From IMG/VR virus record IMGVR_UViG_3300027969_000136, positions 1 to 52,384 of that record: a stretch of 52,384 nucleotides of DNA. The stretch is one strand, 5' to 3'. The notes beneath the pieces are model-generated. The model ran no database searches, was not told the origin of the DNA, and saw only the letters and a list, made by a program, of their open reading frames with translations. A program made the translations under genes and the position numbers. How positions within the stretch are numbered: position 1 is the first letter of the stretch; each line of letters opens with the position of its first letter. The DNA comes from a virus. Its lineage: Duplodnaviria; Caudoviricetes. Shown here piece by piece: positions 1-52,384 of the stretch.

Positions 1-15
1 AGTTGTTGATAGTAG

Positions 16-108
16 TCAGAAGGGACGCCAGTACAAGAGGTCAAGAACAAGCACCATGACCGCTAACAAAAGTATTACCCTCTCCAACTTTTCCCATGGT
101 GTCATCAT
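16..108 (-). CDS. 30-aa single-TM membrane peptide (MMTPWEKLERVILLLAVMVLVLDLLYWRPF)
   Basis: Translated by hand, below the ORF-track cutoff; ATGA overlap with the upstream gene stop, GAGGAGG upstream, hydrophobic core. Confidence 0.7.
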   Translation of the reverse strand: MMTPWEKLERVILLLAVMVLVLDLLYWRPF

Positions 109-281
109 GACTCGTCCTCCTCGTCAGCTTTAAGTGTGTCAATCCAAGCACCGATCTGCTCTCCAGTGTGGTACATGAGTATCCAATCGGCTAACTCATG
201 CACAGGGTTCTGCAAAATGCAGTCGTACAACATCTCTAATGCTTTCTTGCCGAAGCGTGCTTGTATTTCTTCTGGTGTCAT
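105..281 (-). CDS. hypothetical protein, 58 aa (MTPEEIQARFGKK...DEEDES)
   Basis: Translated by hand; ATGA overlaps with both neighbours, AGGAG upstream. Confidence 0.75.
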   Translation of the reverse strand: MTPEEIQARFGKKALEMLYDCILQNPVHELADWILMYHTGEQIGAWIDTLKADEEDES

Positions 282-613
282 TTCTCTTCTCCTTTATCTT
301 CTGCTTCACGTTCTTTTCTGTACCACCATAACCATGTGGTCTCATCCTTATCTTCTAAGGCTTCAAACAAAGCCCATTGCACGTTACGTGCTAAATCTTC
401 TAGTTGGTCATGGCGTAGCACTTGGAAATCTTCGTCCTCATTTCGGCTTGCCAGTGCATCAGCCCACACCTTGTCCCAACCCTTATCCCAATCGGTCATG
501 TCATACCAACCAAGATACCCATGCACATCTTCGCCAGTCCCAATCAAATAGAACCGCACCATGCCGTTCTTATGCGGGACTCCATGTTCTTTAGTCATCC
601 AATTTTTACTCAT
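278..613 (-). CDS. hypothetical protein, 111 aa
   Basis: ORF with AAGGAG SD; tiles with neighbouring minus-strand genes. Confidence 0.8.
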   Translation of the reverse strand: MSKNWMTKEHGVPHKNGMVRFYLIGTGEDVHGYLGWYDMTDWDKGWDKVWADALASRNEDEDFQVLRHDQLEDLARNVQWALFEALEDKDETTWLWWYRKEREAEDKGEEK

Positions 614-978
614 TTAAATGTCTCCTTGATATATTGTTCAGCTTCGCGTTTGGTATCGAACCCTCGATACTCGCCCTCCTCATCTATCCATTCGCCCGAG
701 AAGTTCTTGCCGAAGATGACCCAGATGTCACCCACCCTCTCAGGTTCCCAACAGTTGCGATCGTTGAACCCTTCCATGTACAACTCATGCACGATCTTCT
801 TGCAGGTTGTGTCGTCCTCACCCGTGAGCCTCTCTAACTCAGCGGGGTGATTTTCCTCAAGCAGTTCAGCTATCTTCTCTTTGAGCTTGTCGTGTTGCTC
901 TGCTTGATAGGCTCGCTCATCTATCGAGCGTTGGTGTTCGGCCAGTAGGCCATCGTAGTAGCTATCTAATCCGTTCAT
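610..978 (-). CDS. hypothetical protein, 122 aa (start MNGLDSYY)
   Basis: ATGA overlaps at both ends; acidic phage-like protein. Confidence 0.8.
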   Translation of the reverse strand: MNGLDSYYDGLLAEHQRSIDERAYQAEQHDKLKEKIAELLEENHPAELERLTGEDDTTCKKIVHELYMEGFNDRNCWEPERVGDIWVIFGKNFSGEWIDEEGEYRGFDTKREAEQYIKETFK

Positions 979-1154
979 ACATACTCCCATGATGTTTCAG
1001 TTACACAATCAACAGTCCAGTCACCCCCGCCCGTAGGCTCGAAGTCACTGCCGTCCATGGCTACAGCTAACGCTCGTGCCTCCTCCTCGCTCTCTGCCTC
1101 GACGATGGCGTCACACCATACGACATAGCTTGCTTGTATGTAATAGCGTTTCAT
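975..1154 (-). CDS. hypothetical protein, 59 aa (MKRYYIQASY...VEAESEEEARALA...)
   Basis: Translated by hand; AAGGAG SD; 'VEAESEEEA' is typical of small phage early proteins. Confidence 0.75.
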   Translation of the reverse strand: MKRYYIQASYVVWCDAIVEAESEEEARALAVAMDGSDFEPTGGGDWTVDCVTETSWEYV

Positions 1155-1155
1155 T

Positions 1156-1347
1156 TCATTTCTCCTTGTGGTACTGGGTAAAGATAGTCTTGCCGTGGTA
1201 GTAGTGCGGTGTTATCCAGTCACCGCCCCACTTATCTGCTTCGTCTTCAATATCGTCTTCCTCGACAAACCCCGCGTGTCTGACCGAGTGAACTACCGAC
1301 TCGTCATCGGTAAAAAAGATGTCACCAAAAATTACAAACAGTTTCAT
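1156..1347 (-). CDS. hypothetical protein, 63 aa
   Basis: AAGGAGAAAG SD upstream; fills the gap in the operon. Confidence 0.75.
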   Translation of the reverse strand: MKLFVIFGDIFFTDDESVVHSVRHAGFVEEDDIEDEADKWGGDWITPHYYHGKTIFTQYHKEK

Positions 1348-1367
1348 TTACTTTCTCCTTTTAAATA

Positions 1368-1384
1368 CGGGTCACAGTGACCCG
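1368..1384. repeat. palindromic motif copy 1, CGGGTCACAGTGACCCG
   Basis: Perfect 8-1-8 inverted repeat directly after the peptidase stop codon. Confidence 0.9.
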
Positions 1385-1385
1385 C

Positions 1386-2528
1386 TTATGCTTCACAATG
1401 AATCGCATCGAACAGTGTGCAGAGCACTGTCGATGAGTCGTAGGTGTGAGCCATTGTGATGGCTTCTTGTAGTAATTCTGTGGTGAGTAGCCTGCGGTTG
1501 AGGAACCGCACAGCAATCAGTGGATCTTCAGGGTATACCGCCTCGCTGATAAGCTCAAGCAAGAAGTCATAGCGTTCATCAAGCGCATCGTCAATGGCGT
1601 CAAGCAAGTCCTCTGTCTCCCAGTAGTCATCGTCTTGCCAGTGGCCAAAGTATTTGCTATCGACTTGGTTGTTGTGGTCGTACGCCTTGCTGTCGTATTT
1701 AGTCCACCACCCCGTCATACCCATGTCGTACTTGGTTTCCTTGTACTCAGGCACAGTCGGGTCACGATCAGTAGGCAGCTTGTCCCATTGAACCTGGAGG
1801 ACGGCCTGAGACAGTAGCTCGTAGTGGTGGATGTTGAGACACTCTTGCTGACTGTGCTCATGGTCATATCCTACACTGATGTTTGTACACTCGGGGATGA
1901 TGTCGATGAACTCAGCGGTATCCGTATACACACCCGTGTCGTCAGGGGTATACATCAGGTTCTCATCGTGCAAGTTAAGCGCATCGGCCAGTGCTTGACA
2001 GAAAGTATCAGACGCACAACGACTCCAGCCCTGATGACTGATGACGTTATCTGTACCCCGTCTGTCGAACGCTATGGCTCTGTCGAACTGAGCAAGCAAG
2101 GGCGCATGATTCTTCTCCAAGAACTTAGCACCGATACCACCGCACTCCTCGCCTTGGCTGAAGATGTAGTAGCCCTTGACCCCACTGTGCATCATGTGCA
2201 TGAGCAGAGCAACGCCTGCACCATCGTCAGCACCAAGCGGTGCGCCATCGGCATACCACATACCCGCAGTCTTCCTGATCTTGTTAGCACCTACCTCGCG
2301 GTGTACTGTGTCAACGTGAGCAATGAACAGGGTACGGCTACCTGCTATGCGGTTGTCGATGTGAAGATTACCTGCACCATCCACAGATGTGAACGACTTG
2401 AGTTCTGCGGGTAGCGTATTGAATAGCCACTCAGTGAAGTCAGACACAGCGACAGTATTGTGAGGACGCTTGGCAGACAACGCCCGAGCTAGGGTTTTGT
2501 GTAGTATTGATTTCTTGTTCATGTTCAT
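1386..2528 (-). CDS. M28/M20-family zinc-dependent peptidase
   Basis: Metal-ligand motifs AHVDTVH, LGADDGAG, GEECGG, AFDRRG and NISVGYDHEH; alternative start at 2522. Confidence 0.85.
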   Translation of the reverse strand: MNMNKKSILHKTLARALSAKRPHNTVAVSDFTEWLFNTLPAELKSFTSVDGAGNLHIDNRIAGSRTLFIAHVDTVHREVGANKIRKTAGMWYADGAPLGADDGAGVALLMHMMHSGVKGYYIFSQGEECGGIGAKFLEKNHAPLLAQFDRAIAFDRRGTDNVISHQGWSRCASDTFCQALADALNLHDENLMYTPDDTGVYTDTAEFIDIIPECTNISVGYDHEHSQQECLNIHHYELLSQAVLQVQWDKLPTDRDPTVPEYKETKYDMGMTGWWTKYDSKAYDHNNQVDSKYFGHWQDDDYWETEDLLDAIDDALDERYDFLLELISEAVYPEDPLIAVRFLNRRLLTTELLQEAITMAHTYDSSTVLCTLFDAIHCEA

Positions 2529-4219
2529 TCTCCTTGTGTTTCTAAGTATTTGTTTGCGATCTCGTTGGCTTGTGCCATGAGGTCAGTGCAAAGTATTTCA
2601 CGCACCATTCTGTTGAAGCCTGCTCTGTCTTGGCTATTGATGAACTCAGTGGTGTATCTGCGCTCAGCGCGTAGCTTGCGGTCATCGAGTGTGTAGGTCA
2701 GGCTGATAATTACATCGCCCATACCAATCGAGTAGTCCCATAGCATATGCACATTCCACAGCATATCCATGGTCAGCATGGTGGGCATACCCTCGTCCTC
2801 ATCAATGCGCTTGGGTGCATTGTCTTTGTGATAGCGCACACCCTCGATCTCAACCCAATCGGCACAGTCATCGGTGTACCAGTTGCACGACTGCTCGCAT
2901 TGCCAGCCGTCCTCGGTCAAGCCGTACTCATCGGTGTCCTCGAACCGACACACACGCTCATCGTCTATCAGATACCAGTCACCATTGATCTCAACGGCCT
3001 CATCCATCGGGGCGTACTCACCGCACTCAAGCTCAATGATCTCGTTGTCAGCAAGATAGTCCTCATCGTAGTGCTCGCTTTGAGAGTCGACATACACCAC
3101 GTTGTCGTTGTGTACATAGTACTGATTGCCTCGTCTGCCGTACACATAGGTGTAGTGGTTGTTAAGGCACGACTCACAGACACGAGTGTCCTCACCGCGT
3201 CCGATCCAGTACCCGTCATCGTCAGAGGTGCGGTCGCCACAGTCCTCACAGTCAAAGGAGTTCTCGTCCTCCTCATCATTGGTAGCATACCCGCCAGTGT
3301 TCTCGCATATCCAGTCACCATCCGAGTCGATCTCAAGCCAGCGCTCATGCTCGTTGACCTCAACGTGACGCTCACCGCCATCGAGGTAGGGTGCAAGGAA
3401 GTTGTCTCGTGCAGGATGGTACGCCAGCTTCTCACCCTCACGCCAGTAACCCTCCTTGGTATAGCCCTGTTCCTTGAGCCACGTATCCATGCCGTCATCT
3501 GTCTGACTGTAGCTGGACTCGTTGGATGGGCGCAGGTAACTGCGAACGAAATACTTGACGCCATCATCGGGGCTGGTCATACACAGCGCACGACCCATCG
3601 TGGTATCACCCTCGATGCGAACCGCCATGTGCCAGCCATACTTGGGATCGTATGCCTCGTAGGGGTGACGGGTCACGCCATCATCGCACTTGATACCATG
3701 ATCCTCGCCCCATACCATGCACGACTTCGGCCCACGATGTAGGTGGTAGATCATCTCGGCGGTAGTGTGTACGAGTTGGAACCGAGCCGCTGATCCGTAG
3801 CGTGAGACAAGATCACGGATGGTGTGATCGGGTAGGTCGAAGTGTCTGTTGAGATACTTGCCCACCGATGTGACAGTCTGAATGTCACGCCTACCCTTGT
3901 CCTCGTTCTGTGTGTAAGCGATCTTGGACTTGTCACCTTGGGATACATGAGGCCACTCAAGCAGCATCTGATGCCAGTCACGGGGACGAGCGATCAGAAC
4001 AGCGGCACGAATAACCTCGTGCATCTTGTAGCGTTGTATCTCGCGGTTGATCCAGCGTCTTGCCTCACGCTTCTCGTCAATAGCGATGCAAGTCTCGGTG
4101 TCGCGGGCTTGATGCCACTCCACCATCAGGTCGTGATCTACGATGCGGATAGACTGCTCCGCAAGATCAATGGTTTGTAGCATCTGTATGCCGTCATAAG
4201 TTGTGTCAGTGTGTGACAT
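2525..4219 (-). CDS. hypothetical 564-aa protein with GPKSCM motif and acidic Cys-rich (Zn-ribbon-like) C-terminal region
   Basis: Long ORF with strong SD; CEDC, CESC and CEQSC motifs in a D/E-rich region. Confidence 0.75.
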   Translation of the reverse strand: MSHTDTTYDGIQMLQTIDLAEQSIRIVDHDLMVEWHQARDTETCIAIDEKREARRWINREIQRYKMHEVIRAAVLIARPRDWHQMLLEWPHVSQGDKSKIAYTQNEDKGRRDIQTVTSVGKYLNRHFDLPDHTIRDLVSRYGSAARFQLVHTTAEMIYHLHRGPKSCMVWGEDHGIKCDDGVTRHPYEAYDPKYGWHMAVRIEGDTTMGRALCMTSPDDGVKYFVRSYLRPSNESSYSQTDDGMDTWLKEQGYTKEGYWREGEKLAYHPARDNFLAPYLDGGERHVEVNEHERWLEIDSDGDWICENTGGYATNDEEDENSFDCEDCGDRTSDDDGYWIGRGEDTRVCESCLNNHYTYVYGRRGNQYYVHNDNVVYVDSQSEHYDEDYLADNEIIELECGEYAPMDEAVEINGDWYLIDDERVCRFEDTDEYGLTEDGWQCEQSCNWYTDDCADWVEIEGVRYHKDNAPKRIDEDEGMPTMLTMDMLWNVHMLWDYSIGMGDVIISLTYTLDDRKLRAERRYTTEFINSQDRAGFNRMVREILCTDLMAQANEIANKYLETQGE

Positions 4220-4244
4220 CTTGCTTTCTCCTTAAGTTTCAAGT

Positions 4245-4264
4245 GCCGAGGGAACCGCCTCGGC
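4245..4264. promoter_or_regulatory. intergenic hairpin GCCGAGG-N6-CCTCGGC between the palindrome and the RBS
   Basis: 7-bp GC-rich inverted repeat; no clear U-tract on the minus strand. Confidence 0.5.
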
Positions 4265-4272
4265 TTCGGTTT

Positions 4273-4289
4273 CGGGTCACTGTGACCCT
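4273..4289. repeat. palindromic motif copy 2, CGGGTCACTGTGACCCT
   Basis: Overlaps the stop codon of 4288..5127. Confidence 0.9.
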
Positions 4290-5127
4290 ATTTCGTTTCG
4301 GGATACATCCCGTGCCACGTTGGGGGAACGAAGTCGTTGGGCTTCAACTCATCCATCCACCTCAATGCTTGCTTAATCTTGCGCACTGTTTGTAAGTGCT
4401 TGTCTGTTGGTTCTATCTCATACGCCTGCTGTGCGTTGATAAGCTCGTTCTCTGTTCTCAGTTTTAATCTCTCAAGCTGGGCCGACTTAGCCTTACTCTC
4501 TTGAGGTGGCCTGCTTGTGCGTTGAAAAGGTAGCTTGCGTTTCATGCGCGGTGATGTAGGGATGAGGCCAAACAAGTCGCTCACCTCTTGACGCTGTGCT
4601 CGTGGAACCCAGTCAGTCCAATGCGCTCCGTTGTTAGGTATGGCTCGGGGATTCTTGCGTTGAACCCATGCCGAGAACTGCGATGGCGTCATCCGATGGC
4701 CAAGCTCAGGCTCAACGATGTCCCCGTTGTCGTTCACGTAGGTAGTCATGTAATTAGTTTTAATCTTATGCTCAAGGCGTTGCATCACCTCGATGTATCT
4801 GTCGAACGCCTCGTCACGTTCGGGTGTTGGGTTGGTGCTTTTGTACTTGCGACCCACGATGGCGTTGGCCAACTCGTACTTCAGGTCACGCAGTAACGCT
4901 TTCCAAAGCGCATCGAACTGCTTGTTGCGTAGCTTGCTTGACTTCATTTCCGATTTCTTTTTGAGCAATAACTCCATGCGTTCAACACGCACGCTCGGAT
5001 CGGAGATCGTTTTCACAAGGTAGTTTTGCAGTTGCTTGGGGGTCAGCTTGAGTTGCTGTGCCTCGCTCAAAGGGTTACGCATGAGCTTGAGGTCAAGATG
5101 TGTCGAGATTAAAGCTATATTTTTCAT
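4288..5127 (-). CDS. hypothetical basic protein, ~279 aa (start MKNIALIS)
   Basis: The ORF-track extension to 5373 runs through AT-rich low-complexity DNA; the ATG at 5127 has an AGGA SD. Confidence 0.75.
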   Translation of the reverse strand: MKNIALISTHLDLKLMRNPLSEAQQLKLTPKQLQNYLVKTISDPSVRVERMELLLKKKSEMKSSKLRNKQFDALWKALLRDLKYELANAIVGRKYKSTNPTPERDEAFDRYIEVMQRLEHKIKTNYMTTYVNDNGDIVEPELGHRMTPSQFSAWVQRKNPRAIPNNGAHWTDWVPRAQRQEVSDLFGLIPTSPRMKRKLPFQRTSRPPQESKAKSAQLERLKLRTENELINAQQAYEIEPTDKHLQTVRKIKQALRWMDELKPNDFVPPTWHGMYPETK

Positions 5128-5470
5128 TTGCTGTCCTAGATTAAACAGGTATCCGAAATGGATGGATAGATGATAACTAATATCCACGCCGTGTGCAAGG
5201 CAGAAACGGGTTGACTGTCCATGGTATCCGTCCTTTTTTAAAAACAACAACGCCTTAGCATAAAGTAAAGGGCTGTCGAGCTTACGGAAAATTGCTCGCA
5301 TATACAAACACACTCCTATATATATAAATATATTTAAAAAGATATATATAAAGGACAGTTGTCTCGGACGCAAGCAATGGCGCGGGTTTGCGCTGTACTC
5401 GGAGCTTGGATAGCTGTTTAATCATGGATAGGTAGGTAAATTGTAGATTAAACAGCTTTGGACGACAATT
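5128..5470. other. non-coding AT-rich region with repeats, putative replication origin or control region
   Basis: 36-nt almost pure A/T tract (5317-5352), TAGATTAAACAG direct repeats, 12-bp inverted repeat, several GGATA/TATCC motifs. Confidence 0.45.
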
Positions 5471-5487
5471 CGGGTCATTGTGACCCG
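5471..5487. repeat. palindromic motif copy 3, CGGGTCATTGTGACCCG
   Basis: Overlaps the stop codon of 5475..5657. Confidence 0.9.
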
Positions 5488-5657
5488 TTTTGCCATGCTT
5501 GACGCATTTCGGAGCGTGCTTCCATCTCCTCAACTTTACGCAAGGCCAGTGCTTTGCGCTCATCGTGCTTGATGCGTTCCTCATACTTGGGGCGTTGTTC
5601 GTTGTTCCACTTTGCGAGCGCGACTTGCTTGGGGGTGTAGTGCTTGAACTTGCTCAT
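5475..5657 (-). CDS. hypothetical protein, 60 aa
   Basis: AAGGAG SD; charged helical protein. Confidence 0.75.
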   Translation of the reverse strand: MSKFKHYTPKQVALAKWNNEQRPKYEERIKHDERKALALRKVEEMEARSEMRQAWQNGSQ

Positions 5658-5660
5658 GGT

Positions 5661-5834
5661 TTACTCCTTGATGTAGGTGAGGATGTTGAGAACTGTACGG
5701 GCGGCATAGCCTGCAAAGACAAGAGAGGCTTGACGTAGCCAGAAGCCATCGCCATCCCATCCTGCGTAGAGCAGGCAACAGACGAGAAGCGTGCCCATGA
5801 TGGCCGCGAGTGCATGGTATTGATTGTCAGACAT
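5661..5834 (-). CDS. small two-TM membrane protein, 57 aa (start MSDNQYH)
   Basis: AAGGA SD before the ATG at 5834; two hydrophobic segments. Confidence 0.7.
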   Translation of the reverse strand: MSDNQYHALAAIMGTLLVCCLLYAGWDGDGFWLRQASLVFAGYAARTVLNILTYIKE

Positions 5835-5908
5835 GGTGTTTTCCTTTTTGGTTAGACAAGAAACGAAACAACGCAAGAGGCTCTTTCTCTTGCGCGTTCA
5901 GAAAAAAG

Positions 5909-5925
5909 CGGGTCACAGTGACCCG
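5909..5925. repeat. palindromic motif copy 4, CGGGTCACAGTGACCCG
   Basis: Perfect copy 4 nt after the stop codon of 5930..6307. Confidence 0.9.
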
Positions 5926-5929
5926 AAAA

Positions 5930-6307
5930 TCATGCAACGAGAGCTTTCAGGGCTTTGCGTTGTTCTGCAGGGGTGAGCTTGCCAAAGGCTTCGATGATTT
6001 TCGCAACAGGGTCAAGCGGTTCTTTCTTTGCGCTTGAGGTTCTGCGCGTAGTTCCCTCGATCATGTGCATGATGTCGCGCACTGTGGTCTTCGCGCCTTC
6101 GTACTTGGGGTGATCGCTCACCAGTACGATCTTGCCCGCCTTGGTTTCTCTGAACTCTGCGCCCGTCTTGCCACAAGCCCACTCGATGACAATGGGTCTG
6201 CACGCTTCGACTGTTGCGTAGCCCGCATCCTTCATGCCTTGTATGAGCTTGACCCGTGAGTCAGCGAATGTGTTGAGTGTTGCGAACGCTTTGGATTTGT
6301 TTGACAT
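5930..6307 (-). CDS. hypothetical basic protein, 125 aa (start MSNKSKAF), first gene of the leftward operon
   Basis: CAAGGAGAAACACC SD before the ATG at 6307. Confidence 0.8.
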   Translation of the reverse strand: MSNKSKAFATLNTFADSRVKLIQGMKDAGYATVEACRPIVIEWACGKTGAEFRETKAGKIVLVSDHPKYEGAKTTVRDIMHMIEGTTRRTSSAKKEPLDPVAKIIEAFGKLTPAEQRKALKALVA

Positions 6308-6408
6308 GGTGTTTCTCCTTGAATGTCGTTGTTGCCTCAGAGGGAATCCCTTATGGCTAACTCCATTGTGCATATACCCCTGTTTGATCGGGGTTGACTA
6401 CCCTTTTT

Positions 6409-6425
6409 CGGGTCACGTTGACCCT
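6409..6425. repeat. palindromic motif copy 5, CGGGTCACGTTGACCCT
   Basis: Same GGGTCA-N3-TGACCC core, upstream of the leftward operon. Confidence 0.85.
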
Positions 6426-6644
6426 GTTTTTAGGCGTTTTCCGCCCTATTTCGACCCCACCCTACCCCCACCAGCCCAAATTCGATGGTCACCCTCCTGC
6501 CCGACATGAACACTGTTCCATAACCGCACAGCAAACTTTGTAATAACTTAGTTCTAATCCTAGCCCTAACACCACACCCCCCATAAATTTTATAAAAATC
6601 CAGAAATACCCTTGTCTAATGTTTGACACCCCCTCTGTACAGAC

Positions 6645-6677
6645 AAAAAAAAGCCCCGGGTGCTTAAGTCCGGGGCT
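6645..6677 (-). terminator. Rho-independent terminator (AGCCCCGG...CCGGGGCT followed by a U-tract)
   Basis: 8-bp GC stem; A8 run at 6645-6652 gives a U-tract on the minus strand. Confidence 0.8.
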
Positions 6678-6763
6678 AAAGATGGCAACTGATACCATCA
6701 AGGAGAAAGCAAGCGAACTCGATGAGTTTGGCCAAAGGCCAAAACGATCTTGCGCACCCACTC
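6645..6763 (-). ncRNA. candidate trans-acting small RNA (~118 nt) with anti-Shine-Dalgarno seed CUUGCUUUCUCCUU
   Basis: Bounded by a sigma70-like promoter and an intrinsic terminator; internal hairpins; unpaired segment complementary to left-arm RBSs; 5' end is inferred. Confidence 0.6.
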
Positions 6764-6779
6764 AATTTAAGTGTACATT
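6750..6779 (+). promoter_or_regulatory. putative rightward sigma70 promoter TTGCGC-N18-TACATT
   Basis: Consensus-like hexamers upstream of the terminase operon. Confidence 0.4.
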
Positions 6780-6798
6780 ATCTACATCGCAGGTTCAA
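6770..6798 (-). promoter_or_regulatory. putative leftward sigma70 promoter TTGAAC-N17-TACACT driving the sRNA
   Basis: Consensus-like hexamers with 17-nt spacing, ~120 nt upstream of a terminator. Confidence 0.6.
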
Positions 6799-6812
6799 GG
6801 GCTTATGCGCAG

Positions 6813-7388
6813 ATGTTAGATCACTTAATCAATTTCGAACCCGAGGTGAGCGCTCACCCGGGTAACTTCGTCCCCATGGAAAAGACAGATCCATCGGACG
6901 TGGTGGACGGCATGGCCAAAACGGTTGACTGGCTCAAGGAGCTTGGAGCCGTGGACACAGATACTTTGGTCAATGAGTCCCAAAGCCAAGCAGCACGTAC
7001 TGCTTTCACGAACATCGTTACCGCCAAACCTGCGGAAATGACGCATACCTCTCTGGCAAACATCAAAACGCCTGAAGCTGTACAGAAACTTGTAGGGATG
7101 CTGTCTGCCTACGACTGGGAGTTTGTAGAGCAGGCCAAGCAAATCAGGGGCTACACAGTGGCCAAGTTGGTGGAAGAAACCGAACACCCCAACGCCAACA
7201 TCCGCCTCAAAGCGCTGGGTTTGTTGGGCAAAGTCACCGAAGTTGGGCTGTTTACTGAGAAGATTGAGATTAAGAAGACCGAGTTGTCAGACGTTGAGCT
7301 TGAAGTGCGGATCAAGGAAAAGCTCAACAGGTTCATGGGTGTGATCGACGTGGTTGACATAAGCGAAGAAGACACTGATGAAGCGTGA
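6813..7388 (+). CDS. putative terminase small subunit (start MLDHL)
   Basis: Immediately upstream of and overlapping TerL; C-terminal RLKALGLLGK...GLFTEK is TerS-like. Confidence 0.6.
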   Translation: MLDHLINFEPEVSAHPGNFVPMEKTDPSDVVDGMAKTVDWLKELGAVDTDTLVNESQSQAARTAFTNIVTAKPAEMTHTSLANIKTPEAVQKLVGMLSAYDWEFVEQAKQIRGYTVAKLVEETEHPNANIRLKALGLLGKVTEVGLFTEKIEIKKTELSDVELEVRIKEKLNRFMGVIDVVDISEEDTDEA

Positions 7389-8919
7389 CGCTTTTACAAC
7401 ACTCAGTAAGCTTGAGCTTGAGGCCATGGAGAAGGCGTTGCCGTACATGAACGTGCAAGAAAAGATGGAACTCTTTGAAGACTTGGAGCTTCGTGAGAAA
7501 CGCGCCAGCTTGAAAGCGGCAGGAACCAACATGCTGGGGTTTGCCAAGGCGGTCTACCCCGGATTCAAAGTCGGCCCTCACCATAAAAAACTAGCAAAAA
7601 TCTTCACCGATGTCGTAGAAGGCCGCAAAAAAAGGGTCATCATCAACATCGCGCCGCGTATGGGTAAGTCTGAGTTCTCGTCTTATTTGTTCCCCGCATA
7701 CTTCCTAGGTAAATACCCTGAGAAGAAAATCATCATGGGCACGCACACTGCAGGTCTGTCTGAGGACTTTGGCAGGCGGATCAGAAACTTGATTGACACC
7801 GAGGAGTACCGTGAAGTCTTCCCTCAAACAATGGTGGCGGATGACCAGAAGGCTGCTGGAAAATGGTCTACTAGTGCTGGTGGTCAGTACTATGCTGCTG
7901 GTGTCGGAGGAGCTCTTGCCGGTCGTGGTGCCGATTTGTTTGTTATTGACGATCCTCATTCTGAACAAGATGTGAAATCCAACAGCCGTTTAGCGTTTGA
8001 CACGGCATGGTCTTGGTTCCAAACGGGCCCGCTTCAGCGCTTGATGCCGGGTGGTGGGATCATCATCGTGATGACACGCTGGTCACTGCTTGACCTGACC
8101 GGACGCCTGATCGACTACCAGACCAAAAACCCCGAAGCTCTGCCTTGGGAGATTGTGGAGTTGCCCGCCATCCTGAACGATGGGGAGGAGGACGAGAAGT
8201 CCCTCTGGCCAGACCAGTGGTCGCTTGAAGCGCTCAAATCCACCAAGGCATCCATTGACCCACGGTACTGGAACGCACAGTACATGCAGCAGCCAACGGC
8301 TGAAAACTCGGCCATTGTGAGCCGTAAGATGTGGCGTATCTGGGAGGCAGACGAGCCGCCAACGTGTGAGTACATCATCCAGTCATGGGACACGGCGTTT
8401 GAGACCAAGACCAACTCCGACTATTCCGCGTGTACAACGTGGGGTATCTTCTACAACGAGGAAGAAAATGACTCGCCCCAACTTATCTTGCTCGACGCTT
8501 TTAAAGACCGGATGGCTTTTCCAGAACTTAAGACCGTTGCGCTTAAGCACTACAAGGAGTGGGAACCCGACGCGTTCATTGTGGAGAAAAAGGCGGCTGG
8601 CGCACCACTGATCCAAGAACTTCGGGCGATGGGCATACCTGTGCAGGAGTTCAGCCCAAGCCGTGGCAACGACAAGACTGTGCGGGTCAACGCAGTTGCG
8701 GATTTGTTCAGCAGTGGTAAAGTCTGGGCACCCGACACACGCTGGGCACGGGAAGTGATTGAAGAGATGGCCGCGTTCCCAGTTGGGGAGCACGACGACT
8801 ACGTGGATACAACAACACAGGCGCTGCTACGCTTTAGGCAAGGCGGCTTTATCAGTTTGGACACGGACGAGAAAGATGACTCGGAAATCTTTCGCCGTAA
8901 GACGCACGCATACTACTAG
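7378..8919 (+). CDS. terL: terminase large subunit
   Basis: Walker A APRMGKS, Walker B FVIDDPH, VMTRW motif, nuclease SWDTA and HDDYVD. Confidence 0.95.
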   Translation: MKRDAFTTLSKLELEAMEKALPYMNVQEKMELFEDLELREKRASLKAAGTNMLGFAKAVYPGFKVGPHHKKLAKIFTDVVEGRKKRVIINIAPRMGKSEFSSYLFPAYFLGKYPEKKIIMGTHTAGLSEDFGRRIRNLIDTEEYREVFPQTMVADDQKAAGKWSTSAGGQYYAAGVGGALAGRGADLFVIDDPHSEQDVKSNSRLAFDTAWSWFQTGPLQRLMPGGGIIIVMTRWSLLDLTGRLIDYQTKNPEALPWEIVELPAILNDGEEDEKSLWPDQWSLEALKSTKASIDPRYWNAQYMQQPTAENSAIVSRKMWRIWEADEPPTCEYIIQSWDTAFETKTNSDYSACTTWGIFYNEEENDSPQLILLDAFKDRMAFPELKTVALKHYKEWEPDAFIVEKKAAGAPLIQELRAMGIPVQEFSPSRGNDKTVRVNAVADLFSSGKVWAPDTRWAREVIEEMAAFPVGEHDDYVDTTTQALLRFRQGGFISLDTDEKDDSEIFRRKTHAYY

Positions 8920-8927
8920 GATTAAAC

Positions 8928-11432
8928 ATGGCAACGAACATCGACAAAGCGCTGTACCAACAACCACTGGGCATCGACGCGCTTGGAGAGCAAGAGTCCC
9001 CCCTTGAGATCGAGATTGTTGATCCCGAAGAAGTCACCATTGGCATGGACGGGTTGGAGATCACCATTGGCAAGGAAGACCCAGAGGAAGAAGGCTTCAG
9101 TGATAACTTGGCCGAGTACATAGACGATGGTGCCTTGCAGTCGCTTGCTGGTGACTTGGTGTCTGACATTGACAACGACAAAGCCTCACGCAAAGAGTGG
9201 GAGAAGACTTACGTTGATGGTCTGAAACTCTTGGGCCTCCAGATCGAGGAGAGAACAGAGCCATGGCAGGGTGCTTGCGGTGTGTTTCACCCCATGATTA
9301 CAGAAGCCGTGGTGCGCTTTCAGTCCGAGACAATCACTGAGACGTTCCCAGCCCAAGGGCCTGTGCGTTCCAAAATTCTGGGTAAAGAAACGCCAGAGAC
9401 AAAAGAGATTGCAAGCAACATCGAAGAGGACATGAACCACGAGTTGACAGACGTCATGACGGAGTACCGCTCCGAACATGAGCGCATGCTCTGGTCACTG
9501 CCAGCCACAGGCTCAGCGTTCAAGAAGGTCTACTACGACCCCAATTTGGGACGTCAGGTGTCGATGTTTGTGCCAGCAGAAGACATGATCTTGCCCTACG
9601 GCGCAACCGATTTGGATACTTGCCACCGCGTCACGCACGTCATGCGCAAGACCAAGAACGAGGTCATCAAGCTTCAGCAAGCCGGGTTCTACCTAGACAT
9701 TGAGTTGCCCGATGCGCCCAAAGACCGCACTGATATTCAGAAAGCCAAGGACAAAGAGACCGGCTTTAACGACCTGAACGATGACCGCTACACCATCTAT
9801 GAGTGCCACGTTGACTTGAACCTTGACGGTTACGAGGACATGGTTGAGGGAGATGACGGCGAGGAAGAAGAGACCGGCATCATGCTGCCGTACGTTGTCA
9901 CCATCATCAAAGGCTCAAACGACATCCTGTCAATCAGAAGAAACTGGAGTGAAGACGATGACCTCAGACTTAAGCGCCAACACTTTGTCCACTACCAATA
10001 CATCCCCGGCTTTGGAGCGTATGGTTTTGGACTCTTCCACCTTATCGGTGGTTTTGCCAAGTCAGCCACTAGCCTTATGCGTCAACTTGTCGACGCAGGA
10101 ACGTTATCTAACCTTCCCGGTGGACTCAAGTCAAGGGGACTGCGTATTAAAGGCGATGACACGCCTATCGCCCCCGGTGAGTGGAGAGACGTCGATGTAG
10201 CCTCTGGCAACATCAGGGACAGCATCCTGCCTTTGCCCTATAAGGAGCCAAGCGCCACGCTGTTCAATTTGATGCAGACCATCGTGGATGAAGGCCGCCG
10301 GTTTGCCGCAACTGCCGACATGAAGGTGTCTGACATGAGCGCGAATGCGCCCGTGGGCACAACGCTGGCTTTGTTGGAGCGTCAGTTGAAGGTGATGACT
10401 GCGGTGCAGGCTCGTGTGCACTTTGCATTGAAGCAAGAGTTCAAGCTCTTGAAGAACATCATCCGCGACTACACCGACCCAGACTACACATACACCCCTG
10501 AGTACGGTTCACGTAAAGCGAAGAAGGCTGACTACGACTTGGTGGATATCATCCCCGTGTCAGATCCCAATGCGGCCACCATGAGCCAGCGAGTGATCCA
10601 GTACCAAGCTGTGATCCAGATGGCGCAGATGGCTCCGGACATCTACAACTTACCCGAACTCCACCGCGGTATGTTGAACGTCTTGGGTATCAAGAACGCT
10701 GAGAAGCTTGTGCCGATAGCAGATGACATGAAGCCGATTGACCCTGTGCAGGAGAACCAGAACGCACTCAAGGGCACACCGCTCAAAGCGTTCCTGCATC
10801 AAGACCACCAGTCACACATCCAAGTGCACATGATGCTGCTCCAAGACCCGATGATTCAGCAGTTCATTGGCCAGAACCCGCAGGCCCCCAAGATCATGGG
10901 CGCAATCACTGCGCACATTGCAGAGCACGTTGGCTACCAGATGCGTCAGAAGATCGAGCAACAACTCGGTATGCCCTTGCCTCCCGAAGACGAGAAGTTG
11001 CCACCGCAGATTGAGATTGCCTTGTCGGGCATGATGGCTCAAGCGGCTCAGCAGGTTCTCATGCAGGATCAAGCCAAGGCCGCGCAGATGCAAGCACAGC
11101 AGCAACAGCAAGACCCGCTTATCCAGATGCAGATGCAAGAGTTGCAGTTGCGTGGCCAAGAATTGGAACTCAAGAAACAGAAGATCATGATGGATGCTGC
11201 CGCCACCGCGGATAAACAGCAGTTGGAAGAACAAAAGGTCAGTGGTCGTTTGGAACTCGACGCCCTCAAAGTGGGTGCACAAATCAAAGAGTCCCAAGCC
11301 AAGACCCAGTTTGAACAAGAACGTGCCGGTGTCCAGATGGGCGCTGACATCGCAAAGAGTAAAGCCCAGATGGATTTACAAGCGCGTACTACTGCGCTCC
11401 AAAATAGTAGCAAACAAGGTTCTAGAAAATGA
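8928..11432 (+). CDS. portal protein (P22-like, long Gln-rich C-terminal coil)
   Basis: Follows TerL; 834 aa; HPMITEAVVRFQ, GSAFKKVYYD and YGFGL motifs. Confidence 0.88.
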   Translation: MATNIDKALYQQPLGIDALGEQESPLEIEIVDPEEVTIGMDGLEITIGKEDPEEEGFSDNLAEYIDDGALQSLAGDLVSDIDNDKASRKEWEKTYVDGLKLLGLQIEERTEPWQGACGVFHPMITEAVVRFQSETITETFPAQGPVRSKILGKETPETKEIASNIEEDMNHELTDVMTEYRSEHERMLWSLPATGSAFKKVYYDPNLGRQVSMFVPAEDMILPYGATDLDTCHRVTHVMRKTKNEVIKLQQAGFYLDIELPDAPKDRTDIQKAKDKETGFNDLNDDRYTIYECHVDLNLDGYEDMVEGDDGEEEETGIMLPYVVTIIKGSNDILSIRRNWSEDDDLRLKRQHFVHYQYIPGFGAYGFGLFHLIGGFAKSATSLMRQLVDAGTLSNLPGGLKSRGLRIKGDDTPIAPGEWRDVDVASGNIRDSILPLPYKEPSATLFNLMQTIVDEGRRFAATADMKVSDMSANAPVGTTLALLERQLKVMTAVQARVHFALKQEFKLLKNIIRDYTDPDYTYTPEYGSRKAKKADYDLVDIIPVSDPNAATMSQRVIQYQAVIQMAQMAPDIYNLPELHRGMLNVLGIKNAEKLVPIADDMKPIDPVQENQNALKGTPLKAFLHQDHQSHIQVHMMLLQDPMIQQFIGQNPQAPKIMGAITAHIAEHVGYQMRQKIEQQLGMPLPPEDEKLPPQIEIALSGMMAQAAQQVLMQDQAKAAQMQAQQQQQDPLIQMQMQELQLRGQELELKKQKIMMDAAATADKQQLEEQKVSGRLELDALKVGAQIKESQAKTQFEQERAGVQMGADIAKSKAQMDLQARTTALQNSSKQGSRK

Positions 11433-11629
11433 TTCAAGAATTCGCACGCGTTTTGCGCGACAAAATACGCACCGACATGAACAATTACGCCGATGACATC
11501 GCGGGTGGTTCGTGCCGCACTTACGAAGAATATCAAAAACTCTGCGGGATTATTTCGGGTCTAGCCCTTGCAGAGCGTTATCTCCTTGACCTGCAGCAGA
11601 AAGTAGAAGAATCCCATGATCGAAACTGA
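11429..11629 (+). CDS. hypothetical protein, 66 aa
   Basis: ATGA overlap with the portal gene; YEEYQKLCGIISGL pattern seen after portal genes. Confidence 0.8.
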   Translation: MIQEFARVLRDKIRTDMNNYADDIAGGSCRTYEEYQKLCGIISGLALAERYLLDLQQKVEESHDRN

Positions 11630-12062
11630 ATCAGGATTGATTTTGCCCCCCGGTATTTCGTTGCCGCCACACATCCAGCCAGTCGAACAGCCTGATGAAG
11701 ATGATGATAACGATACAAAAGCAGGTGCACTGCCCAGCCCCACAGGTTGGAAATTGCTCTGTGTAGTCCCTGAAGTCGAACAAAAGATTGCAGGAACATC
11801 ACTGGATCTCGTGAGAGATACAGCCACTATGCGTCAGGAAGAACATGCCACCACGGTACTGTTTGTATTGCGCGTAGGCCCCGATGCGTACAAAGACACC
11901 GCCAAGTTCCCCAACGGAGCATGGTGTAAAGAGGGCGACTTCGTGTTAGTACGTACTTACTCCGGTACCCGATTTAAGATTTTCGGCAAAGAGTTCCGTC
12001 TCATCAACGATGACCAAGTTGATGCTGTTGTGCTAGACCCTCGCGGCCTGACCCGCGCTTGA
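11616..12062 (+). CDS. groES: co-chaperonin GroES (Cpn10)-like protein
   Basis: PTGWKLL, VLRVGPDAY, CKEGDFV, YSGTRFKI.GKEFRLINDDQVDAVV match the Cpn10 pattern. Confidence 0.88.
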   Translation: MIETESGLILPPGISLPPHIQPVEQPDEDDDNDTKAGALPSPTGWKLLCVVPEVEQKIAGTSLDLVRDTATMRQEEHATTVLFVLRVGPDAYKDTAKFPNGAWCKEGDFVLVRTYSGTRFKIFGKEFRLINDDQVDAVVLDPRGLTRA

Positions 12063-12072
12063 AAGGAAGAAT

Positions 12073-13035
12073 ATGGCTATAAAAGATGAGTTTAAGTTCC
12101 CCGACGAAATCGAAGACAAGAAGACTGCTGAAGTCGAATTTGAAATCGAAGGCGAAGGCGAAGGTGACGTAGAGATAGAAATCGAAGACGACACGCCCGA
12201 GCGTGACAGGGGCCGCAAGCCCCTAGACCGTGAAGTGCTTGATCCGACCGACGAAGAAATCGAGTCTTACTCTGACAAAGTCAAAGGACGCATTAAAGAA
12301 TTGACCCACGCCCGCCATGACGAGCGCCGTGTCAAAGAAGCCACGATGCGTGAGAAGCAAGAGCTTGAGCGTCTAGCACAGCAGTTGATTGAAGAAAACA
12401 AACGCCTCAAACAAAACGTTTACACAGGGCAAGAAGCCATCATTGAAGGCGCTAAAGGTAAAGCTGACTTTGAGTTGAAAGAAGCCCGAGCCAAACTTAA
12501 AGCCGCGCAAGACGCATACGACAGTGATGCAATCGTTGCAGCCCTTGAGGAAGTCACGGATGCAAAGATTCGCGCAGAACAAGTAAAAAATTATCGTCCT
12601 ACCCCTTTACAGGAAGAGAACTTTAATGTACAAACACAACAAGCCCAACCTTCAAAGGCTGAACCGGACGAAAAAACTCTGCGCTGGCAGGCAAAAAACC
12701 AGTGGTTCGGACAGCAAGGGTTTGAGGAGTACACCAGCTACGCACTAGGGCTGCACCAAAAACTAGTCACAAACGGAGTGGATCCCCGCTCTGCTGAATA
12801 CTTCGAGCAAATTGATGCTCGCATGAAGTCATCGTTTCCTGATTTATTTGGGCAAACAAATGACAAGCCAAGGTCTGGTGAGGTTCAAAAGAAGCCTACG
12901 ACAGTGGTGGCCTCTGTGTCTCGTTCTACGAGCGCAGGAAAAATTAAGCTAACTCAAACGCAAGTAGCGTTAGCGAAAAAATTTGGTTTAACCCCGCAGC
13001 AATATGCTGCTCAAGTAGCGAAACTGGAGAACTGA
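12073..13035 (+). CDS. putative head scaffolding protein
   Basis: Acidic N-terminus, coiled coil, C-terminal LTQTQVALAKKFGLTPQQYA; lies between portal and capsid genes. Confidence 0.7.
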   Translation: MAIKDEFKFPDEIEDKKTAEVEFEIEGEGEGDVEIEIEDDTPERDRGRKPLDREVLDPTDEEIESYSDKVKGRIKELTHARHDERRVKEATMREKQELERLAQQLIEENKRLKQNVYTGQEAIIEGAKGKADFELKEARAKLKAAQDAYDSDAIVAALEEVTDAKIRAEQVKNYRPTPLQEENFNVQTQQAQPSKAEPDEKTLRWQAKNQWFGQQGFEEYTSYALGLHQKLVTNGVDPRSAEYFEQIDARMKSSFPDLFGQTNDKPRSGEVQKKPTTVVASVSRSTSAGKIKLTQTQVALAKKFGLTPQQYAAQVAKLEN

Positions 13036-13036
13036 A

Positions 13037-13495
13037 ATGGCTGAAACAATTGACCGCTCAAATCGTGACATGAAGTCACGCGAAAAATCTGTCCGTGCTG
13101 TATACGTACCGCCGACAAACTTGCCTGATCCAACGCCTGAACCGGGCTATGTGTATCGCTGGGTAGCGACGCATGTTCTGGGACAAGCGGAAGTAACCAA
13201 CGTGTCGCGCAAAATGCGTGAAGGTTGGGTGCCGGTGAAGGCAGAAGACCATCCGGAATTGATGATGATGGGCAACGAAAAGACTGGGAACGTGGAAATT
13301 GGTGGCCTCATGCTTTGCAAGATGTCTGCCGAGAAAGCTAAAGCCCGGGATGAGTACTATGACCAGCAAGCTCAAAACCAGATGGATTCAGTTGACAATA
13401 GCTTCATGCGACAAAATGATCCCCGCATGCCGTTGTTTGCCGACCGCAAGTCGTCATCTACGCGTGGTGGTGGGTTTGGTTCTGGTTCTAAATAA
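13037..13495 (+). CDS. conserved hypothetical head-module protein
   Basis: PEPGYVYRWV, REGWVPV and GGLMLCK motifs; SD present. Confidence 0.75.
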   Translation: MAETIDRSNRDMKSREKSVRAVYVPPTNLPDPTPEPGYVYRWVATHVLGQAEVTNVSRKMREGWVPVKAEDHPELMMMGNEKTGNVEIGGLMLCKMSAEKAKARDEYYDQQAQNQMDSVDNSFMRQNDPRMPLFADRKSSSTRGGGFGSGSK

Positions 13496-13510
13496 CTTAG
13501 GAGTCCTTAA

Positions 13511-14155
13511 ATGGCATCTACCGCTTCTCCCTACGGCTTCCGTGCCGTAAACGAGTTGAATGGTCTACCGTACGCCGGTGCCACTCGCTCGTTCCCAATC
13601 GACCCTGCCGGTTACGCCGCCAACATCTTCAATGGATCGTTGGTCTACGTTGCTGCAACAGGTTATTTACAAATCGTCACATCTACCGGTGCTGATGCAA
13701 CTACTAACGCTTTCCCAACAGGTAGCGGCGGTGGTGCTTTGGCTACAGGTGCAGTTGGCGTTTTTGTTGGTTGCACATACACCAACGCTCAAGGTCAAAT
13801 CATCTATTCTCAGTATTACCCTGCCAACACAGCTTCTGTGCAAGGCTCGACTATTACTGCGTATGTTGTTGATGACGACCGCGCTGTGTTTGCTGTGCAA
13901 GCTAACAACACTGTCACTTTTGCCGCGTTGGGTCAAAACGTGTTCTTGTCTGCTGTGCAAAGCACAAGCACAGGTTCAACAACTACTGGTAACTCTACAA
14001 CGGCTGTCTCTGCTTCTAGCACTGCGGCTACTGCGGCGTTCCGTATTGTTGGCTTTGTGAACAATGCACAGTCACAAGTTGGCGACGCTTATACTGATTT
14101 GCTGGTGAAGTTTAACCCCGGCTACCACTCATACACCGTTGCAATCGGTCTATAA
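13511..14155 (+). CDS. putative capsid decoration or minor head protein
   Basis: Ala/Thr/Gly-rich beta-type protein directly upstream of the MCP; PYGFR and GVFVGC motifs. Confidence 0.65.
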   Translation: MASTASPYGFRAVNELNGLPYAGATRSFPIDPAGYAANIFNGSLVYVAATGYLQIVTSTGADATTNAFPTGSGGGALATGAVGVFVGCTYTNAQGQIIYSQYYPANTASVQGSTITAYVVDDDRAVFAVQANNTVTFAALGQNVFLSAVQSTSTGSTTTGNSTTAVSASSTAATAAFRIVGFVNNAQSQVGDAYTDLLVKFNPGYHSYTVAIGL

Positions 14156-14168
14156 GGAGTAATTCACC

Positions 14169-15098
14169 ATGGCAATTTCACGCGCACAACTACTTAAAGA
14201 GTTGCTCCCCGGTCTGAACGCTTTGTTCGGTATGGAATACGCTCGCTACGGCGAAGAGCACAAAGAAATCTACGAAACAGAGAAATCTGAGCGTAGCTTT
14301 GAAGAAGAGACAAAGCTGGCTGGCTTTGCTTCTGCTCCCGTCAAGAACGAGGGTTCAGCCATTGCGTATGACAACGCACAGGAAGCCTTCACAGCACGTT
14401 ACAACCACGAGACTATCGCCCTTGGCTTCTCCATCACGGAAGAAGCTGTGGAAGATAACTTGTACGACAGCTTGTCTGCTCGTTACACAAAGTCTTTGGC
14501 CCGTGCTATGGCTTACACCAAGCAAGTTAAAGCCGCCTCCGTTATCAACAACGGTTTCAACGGTGCATACTTGGGCGGTGACGGCGTCACTTTGTTCGGT
14601 AACAACAGTTCTAGCGTTCGCGTTGGTCACCCCCTCGTAAGCGGTGGTGTGAACTACAACAGCCCAACAGTTGGTGTTGACTTGAACGAAACATCTTTGG
14701 AAAACGCCGTGATTCAAATCGCAGCGTGGGTGGACGAGCGTGGTCTGTTGATCGCCGCTAAGCCCCGTAAGATGGTTGTTCCCCCAGCACTGATGTTCGT
14801 TGCTAAGCGTTTGCTTGACACCGAACTGCGTGTTGCTACTGCTGATAACGACATCAACGCGTTGAAGCAGATGGGTGCAATCCCTGAAGGTTATACTGTT
14901 AACCACTTCTTGACCGACAGCAACGGCTGGTATTTGATTACCGATGTTCCTAACGGCATGAAGCACTTCGAGCGTATCGCCTTGCAAAACAGCATGGACG
15001 GTGACTTCGATACAGGTAACGTTCGTTACAAGGCCCGTGAGCGTTATAGCTTCGGCTGGTCTGATCCTCTCGGTATGTGGGGTTCAGCAGGCGCTTAA
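14169..15098 (+). CDS. major capsid protein (Mu gpT-like family)
   Basis: MAISRAQLLKELLPGLNALFG N-terminus and DFDTGNVRYKARERYSFGWSD C-terminus; strong SD; followed by a terminator. Confidence 0.92.
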   Translation: MAISRAQLLKELLPGLNALFGMEYARYGEEHKEIYETEKSERSFEEETKLAGFASAPVKNEGSAIAYDNAQEAFTARYNHETIALGFSITEEAVEDNLYDSLSARYTKSLARAMAYTKQVKAASVINNGFNGAYLGGDGVTLFGNNSSSVRVGHPLVSGGVNYNSPTVGVDLNETSLENAVIQIAAWVDERGLLIAAKPRKMVVPPALMFVAKRLLDTELRVATADNDINALKQMGAIPEGYTVNHFLTDSNGWYLITDVPNGMKHFERIALQNSMDGDFDTGNVRYKARERYSFGWSDPLGMWGSAGA

Positions 15099-15107
15099 TG
15101 CGTTTGT

Positions 15108-15140
15108 GAAAAAGGGGGGCTTGTGCCCCCTTTTCTTTTG
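15108..15140 (+). terminator. Rho-independent terminator after the capsid gene
   Basis: AAAAGGGGGGC-TTGT-GCCCCCTTTTCTTTT. Confidence 0.8.
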
Positions 15141-15149
15141 TTGTATATT
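15121..15149 (+). promoter_or_regulatory. putative sigma70 promoter TTGTGC-N17-TATATT overlapping the terminator
   Basis: Hexamers with 17-nt spacing just upstream of the structured leader. Confidence 0.45.
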
Positions 15150-15155
15150 GCAATC

Positions 15156-15230
15156 ACTCCGGGGTTATCCGGTGTTCTGACAGTCCCGGCTGACGACATG
15201 CAGACAGAACACCATCACTTGCATGTAAGG
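15156..15230 (+). ncRNA. structured pseudoknot RNA element, likely the Mu-gpT-DE motif
   Basis: Stem GGTGTTCTG(15171-79)/CAGAACACC(15205-13), inner hairpin CAGTcccgGCTG, pseudoknot ACATGCA(15196-202)/TGCATGT(15220-26); lies downstream of a gpT-like capsid gene. Confidence 0.65.
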
Positions 15231-15237
15231 AAAAATC

Positions 15238-15834
15238 ATGGCACGCACAAGTTTTACAGGCCCAGTCTATTCGGCTAACGGCTTTCTCTCCGGCTCTTCT
15301 ACAGACCCCGTCGCGGTTACCACAGCCACCAATATTGACGCAGCTTACGCTACGACTTCCGCCACTACTGGCGATACACGCCTGAACTACAGCAAATTAA
15401 CCTTTACCTCTACAGGTTCAGGCGAAACTCTCCGCGCTTTCTCTGTCGTAACAGGCACAGGCGCAGGCGCTGCTGGCACAATTAACGGTGCACACATCTC
15501 TACTGAGATCAACACCCCCGGCACAATTTCTGGCGCGGCTAATGCCCTCCGCGCTACTTTGGGCGGTACTTCTACATCTCCCGGCGGCACTTTGGCAGCT
15601 ATCCAGTTGGATACCAACTTTGCATCTGGCGTTACTCTGCCCGGTTCTTCTTCGTTTATTCGTGTAAGCGACAGCGGCGCTGGTACAGGTAAGGTTGCAG
15701 CTTTGTTTAACATTGAGTCTGGCCCAGCCGCTACGATTGTTAGTACTGGTACGGTTGGTGGTACAGCAAAAGCTATCAAAATTTTGATTGCTGGCGTTGC
15801 CCACTACATCACAATCGGTACAACAGTTACCTGA
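15238..15834 (+). CDS. putative virion structural protein (MARTSFTGPV...)
   Basis: Thr/Gly/Ala-rich; SD AAGGA; lies in the structural module. Confidence 0.75.
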   Translation: MARTSFTGPVYSANGFLSGSSTDPVAVTTATNIDAAYATTSATTGDTRLNYSKLTFTSTGSGETLRAFSVVTGTGAGAAGTINGAHISTEINTPGTISGAANALRATLGGTSTSPGGTLAAIQLDTNFASGVTLPGSSSFIRVSDSGAGTGKVAALFNIESGPAATIVSTGTVGGTAKAIKILIAGVAHYITIGTTVT

Positions 15835-15835
15835 T

Positions 15836-16006
15836 ATGCAGATCACCAAGGAATTCTTGGAGTCTGAGATTCGTGACCTTGAGACTGAAGCGCAGAAGGC
15901 CCAAAACTTTCTAATGCAAGCTCAAGGCACGATTCAAGCGTACAAGATGTTGATTAACAGGTTAGACGCACCAGAACCGGAGCAACAAAATGACGATGCA
16001 ATATGA
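15836..16006 (+). CDS. small coiled-coil protein, 56 aa (start MQITKEF)
   Basis: ATG 1 nt after the upstream stop. Confidence 0.7.
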   Translation: MQITKEFLESEIRDLETEAQKAQNFLMQAQGTIQAYKMLINRLDAPEPEQQNDDAI

Positions 16007-16475
16007 CGTAAAGTCGGCGCACAACACAGTATCCGGTGTTGCATACGCCAGCCGTACGCGTTTAAAAGGGGTGTTAATTTCCCCATCTACGTCTGTAACG
16101 TACAACACCACATTTTGTGATAACGTAAGTTTGTCAGGTACATACAATGTGCCCGGCAGTACTACTTGTACAGTGACAATTACCAATCACGGGTTGTCAA
16201 ACGGCGATAGAGTGTTTTTGGACTTTACCTCCGGTACCGCCCAAGACGAAGCATACACTGTGTCAAACGTATCAACAAATACTTTTACCGTGACTGTGGC
16301 ATCCGCTACTACGAGCGGTAATGTGACCATGTACGCCAAAATACTGGCTGAATTTGATTGTTCTAGCGGAACGGCTTTCTACACATTGATTCCCGGTGAA
16401 GGCATTTTGGCTCCCAATGGCATTTACGTTGGCATCCCCAACGCAGCTATTACCACCACTATTTTTTACGGGTGA
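15990..16475 (+). CDS. virion protein, paralog A, with inserted beta module (HGLSNGDRV)
   Basis: Shares MQYDVKS, RLKGV and PGEGI with the next gene. Confidence 0.8.
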   Translation: MTMQYDVKSAHNTVSGVAYASRTRLKGVLISPSTSVTYNTTFCDNVSLSGTYNVPGSTTCTVTITNHGLSNGDRVFLDFTSGTAQDEAYTVSNVSTNTFTVTVASATTSGNVTMYAKILAEFDCSSGTAFYTLIPGEGILAPNGIYVGIPNAAITTTIFYG

Positions 16476-16481
16476 TATGAA

Positions 16482-16970
16482 ATGGTAATGCAGTACGACG
16501 TCAAGTCATATCATGCCCAAGCGTCCGGGAATGCTATGACTTATGCTGTCCGCCTTAAAGGTGTAACGGTAACGACAGGTACTGTGTCTGCAAGGAACAT
16601 GGCAATTGCCGACCCCGCAGTTTCAAAGTCAGGCACTTGGAGCCGCACCGGAACAACCGTCACGGTTACGATAAATAACAATGGTTTAACGAACGGCCAG
16701 CGGGTGTTTTTAGATGTTGCTGCTGGAACCACAATGCGTGACGGCATGTATGAGGTGTCTAACGTTACAACCAACACGTTTACAGTTACTTCTGCTACAT
16801 CAGGAACCGCTTCTGGTACAGTAACCATGTACACAAACATTTATGTTGAGTTGGACACGTACAACACGATAGGACTTCCTGTGTATGTGCCCGGCGAAGG
16901 TATTTATTGTCCCAACGGTATTTTTGTTGGGCTTGGTTCAAGCGTAACAGCAACGGTACTTTATGGCTAA
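16482..16970 (+). CDS. virion protein, paralog B
   Basis: Full-length similarity to 15990..16475. Confidence 0.8.
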   Translation: MVMQYDVKSYHAQASGNAMTYAVRLKGVTVTTGTVSARNMAIADPAVSKSGTWSRTGTTVTVTINNNGLTNGQRVFLDVAAGTTMRDGMYEVSNVTTNTFTVTSATSGTASGTVTMYTNIYVELDTYNTIGLPVYVPGEGIYCPNGIFVGLGSSVTATVLYG

Positions 16971-17217
16971 ATCACCAGCATGGCAACGCAAAGAGGGGAA
17001 ATCCGAGAAGGGCGGCTTGAACGCCAAGGGACGGGCCTCGTACAACAAAGCCAATCCCGGGAAACCCGGATTGAAAGCTCCTCAACCAGAGGGCGGCAAA
17101 CGCCGCGACTCTTTTTGCGCCCGTATGGAAGGCATGAAGAAGAAGCTGACCGGAGAGAAGGCCAAGAAAGACCCGAACTCCCGCATAAACAAGAGCCTTC
17201 GGGCTTGGAACTGCTAA
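16963..17217 (+). CDS. small basic conserved phage protein (MAKSPAWQRKEGK...SFCARM)
   Basis: Recognisable Lys/Arg-rich phage protein; operon tiling. Confidence 0.8.
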   Translation: MAKSPAWQRKEGKSEKGGLNAKGRASYNKANPGKPGLKAPQPEGGKRRDSFCARMEGMKKKLTGEKAKKDPNSRINKSLRAWNC

Positions 17218-17218
17218 T

Positions 17219-17407
17219 ATGAGTGACATCGAACTGACTGAACGCGAAGAAGCCATAGCCAGAAGAGCGGCCAAGCTAGCCATTGAAGAAATGTCTGGCG
17301 AGTTCTACAAGAAGGTTGGTAAGACCGTTGTAGAGAAGGCGCTTATTTGGCTCGGCATGCTAGTTGTTGGTTTTGTGATCGGCAAAGGCTGGATCGTTAA
17401 GGTTTGA
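17219..17407 (+). CDS. small membrane protein, 62 aa
   Basis: C-terminal TM segment LIWLGMLVVGFVIG. Confidence 0.75.
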   Translation: MSDIELTEREEAIARRAAKLAIEEMSGEFYKKVGKTVVEKALIWLGMLVVGFVIGKGWIVKV

Positions 17408-17408
17408 C

Positions 17409-17822
17409 ATGCCTAGTACAAGTAAAAAACAGCATAACTTCATGGCAGCGATTGCAAACAATCCTGCGTTTGCCAAGAAGGTTGGAGTTCCTCAGAGTGT
17501 CGGTAAAGACTTCACGGCTGCGGATAAAGGTAAGAAGTTTCGTTCTGGCGGGATGACCCGTCCAGATATTCAGAAGGTGAACAAGCCTAAAACCGAACAC
17601 GGAAAAATGGCTTTTTTTAAAGAAGGTGGAACTACCATGGCTACAAAGAACAACGGCATCACAACTGCCAAAATGGGCACAGTCAAAACAGCGGCTCCTA
17701 GCCGTGACGGTGTTGCTGTCAAGGGTAAAACCAAAGGCACAATGATCGACATGAAGGGCGGCAAAGTGCTCGGCACTAAAGTGGCCGCAACCAATGGTAT
17801 GAAGCGCGGCGGTAAGTGCTAA
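17409..17822 (+). CDS. basic protein with repeated xxxGG motifs
   Basis: Lys-rich; FRSGG, FKEGG, MKGG, MKRGG. Confidence 0.75.
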   Translation: MPSTSKKQHNFMAAIANNPAFAKKVGVPQSVGKDFTAADKGKKFRSGGMTRPDIQKVNKPKTEHGKMAFFKEGGTTMATKNNGITTAKMGTVKTAAPSRDGVAVKGKTKGTMIDMKGGKVLGTKVAATNGMKRGGKC

Positions 17823-17826
17823 TATC

Positions 17827-18102
17827 ATGATGGCCAGCCGAGGCATGGGGGATATTGCCCCCTCTAAGATGCCCAAGGGCGTACGAAAAGCCCGGCGGGA
17901 CAACACCGATTTCACCCAGTACAAAGAGGGTGGGAAAGTCAATGCGGCTGGCAATTACACAAAGCCCAGTCTTCGCAAGAAGATTGTGTCTCAAGTAAAG
18001 TCAGCAGCAACGCAGGGTACTGGTGCAGGTCAGTGGTCAGCGCGTAAAGCTCAGCTTGTTGCCAAGAAGTACAAGGCGGCAGGCGGGGGTTACCGAGATT
18101 GA
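17827..18102 (+). CDS. small basic protein (MMASRGMG...GQWSARKAQL)
   Basis: Lys/Arg-rich; operon tiling. Confidence 0.75.
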   Translation: MMASRGMGDIAPSKMPKGVRKARRDNTDFTQYKEGGKVNAAGNYTKPSLRKKIVSQVKSAATQGTGAGQWSARKAQLVAKKYKAAGGGYRD

Positions 18103-18332
18103 AAGCGCCTCAGAAATCATTGAAGGACTGGGGCGACCAAAAATGGAGAACCAAAAGTGGTAAAAAATCTTCTGACACTGGTGAAAGATACCTTCCAAGC
18201 GCTGCGATTAAAAGTCTCAGCCCTGCTGAGTACGCTGCGACGACCAAAGCAAAGCGGGCAGGAAAAGCCGCCGGAAAACAATTCGTAAAGCAACCAAAGA
18301 CGATTGCAAAGAAAACGGCAGGATTTAGATGA
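18099..18332 (+). CDS. small basic protein (SLKDWGDQKWRTKSGK, possibly DUF5872-like)
   Basis: TTG start overlapping the upstream stop; ATGA overlap with the next gene. Confidence 0.75.
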   Translation: MKAPQKSLKDWGDQKWRTKSGKKSSDTGERYLPSAAIKSLSPAEYAATTKAKRAGKAAGKQFVKQPKTIAKKTAGFR

Positions 18333-19279
18333 CTACTTCAGGACTCACCTCGTTTAACTTAGACCTCAACGACATGGTCGAGGAGGCTTTTGAACGGGCG
18401 GGTTCTGAGCTTCGCACGGGCTACGACCTGCGCACAGCTAGGCGGTCACTTAATTTGCTCTTTGCTGACTGGGCAAACCGCGGCATCAACATGTGGACGT
18501 TCGAGCAGAACACCATCACGCTGGTGCAGGGGCAAAACACTTACGCACTTCCAGACGATACGGTTGACCTTCTCGACCATGTCATCAGGACTAATGCCAA
18601 CGTGCCCTCTAATCAGGCCGACCTGACGATTACGCGGATCAGTGTGTCTACCTATGCCACCATCCCAAATAAATTGATCCAAGGCCGTCCTATCCAAGTT
18701 TGGGTACAACGTCTGACGGCTAACTCCAACGTATTGGACGGCACACTTCAGGCAAGCATTTCTGCCACGGCCACATCCATACCAATTACAACGCTTGCTG
18801 GTGTCCCCACCGCAGGGTTCATTACGATTGATGGCGAGTTGATTGTGTACAACGAGACGTCTCCAGCAGACGGCGCTACACCCGCATACTTGCTGAACTG
18901 CTTCAGGGGGCAAGATGGCGGCACAGCCGCTACGGGTCACACTGCCGGTGCAGCCATCAACTTGGTTCAAAAGAACAGTGTCACCGTGTGGCCAACTCCC
19001 AATGCAAGCCCCTCATATCAGTTTGTCTACTGGCGCATGCGCCGTATCCAAGACGCTGGTGGCGGCACTAAGACCATGGACGTGCCTTTCCGTTTTGTGC
19101 CTTGTTTGGCTGCAGGTCTGGCTTACTATATTGCCTTGAAAGTCCCAGAAGGGCTTCAGCGTTTGGACATTTTGAAACAGCAGTATGACGAAGCTTGGGA
19201 TCGCGCCGCAGGCGAAGACCAAGAGAAAGCATCCGTGAGGTTTGTGCCCCGTCAGCAGTTCATTGGAAGCGGCACCTAA
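18329..19279 (+). CDS. putative head-tail adaptor/connector
   Basis: EEAFERAG, ARRSLNLLFADWANRGINMW and VPFRFVPCLAAGLAYY motifs; position in the morphogenesis module. Confidence 0.65.
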   Translation: MTTSGLTSFNLDLNDMVEEAFERAGSELRTGYDLRTARRSLNLLFADWANRGINMWTFEQNTITLVQGQNTYALPDDTVDLLDHVIRTNANVPSNQADLTITRISVSTYATIPNKLIQGRPIQVWVQRLTANSNVLDGTLQASISATATSIPITTLAGVPTAGFITIDGELIVYNETSPADGATPAYLLNCFRGQDGGTAATGHTAGAAINLVQKNSVTVWPTPNASPSYQFVYWRMRRIQDAGGGTKTMDVPFRFVPCLAAGLAYYIALKVPEGLQRLDILKQQYDEAWDRAAGEDQEKASVRFVPRQQFIGSGT

Positions 19280-19711
19280 ATGGGCAATCGTTTTTCGTCC
19301 GGCAAGAACGCCATTGCGGAGTGTGACCGCTGTGGGTTTCGATTTAAGCTGCACGAATTACGCAAAGAAATTATCAAAACCAAGAACTACAATCTCTTGG
19401 TCTGCAATATTTGTTGGGATCCCGATCAGCCGCAGTTGCAGTTGGGTATGTACCCGGTGGATGATCCGCAAGGTGTGCGTGATCCGCGTCCCGACTTGAG
19501 CTACTACCAGTCTGGTAACACAGGCTTGCAGATTGTTTTAACCAATAGCACCGCGCAGGACGCAGTTGGTTTACCATCGGAAGGTAGTAGGGTTTTTCAA
19601 TGGGGTTGGAACCCTGTTGGGGGCGCAAGAGGTTTTGATAACGCATTAACGCCAAACTACTTGTTGTTGGGCGTACAAATTGGTACAGTAACGATACAAA
19701 TAGGAGCTTGA
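19280..19711 (+). CDS. hypothetical Zn-binding protein (CDRC...CNIC)
   Basis: Two CxxC motifs; PQLQLG and DPRPD motifs. Confidence 0.75.
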   Translation: MGNRFSSGKNAIAECDRCGFRFKLHELRKEIIKTKNYNLLVCNICWDPDQPQLQLGMYPVDDPQGVRDPRPDLSYYQSGNTGLQIVLTNSTAQDAVGLPSEGSRVFQWGWNPVGGARGFDNALTPNYLLLGVQIGTVTIQIGA

Positions 19712-19712
19712 T

Positions 19713-19928
19713 ATGGCTAAAAGTGATTCAAAAGAAGACATGAAAATGGACTTGGCGCAAGACAAGAAGATGATTAAGTCTGCGGTTGGTAAGCATGAGA
19801 AAAACATGCACCCCGGTAAGACACCTACAAAACTTCGCGCTGGCGGTAAAACCAACAGCGAAATGTTGAAGTATGGCCGCAACATGGCCAAGGTGATGAA
19901 CCAGAAATCCGTTGGTCGTGGAGGTTAA
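19713..19928 (+). CDS. small basic protein
   Basis: AGGAG SD; contains LRAGG. Confidence 0.75.
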   Translation: MAKSDSKEDMKMDLAQDKKMIKSAVGKHEKNMHPGKTPTKLRAGGKTNSEMLKYGRNMAKVMNQKSVGRGG

Positions 19929-19930
19929 TC

Positions 19931-20128
19931 ATGGCTACATACAGACAACCTAAAAAAGAACCTACAGTTGTTGTGGGTGAGATGCCTGTCAAGCAAGCGT
20001 TGAGTGCCAATCAATCGTTGGCTAACGAGCGCAGCAACCCTTACCCCGGCACTAAAACATCTGGCATCAAGATTCGTGGCACAGGCGCTGCGACTAAAGG
20101 TCTGATGGCACGAGGCCCGATGGCATAA
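19931..20128 (+). CDS. small basic protein (RGTGAATKGLMARGPMA)
   Basis: GGAGG SD. Confidence 0.75.
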   Translation: MATYRQPKKEPTVVVGEMPVKQALSANQSLANERSNPYPGTKTSGIKIRGTGAATKGLMARGPMA

Positions 20129-20130
20129 GT

Positions 20131-20793
20131 ATGGATTACACAGCACTCAGCAACGCTATTCAGGCGTACACGGAGAATACTGAAGCGAACTTTATCGCTG
20201 AAATACCCGTGTTCGTTACGCAAGCTGAGCAGCGTATTTACAACTCCATGCAGTTCCCGTCTATTCGCAAGAATGTGACGGGCAGCACCACGCAAAACAA
20301 TAAGTATTTGGCTTGCCCATCTGACTTCTTGGCGGTGTACTCCATGGCGGCAATCGATGCCGATGGTAACTACGAGTATTTACTGAATAAAGACGTTAAC
20401 TTTATCCGTCAGTCATACCCCAATCCAAACCAAGATAAAGGCATACCAAAGTATTACGCTTTGTTTGGCCCGCAATCTAATGATGTAAATGAGTTGTCTT
20501 TCATCCTTGGCCCAACGCCAGATGCTGACTATGACGTTGAGTTGCACTATTACTACTACCCACCAAGCATTACTGTGGCACCGTTCACATCTTGGCTGGG
20601 TGACAACTTTGACTCTGTACTTTTGTACGGGTCTTTGGTGGAAGCGTACACCTACATGAAGGGCGAAACCGACATGATGCAACTCTACAACCAAAAGTTC
20701 ATGGAAGCTCTTGCGTTGGCTAAGCGTTTGGCAGATGGCATGGAGCGTCAGGACGCGTATCGTTCTGGTCAGTTCCGTCAGCGAGTAACTTAA
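20131..20793 (+). CDS. putative tail adaptor protein
   Basis: QAEQRI, GIPKYYA, GPTPD..Y.VELHYYY and LLYGSLVEAY motifs typical of podophage adaptors. Confidence 0.65.
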   Translation: MDYTALSNAIQAYTENTEANFIAEIPVFVTQAEQRIYNSMQFPSIRKNVTGSTTQNNKYLACPSDFLAVYSMAAIDADGNYEYLLNKDVNFIRQSYPNPNQDKGIPKYYALFGPQSNDVNELSFILGPTPDADYDVELHYYYYPPSITVAPFTSWLGDNFDSVLLYGSLVEAYTYMKGETDMMQLYNQKFMEALALAKRLADGMERQDAYRSGQFRQRVT

Positions 20794-20794
20794 T

Positions 20795-21247
20795 ATGTCA
20801 ATCCAACAAACAGCAACCACAAGCTTTAAAGTTCAACTGCTTCAAGCAGTTCATAACTTTGGCCCCACATCGCCTGACACATTTAAGCTTGCCTTGTACA
20901 CGGGCGCGGCTAACATTGGTGCAGGCACAACGGCATACACAGCTACGGGCGAAGTACCAAACGGTGGTGGGTATACAACTACTGGGCAGGTTTTAACCAT
21001 TTCAGTTTCTCCCACATCCGGCAACAATTCAGCGGCAGTGCCAACGGCGTACATATCGTTTGCTAACGAGACGTGGACAAACGCCACTTTTACTTGCCGC
21101 GGTGCCTTGGTCTATAACGACACGGTTGCGGGTAAACCCTCAGTTGCTGTGTTGGACTTTGGTTCAGACAAAACTGTAAACAACGATACTTTCACGGTCA
21201 TTTTCCCAACGCCAGATGCAAACAATGCCATCGTGCGTATTTCTTAA
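20795..21247 (+). CDS. putative tail/baseplate-associated structural protein
   Basis: TSFKVQLL, FKLALYT, GALVYN and VAVLDFGSDK motifs. Confidence 0.7.
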   Translation: MSIQQTATTSFKVQLLQAVHNFGPTSPDTFKLALYTGAANIGAGTTAYTATGEVPNGGGYTTTGQVLTISVSPTSGNNSAAVPTAYISFANETWTNATFTCRGALVYNDTVAGKPSVAVLDFGSDKTVNNDTFTVIFPTPDANNAIVRIS

Positions 21248-21259
21248 CTAGGAGCCATC

Positions 21260-21850
21260 ATGAGCACAGAAAAATCTATAGCCAAAGACGTGGTGTCTGC
21301 TGGCCTTAATGCTAACCGCAGCGGCACTGAATCCGTGGGCGCGGGTGGCGTATTCACCGTTACTTGCGTAAGCAAAGACGGCTTAACGAAATGGACTGAA
21401 TCTTTCCACAACTTGGTTGTGAACGAAGGTTTGGTTTTCATGAATGGCGCAAACTTCTTGGCTACGGGATATACCGCAGCTTGGTACTTGGGTCTGGTTG
21501 AAGGCCCCGGTTCTGGCAACACGTATGCCGCTGGCAATACACTGGCTGTTCATGCAGGTTGGACTGAGTTGGTTCCCGGTACAGATTACACAGGCAATCG
21601 ACAAGCGGTAGTATTTAATGGCTCTTCTCCAACTTCGGCTAACCCTTCTGTTGTAAGCAACTCTGTTTCTCCTGCTGTGTTTCCCATGTTGGTAAACGGT
21701 ACATCGGTTGCGGGCGCTTTGTTGGCTACAGTGTCAAGCGGTACCTCAGGCACTTTGTTCTCTGTTGGTAATTTTACCGGCGGTGACAAATCTGTGGACG
21801 CTGGCGACACACTGAATGTTACTTACACATTCTCTTTGACCGCAACCTGA
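21260..21850 (+). CDS. putative tail-associated structural protein
   Basis: NLVVNEG, WYLGL and GDTLNVTY motifs; AGGAG SD. Confidence 0.7.
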   Translation: MSTEKSIAKDVVSAGLNANRSGTESVGAGGVFTVTCVSKDGLTKWTESFHNLVVNEGLVFMNGANFLATGYTAAWYLGLVEGPGSGNTYAAGNTLAVHAGWTELVPGTDYTGNRQAVVFNGSSPTSANPSVVSNSVSPAVFPMLVNGTSVAGALLATVSSGTSGTLFSVGNFTGGDKSVDAGDTLNVTYTFSLTAT

Positions 21851-21862
21851 TTAGGTGGCTAG

Positions 21863-22786
21863 GTGTTCGGAGATGTTGCTTTTGCGCAAGCCCCGTTCGC
21901 TGCTTTAGGCGGAGCGACGTTTAGCAGAGCCGTCTCTGAAACAGCTTCTGCAGAAGCTGAGAACAGTTTTGTATTTAAAGCTGGTGGTTTAATACAAGAA
22001 CTTGTTTCAGGCATAGAAACACAAACTGTTGTTGGAATTATGGTAGCCACTGCCTTTGAGGCGGCGTCTGGCCTAGATGCGGTAAGTAGCGACAATAACG
22101 TGTTTAATGCTACGCAACTTGCGGATGCAAGCGTAGTAGATGCCGTTACTGCACAAGGTGACTTTTTTGCTACAGACTCAGAAACTGCTTCTGGAATAGA
22201 CGCTGTATCTGTGCAAGGGACTTTAAACGGTTCAATGTCAGAAACAGCTAGTGCAGTTGCTGAGTTCCTTGGCGGTTTACTTGTCTCTGTCAATATTTCT
22301 GAGGCGGCTTCCGGTATAGATGCGGTTGCTACGCAAGTTGCGTATGCGGCGGCAATGAGTGAGGCTGTTTCGGCCAGCGCGGTCAGCACCTCTCAAGTAG
22401 ATTTTGTTGCGGCAATTCAAGAGGCGGTAAGTGCGGTAAGTGCAAGCACGGCGGCTGGTGAATTTGTAGCAACCGTAGCCGAAGCTGTATCTGGAGTAGA
22501 CACCGTTATAGGTGGCATACTGTTCACTGCAAGCATTTCCGAAGCGGCTTCTGGTGTAGATTCAGTTTCTGTTCAAGTAGTGTTTACGGGCACCGTTGCT
22601 GAGATGGCTTCCGCAGTAGACTCCCTAAGTGCGCTTGCTAACATTAACGCAAACGTTACAGGAATTCAGCTTTTGGTATCTATTGGTAATGTACTTGTTT
22701 GGGCGGTTATAGATGACAGCCAAGACCCGAACTGGCAAAATATCAATAACACACAAACCCCCGGTTGGACGGATATTCCGTCATAA
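21863..22786 (+). CDS. Ala/Ser/Val-rich repeat protein (MFG..AFAQAPFA), tail-associated
   Basis: GTG start; recurring ~19-aa EAASGxDAV repeats. Confidence 0.7.
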   Translation: MFGDVAFAQAPFAALGGATFSRAVSETASAEAENSFVFKAGGLIQELVSGIETQTVVGIMVATAFEAASGLDAVSSDNNVFNATQLADASVVDAVTAQGDFFATDSETASGIDAVSVQGTLNGSMSETASAVAEFLGGLLVSVNISEAASGIDAVATQVAYAAAMSEAVSASAVSTSQVDFVAAIQEAVSAVSASTAAGEFVATVAEAVSGVDTVIGGILFTASISEAASGVDSVSVQVVFTGTVAEMASAVDSLSALANINANVTGIQLLVSIGNVLVWAVIDDSQDPNWQNINNTQTPGWTDIPS

Positions 22787-22795
22787 GGATTTAAG

Positions 22796-25700
22796 ATGGC
22801 TATTGTTGTAAAAGATCGGGTCAAACAAACCGCATCCAATCCCGGCACGGGTACGATTACGCTGGGCGCTACAGCCACAGGGTTTCAGGCTTTCTCTGCC
22901 ATTGGTAATGGGAACGTTACTTACTTTGCAATTGTTGATGCCGCTTCTGGCGATTGGGAAGTTAACTACGGCACATACACATCTTCCGGAACAACGCTAA
23001 CTCGTAATAGCCCCCCACTGTCTTCTTCTAACGCTGGTGCATTGGTAAACTTTACGGGCACAGTAGATGTGTTCTGTACATACCCATCTGAGAAAGCCAT
23101 CTATGAAGAGGTGTCTGGTAACGTTCTAATTGACGGTGGCCCAATCACTGTTGTTGGCACAGGCGTTACAAGCTACACCACGTTCTCGGCTGCTTTGGCT
23201 GAGTTGTATGCCAACGTAGATAGCTTTGCGCAAATGTATGCGCAAAACTTAAGTGATGGATCGTCTGCCTCTACTGATATTGTTGCTTATAACGATATTG
23301 GCGATGGCACAAATAACTTTATTGATATGGGTATTGCTAGTTCCAATTACACGGAAGTGGCTTATCCAATCTTTACACCCGGTTCAGGTTATCTCTACAA
23401 CGATGGCGGTGAGTTATTTATTGGTAGTGCTACAGATGATGTGGTGTTTTTTGCCGGTGGTGTGGATACTGCTGATGAAGCGCTACGGATTGATAAAACA
23501 ACCAAAGATTTAAGCGCCACAGGTGCTCTTGGTATTGGCGGCGGTTTGACTGTGACAGGCGCAGCTTCATTCAGTTCTACAGTTGCACTGAGTGCAAACC
23601 CAACTACCGCGTTGCAAGCGGCTACCAAACAGTACGTAGACAACCAAGTTACAGCAGGTATTCACATCCATGAACCTGTTTTGGTGGCAACAACGGGTAA
23701 CTTGACTGCGACTTATACGGGTGGTGGCACAAACGCCAACATTATTCAGATTGCCAACGGCACGGACATTACGTTTTTTAGCGTCACTCCTGCAGTGGGC
23801 GATCAGTTCTACATTGGTAGTTCAAGTAATGGTTTGATTGCCAACACTGCGTATTTTGTTGTAAATATTGTTAGCGGATCAACCATCCAAGCGTCGTTGA
23901 CATTTGATGGCGCAATTGTTACTGGGTTGACCAATGGTTCACCCACCATTCCCTCTGTCATTAACTCAGGCGTTGGCGCATACCTGACCAATTCGGGTGC
24001 ACAGGCGGCGCTGTCAATTGATGGTGTTGCTCTAGCATCTACTAATCGGGTTCTTGTTCGCAACCAAACCACGGCATCGCAGAATGGTGTTTACACCGTA
24101 ACCACTGTTGGTACAGGCGCAACTAATTGGGTTTTAACTCGCGCAACAGACGCTGACAGGGTTATTCCAACAGACCCCTTGGGATTGGGCACAGGCGATT
24201 ATTTCTTTGTGCAATCCGGCACGCTCGGTGCAGGCGATTCTTTTGTCCTGACCACCGAACCCAACACAATGATTATTGGGTATACCGCACTGACATATAC
24301 ACAGTTCAGTGGTGGTATTACATACACTGGCGGTACTAACATTGATGTGACAGGGCAAGTTATCTCTGTCACAGGTGCTATTGGTGCAACAAACGGTGGT
24401 ACGGGCACGGCTACTGTTGCTACAGGCGACCTGCTTTATGGCTCTGCCGCTAATACATGGAGCAAACTTGGTGTTGGTTCTGCATACAAGTCTTTAGTTG
24501 TCAATGCCGCAGGCACATTGCCTGAATGGAACGCTGTTGCTTTAAACCAATCGGGCGCAGTGTCCGGTGCTTTACCCACTGCTAATGGCGGTACAAACTT
24601 AACAACATATACATTGGGTGACACACTGTACTCAAGTGCGGCTAATACATTAACCAAACTTTCTGGAAATACAACCACGACCAAGAAGTTTTTGGTTCAA
24701 ACTGGTACGGGTGCGGCTTCTGCGGCTCCTACTTGGGATGTAGTTAATGGTGCAGATGTAAACGGAAATATCTCTGGATCGGCTGGGTCTGTGGCAAATG
24801 CGCTAACGTTGGGTACATATCTGACGGGCACTAGCTTTAACGGCTCTACTGCTGTAACGGCAACCGTTGACGCAACATCAGCTAATACTGCCTCCAAAGT
24901 GGTGGCACGGGATTCTTCAGGCAACTTCTCAGCCGGAACAATTACAGCTACTTTGAGTGGTTCCTCAACAAGCGCAACAACGGCCACCAACTTGGCTGGC
25001 GGTGCTAACTTACAGATTCCATATCAAACAGGCGCTGGAACTACATCATTTATCACTGCGGCTTCAGGTACAAACTACGTTCTAAACTACACCGGCTCTG
25101 CATTTAGCTGGGTGGCGGGAACAATCTCCGGCGTGGCTTTGGGTTCCAACCTAAATGCTTTGACGCTTGGTACATATTTAACTGGAACAAGCTACAACGG
25201 CAGTACAACAGTGACTGCGGCGGTAGATGCAACTTCTGCTAATACAGCTTCTAAGGTTGTAGCTCGTGATTCCTCTGGTAATTTCTCAGCCGGTACGATT
25301 ACAGCGGCTTTAACTGGAAATGCAACAACGGCAACAACGTTGGCTACGGCGCGGGCAATTTACGGTAATAATTTTGATGGATCGGCGGCGTTAACGCAGG
25401 TCATTGCTTCTACATACGGCGGTACAGGTAACGGATTTACCAAGTTTAGCGGCCCAACAACGGCTGAAAGAACCTTTACGTTACCTGACGCTACAGCAAC
25501 TATTCTGACTTCCAATGCGGCAGTTACAGTAGGACAAGGCGGTACGGGTTTAACAGCAGGAACTTCTGGCGGCATACCTTACTACAGTAGTACCAGTGCA
25601 ATAACGTCTTCTGCTCTTTTGACGCAGTACGGTGTTGTTTATGGTGGGGGCGCTGGAGCGGCTCCTGTGGCTACTGCGGCTGGAACAACCGGTCAAGTTT

Positions 25701-26461
25701 TGCAAGCCACTACAAGTGGAGCACCAGTATGGGGTACTACCTACGCAGGTACGGTTACTTCAGTTGGGTTTACTGGCGGCATTATTACGGTTGCCACTCA
25801 AACAACTACCCCAGCATTTACGGTTGCTGGAACAAGTGGTGGCATACCTTACTTCTCTAGTGCAAGCACTTGGGCTACTTCTGCGGCTTTAGCGGCTAAT
25901 TCGCTAGTTATTGGAGGTGGTGCGGGTGTTGCGCCGTCTACTACAACAACAGCAACAGGTGCTTTAACATTCCTTGGAACGCCTACCAGTGCCAACCTTG
26001 CGGCTTTGTTGACAGATGAAACAGGTTCAGGTGCTAATGTTTTTGCAACTAGCCCTACATTGGTAACACCCCTCCTTGGCACACCAACGTCAGGTATTTT
26101 AAGTAACTGTACAGTTGACGGCACAGATGCCGTTGGTTTCCGTAACATTCCTCAGAATGCACAGACCGGCAATTACACGTTAGTTTTGGCTGACTCGGGT
26201 AAACACATCTACCACGCTGTAGCGGCAGGCGCGGCTACTTACACAATCCCTGCAAACGGTACTGTGGCATACCCAATCGGTACCGCTTTGAGTTTTGTAA
26301 ACCTGTCAACTACTTCGATCAGTATTGCAATCACCACAGATACAATGTATTTGGGCGGCACAGGTACTACAGGTACTCGTACATTGGCGCAATACGGCAC
26401 AGCCACAGCATTAAAAGTCACAAGTACCGTTTGGATAATCACCGGTAGCGGTCTAACATAA
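22796..26461 (+). CDS. long tail fibre protein, 1221 aa
   Basis: Thr/Gly/Ala-rich; KDRVKQT N-terminus; AATKQYVD, RVLVRNQT...NGVY and GGTG repeats. Confidence 0.85.
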   Translation: MAIVVKDRVKQTASNPGTGTITLGATATGFQAFSAIGNGNVTYFAIVDAASGDWEVNYGTYTSSGTTLTRNSPPLSSSNAGALVNFTGTVDVFCTYPSEKAIYEEVSGNVLIDGGPITVVGTGVTSYTTFSAALAELYANVDSFAQMYAQNLSDGSSASTDIVAYNDIGDGTNNFIDMGIASSNYTEVAYPIFTPGSGYLYNDGGELFIGSATDDVVFFAGGVDTADEALRIDKTTKDLSATGALGIGGGLTVTGAASFSSTVALSANPTTALQAATKQYVDNQVTAGIHIHEPVLVATTGNLTATYTGGGTNANIIQIANGTDITFFSVTPAVGDQFYIGSSSNGLIANTAYFVVNIVSGSTIQASLTFDGAIVTGLTNGSPTIPSVINSGVGAYLTNSGAQAALSIDGVALASTNRVLVRNQTTASQNGVYTVTTVGTGATNWVLTRATDADRVIPTDPLGLGTGDYFFVQSGTLGAGDSFVLTTEPNTMIIGYTALTYTQFSGGITYTGGTNIDVTGQVISVTGAIGATNGGTGTATVATGDLLYGSAANTWSKLGVGSAYKSLVVNAAGTLPEWNAVALNQSGAVSGALPTANGGTNLTTYTLGDTLYSSAANTLTKLSGNTTTTKKFLVQTGTGAASAAPTWDVVNGADVNGNISGSAGSVANALTLGTYLTGTSFNGSTAVTATVDATSANTASKVVARDSSGNFSAGTITATLSGSSTSATTATNLAGGANLQIPYQTGAGTTSFITAASGTNYVLNYTGSAFSWVAGTISGVALGSNLNALTLGTYLTGTSYNGSTTVTAAVDATSANTASKVVARDSSGNFSAGTITAALTGNATTATTLATARAIYGNNFDGSAALTQVIASTYGGTGNGFTKFSGPTTAERTFTLPDATATILTSNAAVTVGQGGTGLTAGTSGGIPYYSSTSAITSSALLTQYGVVYGGGAGAAPVATAAGTTGQVLQATTSGAPVWGTTYAGTVTSVGFTGGIITVATQTTTPAFTVAGTSGGIPYFSSASTWATSAALAANSLVIGGGAGVAPSTTTTATGALTFLGTPTSANLAALLTDETGSGANVFATSPTLVTPLLGTPTSGILSNCTVDGTDAVGFRNIPQNAQTGNYTLVLADSGKHIYHAVAAGAATYTIPANGTVAYPIGTALSFVNLSTTSISIAITTDTMYLGGTGTTGTRTLAQYGTATALKVTSTVWIITGSGLT

Positions 26462-26469
26462 GGACAATC

Positions 26470-27534
26470 ATGTCATCGTATTCCAATCTTAAATTTGAAA
26501 TTATTGATGTTGGCGGAAGTGACGGCGCATGGGGTGGTATTACCAACACAAATATTGGTACAGCCATTGAACAAGCCATTGTTGGTATGGCTGTGTTGGA
26601 AACAGCCGATTTTTCTTCCAATGCAATAACACTACCGTTTGCCAATACCCCATCTGCGCAAGACTTTCGTGCACTTTGTTTAAATATCACTGCTACGTTG
26701 ACAGGCGCGGGAACAGTTAATGTGCCTGCAATTCAAAAACCGTACTTGGTTTTAAACAACTCAGTAGGTGGATTTGCCGTTACAGTTAAAGTTACCGGCC
26801 TAACGGGTGTTTCTGTTCCCAACGGCAAAGGATGCCTTGTTTACAACAATGGTACAGATGTTGGCGCAGCTATTACGCATTTGACTTCTTTAACTTTGGC
26901 CTCACCCCTTGCGGTGACTTCCGGTGGCACAGGCACAACCACCCCTGCCCTTGTACAAGGCACAAACGTAACAATCACAGGCAGTTGGCCTAACCAAACA
27001 ATCAATGCTGCTGGTGCAGCGCAGGTTTATCCCAGCGCAGGTATTGCCAATTCAACAGGGTCTGCATGGGGCACAAGCTACACTACTTCGGGTAGCGGAA
27101 CGGTGGTTGCGTTGGCAACCTCGCCAACACTGGTCACTCCCGTGCTTGGAACTCCTTCTTCAGGAATTTTAAGTGCTTGTACAGTAGACGGCACGGACGG
27201 TGTTGGTTTTAGAAATATCCCAATTAACAGCCAGAGTACGGACTACACATTGGTACTAGCTGATGCAGGCAAGAGTATTTTTCATCCTTCTACGGACGCA
27301 AACAGTCGCACATTTACAATCCCTGCCAACGGCTCCGTTGCATATCCTATTGGTACGGCAGTTAGTTTTTTAAACATGTCAGCAAACAATCTGACAATTG
27401 CAATTACTTCTGACACAATGTATCTAACGGCGCAAGGCACAACCGGCAGTAGAACTTTGGCACAATACGGTTCTGCAACAGCAATCAAAATGACAAGTAC
27501 AACTTGGATGATTACAGGGAGCGCGTTGACATGA
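26470..27534 (+). CDS. second tail fibre-like protein, 354 aa
   Basis: MSSYSNL...WG..TNTN N-terminus; C-terminal ~135 aa homologous to the preceding fibre. Confidence 0.8.
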   Translation: MSSYSNLKFEIIDVGGSDGAWGGITNTNIGTAIEQAIVGMAVLETADFSSNAITLPFANTPSAQDFRALCLNITATLTGAGTVNVPAIQKPYLVLNNSVGGFAVTVKVTGLTGVSVPNGKGCLVYNNGTDVGAAITHLTSLTLASPLAVTSGGTGTTTPALVQGTNVTITGSWPNQTINAAGAAQVYPSAGIANSTGSAWGTSYTTSGSGTVVALATSPTLVTPVLGTPSSGILSACTVDGTDGVGFRNIPINSQSTDYTLVLADAGKSIFHPSTDANSRTFTIPANGSVAYPIGTAVSFLNMSANNLTIAITSDTMYLTAQGTTGSRTLAQYGSATAIKMTSTTWMITGSALT

Positions 27535-29027
27535 GTGGTATCCTTCAAAATTTTGCCTATGGCCGAGCATTCACCTCGGCTCCTGTAAACACTGTGGCTC
27601 CAGCGGTGACTGGCACGGCGCAGGCACGGCAAACATTAAGTTGTTCTACAGGCACTTGGACAGGAATTCCTACGCCTACTTACACATATCAGTGGCAGTA
27701 CGGTGCTTCAAACACTCCCATTTCAGGTGCAACAGCTAGCACCTATGTTGTAGCAACTACGTATGTTGGTCAAACAATTCGTTGTGTAGTAACGGCAACT
27801 AACTCTACTGCGGCGGTTAGCGCAAACTCAAACTCGACTTCTGCTGTGACAGCCAACGTGCCAGCGGCACCAACAATTGGTACAGCAACAAGCGCAGGAG
27901 CAACAAGCGCAACAGTTACATACACAGCCCCTGCGGATAATGGCGGTGCAACAATCACGCTTTATACGGCCACATCTTCTCCCGGCGGTTTGACGGGTAC
28001 TTTGGCTACTGCTGGATCAGGAACAATTACAGTTTCAGGTTTGACAACCGGTACGGCTTACACATTCACAGTTAAAGCAACTAACTCTGTCGGTCAAAGT
28101 GCCGCAAGTGCCGCGTCCAATAGTGTAACCCCTGCAATTGTTACGGGACAACAAGCATACACAACTGCTGGCACATATTCATGGACAGCACCTGCTGGTG
28201 TAACTTCTGTGTCTGTAATGGTGGTTGGAGGCGGGGGCGGCTCTATCGTACAAGATCTTGAACAATGTATCTGTTGCGTTACTTATGTAACCCCTTCAAC
28301 AAGTGCTGGCGGTGGGGGCGCTGCTTTGGGGTGGAAAAATAATTATTCAGTAACTCCCGGAAATTCTTATTCAGTAAAAGTTGGTGCAGGTGGAACTGCA
28401 GAGGGTGCAAATGGTGGCAATAGTTATTTTGTTAGTACCGCTGTAATTTATGCCAATGGAGGAACAACACCAATTGGTTTTTCTAATTGTGGAGAAACAG
28501 CATCGTATTGGGGCCCCACTAACGGTGCCAATGTTGGCGGCGGCAATGGTGGATCTTCACATTACGTTTCAGAATACACACTTGGCTGTTCTAATGGCGG
28601 TGGTGGTGCTGGAGGTTATTCGTGCCCCGGAGGAAATGGTAAACGGGGTTCAGCTGTTTGGTTTTCTGGCGGTGAGTTTTATAGTCGCGCTGCTACAGCG
28701 GGATCGGGTGGTGGTGGTGGTGGTGGAACCAAAAGCACAACCGCTTCACAAGCATCAGGTGCGGGTGGAGGAGTTGGTCTTTTAGGTTTGGGCTCCTGTG
28801 GAACAGTAGGAAGTGGTAACGGCGGTGGTGGTGGCGGTGGTTCTGGAGGCTGTAGCGGAAGCGCTTTTAACGGAACAAGAAACGGCGGTACATATGGCGG
28901 CGGTGCAGGCGGAACAAGTGCTGTTGCAACCAATCGTACCGGAGGTACTGGCGGTGGTGGTGCTGTGCGTATTCTTTGGCCCGGCAACACACGATCATTC
29001 CCATCAACCAATACAGGTAATTTGTAA
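27531..29027 (+). CDS. Ig-like + fibronectin type III + glycine-rich domain virion protein (start MSGILQNF)
   Basis: PVNTVAPAVTG...YTYQW (Ig-like), PAAPTIGTA...GLTTGTAYTFTVKATN (FN3), WTAPAGVTSVSV.VVGGGGG (glycine-rich); ATGA overlap. Confidence 0.8.
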   Translation: MSGILQNFAYGRAFTSAPVNTVAPAVTGTAQARQTLSCSTGTWTGIPTPTYTYQWQYGASNTPISGATASTYVVATTYVGQTIRCVVTATNSTAAVSANSNSTSAVTANVPAAPTIGTATSAGATSATVTYTAPADNGGATITLYTATSSPGGLTGTLATAGSGTITVSGLTTGTAYTFTVKATNSVGQSAASAASNSVTPAIVTGQQAYTTAGTYSWTAPAGVTSVSVMVVGGGGGSIVQDLEQCICCVTYVTPSTSAGGGGAALGWKNNYSVTPGNSYSVKVGAGGTAEGANGGNSYFVSTAVIYANGGTTPIGFSNCGETASYWGPTNGANVGGGNGGSSHYVSEYTLGCSNGGGGAGGYSCPGGNGKRGSAVWFSGGEFYSRAATAGSGGGGGGGTKSTTASQASGAGGGVGLLGLGSCGTVGSGNGGGGGGGSGGCSGSAFNGTRNGGTYGGGAGGTSAVATNRTGGTGGGGAVRILWPGNTRSFPSTNTGNL

Positions 29028-29509
29028 TGAGCTACTACATTAAAGTTGAAAATGGGCAAGCGGTTGGACACCCTGCCATAGAAGAAAATTTGCTTGTTGT
29101 TTATGGACGGATACCTGAAGGTTGGGAGCCATTAACTTTGGTTGACCCTCACACATTACCGCAACGAGTATTAAAACAATATGCTTCAGAACCTACATAC
29201 AAGATAGTTGACGGTGCATGGACACAAGTTTGGGAACAAATAGATAGCCCTCCTGAAATAATTGCAAAATATGTTGAGGTACAAAAAACACTGCTTTTAA
29301 GCTCCACAGAAAGTTTTTCAGATAATTTTTCAGCATGGGTGTTTAATCCTACAACTTTAAAATTTGAGCCCCCAGTACCAAAACCAACAGACGGGCACTA
29401 CAAATGGCACGGCCCTAGCAATATGTTTAAAGAAGCACCTTTAAAACCAACAGACGGTAAAACCTATCGTTTTAACTTCTATACTTGGGAATGGGAAGAA
29501 ATAATTTAA
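29027..29509 (+). CDS. hypothetical tail-associated protein
   Basis: WVFNPTTLKFEPPVPKPTDG..Y.W with a repeated KPTDG; AT-rich. Confidence 0.7.
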   Translation: MSYYIKVENGQAVGHPAIEENLLVVYGRIPEGWEPLTLVDPHTLPQRVLKQYASEPTYKIVDGAWTQVWEQIDSPPEIIAKYVEVQKTLLLSSTESFSDNFSAWVFNPTTLKFEPPVPKPTDGHYKWHGPSNMFKEAPLKPTDGKTYRFNFYTWEWEEII

Positions 29510-29532
29510 ACGTTAATTAACAGGAGAACGGT

Positions 29533-30258
29533 ATGGCAAAATCTAAAAAATCAAATAAAAGTTGTAAAGCAGCCGAGTCAGTTGCTGAAGTGGTGCAAAA
29601 CACGCAAGTTCAAACTGCAGTGTACTTCCCGTCAACAATTTATGTTCTTGAGCGTCCTGATTTTTTAGAAACTGTAAGCCGTGTCTCTGAAGAAAACCTA
29701 GAAATTAGCCGTGCCAAACGAGATTTAAATGAAATCTACCCCGTTGTAATGACGGAAAGTTTTTTTGCCGATCCTCGCATGAAAGACTTTTCAGAGTTTG
29801 TTGGCGCTACTGCATGGAACATCTTGAACGAGCAAGGGTACAACATGCAAAACTTCAACACTACATTTATGGAAATGTGGACGCAAGAGCACCACAAGCA
29901 CTCAGCCATGGATCAACACATCCACGGATACGGTTCTCAAATTGTTGGTTTTTATTTTCTTGAAACGCCTGAAAATTGTTCAAGGGTTGTGTTCCATGAT
30001 CCGAGAGCATCTAAAACACCAATTGATCTACCAGAACAAGACGCAAGTGTTGCAACTTTTGCAAGCAAAATGGTTAATTTCCAACCAAAACCCGGCATGT
30101 TAATGTTTGCAAACGCTTGGTTGGCGCACTCGTTTACACGGCACGCGGCTGAAACACCAATCAAATTTGTGCACTTTAACTTAGGTGTACAGTACACTGA
30201 GAACGCTGTGTTCGCCGCACCCGCCGTTGCTGCTCCTGCTGGCGCAGAAGTAATATGA
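29533..30258 (+). CDS. putative 2OG-Fe(II) oxygenase
   Basis: HIH...IVGFYFL...FHDPR...PKPGMLMFANAWLAH...FN, a double-stranded beta-helix pattern. Confidence 0.78.
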   Translation: MAKSKKSNKSCKAAESVAEVVQNTQVQTAVYFPSTIYVLERPDFLETVSRVSEENLEISRAKRDLNEIYPVVMTESFFADPRMKDFSEFVGATAWNILNEQGYNMQNFNTTFMEMWTQEHHKHSAMDQHIHGYGSQIVGFYFLETPENCSRVVFHDPRASKTPIDLPEQDASVATFASKMVNFQPKPGMLMFANAWLAHSFTRHAAETPIKFVHFNLGVQYTENAVFAAPAVAAPAGAEVI

Positions 30259-30515
30259 ACACGTATCGCATCCGCTTTAACAAAGCCCGTGGCCAAGAAG
30301 GTCGCGGGACAGTGGATCATGTGTGGCGCGTGTTTGAAAACGGTAAAGAGTTTCTGTTCAAGAACCTTGACATCACCACGCCCGTCAAAAGCGAAAAAGA
30401 TGCAAACGGGGTAGACTACAACATCACTTGCCAAGGCTATATGACAATTGATCGAGACACATCGACAGCAGTCATAACAGCCAAGGTCAAAAAGAAACTC
30501 CCAGAATTAGTATGA
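30255..30515 (+). CDS. hypothetical protein, 86 aa
   Basis: ATGA overlap; IRFNKARGQ.GRGT.DHVWRVFE. Confidence 0.75.
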   Translation: MNTYRIRFNKARGQEGRGTVDHVWRVFENGKEFLFKNLDITTPVKSEKDANGVDYNITCQGYMTIDRDTSTAVITAKVKKKLPELV

Positions 30516-30518
30516 TGT

Positions 30519-30806
30519 ATGCGCTGGCTCCTTCTGTTACTGCTGTTGGGGCTAGTTGGAGCCGTAGCCAAGAGTGGCTGTCATGTACGCGAGTTCTATG
30601 GGATTGGCTATACAACGCACGACCCGACCGAGCGTCACAAAGAAATGATGGCGTGGCTCGACAAGAATGCGCCCTATTGCAAGTCAACCGAATACATGGT
30701 GATCTGGAACAATCTGGCAGAGTGGGCGGGCACGGCAGACTCCACATGGCTGCGGGCTAAAGTTGTTCATGGATACAAAGATGCGCTTGAACGTGAAAAG
30801 AAATGA
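30519..30806 (+). CDS. small secreted or signal-anchored protein, 95 aa
   Basis: N-terminal MRWLLLLLLLGLVGAVA; two Cys. Confidence 0.72.
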   Translation: MRWLLLLLLLGLVGAVAKSGCHVREFYGIGYTTHDPTERHKEMMAWLDKNAPYCKSTEYMVIWNNLAEWAGTADSTWLRAKVVHGYKDALEREKK

Positions 30807-31042
30807 TTCCGCCCATACACAAGTGGTATCCGATGGTTCAGCCGGGGGGCGAGCCAACTAAGACGGATGCGCTTGAGCGCAGGCAAGAACGTCTTGAAGA
30901 AGAGTACAAGCAGGCGTTAAAGATGAAAAAGGTTAAGGACAAAATTGATGATCTTGAGTTTGAGTTGTACGTAAAGAAAGCTGAACGCAACCAACTTAGC
31001 CTTGAGATTTTTACAAACCGCAAAGTGGACATACTGGCATAA
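30803..31042 (+). CDS. hypothetical coiled-coil protein, 79 aa
   Basis: ATGA overlap. Confidence 0.72.
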   Translation: MIPPIHKWYPMVQPGGEPTKTDALERRQERLEEEYKQALKMKKVKDKIDDLEFELYVKKAERNQLSLEIFTNRKVDILA

Positions 31043-31043
31043 C

Positions 31044-31769
31044 ATGGTTACAGCAAAGAAACCCCCAGCTAAGGTAGCGCCTGTTAAACGGCGAACACCC
31101 AAGCCTAAAGCCGAGCAGACAATCAATGTGTCTGTTGCCGCGCCAGCACCTGCTAAAGCTGAAGCCAAGAAGGACGACAGCACTGTTGGTAAAGTCATTG
31201 GTTTGATTGAGTGGGTGGACAATCCGTTTAAGCTGTTTACAGTTATCCTGCTATCGTTCTTGTTCTTTGCTGGCTATTTTGCTTGGGACTCACGTACTGT
31301 CATCTTGAACGCCATAACAAGCTCAAGCCACCAGCCGCAGCTTAAAGAAATCAAAGTACTAGAACATGTAGCCCAAAAGCTACAAAAGGATTTAGAAGCC
31401 GAGACTGTGCTGGTTCACAAGGTAGCTTTGGTTGTAAATAGCCGGACTACGCTACTTGCATATGGTTCTAAGGGTCGGGAAACTTTGCTTGACGGCTACA
31501 ACTCCACTCTGTTTGGCAAAGATTCAACCCGTAATACCGCAGTCATTGCCATGATGAACGGTGAAGTCTATTGCGATAAGCTGGTGGCCTCTGGTAAAAC
31601 ATCCGAGTGGGAAGAAAAGCAGGGCGTAGGTTACATCTGCCGTGGCTCTATTCCGCCTGAAATGGGCGCTTTTGAAGGTTACATTTCCGTTGGATTTACC
31701 AAAGAACCGCAAGACCTTGGCGCAGTCAAAACCCGTATTAACCTAGCCGCCACTGAGATGGCTAAATAA
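31044..31769 (+). CDS. single-TM protein with GAF-like C-terminal domain (T4 holin T-like architecture)
   Basis: Basic N-terminus, one TM (LFTVILLSFLFFAGYFAW), C-terminal YICRGSIPP...GYISVGF; adjacent to lysis genes. Confidence 0.55.
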   Translation: MVTAKKPPAKVAPVKRRTPKPKAEQTINVSVAAPAPAKAEAKKDDSTVGKVIGLIEWVDNPFKLFTVILLSFLFFAGYFAWDSRTVILNAITSSSHQPQLKEIKVLEHVAQKLQKDLEAETVLVHKVALVVNSRTTLLAYGSKGRETLLDGYNSTLFGKDSTRNTAVIAMMNGEVYCDKLVASGKTSEWEEKQGVGYICRGSIPPEMGAFEGYISVGFTKEPQDLGAVKTRINLAATEMAK

Positions 31770-31778
31770 GGAGTAACC

Positions 31779-32273
31779 ATGCTTGATATTCTTTCCGGGG
31801 GCTTGCTAGGCTCCATCTTTGGCGGCATCTTCCGGATGGCACCCGAGGTGCTGAAGTTCTTTGACAAGAAGAACGAACGCCAACACGAACTAAATATGTT
31901 TGCCCGTCAATGCGAACTAGAGACACTGCGTGGTCAGCAGAAGTTGGCTGAGATTGGCGCACAGCGGGAAGCCGCTATTGACGTAGGCGTAATGGATGCG
32001 TTTAACAACGCCATCACTCAACAGGCAGAAATGGTCAAAGCCGCAGGCGGTTGGGTAGCTAGTCTGTCAGCTTCTGTGCGCCCAGTAGTAACATATTGGG
32101 TACTATTCGTTTGGTCGTTTATCCATGTATGGTTTGCATGGAACGCATGGCTTGCCGGTGCGCCTGCCGTAGAAGTATTTAAAACCATGATGACACCTGA
32201 CTTCTCAGCCCTGCTGTCTGGGACAATTAACTATTGGTTCCTTGATAGAACTCTGAAGCAGCGCGGCATATGA
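31779..32273 (+). CDS. holin-like protein (3TM, gene-transfer-agent holin family)
   Basis: SASVRPVVTY and YWFLDR motifs, hydrophobic segments, directly upstream of the lysozyme. Confidence 0.7.
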   Translation: MLDILSGGLLGSIFGGIFRMAPEVLKFFDKKNERQHELNMFARQCELETLRGQQKLAEIGAQREAAIDVGVMDAFNNAITQQAEMVKAAGGWVASLSASVRPVVTYWVLFVWSFIHVWFAWNAWLAGAPAVEVFKTMMTPDFSALLSGTINYWFLDRTLKQRGI

Positions 32274-32713
32274 ATCTAGAGTTAGCCGCTGCTCTATGCC
32301 GTCAGTTTGAGGGCTACCGCGCCAAGCCGTACCTTTGTCCGGCTGGTGTGGCTACGATTGGCTATGGTTCTACCTACTACGCAGACAAACGCAAGGTAAC
32401 TCTGGAAGATGCGCCGATGGATGAACCCACGGCACGGTCGCTTTTGATGATTGAGTTAGAACATACATACTTACCCGGTGTTTTACGTAACTGCCCCGGC
32501 CTGATTACAGACGTACGTAAGTGCAACGCCATCGTAGATTTCTGCTATAACTTGGGCACGGGACGCTTGCAAACAAGCACGTTAAAGAGGAAAATCAACG
32601 CCAATGATTGGGAAGGGGCAAAAGAACAACTGATGCTCTGGACTAAAGGTGGCGGCAAAGTACTGCCGGGCTTGTTAAAACGCCGCACGGCTGAGTGCGC
32701 CTTACTGGATTGA
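32270..32713 (+). CDS. endolysin, GH24 phage lysozyme
   Basis: FEG...PYLCPAGVATIGYG, FCYNLG and GLLKRR.AE. Confidence 0.92.
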   Translation: MNLELAAALCRQFEGYRAKPYLCPAGVATIGYGSTYYADKRKVTLEDAPMDEPTARSLLMIELEHTYLPGVLRNCPGLITDVRKCNAIVDFCYNLGTGRLQTSTLKRKINANDWEGAKEQLMLWTKGGGKVLPGLLKRRTAECALLD

Positions 32714-32716
32714 CCG

Positions 32717-34813
32717 ATGCCATTACAAAAGATTCTGTTTAAGCCGGGCGTCAACCGGGAGAACACGCGATATACCACCGAGGGCGGTTGGTACGAGTGC
32801 GACAAAATCCGTTTCCGTCAAGGCAACCCAGAGATTATTGGCGGCTGGACACAACTTTCCGCAAACACTTTTCTTGGCGTGTGCCGTTCATTGTGGAATT
32901 GGATTGCGTTATCAGGCGCTAATTATCTAGGTGTTGGTACAAACTTAAAGTTTTACATTGAAAATGGTGGCGACTACAACGACATCACGCCTATTCGCTC
33001 CACAGTTACAATCAATGCCAATCCTTTTGTAGCTACAAACAGTTCATCGGTTATTACAGTTACTGACACCGCACATGGTGCTACTACGGGTTCTTTTGTT
33101 ACTTTTAGTGGCGCAGTAGGGCTTGGTGGAAACATCACCGCTGGCGTGTTAAATGCCGAGTACCAGATTACGGTTTTGACGGCTAATACATACACTTTTG
33201 TAGCTACTGCTACAGCTAATGCAACCGATGCTTCTGGTTCTCCCGGTGGGGGATCATCTGTTGTTGCCGCGTATCAAGTCAATGCTGGCCCTGAATATGA
33301 AGTGCCAACTACAGGTTGGGGCGCAGGGGGCTGGGGTTTAGGTACATGGGGGTATGGCCTACCCGGCACAAACTCGTTGCAATTATGGAGCCAGATGAAC
33401 TACGGGGAAGACCTTGTGTTTGGCCCCCGCGGTGGTGGTTTGTATTACTGGGATGCTGGGAGTGGCTTATCTACTCGCGGTGTTGCGCTCAATACGCTTG
33501 GCGGCACCGTTACATTTACCAACGCATCACCAACAGTTGTTACTTCCACCATCCTATATACAGAGGGCGCGGCACTACAATTTAACGCAACCACCTCTAT
33601 GCCTACCGGCGTTTCTGCCAATACAACGTATTACGTCTTTGAAGTGGATGGGTTGACATTTAAACTCTTAGATAGCGCGGGGAACGCGGTTAATGCTTCG
33701 TCTACGGGTACTGGCGTTTATGTGTCTTTGATTGTTGATGCCCCTGTTGTACAGAACACTTTGACGGTATCTGACACTTCGCGTTTTATCCTTGTGTTTG
33801 GCACAAACGACTACGGCAGTTCCTCGATTGACCCAATGCTAATCCGTTGGTCAAACCAAGACGACATCTATAACTGGACACCTGACGCTACAAACCAAGC
33901 AGGTTTTACTCGTCTGTCCCACGGCTCAGAAATCATTACAACTGTACAGACCCGCCAAGAGATTGTGGTGTTTACGGACTCAAGCGTGTACTCACTGCAG
34001 TACCTTGGCCCCCCGTACGTGTGGGCACCTCAGTTGCTTGGCGATAACATCTCTATTGCCGGCCTCAACGCGGCAGTAATTGCTTCTGGTATCGTGTATT
34101 GGATGGGCGTAGACAAGTTCTACGCCTATGATGGCCGTGTGCAGACGCTTAACTGTGACTTGCGCCGCTATGTGTTTCAAGACTTTAATCAAAACCAATC
34201 TGCCCAAGTCACTTGTGGCACCAACGAAGGCTTCAACGAGGTCTGGTGGTTTTACCCCTCAAACGGTAGTACAGTAAACGACAAGTATGTAATTTACAAC
34301 TATTTTGAAAAAGTCTGGTATTACGGCACGCTTGGACGCACAGCTTGGTTGGATTCCGGCTTGCGCTCATACCCAATTGCAGCCACATACAGCAACAACT
34401 TAGTCAACCACGAAGACGGGTTAAATGACAATCAGACCGCTATAACTGTTGCGCTTGATGCGTACATTTCCTCGTCGGAGTTTGATATCGGTGATGGTCA
34501 TAACTTTGGCTTTGTCTGGCGGGTCTTACCGGACTTGACGTTCCAAGATTCCGTTGCATCCCCTTCTGCTGCAATGCCTTCCGTGACTATGACGTTATAC
34601 GGGTTGGCTAACTCTGGCTCTGGCGTGACAAGTTCAGCGGGTGCTCCTGTTGCGCAAAGCAGTGCGTATGTGATTACCGAAGAGTTCACGGGCATGATCT
34701 TCACACGCTTGCGTGGTCGTCAGATGATCTTTAAGATTGAGTCCAACCAAATTGGTACGGCTTGGCAGCTTGGCGCCCCCCGTATAGATATTAGACCTGA
34801 CGGCAGACGCTGA
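32717..34813 (+). CDS. putative tail nozzle / P22 gp10-like DNA-stabilisation protein
   Basis: 698-aa beta-rich protein; IRWSNQDD, YWMG..KFY.YDG and FNEVWWFYP motifs; precedes the internal virion genes. Confidence 0.7.
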   Translation: MPLQKILFKPGVNRENTRYTTEGGWYECDKIRFRQGNPEIIGGWTQLSANTFLGVCRSLWNWIALSGANYLGVGTNLKFYIENGGDYNDITPIRSTVTINANPFVATNSSSVITVTDTAHGATTGSFVTFSGAVGLGGNITAGVLNAEYQITVLTANTYTFVATATANATDASGSPGGGSSVVAAYQVNAGPEYEVPTTGWGAGGWGLGTWGYGLPGTNSLQLWSQMNYGEDLVFGPRGGGLYYWDAGSGLSTRGVALNTLGGTVTFTNASPTVVTSTILYTEGAALQFNATTSMPTGVSANTTYYVFEVDGLTFKLLDSAGNAVNASSTGTGVYVSLIVDAPVVQNTLTVSDTSRFILVFGTNDYGSSSIDPMLIRWSNQDDIYNWTPDATNQAGFTRLSHGSEIITTVQTRQEIVVFTDSSVYSLQYLGPPYVWAPQLLGDNISIAGLNAAVIASGIVYWMGVDKFYAYDGRVQTLNCDLRRYVFQDFNQNQSAQVTCGTNEGFNEVWWFYPSNGSTVNDKYVIYNYFEKVWYYGTLGRTAWLDSGLRSYPIAATYSNNLVNHEDGLNDNQTAITVALDAYISSSEFDIGDGHNFGFVWRVLPDLTFQDSVASPSAAMPSVTMTLYGLANSGSGVTSSAGAPVAQSSAYVITEEFTGMIFTRLRGRQMIFKIESNQIGTAWQLGAPRIDIRPDGRR

Positions 34814-35085
34814 TGGCTGAACTTAACGCAACCCCACCAAACCTACCACTGGCTCCATTGGAATACGAGCGCCGGTATCAGGATCAGTTGAACAACATTT
34901 TGCGTTTGTTTTTCCGTCAAATCTCTAACCCCGGTAATATGGGTGGAGCCACACTGAACCTTGATCTTGCAACACTGCCAACCGAAGCTGATTTTGCTAA
35001 CTTACGGTTGGGTGATGTGTACCGAGACACACAAGACGGTGTACAAGCTGGTAGCCAAATGCTTCGCATAAAGACATCAACATGA
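34813..35085 (+). CDS. hypothetical virion protein, 90 aa
   Basis: PNLPLAP.EY...QLNNILRLFF; overlaps the upstream stop. Confidence 0.75.
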   Translation: MAELNATPPNLPLAPLEYERRYQDQLNNILRLFFRQISNPGNMGGATLNLDLATLPTEADFANLRLGDVYRDTQDGVQAGSQMLRIKTST

Positions 35086-35119
35086 TATTATCCAGCAACC
35101 CCCATTTTGAGAGGCAAAA

Positions 35120-38100
35120 ATGAGCCTGCATAAGTTTGCCGAACAGGTAGCCGCACACGGTCGCGGTGACGACTCTTTACTTGTACACATGACGCCGGAC
35201 GAAGTCCAGCGCCTACAAGCTTTTGCCGAAGCTAACGGCACGACAATGACCATCAATCCGCATACGGGTTTACCCGAAGCGGGCTTCCTTTCCGACTTGT
35301 TTAAAGCTGTAGCCCCTATCGCTCTTGGCGCGTTCTTAGGCCCCGGTGCTTTTGGTATTGCAGGTTTGGGGATGAGCGCTGGTATGGCTGGCGCGGCTGT
35401 GGGTGGGTTGACTACTTTGGCTACCGGCAGTTTGTCTCGTGGACTCATGGCCGGATTGGGTGCGTATGGTGGAGCAGGGCTGGGGGCTGGGCTTGAAAGT
35501 GCTGGCACTAGCGCGCTTGCGGCTGACGCTACTGGCGTGGCTTCTGGTCAAATGATGTCTGACACTTTGGCCGAGCGTGGGATATTTCCTACGTTAGAAG
35601 GCGGTGCGGTAAATCCTGAATATATTACTGAAGCAAATAAAGCCGTGTCAAACGCGGTATCGCAAGGCACAAACGCGTCCACAGCGGCGAAAATGTCTGC
35701 TGGATTTGGTTCTGTTGCAAACGACCCATTGAGTTTTGCCAAAGATAATTTTAAATATTTGGGTGCTGCTGCCGCACCAATTATGGCTGGCGCTATGGTT
35801 CCTACAACCACCAAGATGCCAGACATTCAAAGCAACGACACCATCAACCAATTCATTTACGGCCCGACAGGTTATCGCCGTTTGAACCCTGTGCCTGCTG
35901 CCAACTATGGCACTCCCGCATATAAGCCTTTTAATGAAGGCGGCATCGTGGCGCTGAATAGTGGCGGTGTGCCTCGCTATGGCGGCGCTGGTACTAGCTT
36001 AATTAAAGAAGCCGATCTCAACAACATCTACGCTAATCTTGGTGGCCCAAAAGTTTTTGACACGATTGCCACAAACTATTTAAATGCTGGAGGTGACGAA
36101 GCTGGACTGGCTTCTATCATGTCTAAATACGCAACAGCCCCCGCTGCGGCGCCTGTTGCCGTTGCCCCTGTTGTCGCGGCTCCTGCTGTTACTACCGCGG
36201 CTCCTGTTGCTGCCGCAGCTACGTTGACACCCCAACAGCAAGCGGCCATGAACTTGATGCTCCAGTCATCCATAGGTAGCGTTGATACGTCCGCATTTGA
36301 CGCTTTGGGCGGTTCTGCTGCGGTTAGGAAGCTGGCCGAATCTGCTGGATATACGGGCGATGCAACACAGTTGTACGACTATGCAGCAAAAACTCCCGGC
36401 GCTGTTGATTGGAAGTCAAAGGCGGGCGAACAGTTGGCTTCAAGTTACGTTGCGGCCCGTGATGCAAAAGCATTTACTGATAAATTTAAAACTCCTGCAG
36501 ATCAAGCACTGGAGTTGATGTATCGAGCCACTACTGTTGGAGGCCCCACTGCCGCATTTGACTCTTTAGGTGGTTATGCAGCAGGAAGAAAATTAGCAGA
36601 ATCTGCAGGCTTTGATGCTACTCCTGAGTGGCAAGCAGAGTACGAAAAGAAAATGGGGTATCCCGTTGTCTCACGTTTGAGCACTGCGGCAACAATAGCC
36701 GCTGATAAAGCTGCATCTGATAAAGCAGGCATAACAACGCTTCTCCCTAAAGATATTGGCGCTGATACACGCCTCGACTACACAGGCGACGGCACGGCCA
36801 CAGTCAAACCTGTAGCCGTCACATCAACCGGCACATACAATAAAGTGGCGGGTAACACGTACGTTCCCCCTGCTATTGGCACAGCCGTTGGTCAAGGTAC
36901 ATACCAAGGCCAAGGCACGATGGCGTCGTCTGGCACACAAGGCCCGATCGTTGACTTCAAAGGTAAGTCTGCATTTACCACAGACCCTATAACTCTAGCT
37001 AAACAGCAAATTGCAGATAAAGCCGCTGCTAAAACAGCCGCAGATGCAACCAAGCTTGATTTGTATCGCCAATTTGGTATTCAAAACCCAACAGCTACTG
37101 AATTGGATCACGTCAACTTTATTGACAAAATTGGTTTGGCCCCAGAGACAGCGGCGCAGCTTCTCAATATCAGCCCAGATCAAGCCAAAGACAAGTATTA
37201 CAACGCCAAGTTCAACCAACAGACTGGCGACTCGATGGCGGCGTACAAATACCTCATGGGCCAAGGCGCATACCCAACCAAGTCCGGTGTGGGTGAGATT
37301 GCCCGTCCGTATGCGGAAGCCACGCTTGGCATGCCTGCCAGCACCAACAGACAGTACACATACGATCAAGCCACGGGCAAGTACGTTCGCAATCCTGACT
37401 ATGTAGCCGAGTACAAAGACCCAACTGGCGGCACTAACTATTTGATGTCGCCAAAAGAAATCTTTAATTACTTCAAGACCAACGCCAACCAAGACGACGC
37501 AGTTACGTACGCATGGGCGCTTGCAAACAACTTGACGCCAAAAGAAATCTCTGAAGCTACGGGTGTTCCAATTTCTCAAATAGCACCGAAATGGCGTGCG
37601 GCGGCGTCTAAATCTGCGGCAGATAAAGCGGCAACCGAAGTTAAAAATGAAGACGGCACTATTAACAAGGAAGCTACTGACCAGAAAATTGCGGAAAAAG
37701 CCGCTGCCGATAAAGCCGCCGCTGATGTTGCTGCCGATAAAGCTGTCAAAGATAGCTGGGATGAAGCCGCTTATCTAGCCGCAAACCCTGACGTTGCTGC
37801 AGAGTTAGCTTCAGGTAAATCGGTGTCTGGAAAACCTGTTAAATTTACATCTGGGTACGAACACTACACTATGTATGGCAAAGATAGTGGAAGACAAGCC
37901 ACTACCAAAAAAGCCGCTGGTGGAGACATTAGGGGGTACGCCATGGGTGGCTACGCCGTAGGCGGTGGCCTTGGCTCTTTGGGTTCTTACTCTGATGGTG
38001 GCCGTTTGCTCAAAGGCCCCGGTGATGGTGTGTCCGACAGCATTCCTGCAACGATTGGTGCTAAGGGTCAACCTGCACGCCTTGCCGATGGCGAGTTTGT

Positions 38101-38263
38101 AGTGCCTGCTCGGATTGTGTCTGAACTGGGTAATGGCTCAACCGATGCCGGAGCCAAGAAACTCTACGCCATGATGGATCGTGTGCAACGTGCACGCGGC
38201 AAGACCACAGGCAAAAACAAAGTAGCGGCCAACAGCCGTGCTGACAAATACCTTCCCGCGTAA
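35120..38263 (+). CDS. internal virion (ejection) protein, 1047 aa
   Basis: N-terminal GRGDDSLLVHM...INPHTGLPEA, Gly/Ala hydrophobic stretch, C-terminal GPGDGVSDSIPA...LADGEFV. Confidence 0.7.
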   Translation: MSLHKFAEQVAAHGRGDDSLLVHMTPDEVQRLQAFAEANGTTMTINPHTGLPEAGFLSDLFKAVAPIALGAFLGPGAFGIAGLGMSAGMAGAAVGGLTTLATGSLSRGLMAGLGAYGGAGLGAGLESAGTSALAADATGVASGQMMSDTLAERGIFPTLEGGAVNPEYITEANKAVSNAVSQGTNASTAAKMSAGFGSVANDPLSFAKDNFKYLGAAAAPIMAGAMVPTTTKMPDIQSNDTINQFIYGPTGYRRLNPVPAANYGTPAYKPFNEGGIVALNSGGVPRYGGAGTSLIKEADLNNIYANLGGPKVFDTIATNYLNAGGDEAGLASIMSKYATAPAAAPVAVAPVVAAPAVTTAAPVAAAATLTPQQQAAMNLMLQSSIGSVDTSAFDALGGSAAVRKLAESAGYTGDATQLYDYAAKTPGAVDWKSKAGEQLASSYVAARDAKAFTDKFKTPADQALELMYRATTVGGPTAAFDSLGGYAAGRKLAESAGFDATPEWQAEYEKKMGYPVVSRLSTAATIAADKAASDKAGITTLLPKDIGADTRLDYTGDGTATVKPVAVTSTGTYNKVAGNTYVPPAIGTAVGQGTYQGQGTMASSGTQGPIVDFKGKSAFTTDPITLAKQQIADKAAAKTAADATKLDLYRQFGIQNPTATELDHVNFIDKIGLAPETAAQLLNISPDQAKDKYYNAKFNQQTGDSMAAYKYLMGQGAYPTKSGVGEIARPYAEATLGMPASTNRQYTYDQATGKYVRNPDYVAEYKDPTGGTNYLMSPKEIFNYFKTNANQDDAVTYAWALANNLTPKEISEATGVPISQIAPKWRAAASKSAADKAATEVKNEDGTINKEATDQKIAEKAAADKAAADVAADKAVKDSWDEAAYLAANPDVAAELASGKSVSGKPVKFTSGYEHYTMYGKDSGRQATTKKAAGGDIRGYAMGGYAVGGGLGSLGSYSDGGRLLKGPGDGVSDSIPATIGAKGQPARLADGEFVVPARIVSELGNGSTDAGAKKLYAMMDRVQRARGKTTGKNKVAANSRADKYLPA

Positions 38264-38272
38264 GGATAGATC

Positions 38273-39514
38273 ATGGCCGACATAATCCCAACACAACAAA
38301 ACATATCGCAGACCTCCCTTCCTGACTACGCCAAGCCGTACGTTCAGGATTTGTTAGGTCAAGCCGCAGCGGTTACCGACATTAACACCAACCCCTACAT
38401 GCAGTACATGGGGGATAAAGTTGCGCAGTTCACGCCTTTGCAACAGCAAGCCTTTAGGGGTGCGCAGAACATGCAGGTGGCTCCTCAAATTCAGCAAGCT
38501 TCTGATATGACTGGGCTGGCTTCACAAGCCGCCATGAACTACGGCAACTACGATCCTGCTAAATTTTCTGCGTACGCTGTCAACAACCCTGATCTGCAGT
38601 ACTACCAGATGGGTGACGCGGAACGCGTGGGCACTCAGTCCTTTACGCGCCCCGGCATGGCCGAAGCCTACATGTCACCGTACATGTCCAATGTGGTTCA
38701 GCGTCAACAACAAGACGCGGCTCGTCAAGCGGCTATTGCAGGACAGACTCAACAAGCCCAAGCAGCCCGTAGCGGTGCGTTTGGTGGCAGTGGTGACTAC
38801 CTCATGCGCGGTCAGATGCGTAACAATCTGGCTCGTCAGCAAGGCGACATCTTTGCGCAAGGTCAGCAAGCCGCATACAGCCAAGGCCAACAGCAATTTA
38901 ATGCTGAGCAAGCCGCACGCTTACAGGCTCAACTGGCTAATCAACAAGCTGGTATCACCACGGGCGGCCAAAACTTACAAGCCAAACTAGGTGTACAACA
39001 ATTAGGCGCTGGGCAGAACATGCAAGCCCAATTAGCCAACCAACAGCAAAACATGACAGCGCAGCAGCTTGCCGAGCAGTCACGCCAATACGGTGCAGGT
39101 CTGGGACTTCAAGGTCTGCAGACAGCGCTGACAGGTGCAGGTCAACTGAGTAACTTGGGCAACACGTCCTATAACCAGATGATGGGCATCAACCAACTGC
39201 AAGGTCAGTATGGCGGTATGCAACAGCAACAGACGCAAAACATCCTGAATCAGCAGATGCAGGACTTCCAGAACTACCAGAACTACCCATACAAACAGTT
39301 GGGCTTCATGTCTGACATGCTCCGTGGTTTGCCTCTGACTCAGCAATCCAATACGATATATCAAGCAGCGCCTTCTATGGTGTCTCAAGTAGCGGGTTTA
39401 GGCACAGCGGCATTGGGTGCAAGTAAACTGTTTGGTGCGGCTGGGGGATCTACCGACGACTTGGAACGCCGCCCTGCTGGTCTGGCAGAATTAGCTATCC
39501 ATAACATGGGCTGA
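38273..39514 (+). CDS. Gln-rich internal virion/ejection protein
   Basis: YMSPYMSNVV, GAFGGS and NYPYKQLGFMSD motifs; Q/A-rich. Confidence 0.7.
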   Translation: MADIIPTQQNISQTSLPDYAKPYVQDLLGQAAAVTDINTNPYMQYMGDKVAQFTPLQQQAFRGAQNMQVAPQIQQASDMTGLASQAAMNYGNYDPAKFSAYAVNNPDLQYYQMGDAERVGTQSFTRPGMAEAYMSPYMSNVVQRQQQDAARQAAIAGQTQQAQAARSGAFGGSGDYLMRGQMRNNLARQQGDIFAQGQQAAYSQGQQQFNAEQAARLQAQLANQQAGITTGGQNLQAKLGVQQLGAGQNMQAQLANQQQNMTAQQLAEQSRQYGAGLGLQGLQTALTGAGQLSNLGNTSYNQMMGINQLQGQYGGMQQQQTQNILNQQMQDFQNYQNYPYKQLGFMSDMLRGLPLTQQSNTIYQAAPSMVSQVAGLGTAALGASKLFGAAGGSTDDLERRPAGLAELAIHNMG

Positions 39515-39519
39515 AGAAC

Positions 39520-41232
39520 ATGGCATTACCAAACTCCGAAAAGATCACATCGCAAATTGCGATACTGCCCGATGCTGCGCTGAAGCAGATGGCCATGATG
39601 CACAAGAACGACCCGTACGTTCTCCCCTTGATTATTTCCGAAGATGGCCGTCGCAAACAGATGCGCCAAGCTGCGCAAGCTCAGATGGCAGGTCAGCCCC
39701 AACCCCGTGTAGCAGATGCTGCCGTGGCACAGATGGGTCAACTTCCCGAAGATCAAGGCATTGGTCAGCTTCCTGCCCCCAATATGCAGCACATGGCTGA
39801 CGGCGGTATTGCGGGCTACGGAGACGATGCCAACGAAGGCTACGGCATGGGTGGTATGTTTGACTTTGCTCAACGTAGCGAGCCTGTATTGCGTATGTCT
39901 GGCGGCGGTGCGGTACAACACTACGCCGGCAAAGGCGAGCAGCTTGTTCGCACAACCGACGGCGGTAAGACTTGGTTCTTAGACGTTCCTTCAGCTTCTC
40001 GTGGCAAACCTTCTGCGGCGGCGTCTTTGGCCAATCAAAAGTTTTCTAGTAGACAAGAGGCTATTGCTGCTTTTGACGCGCTTGAAAATACAGGCACTGT
40101 CGAGCCTCAACCGGTATGGGGTATGGGCATGCCTATGAACGTGGGTATGCCTGCCGGAACTGATGTTTCTACGCTTAAACAACCTGCTTATGTACCCCCC
40201 GTTGCGGCTCCCGGTGCGCAGCCTAGTAGCAACAAACCGCCTGCTCCTCCTGTTGAAAAACAAGGGCTAGCTACGCTTGCACCTTCAAAAGCAATGACAG
40301 TCGAAGAAGCCAAAGCACAAGCCGGTGAGTTTGTTGATTTTGAAGACGCTCGTACTGCTTTGAGGAAAGCCGAAACAGATCAAGAATCCCAAGGCGCACG
40401 CATGCGCACTATGTTGGCTGACAACTTGCCCAAGACTCCCGCACTGCAAGGGCTGGAAAAACTACTGGACAAACAAGATGCTGAGACGGGTGGCGAAAAA
40501 GACAAAGCTGCTGGCTTGGCGCTGTTGTCTGCTGGCTTGGCCATTGCTGGCGGCTCTTCACGTTTTGCCTTGCAGAACTTGAAAGAAGCCATCCCTGCGG
40601 TCACTCAATACGGCGAAGCGCTCAAAGACATCAAGAAGATGGAGCGTGAAAACATGAAAATGCGTGGTGAAATTGAGCAAGCCCGCCGTGCCGAAGGCCG
40701 TGATGACACTAAGCTTAAGCTTCAGTTGGAAGAAAAGATTGGTGAACGTCAAGACAAGATTAACGAGTTGGGTATTGGCCTTACTTCCAAGATTGCAGGC
40801 ACAACCGCAGACGTGTCTTCTAAACTGTGGACGACGGCATACGAAGCAAACAACCGCAAAGACATAGCCCTCTTCGAAGCACAAAACCGCAAAGATGTGG
40901 CCGGCATTACTGCGGCTGCACACGCTAATGCAGAACTTAACAAGTACACCCAGTTAGGTTTAGCGGCGCCTGATAGCGCTTTGCGCAAAGGTTTTAGTTT
41001 GTACCAGCAGGATCGCCAACAAGCAGGTGTTCTTGCAAACTACGAAAAAATGGCTGGCGATCAGACCATGACCACAGGCGGCAAGTACGCAACCAAAGGC
41101 GAAGAGTTTCGAGCCAAGTACCCAACACCGGAAATATATGCTGCCGCTATAGCTTCGCTAAGTGGGGCAGGCGGTCAAGGACAGATTTACTCTGACACCA
41201 ATGTAAATCCAAACGCTGTACGTTCGCGGTAA
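39520..41232 (+). CDS. internal virion/ejection protein, 570 aa
   Basis: MADGGIAGY motif, coiled coils, hydrophobic LALLSAGLAIAGG. Confidence 0.68.
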   Translation: MALPNSEKITSQIAILPDAALKQMAMMHKNDPYVLPLIISEDGRRKQMRQAAQAQMAGQPQPRVADAAVAQMGQLPEDQGIGQLPAPNMQHMADGGIAGYGDDANEGYGMGGMFDFAQRSEPVLRMSGGGAVQHYAGKGEQLVRTTDGGKTWFLDVPSASRGKPSAAASLANQKFSSRQEAIAAFDALENTGTVEPQPVWGMGMPMNVGMPAGTDVSTLKQPAYVPPVAAPGAQPSSNKPPAPPVEKQGLATLAPSKAMTVEEAKAQAGEFVDFEDARTALRKAETDQESQGARMRTMLADNLPKTPALQGLEKLLDKQDAETGGEKDKAAGLALLSAGLAIAGGSSRFALQNLKEAIPAVTQYGEALKDIKKMERENMKMRGEIEQARRAEGRDDTKLKLQLEEKIGERQDKINELGIGLTSKIAGTTADVSSKLWTTAYEANNRKDIALFEAQNRKDVAGITAAAHANAELNKYTQLGLAAPDSALRKGFSLYQQDRQQAGVLANYEKMAGDQTMTTGGKYATKGEEFRAKYPTPEIYAAAIASLSGAGGQGQIYSDTNVNPNAVRSR

Positions 41233-41306
41233 ATCGCGCCATAATAGCGACACGCGCTTCTTGAACTCCGGCATCGCGTGGCCGGAAGACAATTCGATTG
41301 ATAGCA

Positions 41307-44300
41307 ATGGCTAACTACATCAAACTGCCGGACGGCTCTTTCTTTCCCGTTGAGGAAGGTGAAAACTACACATCCGCTATGCGTGCTGCGTACGCAAAGT
41401 ACCCAGAAGCGTTTGGTGCAGAAAAACAAGAAGCCCCTAAGAAAAGCGGTATCACTGGTGCCATCGGTAAAGGGTTTGAATCCACGCTAAGTCAACTTCG
41501 TTCTGGCGTTGGCAAATACATAAACCCCGAAGAAGCTGCTGTAGCCGGGTTGCAACGTGGCGAAGAAATTTCAGGTAAATACGCCGATCAAATTGGAATT
41601 GATAAAGTCAAAGAAGCATACAACAAAGATGGTGTTCTTTCTGCGGCTAAAGAAGTTGGTCGCCAAATCCCTTTGGCTATTGCCGAACAAGCGCCTAACC
41701 TTGCGGCTTCTTTTGGTGGAGCGCGTTTAGGAGCAATGGCGGGTGCTCCGCTTGGCCCTTATGGTGCATTGGCTGGGGGCGCGTTGGGAGCTTTTCTTCC
41801 ATCTAAATTACAGAGCTTAGGCGGTGACATTGAACGTCAAGCTCAAGAACAAACTGCTCGAGGTGAGCCTGTAAAAATTGACACGGGTGCAGCAGAACTT
41901 GCTTCTACAGGGCAAGGAGCTTTAGAAGTCATCGCCACATTCGTCCCGTTTGGTAAACAGCTTGTTTCTAAATTGACGGGTATCCCCGCTAAAGCGTTGA
42001 CCATTGGTACAGGTAATGCGGCAAAACTTGCCGAAGAACGCCTTGCTACTACGCTTGCCAAAGGCACGGGGGTGGGTGTGTTGGCCGAAGTGCCAACAGA
42101 GATTACTCAACAAATGCTGGAGCGTGCACAGGCAGGGTTATCCCTAACTAGCCAAGACGCTCTGGAAGAATACGGGCGCACAGCCTATCAAGTCGGTTTG
42201 CTTGCCCCACTGGGTGCGGCAGGCCGCTTGTCCTCAAAAGCCGGTGCTAAGCAAGAAGTTGCCGCCAAAAAAGCGGAAGAGCAAAACCTTGCCGTTACAA
42301 CAGCGTTTAAAGAATCCGAAGCCAAGGCCACAGCACCCGAAGCACTGACCCAACTGGACGACCAGTATCGTGCTGCAACGCAGCACATGGCGTCTTTGCA
42401 ACAAGACTTGGTCAAGCCTGCCAAGGGTGCTACGCCAGAAGAGAAAGCCGCATACGCCCAAGCCAAGCAAGAGTTTGACACTTTCCGCAAGGAAGAGTTC
42501 ATGCCTTTGAAGCAAGAGTATGAGAAGCGCAAGCCCCTGATTGAAAAGATGCAGGACGAGCGCCAAGCCGCGCTAGAGGCGCAAACTGGTGCGGAGCAAC
42601 CCACAGCAGCCAAGTACGGGACAACCGACATCCCCGGTGCCGCGCCGTATTCACAACAACCCGTTGTGCGTTTGATGGAGCAACAAGACAACTTGCGCCA
42701 GCAGTTTGGTCAGCTAGAAGACAGGTTGACGGCAGCCACACCAGAAGAGTACGCACAGATTCACCCCGAGTACGAAGCAGTCAAAGCACGTCTGACGGAG
42801 ATGGGTAGTGCCATCGACGAGCGCGGCGGTGTGTCGGTGTCCGAAAAAGACTTTGTCAAACAGTTGGCCGCTGAGACTAAGAAGTTCCAAGACTTCCAGC
42901 AAAAGGGTGAGTTTGATAAAGCCAAGGAGCAAGCTGACAAGCTGGCCAACTTGAAGAAACGCCAAGCATTGTTTGATGAGATGCGTGCTGCCCGTGAGCA
43001 GCGTGGCCAGACGGGTGAGTTGTTTACCCAAGAGCAAGCACCTTTGGCTCCAACGGAAAAGCCTGAAGGCCCAGCGCAGCCAACCACTGTGCCCGGTATT
43101 GCAGAAACACCTGCGCAAGCCATGCAGTTTGAACCCAAGGAAGTGGTGGCTGAGACGCCCCGCCCCGAAGGTTACGGCATGAAACCCGTAAAAGAAGCGG
43201 TGACTTTGCCAAGCCAACGCGATCCAAAACAACTCGACATCTTTAGCCAAGAGAACATTACGCGCACGGGCATGACGCCTGAAGAACGCGCAGCGGCTGA
43301 TCGCCGTGTTGCGGAAGCCACAAACGTTCCTGCTGGACGGATAGCTCAATCTATCAAAGACGCTGAAAAGCAGCGCATGACTCGGGTACTAGATACACGT
43401 TTGAATCTTGCCGGAACAGAAGCCCAGCGCACTGTGACGCCAGAGCAGTACGACGCAACAATGGAGCAGATCAAAACGCTTCACAATAAAGTTGTGAAAG
43501 CACAAGGCAACGCCACCAAGTCTTATTTGCAACAGTTGTTTGATTTGGCAGACCAAGAAAAAGCTTTGGTGGATAGCATCAACACTGCGCAAACAGCAGG
43601 CAAGTCCGTTACGCGCTTGAACAAACAACTTAATGGTCTTCGCAATCGCTACGACAACATCTTCAACACGCACGTTGATCCCGCTCGTAAAAAGATTGAA
43701 ACGTTGTACCAAGGTATGTACAAGGCTAAACCTGCGGTCAAAGCCAGTGTTGTGGCGGCTGAAAAGAAAGCAGCCGGCGAAGCCCAGCTTGGCACGCTCA
43801 AAATTAAAAACGCTGAAGGCAAGACCATTGGCGCTAAAGTAAGCCGCGCTGTCAAAGAAACCAAACGGATTAGCGAAGGCAACGTTCGTAAGGAAGCCGA
43901 AGACTCTGCGCAGATGCGCAAACTGGCCGATGATTTGGGCAGACAAGAACCTGAGTTTGACAAACTGGGTAAATCCATGACGAAGCGCTTGAAGGCGCTT
44001 CAAGAGAAGTACGGCAGAAACGACCCTGCTGTGACTGCGTTCCAGCTACAGATGAACGATGCGCTAAATGCCAAAGCGCTTGAACTTGGGCGGCAAACAC
44101 CAGAGTACAAGGCTACGCTTGCGGAGCAGACAGGCATTGTTAAAGAAGCACTGGCGCAAAGCAAACAGACAACCCCATCTAAACGCACTGTTCAAGAGAC
44201 TCGTAAGGTGCGCCGTGCACCAACGGAAGAACGTACAGGCTCTGCTGAAAGCCGTGCAACTACAGAAAGAAAAGCTTTGCGTGAAGCAGGTTCACGCTTG

Positions 44301-47300
44301 ACCAAAGCGCAGGTTGAGGAGCTTGTCAAAACAGCGTATGACACCGATGGTGGCACAGCCTACCGCACCCGTGAGACAGAAGGCGAGAGCGTTGATCCTA
44401 AAGCCGCATCGGACTTCATTGAAAAAGTGCAGAGTAAACTGCCTGAGAACGTCAAGCTGGTATATGCCGCTACCCCCGGCAAGATTCCTGTTCGTCTGCT
44501 CAAGCAGATGTCCAATGAAGGCATTGACCCAACCGAAGCCATGGTGCAAGGCGCTGTATTCAGTGACGGCACGGTCTTGGTGGTGGGCGACCAGCACGTT
44601 GACTTGAAAGATTTGGAAGCCACCGTACTGCACGAGTTGGTTGGCCACTACGGTATTGACACCATCATCGGGCTAGAGCGCCTCCAAGCCTACGCCAACA
44701 AGACAGACCTTCGTGCACTGGCTGAAGAAATTGGTGGCCAAGACCTGCTCAACGAAGTGATCCGTACTGCGCAAGCTAACGAACGCATGGGTCGAAGCGT
44801 AGAAGTTCAGAAACTTCAAGCACTGCGCGAGATCATTGCGCATACTGAAGAAGCTCGCGTAAACGAAAGCTTCAAACAAAAAGCTGGCCGATGGCTCAAA
44901 GAGTTGATCGGGATGGTTCGCGCAGGCTTGCGTGACATGGGCTTTACTTCTTCCTCTCTACTATCAACATCTGACGTTTTCTATTCTTTGCGTCAGTCTC
45001 GTCAGGCGTTTGCATCCAAACGGCTTGGCCCTTACCGCGCAGCCGATGGCCAGATTGCTTTCCGTACCAAGGTTGACCCCGGAGTTAAGTCTTCGTTCAT
45101 TGCAACCAAGCCTTCGATCAAAGACCGCCTCATGGGGAACTTCCTTGGGTTGGCGGGTCGCGTGCAGTTGGTTGACCAGCATGCCGCCATCTCTGAAGCA
45201 TTCAAACGTGGCGCAGATAAGGGCATCATCTCCTCTGCCGAGGCGCTTAACGGTGAATGGTTGTTACGCTTTGGGCAGAACGTAAGCCAATACGCTCAGC
45301 AATTCATGACGCATGGCCGTGTGCAATATCAAACCGTGACACGTAATGGCGTGACGGAAAAGATTTTCATGAGCGACAAAGGCCCCAACATGTTGGATGC
45401 CGCCGAAGCGTTGTACAAGGGCAAGTTTGACAGCGACACAGAAGCCGAAGCGTTCTTGACTGCCTACGTTGCCGGGCAGCGTGCCGAAGCTGTGGGCTGG
45501 GAGAAGCTGAACTACAAAGACCCTGCCGCAGTCAAGCGCGAGTACCAAGAGCGCATGGCCGCACTCAAAGCAAACCAAACACAGTTTGATGCCGTGCAGG
45601 AAGCTGCCAAGATTTATCAAACGTACAACAACGGCTTGATTGACTTCCTTGTGCAAACGGGCGAGATGACTCCCGAGAAAGCTGCAGCGCTCAAGAAGAT
45701 TCCTTACATTCCGTACTACCGCGTGGACGGCGACTCACTCAACTTGTTTGTGGCTGGGGAAAAACCCATCCGTATTGGCAACGTCAAAGACCAACCCGAA
45801 CTCCAGCAACTGGTGGGCGGTGAAGATCAGATCATGCCAATCTTTACGAGTGCAGTGCAAAATACTTTTATCTTGACCCGGATGGGTTTGCGCAACGCCA
45901 TGATGAAAGACAACTCTTTCCTCCTGCACAAGCTTGGTATGGCCAGCAAAATTGGCCCCGGCATGGGCCCCAAAGGAGAGAACGTTGTTCGCTTCAAAGT
46001 CAAAGGCAAGGATCACTTTGCTGTCATTGACACAGACAAGTTTGACATCCCCGCTGAGTTGGTGGTCAAGGGTATGGAAGGCATCAAGACCACACTGCCA
46101 GCCGCTATCCGTCTGATGGGCTACCCCGCAGATATTCTGCGTAAGTTTGTGACTCGCAACCCTGCGTATGCTGTGCGTCAGGTTATCCGCGATCCTTTGA
46201 ACGCGTGGCTCACTACTGGTACAGACGCTACGCCTGTCTTAAGTTCCATGAAAGAGTTGGCTAAGATGGTGGCGGGGCGTAGCGAAACCGAAGAACAGCT
46301 TATGCGTACAGGCGCGATCAGTAGCAACGTCTTCTCCGGCAATGCCCGTGACATGGATATGCTTTTGCGTGACATTACCGCTGGTAAATCTGGTTGGGCT
46401 AAGTTGATGGCCAAGGCTGATGCGCTTGCTATGCAGGGCGATGCGGCTACCCGTGCTGTGATATATAAGGAATCCATTGACAAGGGAATGTCCGAACAAC
46501 AGGCGCTTCTCCGTACGCTTGAGTCCATGAACTTTGGCCGTCGTGGTTTGTCGCCTAGCATGCAGATGCTCTCGACTGTGATCCCGTTCTTTAACGCACA
46601 GATTCAAGGTCTGGACGTGCTGTACCGCGCATACAAAGGACAGATGCCGTTCAATGAACAGCTAAAGATCAAAGAGAAAATGATGCAACGCGGTATGTTC
46701 ATGGCGTTGGGAACCATCGCTTACGCCGCCGCTATGCAAGACGACGAAGCCTACAAACGTGCCAAGCCAGAGGAACGCTACGGCAACTGGTTCATCTACA
46801 TCCCCGGCTTTGACGAACCTATCAAAGCGCCTATCCCGTTTGAATTGGGTTACTTGTTTAAGGCGTTGCCCGAAGCTGTGTGGAACATGGCGGCAGGTGA
46901 CGAGAAAGCCTCCAAAGCAGTGGGCGGTTTCCTCAAACTTCTTGGCCAGTCCAATCCGTTTGGTCTGCCCCAAGCTGTCAAGCCTGTGGCTGAAGTGGTA
47001 CTCGGTAAGTCGTTCTTCAGTGGCGACATTGAATCAGCCCGTGAGAAGCAACTGCTGCCAAGCGAACGCTACCGCGACAACACAACGGAACTTGCCAAGC
47101 TCATCGGAGCAGCAACGGCAAGCAAAACCGTCAAGGACATCACGGGTAAGGAAGGCATCACGCCTATCGAGATTGACTACCTCATCCGTGGCTACACCGG
47201 CGGTCTGGGTATTGCCATTGTGCAGTTGGCCAACCCGCTGTTTAACATGGAAATGAAATCTGATGTTGCCAAGCCATCACTTAAGTTGAGCAAGACTCCG

Positions 47301-47654
47301 TTCATTGGTGGTTTGTTCCAACCCGTTGAAGGCCGTGGCACACTGGACGAAGCGTATAGCATGATGGAGCAGGTCAAGCAAACCAAGGCCACGTACAACA
47401 GCTTGGTGGAAAAAGGCGAACGTGCCGAGGCCAGAGCCTTCGCACAGGAGAACGCAGATAAGTTGGCGCTTGCTTCCACATCCGGTCAGGTATTCAAGTT
47501 CTTGGGCGAACTAGCCAAGCAAGAGCGCATAGTGAAAGCCGATCCACGCTTGACTACCGAGCAGAAAGATGAACGCTTGGCAAGACTTGACCAACAAAAG
47601 ATCAACTACGCTCGTCGCTTTATCCTCCTAGGCGATAGAACCACACGCCAGTAA
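41307..47654 (+). CDS. giant internal virion / polyvalent protein with zincin-like HExxGH motif and C-terminal LPD38-like domain
   Basis: 2115 aa; VLHELVGHYG; IPFFNAQIQG, NWFI, PIPFELG and KPVAEVVLGKSFF motifs. Confidence 0.75.
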   Translation: MANYIKLPDGSFFPVEEGENYTSAMRAAYAKYPEAFGAEKQEAPKKSGITGAIGKGFESTLSQLRSGVGKYINPEEAAVAGLQRGEEISGKYADQIGIDKVKEAYNKDGVLSAAKEVGRQIPLAIAEQAPNLAASFGGARLGAMAGAPLGPYGALAGGALGAFLPSKLQSLGGDIERQAQEQTARGEPVKIDTGAAELASTGQGALEVIATFVPFGKQLVSKLTGIPAKALTIGTGNAAKLAEERLATTLAKGTGVGVLAEVPTEITQQMLERAQAGLSLTSQDALEEYGRTAYQVGLLAPLGAAGRLSSKAGAKQEVAAKKAEEQNLAVTTAFKESEAKATAPEALTQLDDQYRAATQHMASLQQDLVKPAKGATPEEKAAYAQAKQEFDTFRKEEFMPLKQEYEKRKPLIEKMQDERQAALEAQTGAEQPTAAKYGTTDIPGAAPYSQQPVVRLMEQQDNLRQQFGQLEDRLTAATPEEYAQIHPEYEAVKARLTEMGSAIDERGGVSVSEKDFVKQLAAETKKFQDFQQKGEFDKAKEQADKLANLKKRQALFDEMRAAREQRGQTGELFTQEQAPLAPTEKPEGPAQPTTVPGIAETPAQAMQFEPKEVVAETPRPEGYGMKPVKEAVTLPSQRDPKQLDIFSQENITRTGMTPEERAAADRRVAEATNVPAGRIAQSIKDAEKQRMTRVLDTRLNLAGTEAQRTVTPEQYDATMEQIKTLHNKVVKAQGNATKSYLQQLFDLADQEKALVDSINTAQTAGKSVTRLNKQLNGLRNRYDNIFNTHVDPARKKIETLYQGMYKAKPAVKASVVAAEKKAAGEAQLGTLKIKNAEGKTIGAKVSRAVKETKRISEGNVRKEAEDSAQMRKLADDLGRQEPEFDKLGKSMTKRLKALQEKYGRNDPAVTAFQLQMNDALNAKALELGRQTPEYKATLAEQTGIVKEALAQSKQTTPSKRTVQETRKVRRAPTEERTGSAESRATTERKALREAGSRLTKAQVEELVKTAYDTDGGTAYRTRETEGESVDPKAASDFIEKVQSKLPENVKLVYAATPGKIPVRLLKQMSNEGIDPTEAMVQGAVFSDGTVLVVGDQHVDLKDLEATVLHELVGHYGIDTIIGLERLQAYANKTDLRALAEEIGGQDLLNEVIRTAQANERMGRSVEVQKLQALREIIAHTEEARVNESFKQKAGRWLKELIGMVRAGLRDMGFTSSSLLSTSDVFYSLRQSRQAFASKRLGPYRAADGQIAFRTKVDPGVKSSFIATKPSIKDRLMGNFLGLAGRVQLVDQHAAISEAFKRGADKGIISSAEALNGEWLLRFGQNVSQYAQQFMTHGRVQYQTVTRNGVTEKIFMSDKGPNMLDAAEALYKGKFDSDTEAEAFLTAYVAGQRAEAVGWEKLNYKDPAAVKREYQERMAALKANQTQFDAVQEAAKIYQTYNNGLIDFLVQTGEMTPEKAAALKKIPYIPYYRVDGDSLNLFVAGEKPIRIGNVKDQPELQQLVGGEDQIMPIFTSAVQNTFILTRMGLRNAMMKDNSFLLHKLGMASKIGPGMGPKGENVVRFKVKGKDHFAVIDTDKFDIPAELVVKGMEGIKTTLPAAIRLMGYPADILRKFVTRNPAYAVRQVIRDPLNAWLTTGTDATPVLSSMKELAKMVAGRSETEEQLMRTGAISSNVFSGNARDMDMLLRDITAGKSGWAKLMAKADALAMQGDAATRAVIYKESIDKGMSEQQALLRTLESMNFGRRGLSPSMQMLSTVIPFFNAQIQGLDVLYRAYKGQMPFNEQLKIKEKMMQRGMFMALGTIAYAAAMQDDEAYKRAKPEERYGNWFIYIPGFDEPIKAPIPFELGYLFKALPEAVWNMAAGDEKASKAVGGFLKLLGQSNPFGLPQAVKPVAEVVLGKSFFSGDIESAREKQLLPSERYRDNTTELAKLIGAATASKTVKDITGKEGITPIEIDYLIRGYTGGLGIAIVQLANPLFNMEMKSDVAKPSLKLSKTPFIGGLFQPVEGRGTLDEAYSMMEQVKQTKATYNSLVEKGERAEARAFAQENADKLALASTSGQVFKFLGELAKQERIVKADPRLTTEQKDERLARLDQQKINYARRFILLGDRTTRQ

Positions 47655-47817
47655 AACCGTCCCTGACCCCGACCTTGGCTCGGGCGTCAAACAAACGATG
47701 GCCGAGGGCTTTATTTAAACCCTCGGCTTTTATCTCAGCCGTGTCGATGCAAGGGACAAAGAACCCCTGCCCCCTCTCAAGCCGCTGCCATGGATACTGG
47801 ATTGATAATTTCTTCAT
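47620..47817 (-). CDS. small putative DNA-binding protein (YPWQRLERGQGFFVP)
   Basis: YPW..L..G..FFVP pattern; GAGGA-like SD within the upstream gene. Confidence 0.7.
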   Translation of the reverse strand: MKKLSIQYPWQRLERGQGFFVPCIDTAEIKAEGLNKALGHRLFDARAKVGVRDGFTGVWFYRLGG

Positions 47818-50740
47818 CCAAGGTCGAGTTCTCTCTGGAGATTTTCATTGTTGAAACCCGCATCGGGGGGCCGCTGGTTCTAGCCATCATGTCTTTCTTG
47901 GGCATGTAGGACACCACAAATTGCTTCTCAAGCTGACGCTTGAAGTCAGCGTAACCAAAGCTCATGTTGGAGCAGAAGGTTTTAAGCAAGCGCTCCTCAA
48001 TGTAGAAGTCTGTGTGGTTGGCTGTTACGCCATGCTCCACCCGCCCCATAACTACCGAGCGAGTTGTCGATGCGTCAATCTCAGCAGTACCGCCAAGGAG
48101 TGCCACAGCGCCAGACTTGGAGTTAAAGCGCACCACCACGAACTTGCCGTAATACTCTTGGATGAAGCCGTTGAGCACATCCTCTGCACTGCGCTTGTTG
48201 GTCTTGATGTTGCCCCGAGCCGTGTTGACACGCAGGATCAGAAAGTCTTTCATCTCGCTCAACGGGAAGTCAATAATGCCAAGGTGCTTACTGCCCAGAG
48301 ACAGGCCAGCGGCCATCATTGCACCGATGCCGGCCATCCAGAAACGCTCGTCATTGGTAGCGTTGAAATCCTTGTAGCAGTTACGCACGATCTCAGGCAC
48401 AAGGGTCTTGAGCATGGGCACATTCTTGGCCAAGAAGTTAGCCAACTCGTATCCTACCAAGGCGTAGTTCTTATGCAAGGACTTGATGACCTCGATCTCA
48501 TGGGGCTCCCACGACAACTCTTCGTCCATGATGAATTCAAGAACGCGGCGCAGTTCACCCTCAGACGAGTGCTTGCGTGATCCGGTTAGGTAGTCCACAA
48601 CGTGGGTATTGGAGGACATGATGGCCACTGTCTGCCAAGTCGAGAGGTTGATACGCTCCTTGTTAGCGCCTGACTCCATACGCTCCTTGCCGCGACCCTC
48701 GGTCATGTCCAGTAGGAACTCGGGAAACCACTCAGCATCCTTGCGGTTCTTGGCGGTGATCTCATCCGTTACTAGCGGCATGCTGCCAAGCAGTCCAAGG
48801 CGTTGTTGCATGGCGACAGGCGATGTGCCCTTACCAGTGCGGTAGTGAACGGGGTGACCCCAGACTGAAGCCGCACCTTCCAGCGCCAGTGACTTACCCG
48901 TACCCGACTCGGTTGAACCGCAGTGATAAGTCATCCCATAAATGCCCGTAAACCGCATAAAAGGGGCGCTGGCGCCTGCCAAAACGATGGACAGATGTCC
49001 ATATAGCCTCTTGGCAATTAAAAGCTTTATGAAGGCTACCCAAGTTTCCATTGAACCAGTAGGTCTGGTGTTGGCCACGATGTTCTCAAGACCGGGCATC
49101 GGCACTTCGACAGGGGCTCCAGTGGCGCTGAAGATTTTGCCTGCGAAAACAAAAGTATCATTATCTTGCCAGCCGTAGTTGGCTGGTACTTTGACGGGTG
49201 ATTTATCGTTGCTCATTTTCTCCACGCTCGCACGTACGTAATCAAATAAATTCTTATCGTTGCCTCGACCAAACGATGCCACGATATTCTGGTTGGCCAG
49301 TGCCTTGACTGTTTCATCTTGACTCACGACAGCCTTCTGCGCCATCGTAATGTTCTGTACGCCCTCACGCCTGATGGCCATGAAGTGCACTGTGTGTTCT
49401 CCGTTGTGGCTCAAGATGTCCACAGGGAAAAGATCGTAGGGAATAATCAAAACGCTACGCATGACCTTGTTGCCCTGCGCGTCTTCGTCTTCCTTCTGAA
49501 TGAAAATGCCACCGCGCTCACCATAAGCGTAGCCACGGGGTGCTTCAGGGCGAAGCACCTTCTTGACTTCCTCGTCCATTGAAACGCGGGGTAGCTCCAC
49601 CACACTCTCAACTGTGGTCACCGCCATGTCGCGGCCAAAGATCAGCGGGTTTGTAATCTTGCCCCAGTGTGGGCAACTTGGGCAGACTCCGGGGTTCTCC
49701 GAATCCATCTTCGTGCAGGGGTAGGGGCCTTTGATTTCAGCCAACTTGGTGCGCATGCGGTCTTCGCTGTACGGGTGCATGTCGCTGATCCACTTCGATG
49801 CACCTTCGCCATCCACACAGACCTTCGTCCAAGACAGGATACCGCGCCACAAAGGTTCCATGCCGTCCTGTTCAGCGTGCTCTACGTAGTGTGAGATTTG
49901 GCCACAGCCTGTACCAGCACGGGTCTTGACCACGATGTTCTTGAAGCGGGTGACGCTGTTCTCAAACAACTTGACCTGACTTGCGCTTGGTGTGGATGGT
50001 CTAGTACCGGGAAGCTCAACCACGTTGTCAGGCTGTTTGGCCATACTTACTTCGTACTGCGTGCCGATCAGGTTCTTCTCCACCACTGCGCGGATGTCTG
50101 CCAACTCGAACACAGCGCCTTCGCTCATGAAGCGCACGTTGGTTTGAGCGCGCACCTTCTTGCGATTCTTGATGCCGGTATTGATCGTGGCAGGGATGCG
50201 CAGGACGCGGGATGCGTCTGACGTTACTGTGGGGTCAATGTCCAGTTTGTTCTGGTAGCACATGCGCTTGAACGCCTCGGCCACCGGCTTCCACTCGTTG
50301 ACATCCACAGCTTCGGAGAGTGGCCAGTATGCGTGCACACCACCGCCAGACGCCACCATCCACGGGTCGCCCAATGCAGACAACCCAGTAGTCTCGGTGA
50401 ACTCCATGATGGCTTGAGCCGCCAGCTTTGCACTAGCGTACGCCTTGGGCTTGATGTTGCCTTCCGCATCAGGCAGGTCTTTGGGATGGTTGCAGTCCAC
50501 GTCGATGGCAAAGGTCTTGACCATGTGCACGTTATCCGCAGTCCTGTTGTTGTCGTCCCCAAACGTACCTAACGCAAAGTAAATATCTTCACCCGCCTTC
50601 TTCCATCTGTCGATGAAAGGTTGTGCTTCCTCCAGTGTGTGAACATAGGCATGTTCTTTTCTTTTTGAAAGTTCCACCACGCAATAGCGCCCATTTCCGG
50701 GCGGTGGCAAAACCGCCGCTACAAACTCAAGCGGTTCCAT
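47777..50740 (-). CDS. primase-helicase (N-terminal primase domain + DUF927 + P-loop helicase)
   Basis: DVD, SGGGVHAYW and RVLRIP primase motifs; CPSCPH; Walker A ESGTGKS, Walker B VTDE; GRGKER. Confidence 0.85.
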   Translation of the reverse strand: MEPLEFVAAVLPPPGNGRYCVVELSKRKEHAYVHTLEEAQPFIDRWKKAGEDIYFALGTFGDDNNRTADNVHMVKTFAIDVDCNHPKDLPDAEGNIKPKAYASAKLAAQAIMEFTETTGLSALGDPWMVASGGGVHAYWPLSEAVDVNEWKPVAEAFKRMCYQNKLDIDPTVTSDASRVLRIPATINTGIKNRKKVRAQTNVRFMSEGAVFELADIRAVVEKNLIGTQYEVSMAKQPDNVVELPGTRPSTPSASQVKLFENSVTRFKNIVVKTRAGTGCGQISHYVEHAEQDGMEPLWRGILSWTKVCVDGEGASKWISDMHPYSEDRMRTKLAEIKGPYPCTKMDSENPGVCPSCPHWGKITNPLIFGRDMAVTTVESVVELPRVSMDEEVKKVLRPEAPRGYAYGERGGIFIQKEDEDAQGNKVMRSVLIIPYDLFPVDILSHNGEHTVHFMAIRREGVQNITMAQKAVVSQDETVKALANQNIVASFGRGNDKNLFDYVRASVEKMSNDKSPVKVPANYGWQDNDTFVFAGKIFSATGAPVEVPMPGLENIVANTRPTGSMETWVAFIKLLIAKRLYGHLSIVLAGASAPFMRFTGIYGMTYHCGSTESGTGKSLALEGAASVWGHPVHYRTGKGTSPVAMQQRLGLLGSMPLVTDEITAKNRKDAEWFPEFLLDMTEGRGKERMESGANKERINLSTWQTVAIMSSNTHVVDYLTGSRKHSSEGELRRVLEFIMDEELSWEPHEIEVIKSLHKNYALVGYELANFLAKNVPMLKTLVPEIVRNCYKDFNATNDERFWMAGIGAMMAAGLSLGSKHLGIIDFPLSEMKDFLILRVNTARGNIKTNKRSAEDVLNGFIQEYYGKFVVVRFNSKSGAVALLGGTAEIDASTTRSVVMGRVEHGVTANHTDFYIEERLLKTFCSNMSFGYADFKRQLEKQFVVSYMPKKDMMARTSGPPMRVSTMKISRENSTLDEEIINPVSMAAA

Positions 50741-50753
50741 ATTGTTTGCCTTG

Positions 50754-50936
50754 TCAGAAAAGGTTTTGTTGTTGGGGGTCTATGAACGGATGTTCGTCAG
50801 TTGGGGAAAGCGCCACGAATCGGCGCAGTAATTCCTTCTGCCATTCCTTTGGCATACCGAAAGGATCGTCTACCGCATCAGCGCAGTAGTTGATGAGTTC
50901 CCTGTTAGTCAGGGTTCTAGGTTGTATTCCTTGCAT
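50754..50936 (-). CDS. hypothetical protein, 60 aa (start MQGIQPR)
   Basis: GGAG SD before the ATG at 50936. Confidence 0.7.
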   Translation of the reverse strand: MQGIQPRTLTNRELINYCADAVDDPFGMPKEWQKELLRRFVALSPTDEHPFIDPQQQNLF

Positions 50937-51187
50937 ATTTTTCTCCATGCTTGTTCTGCGTCCTTTGAGGACTTCATTATTTCTAAAAGGAGTTCGACGC
51001 GGTTTTGATACGCGACAAAAACATCCTTACCTTCGAACCAGTTGTACACAGTTTGGCGGGTGACTCCGAGCGCGTAAGCAATCTTCGTCACAGGGAAATC
51101 TAAATAGATCGCCCAACGCCCAAGCTGATTGCCGGGCGTTTTCTTGGCAGCCATGACTGCGTCAATTACTCTTTGTGAATAGGCCAT
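50909..51187 (-). CDS. Cro/XRE-like helix-turn-helix protein
   Basis: VTKIAYALGVTRQTVYNWFEG. Confidence 0.8.
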   Translation of the reverse strand: MAYSQRVIDAVMAAKKTPGNQLGRWAIYLDFPVTKIAYALGVTRQTVYNWFEGKDVFVAYQNRVELLLEIMKSSKDAEQAWRKICKEYNLEP

Positions 51188-51199
51188 AGTGTTTTAGGT

Positions 51200-51247
51200 G
51201 GGGGTACTAACTGCTCGTCCGCAAGCATGTTGCACAGCTTTCCCCCC
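51200..51247 (-). ncRNA. candidate structured cis-RNA with a loop-E-like module
   Basis: GGGG-GAA-AGCUG-[UGCAA..UUGCG]-GACGAG-CAGUU-AGUA-CCCC fills the intergenic gap. Confidence 0.5.
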
Positions 51248-51254
51248 GATTCAA

Positions 51255-52208
51255 TTACTCATCGTCCCAGTCGGACACGATGTCAGCGAGCTTGCCTTTC
51301 TTGGCAGGCACAGCAGACGGCTTAGAAGATTCCTTACGGACTTCTGGTTCGGCATCTTCCTCTACCTCGACAGGCTTGGCTTTCGCCTTGACAGCTTTCG
51401 GTGCGGGTGCTTCGGCTTCTTCCACTTCAACAGCCGCAGGGCGCTTGCCTTCGATGGCTAACTTAGGTGTAGGCTTCACACCATCAGCGGCGGCAACAGT
51501 CATCACAACTGCACGCTTGGCTTCATCGCTTTCGCCTTGCGTCTTAACGATTGCGTACTCCTCGTCAGTCAGCCAACGGCTAGGCGCGAAGTGCAACTTG
51601 GGCGCTTCTGCTTTCGTGTCGAACTTCATGCGAGTCACAATCATCTCGGGGCTGATGGGAGGGTTCTGCATAGCCAAGTTGCGAGCGAAGGCTTGCAATG
51701 GACGCTTGTCTCCGTCTTCCTTACCGAACACCGAAGTGGCTGGCAAAGTCAACTGCAGTATGTCGCCTTCGATGTTGTTCTCAAGCACCACAGCCAAGCG
51801 TTGTTGGTAGCGGCAGGCGCGGCTATTGCCTTGGCCTGAACCTGCGATGTTCTGAGGGCACGACATGCAGGTAGTAGATTGCTTGTTCTCAGCGGATGCT
51901 TCAGGACGCTCACCATCGTTGCTCCAGCAGTCAGGGCCAGTGATGTTGTCACCGTCATAAGACTTAGCGTAGAAAATGCGGCTGACCTTGGGTGCAGCCC
52001 TAACGATGATGACGTCCAAGAAGCGCTCGTCAATAGAAGCGATCTCTTTGCCACCGGCCAGTAAACGGAACACACCACCTTTGATGGAGATGCGCTTGCT
52101 ACTGGTGCCTACACCGCCACCCGTCAGGGCTTTGGCTGTCTCAGATAACTCGTTGTTGCGTGCGAATGAGGGAACATTGGAAGGGTTAAATAGTGCGATA
52201 TTAGTCAT
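51255..52208 (-). CDS. putative single-stranded DNA-binding/annealing protein
   Basis: RISIKGGVFR, CWSNDG, CMSCPQN and RAC motifs; acidic C-terminal tail DWDDE; next to replication genes. Confidence 0.6.
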   Translation of the reverse strand: MTNIALFNPSNVPSFARNNELSETAKALTGGGVGTSSKRISIKGGVFRLLAGGKEIASIDERFLDVIIVRAAPKVSRIFYAKSYDGDNITGPDCWSNDGERPEASAENKQSTTCMSCPQNIAGSGQGNSRACRYQQRLAVVLENNIEGDILQLTLPATSVFGKEDGDKRPLQAFARNLAMQNPPISPEMIVTRMKFDTKAEAPKLHFAPSRWLTDEEYAIVKTQGESDEAKRAVVMTVAAADGVKPTPKLAIEGKRPAAVEVEEAEAPAPKAVKAKAKPVEVEEDAEPEVRKESSKPSAVPAKKGKLADIVSDWDDE

Positions 52209-52215
52209 GATAAGT

Positions 52216-52384
52216 TTACTTGGTTGGTTTAGTTACGCGAATCTCAAACTCCGTTATAGAGTTCAAGCCCGGCGGGAGAGAGCCCGGGTTCTCTTCGAGG
52301 TACCGTGCCATGTTGGTTTGCGCGATGCGTTTCTCCAGCAAGTCCACGACTTCATTCTCAAGAATAAACTTTTTGAATGAGTCC
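52216..52384 (-). CDS. partial hypothetical protein (3' end ...DLLEKRIAQTNM...PPGLN...VTKPTK)
   Basis: Open frame running off the window edge, translated by hand. Confidence 0.7.
   Translation of the reverse strand, partial: DSFKKFILENEVVDLLEKRIAQTNMARYLEENPGSLPPGLNSITEFEIRVTKPTK

Follow-up and report, generated by a model that had tools for sequence, protein, structure and literature searches.

A candidate phage small RNA with an exposed anti-Shine-Dalgarno core matches the ribosome-binding sites of early genes in an uncultured phage clade

The window analyzed here is the whole 52,384-nt stretch of a Caudoviricetes genome (IMG/VR record IMGVR_UViG_3300027969_000136). Its left arm carries early genes on the minus strand, and the putative small terminase gene terS, relatives of which are encoded by 477/480 candidate stretches in viral contigs, runs in the opposite direction ahead of a terL gene matching phrog_38 (Table 1). 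Next to terS lies a short unit. On the minus strand its promoter is followed by a 5′ hairpin, and the stretch (C)UUGCUUUCUCCUU separates this from a second hairpin, behind which comes a strong U-tailed terminator. A preliminary description of this DNA had proposed the promoter (TTGAAC-N17-TACACT, 6798-6770) and the intrinsic terminator (6677-6645), and both are present. The promoter is of sigma-70 type, with 17 nt between its boxes, and agrees by hand count with 8/12 positions of the sigma-70 consensus, which may not be that of the host; the terminator reads AGCCCCGG-N10-CCGGGGCU, an 8-bp stem including 6 G-C pairs, followed by eight U. Neither was listed by automated scans, since the promoter scan (5800-7600) required 9/12 positions and the terminator scan admitted loops of up to 8 nt, short of the 10-nt loop of this hairpin.

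A short and apparently non-coding unit bounded by its own putative promoter and Rho-independent terminator is what would be expected of a trans-acting sRNA. The earlier view that the unit holds no convincing ORF stands: on each strand there are overlapping ORFs of 45-90 aa, none of them conserved. The terminator is preceded by CUUU and ends in a U-tail, features typical of Hfq-binding sRNAs, and a chaperone may take part. Relatives of positions 6400-7000, some of them without the 33-nt insert in hairpin P1 described below, occur in four sets of metatranscriptome contigs (X4, X5, X7, X9) that carry no strand information or transcript ends, and several pieces (6678-6941, 6670-6871 and 6677-6810) cross the sRNA promoter into terS. 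In a search of sequencing runs for the region, only 0.05-0.12 of sampled words were shared. Just beyond the terminator lies a palindrome that is the sole copy in the window at up to one mismatch and is kept at the same place in relatives; together with the promoter-like boxes beneath it, it may constitute a leftward early promoter with its operator.

Table 1. Coordinates of the candidate RNA gene, its neighbors and the matched ribosome-binding sites (RBS) in the window
Feature	Positions	Strand	Remarks
-35 box TTGAAC	6793-6798	-	read from sequence; 14 nt from terS ATG
-10 box TACACT, TG just before	6770-6775	-	read from sequence
Predicted sRNA, ~118-119 nt	6645-6763	-	start assumed 7 nt past -10 box; fold and model R1
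Hairpin P1	6707-6763	-	closing stem masks CUUGCUU
Seed CUUGCUUUCUCCUU	6700-6713	-	single-stranded core UCUCCUU at 6700-6706
Hairpin P2 (GAUGGUA/UGCCAUC)	6681-6699	-	compensatory pairs
Intrinsic terminator P3 + U8	6645-6677	-	read from sequence; compensatory pairs; T-run in relatives
Palindrome GTCAAACATTAGAC (6614-6627) over TAGACA-N18-TATAAA	6589-6627	-	read from sequence; outside the RNA; putative leftward early promoter with operator
terS (putative small terminase gene)	6813-7388	+	divergent from sRNA promoter; directly before terL
RBS TCAAGGAGAAA of first early gene (5930-6307)	6312-6322	-	11 nt
RBS CATCAAGGAG / CAUCAAGGAG of 60-aa ORF (5475-5657)	5664-5673	-	10 nt, extends into P2
RBS AAGGAGAAAGCAAG directly before ATG of 564-aa gene (2525-4219)	4220-4233	-	best target, 14/14 nt
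RBS CAAGGAGAA of peptidase-like gene (1386-2522)	2528-2536	-	9 nt
RBS AAGGAGAAAGUAAA of 63-aa gene (1156-1347)	1347-1360	-	10 nt exact (1351-1360); 13 with one G-U
RBS CAAGGAGAAA of 59-aa gene (975-1154)	1159-1168	-	10 nt
RBS ATCAAGGAGA / AUCAAGGAGA of 111-aa gene (278-613)	621-630	-	10 nt

The minimum free energy (MFE) structure of the predicted RNA coincides with its centroid structure and is unusually stable (-46.6 kcal/mol, z = -3.92; 1/200 shuffles as good). Two of the hairpins previously described, UUUGGCC/GGCCAAA and GAUGGUA/UGCCAUC, are found in it, the former as a sub-hairpin within the 33-nt insert that P1 carries in the window lineage and the latter as P2, while the proposed AACUC/GAGUU alternative is absent from the MFE structure. 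The 14-mer at 6713-6700 had been regarded as unpaired throughout. This holds for its UCUCCUU core, but the CUUGCUU half pairs through four G-U pairs with the 5′ end of the RNA (GAGUGGGUG) in the P1 stem. Opening the whole 14-mer would cost 8.5 kcal/mol, against 0.0 for the core, and the masking of half of the seed counts against the proposed action on early mRNAs. The free core is a copy of the 16S anti-Shine-Dalgarno (SD) core, a generic sequence.

The complement of the seed comprises an SD and its spacer, in most lineages together with the AUG. As the preliminary description had stated, all 14 nt are complementary to the sequence that immediately precedes the ATG of the 564-aa gene, and the six further RBS sites it named are all there at the lengths it gave (9-11 nt). 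The 564-aa protein matched no Pfam or PHROG family, its nearest Atlas clusters being unnamed viral proteins, and the peptidase-like gene matches phrog_4191, a peptidase family. Exact copies of AAGGAGAAAGCAAG number two in the window, one being the RNA gene itself (6700-6713, plus strand) and the other the 4220-4233 site (minus strand), and a third site with two mismatches lies at 1347-1360 (minus strand); 0.31 matches at up to two mismatches are expected, and three or more arise in 1/100 shuffles. When start regions were ranked by a seed-interval scan plus the seed opening cost, leaving out the opening energy of the mRNA, the sites at 6312-6322 and 4220-4233 came first and second of 61, and left-arm genes held ranks 1, 2, 3, 5, 6, 7, 8 and 9. 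A ranking with the full-length RNA was discarded, its duplexes being long and gappy with positive net energies. Median interaction was -11.4 kcal/mol for the left arm and -5.6 kcal/mol for 45 heuristically called plus-strand genes (Mann-Whitney p = 8e-5), a contrast for which the generally stronger SDs of early genes account in part. In those late genes the longest match is 7 nt, in line with the ~5-7 nt noted before, apart from 8 nt at a miscalled start inside terS. Within the window alone, the count of helices of at least 12 nt was equaled in 29/200 shuffles and that of at least 13 nt in 7/200, so that the indication of group targeting beyond SD strength is weak there.

Related loci show that the unit is conserved. 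It lies 9-15 nt upstream of terS in 79/81 sequences (58 distinct), the other two being truncated loci, and the run of six to eight T after the terminator hairpin is likewise present in 79/81. In the alignment of the 58 distinct sequences (A1), invariant columns are limited to key promoter positions and the seed: the TTG of the -35 box, positions 1, 2, 4 and 6 of the -10 hexamer (T, A, A, T; positions 3 and 5 vary, giving TACACT, TATACT, TATAGT, TATATT and TATAAT), and UUUGCU plus the C of CUCC in the seed. The promoter spacer is free in sequence and 16-18 nt long. All 58 distinct relatives are predicted to fold with the three-hairpin layout, and model R1 found exactly one match in each of the 58 sources and one copy in each of three whole genomes. 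The 5′ strand of P1 differs by lineage (GAGUGGG, AGCAAG, GGUAAA) with pairing to the invariant UUUGCU maintained, and P1 carries two large indels, of 33 and 24 nt.

RNAalifold on plain MAFFT alignments, in which lineages were out of register, returned four meaningless pairs, and a covariance-model alignment of 55 distinct rows was used instead. In it, 95.3% of cells are paired against 75.5% after shuffling (0/500 as high) and the covariation score is 0.503 against 0.148 in shuffles and 0.05-0.08 in slid controls, figures weakened by the fact that the alignment was fitted to the same structure under test. Compensatory substitutions occur at 10/14 pairs of P2 and the terminator: all seven pairs of P2 change on both sides (94.1% of cells paired), and three of the seven of P3 are compensatory (96.4%). 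G-U pairs are common: one P2 pair is UG in 33 rows and one P3 pair is GU in 14. Since a plus-strand RNA would have A-C mismatches at these places, the fold belongs to the minus-strand RNA. The seed is retained upstream of terS, flanked by covarying hairpins.

Complementarity to several mRNAs recurs in these relatives. In G000-G010, ORF starts on the sRNA strand offer 2-8 helices of at least 12 nt in each genome, and those on the other, late-gene strand 0-1. Non-self copies of GGAGAAGCAAA (3, 4, 3 and 4 in G001-G004) all lie on the sRNA strand at gene starts, where they read GGAG-AAGCAA-ATG, against none for a reversed-pattern control; those of GGAGAAAGCAA (1, 1, 1, 1 and 2 in G006-G010) are also all on the sRNA strand. 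Homologous genes of ~570 aa retain 12-13-nt helices in G006-G010, the first-early-gene site lies 322-389 nt past the sRNA in G007-G010, and matched sites reach up to ~19 kb from the RNA gene, the matched genes of relatives encoding an SNF2 helicase, a Gam-like protein, an HNH endonuclease and small unknown proteins. We shuffled the 13-14 nt 5′ of CUCC 200 times per genome and recounted 12-nt helices. At most 3/200 shuffled seed extensions did as well in 7/15 genomes, the real count being equaled by 0/200 in G001, G002 and G004 and by 2-3/200 in G007-G010; the values were 21/200 in G003 and 8/200 in G006, and no enrichment over shuffles appeared in G005, G011, G012, G013 and G015, genomes that are 20-75% complete. 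A conserved seed with complementarity to multiple mRNAs is thus strongly evident in G001, G002, G004 and G007-G010 and weakly so in the window.

Seed and RBS also co-vary between lineages, in part. Genomes with seed type A contain 20 A-type and 2 B-type sites, and those with type B 20 B-type and 6 A-type sites; G005 and G015 have a B-type seed yet only A-type sites. Tested on the orthologous first early gene, a lineage's own seed gives the best fit, with 5/2000 permutations reaching the observed mean, although such tests rest on few, related lineages. Matched seed and RBS changes are seen there (UCAAGGAG/CUCCUUGA, CUUUAGGAG/CUCCUAGAG, ACAGGAG/CUCCUGU). The co-variation that the preliminary description proposed to look for is incomplete, own seeds ranking only 7-13/13 in L059, L064, L076 and L080, in addition to the mismatch in G005 and G015.

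A distant blastn search with 5900-7500 gave no match in cultured phages; the best terL matches, at ~50% identity, are Pelagibacter phages HTVC027P and HTVC023P and phage DSL-LC04, and model R1 returned nothing convincing (best 13 bits) in 7.3-kb loci around terL of DSL-LC04 and HTVC027P. The one terS relative in genome_contigs comes from a MAG labelled Phycisphaerales, on a contig of 4.9 kb where the sRNA is present as well (49 bits). The MAG bins containing relatives of terL span many phyla, 3/18 being labelled Burkholderiaceae, Limnohabitans or Rhodocyclaceae, and the contigs concerned are mostly short; no host was assigned on this basis. A tyrosine integrase (PF00589) was found in 0/5 near-complete genomes, on which account the phages appear lytic.

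Conservation, target bias and partial co-evolution support the initial proposal of a trans-acting repressor of the early genes as a group, and the unit probably encodes a phage sRNA of ~85-120 nt that lowers translation of an early-gene set; we infer repression because the pairing falls on start regions. The RNA would be transcribed from its own sigma-70-type promoter and end at the intrinsic terminator, exposing UCUCCUU between two hairpins. This core would nucleate pairing on the SDs of early mRNAs from the same strand, and the duplex could then extend along the 3′ strand of P1, (CA)UUUGCUU, which is rich in G-U and weakly paired, until it covers the SD and spacer and, in most lineages, the AUG as well. 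Such a duplex would keep 30S subunits off the mRNA, lowering early-gene translation and perhaps favoring mRNA decay. Target genes would be recognized by a stereotyped RBS, AAGGAGAAAG[C/U]AA-AUG here and GGAGAAGCAAAUG in another lineage, the set in the window presumably including the first early gene and the 564-aa gene. The RNA may accumulate during the lytic cycle and shut off or tune the early program.

A broader reading is possible, if on balance doubtful: this widespread, uncultured and apparently lytic clade may use a private RBS code, in which an early regulon is tagged with SD-AAGCAA-AUG or a lineage variant and turned down by one sRNA that mimics the 16S anti-SD and is extended to read the tag, seed and tag co-evolving. 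Because seed and tag would evolve together, the pair could act on co-infecting relatives with the same tag and spare others.

The RNA could be real but serve mainly to regulate the late (terS) operon as a cis-antisense RNA, which we consider rather unlikely. Its gene fills the DNA directly upstream of terS, with the -35 box 9-15 nt from the terS ATG in 58/58 distinct sequences and no strong SD seen before that ATG, and a rightward late transcript starting further left would carry the perfect complement of the whole RNA. The RNA, or else its promoter, might then exert control through antisense pairing, RNase III cleavage or transcriptional interference, or the late leader might titrate the RNA, and the metatranscriptome contigs that bridge the RNA gene and terS fit either a plus-strand leader or contaminating DNA. 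However, the 5800-7600 scan found no rightward promoter, and a pure antisense role needs no invariant seed and leaves the 12-16-nt matches at distant gene starts, as well as their co-variation, unexplained. A cis role could also coexist with trans action on early genes.

That the RNA is a host-directed anti-SD molecule, one that binds strong SDs on numerous host mRNAs and damps host translation or metabolism as the Burkholderia 'double-hairpin' (toxic) sRNAs would, the phage matches being a by-product of strong SDs, seems unlikely. The generic nature of the free core would suit such a role, as would the best Rfam resemblance, to RF02278, for which PMC5688073 describes unpaired, CU-rich stretches reverse-complementary to RBSs and slower growth upon overexpression of ncS27. 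Yet the invariant UUUGCU lies outside the SD complement and outperforms shuffles at phage spacers and AUGs in 7/15 genomes, late phage genes are spared, and the seed flanks change along with the RBS of the phage's own first gene.

It is very unlikely that the element serves the leftward early operon as a leader or attenuator, with its terminator read through under some condition and the anti-RBS stretch acting in cis on RBSs further along one long transcript. It does directly precede the early genes in their own orientation, the first target RBS lies only 322-389 nt past its terminator, and the c4 RNA of phages P1 and P7 likewise comes from the transcript under its control; but the terminator is strong and its T-run conserved, a separate promoter-like site and palindrome intervene before the first gene, and targets lie as far as ~19 kb away. 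Finally, it is scarcely credible that there is no RNA gene and that the plus strand codes for a leader peptide or extends terS at its N terminus, AAGGAGAAAGCAAG being coding or a leftover RBS. The terS frame is open through the seed in 30/58 distinct sequences, both P1 indels are multiples of three and the window has a 45-aa plus-strand ORF (6682-6819). But the frame is closed in 28/58, window included, a 1-nt indel just ahead of the terS ATG distinguishes close relatives (14- or 15-nt gap), no start codon is conserved, substitutions are non-synonymous (Q/R/P, K/E) and a block of 4 nt has changed within the promoter spacer, the G-U pairs and compensatory substitutions suit a minus-strand RNA only, and the 45-aa ORF has no PHROG match. 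A programmed frameshift from ORF 6682-6819 into terS was also rejected, as no slippery heptamer was seen in the overlap and the frame relation differs among close relatives.

We found no prior description of a phage sRNA targeting a set of its own early-gene RBSs in the openly searchable literature. Of the phage RNAs known to us to target mRNAs of their own phage (c4, sar, OOP), each addresses one gene or operon of a temperate phage, and most recently described phage sRNAs, to our knowledge, act on host genes. If the preferred reading, a trans-acting repressor of early genes, is correct, a single RNA would time the translation of many unrelated early genes via a shared, co-evolving RBS cassette, adding a new layer of temporal control in lytic phages, and regulons of this kind could be deduced straight from metagenomic sequence. 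The sequences examined include at least 58 distinct versions of the RNA gene, ~477 terS relatives were detected, and an anti-RBS RNA with its RBS tag would form a natural, tunable pair.

Among known families, RF02278, the Betaproteobacteria toxic or 'double-hairpin' sRNAs, gave the best Rfam match, spanning the full model (positions 1-64) at window positions 6646-6708 (minus strand) with E = 0.0041 over 5800-7400 and 0.00064 over 6600-6850; at 27.9 bits against a gathering score of 50, the Rfam search that had been suggested as a test of novelty places the RNA outside this family, though it has the same design. Among 10 diverse relatives, two matched weakly (28.7 and 25.8 bits) and eight did not. 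The original paper on toxic sRNAs is reportedly that of Kimelman et al. in 2012. RF02278 members include ncS03, ncS05, ncS27 and ncS62 of Burkholderia cenocepacia, which Bordetella S17 resembles, and a CU-rich unpaired anti-RBS stretch is followed in them by a hairpin and a terminator hairpin, as UCUCCUU, P2 and P3 are arranged here; the extra 5′ sequence of ncS27, which is processed off, parallels P1 (PMC5688073, PMC11722255). Those RNAs, however, are chromosomal (Burkholderiales and other Betaproteobacteria) and predicted to act on host metabolic mRNAs, whereas the gene described here lies in a virus record and viral contigs, and its extended seed appears tuned to the phage's own RBS cassette.

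No match to C4 (RF01695) or isrK at E ≤ 1 was obtained in 5800-7400 or 6600-6850. PMC12197685 describes c4 as a phage-encoded RNA that pairs around the RBS of an mRNA of its own phage and blocks translation, small complementary changes setting specificity between relatives. The RNA gene studied here similarly has the orientation of its targets, which lie downstream of it, and is complementary to the RBS region of a downstream phage gene, and the specificity that seed and tag might confer would be comparable to the immunity specificity set by c4 in P1 and P7. It differs in that c4 acts via loop sequences on one operon of a temperate phage (antirepressor, immunity), whereas the phages here appear lytic and the RNA has an anti-SD seed between hairpins, its own promoter and terminator, and matches to several unrelated genes over up to ~19 kb. 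The sar RNA is transcribed opposite its single target, ant, and is hence fully complementary to it. It too is a small phage RNA, of phage P22, that blocks translation initiation of a phage mRNA by pairing (PMC12197685). Unlike it, the RNA proposed here has targets that lie elsewhere and share only 9-16 nt with it. The RegA protein of T4 shuts off translation of many early mRNAs, whose start regions it recognizes. The likeness to RegA is a functional analogy only, one phage product addressing many early mRNA start regions; RegA is a protein, and the proposed reader here would be a base-pairing RNA.

On comparative sequence evidence, the strand opposite the putative small terminase gene (terS) carries a real, conserved and previously undescribed phage small RNA (sRNA) gene. 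The best available reading of its function is the one put forward in the preliminary description, an RNA acting in trans to repress the translation of early genes as a group; these genes would share a tag at their starts. The window, a 52,384-base virus record with an estimated completeness of 83%, has leftward genes from ~6373 to 1, with a second set at 47777-52384, and rightward genes from 6813 to ~47654; the sRNA gene lies between the leftward and rightward blocks, directly upstream of terS, and from this position it could additionally act on the late operon, as a cis-antisense RNA or by interference.

Features of the sRNA locus and its surroundings, with window positions unless another record is named
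Feature	Position	Strand	Remark
-35 box TTGAAC	6798-6793	-	Sequence
-10 box TACACT	6775-6770	-	Sequence; 17-nt spacer from -35 box
Hairpin P1	6707-6763	-	Predicted fold
14-mer AAGGAGAAAGCAAG	6700-6713	+	sRNA gene (seed)
14-mer AAGGAGAAAGCAAG	4220-4233	-	Abuts ATG of 564-aa ORF
UCUCCUU	6706-6700	-	Single-stranded part of seed, predicted fold
Terminator AGCCCCGG-N10-CCGGGGCU + eight U	6677-6645	-	Sequence
Perfect-type palindrome GTCAAACATTAGAC overlapping TAGACA-N18-TATAAA	6589-6627	-	Sequence
C-rich stretch (ccccaccctacccccaccagccc…)	6430-6560	+	Divergent intergenic region
Terminator-like hairpin GGGTCACGTTGACCC then TGTTTTT	6410-6424	+	
terS	6813-7388	+	First gene of plus-strand block
Large terminase (terL)	7378-8919	+	phrog_38
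Portal	After terL, near start of plus-strand block	+	
ORF of 2118 aa	41298-47654	+	Closes plus-strand block
Weak sRNA-model match	L148:3193-3252	-	84-kb contig
Flavobacterium-1 RNA match	L158:169-289	-	Pelagibacter phage HTVC027P

The promoter and intrinsic terminator previously described as bracketing a minus-strand RNA are both present in the sequence, and delimit a predicted transcript of ~119 nt. Consensus scans listed neither element: the promoter agrees with the consensus at 8 of 12 positions where the scan requires 9, and the terminator loop has 10 nt where at most 8 are allowed. The RNA is predicted to fold into three hairpins (P1, P2 and the terminator), with identical minimum free energy and centroid structures (-46.6 kcal/mol, z = -3.92; 1 of 200 shuffles as good). 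The 14-mer seed had been described as unpaired, which holds in the predicted fold for UCUCCUU only, because the 5′ end of the sRNA, GAGUGGGUG, pairs with CGCUUGCUU, four G-U pairs included; opening the whole 14-mer would cost 8.5 kcal/mol. In the alignment of relatives' loci, P1 occurs in three length classes, the differences of 33 and 24 nt each being divisible by three, and its short form, capped by a GCAA tetraloop, is found in metatranscriptome and other contigs (skips of 34-35 nt).

In a terS search of viral contigs, 477 of 480 candidate stretches held up, and the analysis continued with the 80 best loci (terS identity 60-93%). Together with the window they make up 81 sequences, 79 of which carry, opposite terS, TTGNNN-N16-18-TAYANT, the seed and a T-run of at least six; the two without this unit are loci cut short upstream. 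The 58 distinct versions of the unit all show the same fold layout, with invariant columns at the -35 TTG, at -10 positions 1, 2, 4 and 6 and, in the RNA, at a UGYGCAA block in P1, at UUUGCU and at the C of CUCC, while the promoter spacer, P1 insert, P2 and terminator vary freely. A covariance model of the seed, P2 and terminator, built on 24 sequences, finds exactly one match in each of 58 sources (30-94 bits) and one copy per genome in all three whole genomes searched. In the resulting alignment, which is fitted to the tested structure and hence biased in its favour, paired cells amount to 95.3%, whereas shuffles give 75.5% and none of 500 is as high. Changes on both sides are seen in 10 of the 14 pairs, all seven of P2 among them, and covariation scores 0.503, compared with 0.148 in shuffles and 0.05-0.08 in slid controls. 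The diversity of P2 and terminator sequences is nevertheless obvious without modelling, in the raw listing. Since G-U pairs are frequent, the fold belongs to the minus-strand RNA. It is unlikely that the plus strand encodes an N-terminal TerS extension or a leader peptide: the terS frame runs across the seed uninterrupted in 30 of the 58 distinct sequences and the lengths of the two large P1 indels speak for coding, but the frame is closed in the other 28, the window among them, close relatives differ from one another by a 1-nt indel immediately ahead of the terS ATG, no start codon is conserved in the 58, and substitutions in the region alter amino acids.

The L148 contig belongs to a MAG labelled Chitinophagales; its weak model match (24.3 bits) combines UUUCUCCUU with a terminator, lacks the UUGC part and lies upstream of a terL 75% identical to that of the window. 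As the contig exceeds the ~60-kb phage genomes, it may come from a larger relative or represent an integrated copy. The closest cultured terL relatives, at ~50% identity, are Pelagibacter phages HTVC027P and HTVC023P and phage DSL-LC04, and the sRNA was not found in the searched stretches around terL of DSL-LC04 and HTVC027P. The Flavobacterium-1 RNA match of HTVC027P (RF02976; 90.2 bits, threshold 58.9) falls in the gp34/gp35 divergent region, inside a ~550-nt noncoding stretch that is G+C-rich by eye.

Within the window, the perfect complementarity reported ahead of the 564-aa gene is confirmed, and the six other ribosome-binding sites (RBS) named with it are all present, at 9-11 nt. With heuristic gene calls, 7 of the 11 genes of the left arm (minus-strand early genes) have at least 8 contiguous complementary bases; across 45 plus-strand calls the longest match is 7, barring one miscalled start inside terS, in line with the ~5-7 nt noted earlier for late genes. 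Interaction ranking by a seed-interval scan plus the cost of opening the sRNA places left-arm genes at 1, 2, 3, 5, 6, 7, 8, 9, 26, 33 and 40 of 61, and their starts are favoured as anticipated (median -11.4 vs -5.6 kcal/mol for plus-strand genes; Mann-Whitney p = 8e-5), a contrast explained in part by the stronger Shine-Dalgarno (SD) sequences of early genes. When CUCC and its 3′ flank were held and the 14 nt 5′ of CUCC shuffled, 29 of 200 shuffles equalled the window's two helices of at least 12 nt, and 7 of 200 its number of helices of at least 13 nt. At the sequence level, the window alone proves one specific target and only suggests the proposed group.

Fourteen related records were fetched, and in most lineages the seed complement comprises SD, spacer and AUG (CAUUUGCUUCUCC corresponds to GGAGAAGCAAAUG). 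The 11-mer GGAGAAGCAAA has 3, 4, 3 and 4 non-self copies in related records G001-G004; every copy lies at a gene start on the sRNA strand, and the sequences upstream differ (reversed-pattern control, 0); GGAGAAAGCAA has 1, 1, 1, 1 and 2 in G006-G010. Per genome, across the 11 genomes G000-G010, exact matches of at least 10 nt number 3-15 on the sRNA strand and 0-2 (non-self) on the other, and helices of at least 12 nt (G-U allowed) at ORF starts 2-8 and 0-1. Seed-extension shuffles reached the real helix count in 0 of 200 cases for G001, G002 and G004, 2-3 for G007-G010, 8 for G006 and 21 for G003; G005, G011, G012, G013 and G015, 20-75% complete, showed no helix enrichment over shuffles. Recurrent targets are a ~570-aa homologue of the window's 564-aa gene product (G006-G010), a SNF2-type helicase of ~520 aa (G001-G005, G011), a 134-aa Gam-like/DUF7307 protein, an HNH endonuclease, a phrog_1233 protein (both main lineages) and small unknown proteins.

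Seeds and targets also vary together. Counting complements of UUGCUUUCUCC (A-type sites) and UUUGCUUCUCC (B-type sites) on the sRNA strand, the six genomes with type A seeds have 20 A-type and 2 B-type sites, and the seven with type B seeds 6 and 20; G005 and G015 combine B-type seeds with A-type sites only. At the orthologous first early gene, the seed 3′ flank and the bases ahead of the SD change in concert: RBS UCAAGGAG accompanies flank CUCCUUGA in the window lineage, CUUUAGGAG accompanies CUCCUAGAG in L046, ACAGGAG CUCCUGU in L069, CAGGAG CUCCUG in L077, and AAAGGA UCCUUU in G001-like phages. Among 22 distinct seed/TIR pairs, grouped in 13 seed classes, own-seed energy averaged -13.46 kcal/mol (the window's row using a miscalled start); when seed classes were permuted, 5 of 2000 rounds attained this mean, loci L059, L064, L076 and L080 being exceptions. 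The anticipated covariation is seen in the permutations and paired flanks, with these four loci and two records as exceptions; the lineages being few and related, the co-evolution is judged partial but real.

Repression in trans would begin with nucleation of the free anti-SD core on a target RBS; pairing would then extend into the G-U-rich P1 stem, yielding a duplex from the SD through the AUG, and repression is expected because a 30S subunit must bind this region. Timing of the lytic cycle is favoured over lysogenic immunity, since none of five near-complete relatives has a tyrosine integrase and two have direct terminal repeats.

Directly past the sRNA terminator, a conserved palindrome (GTCTAACGTTAGAC in relatives) overlaps a promoter-like site, and the two are taken as a putative operator and promoter of the early operon. 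G001-G004 have another copy of the palindrome ahead of the 134-aa Gam-like gene, the RBS of which matches the seed in full; the palindrome is probably the operator through which some repressor acts on early promoters. The terminator-like hairpin lies within the leftward early operon leader, and on the early strand of relatives a like hairpin (…ACGTTGACCCC then TTTTTT) stands ahead of several target RBSs. The stretch between this leader and the sRNA is unusually C-rich; a packaging site is one possible option.

The proposed role has a functional likeness in the RegA protein of T4. In the literature searched, with subscription journals and supplements outside its scope, no description of a phage RNA of this kind was found. 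The best Rfam match, RF02278, falls short of its threshold of 50 bits with a score of 27.9, and only 2 of 10 diverse relatives give weak matches, ruling out membership; the C4 model has no match at the locus. RF02278 RNAs present an unpaired stretch rich in C and U that is reverse-complementary to RBSs, followed by a hairpin and terminator, a design common to the phage sRNA, and ncS27 has extra 5′ sequence removed (PMC5688073, PMC11722255). The phage RNA nearest in logic is c4 of P1/P7, with sar of P22 next (PMC12197685).
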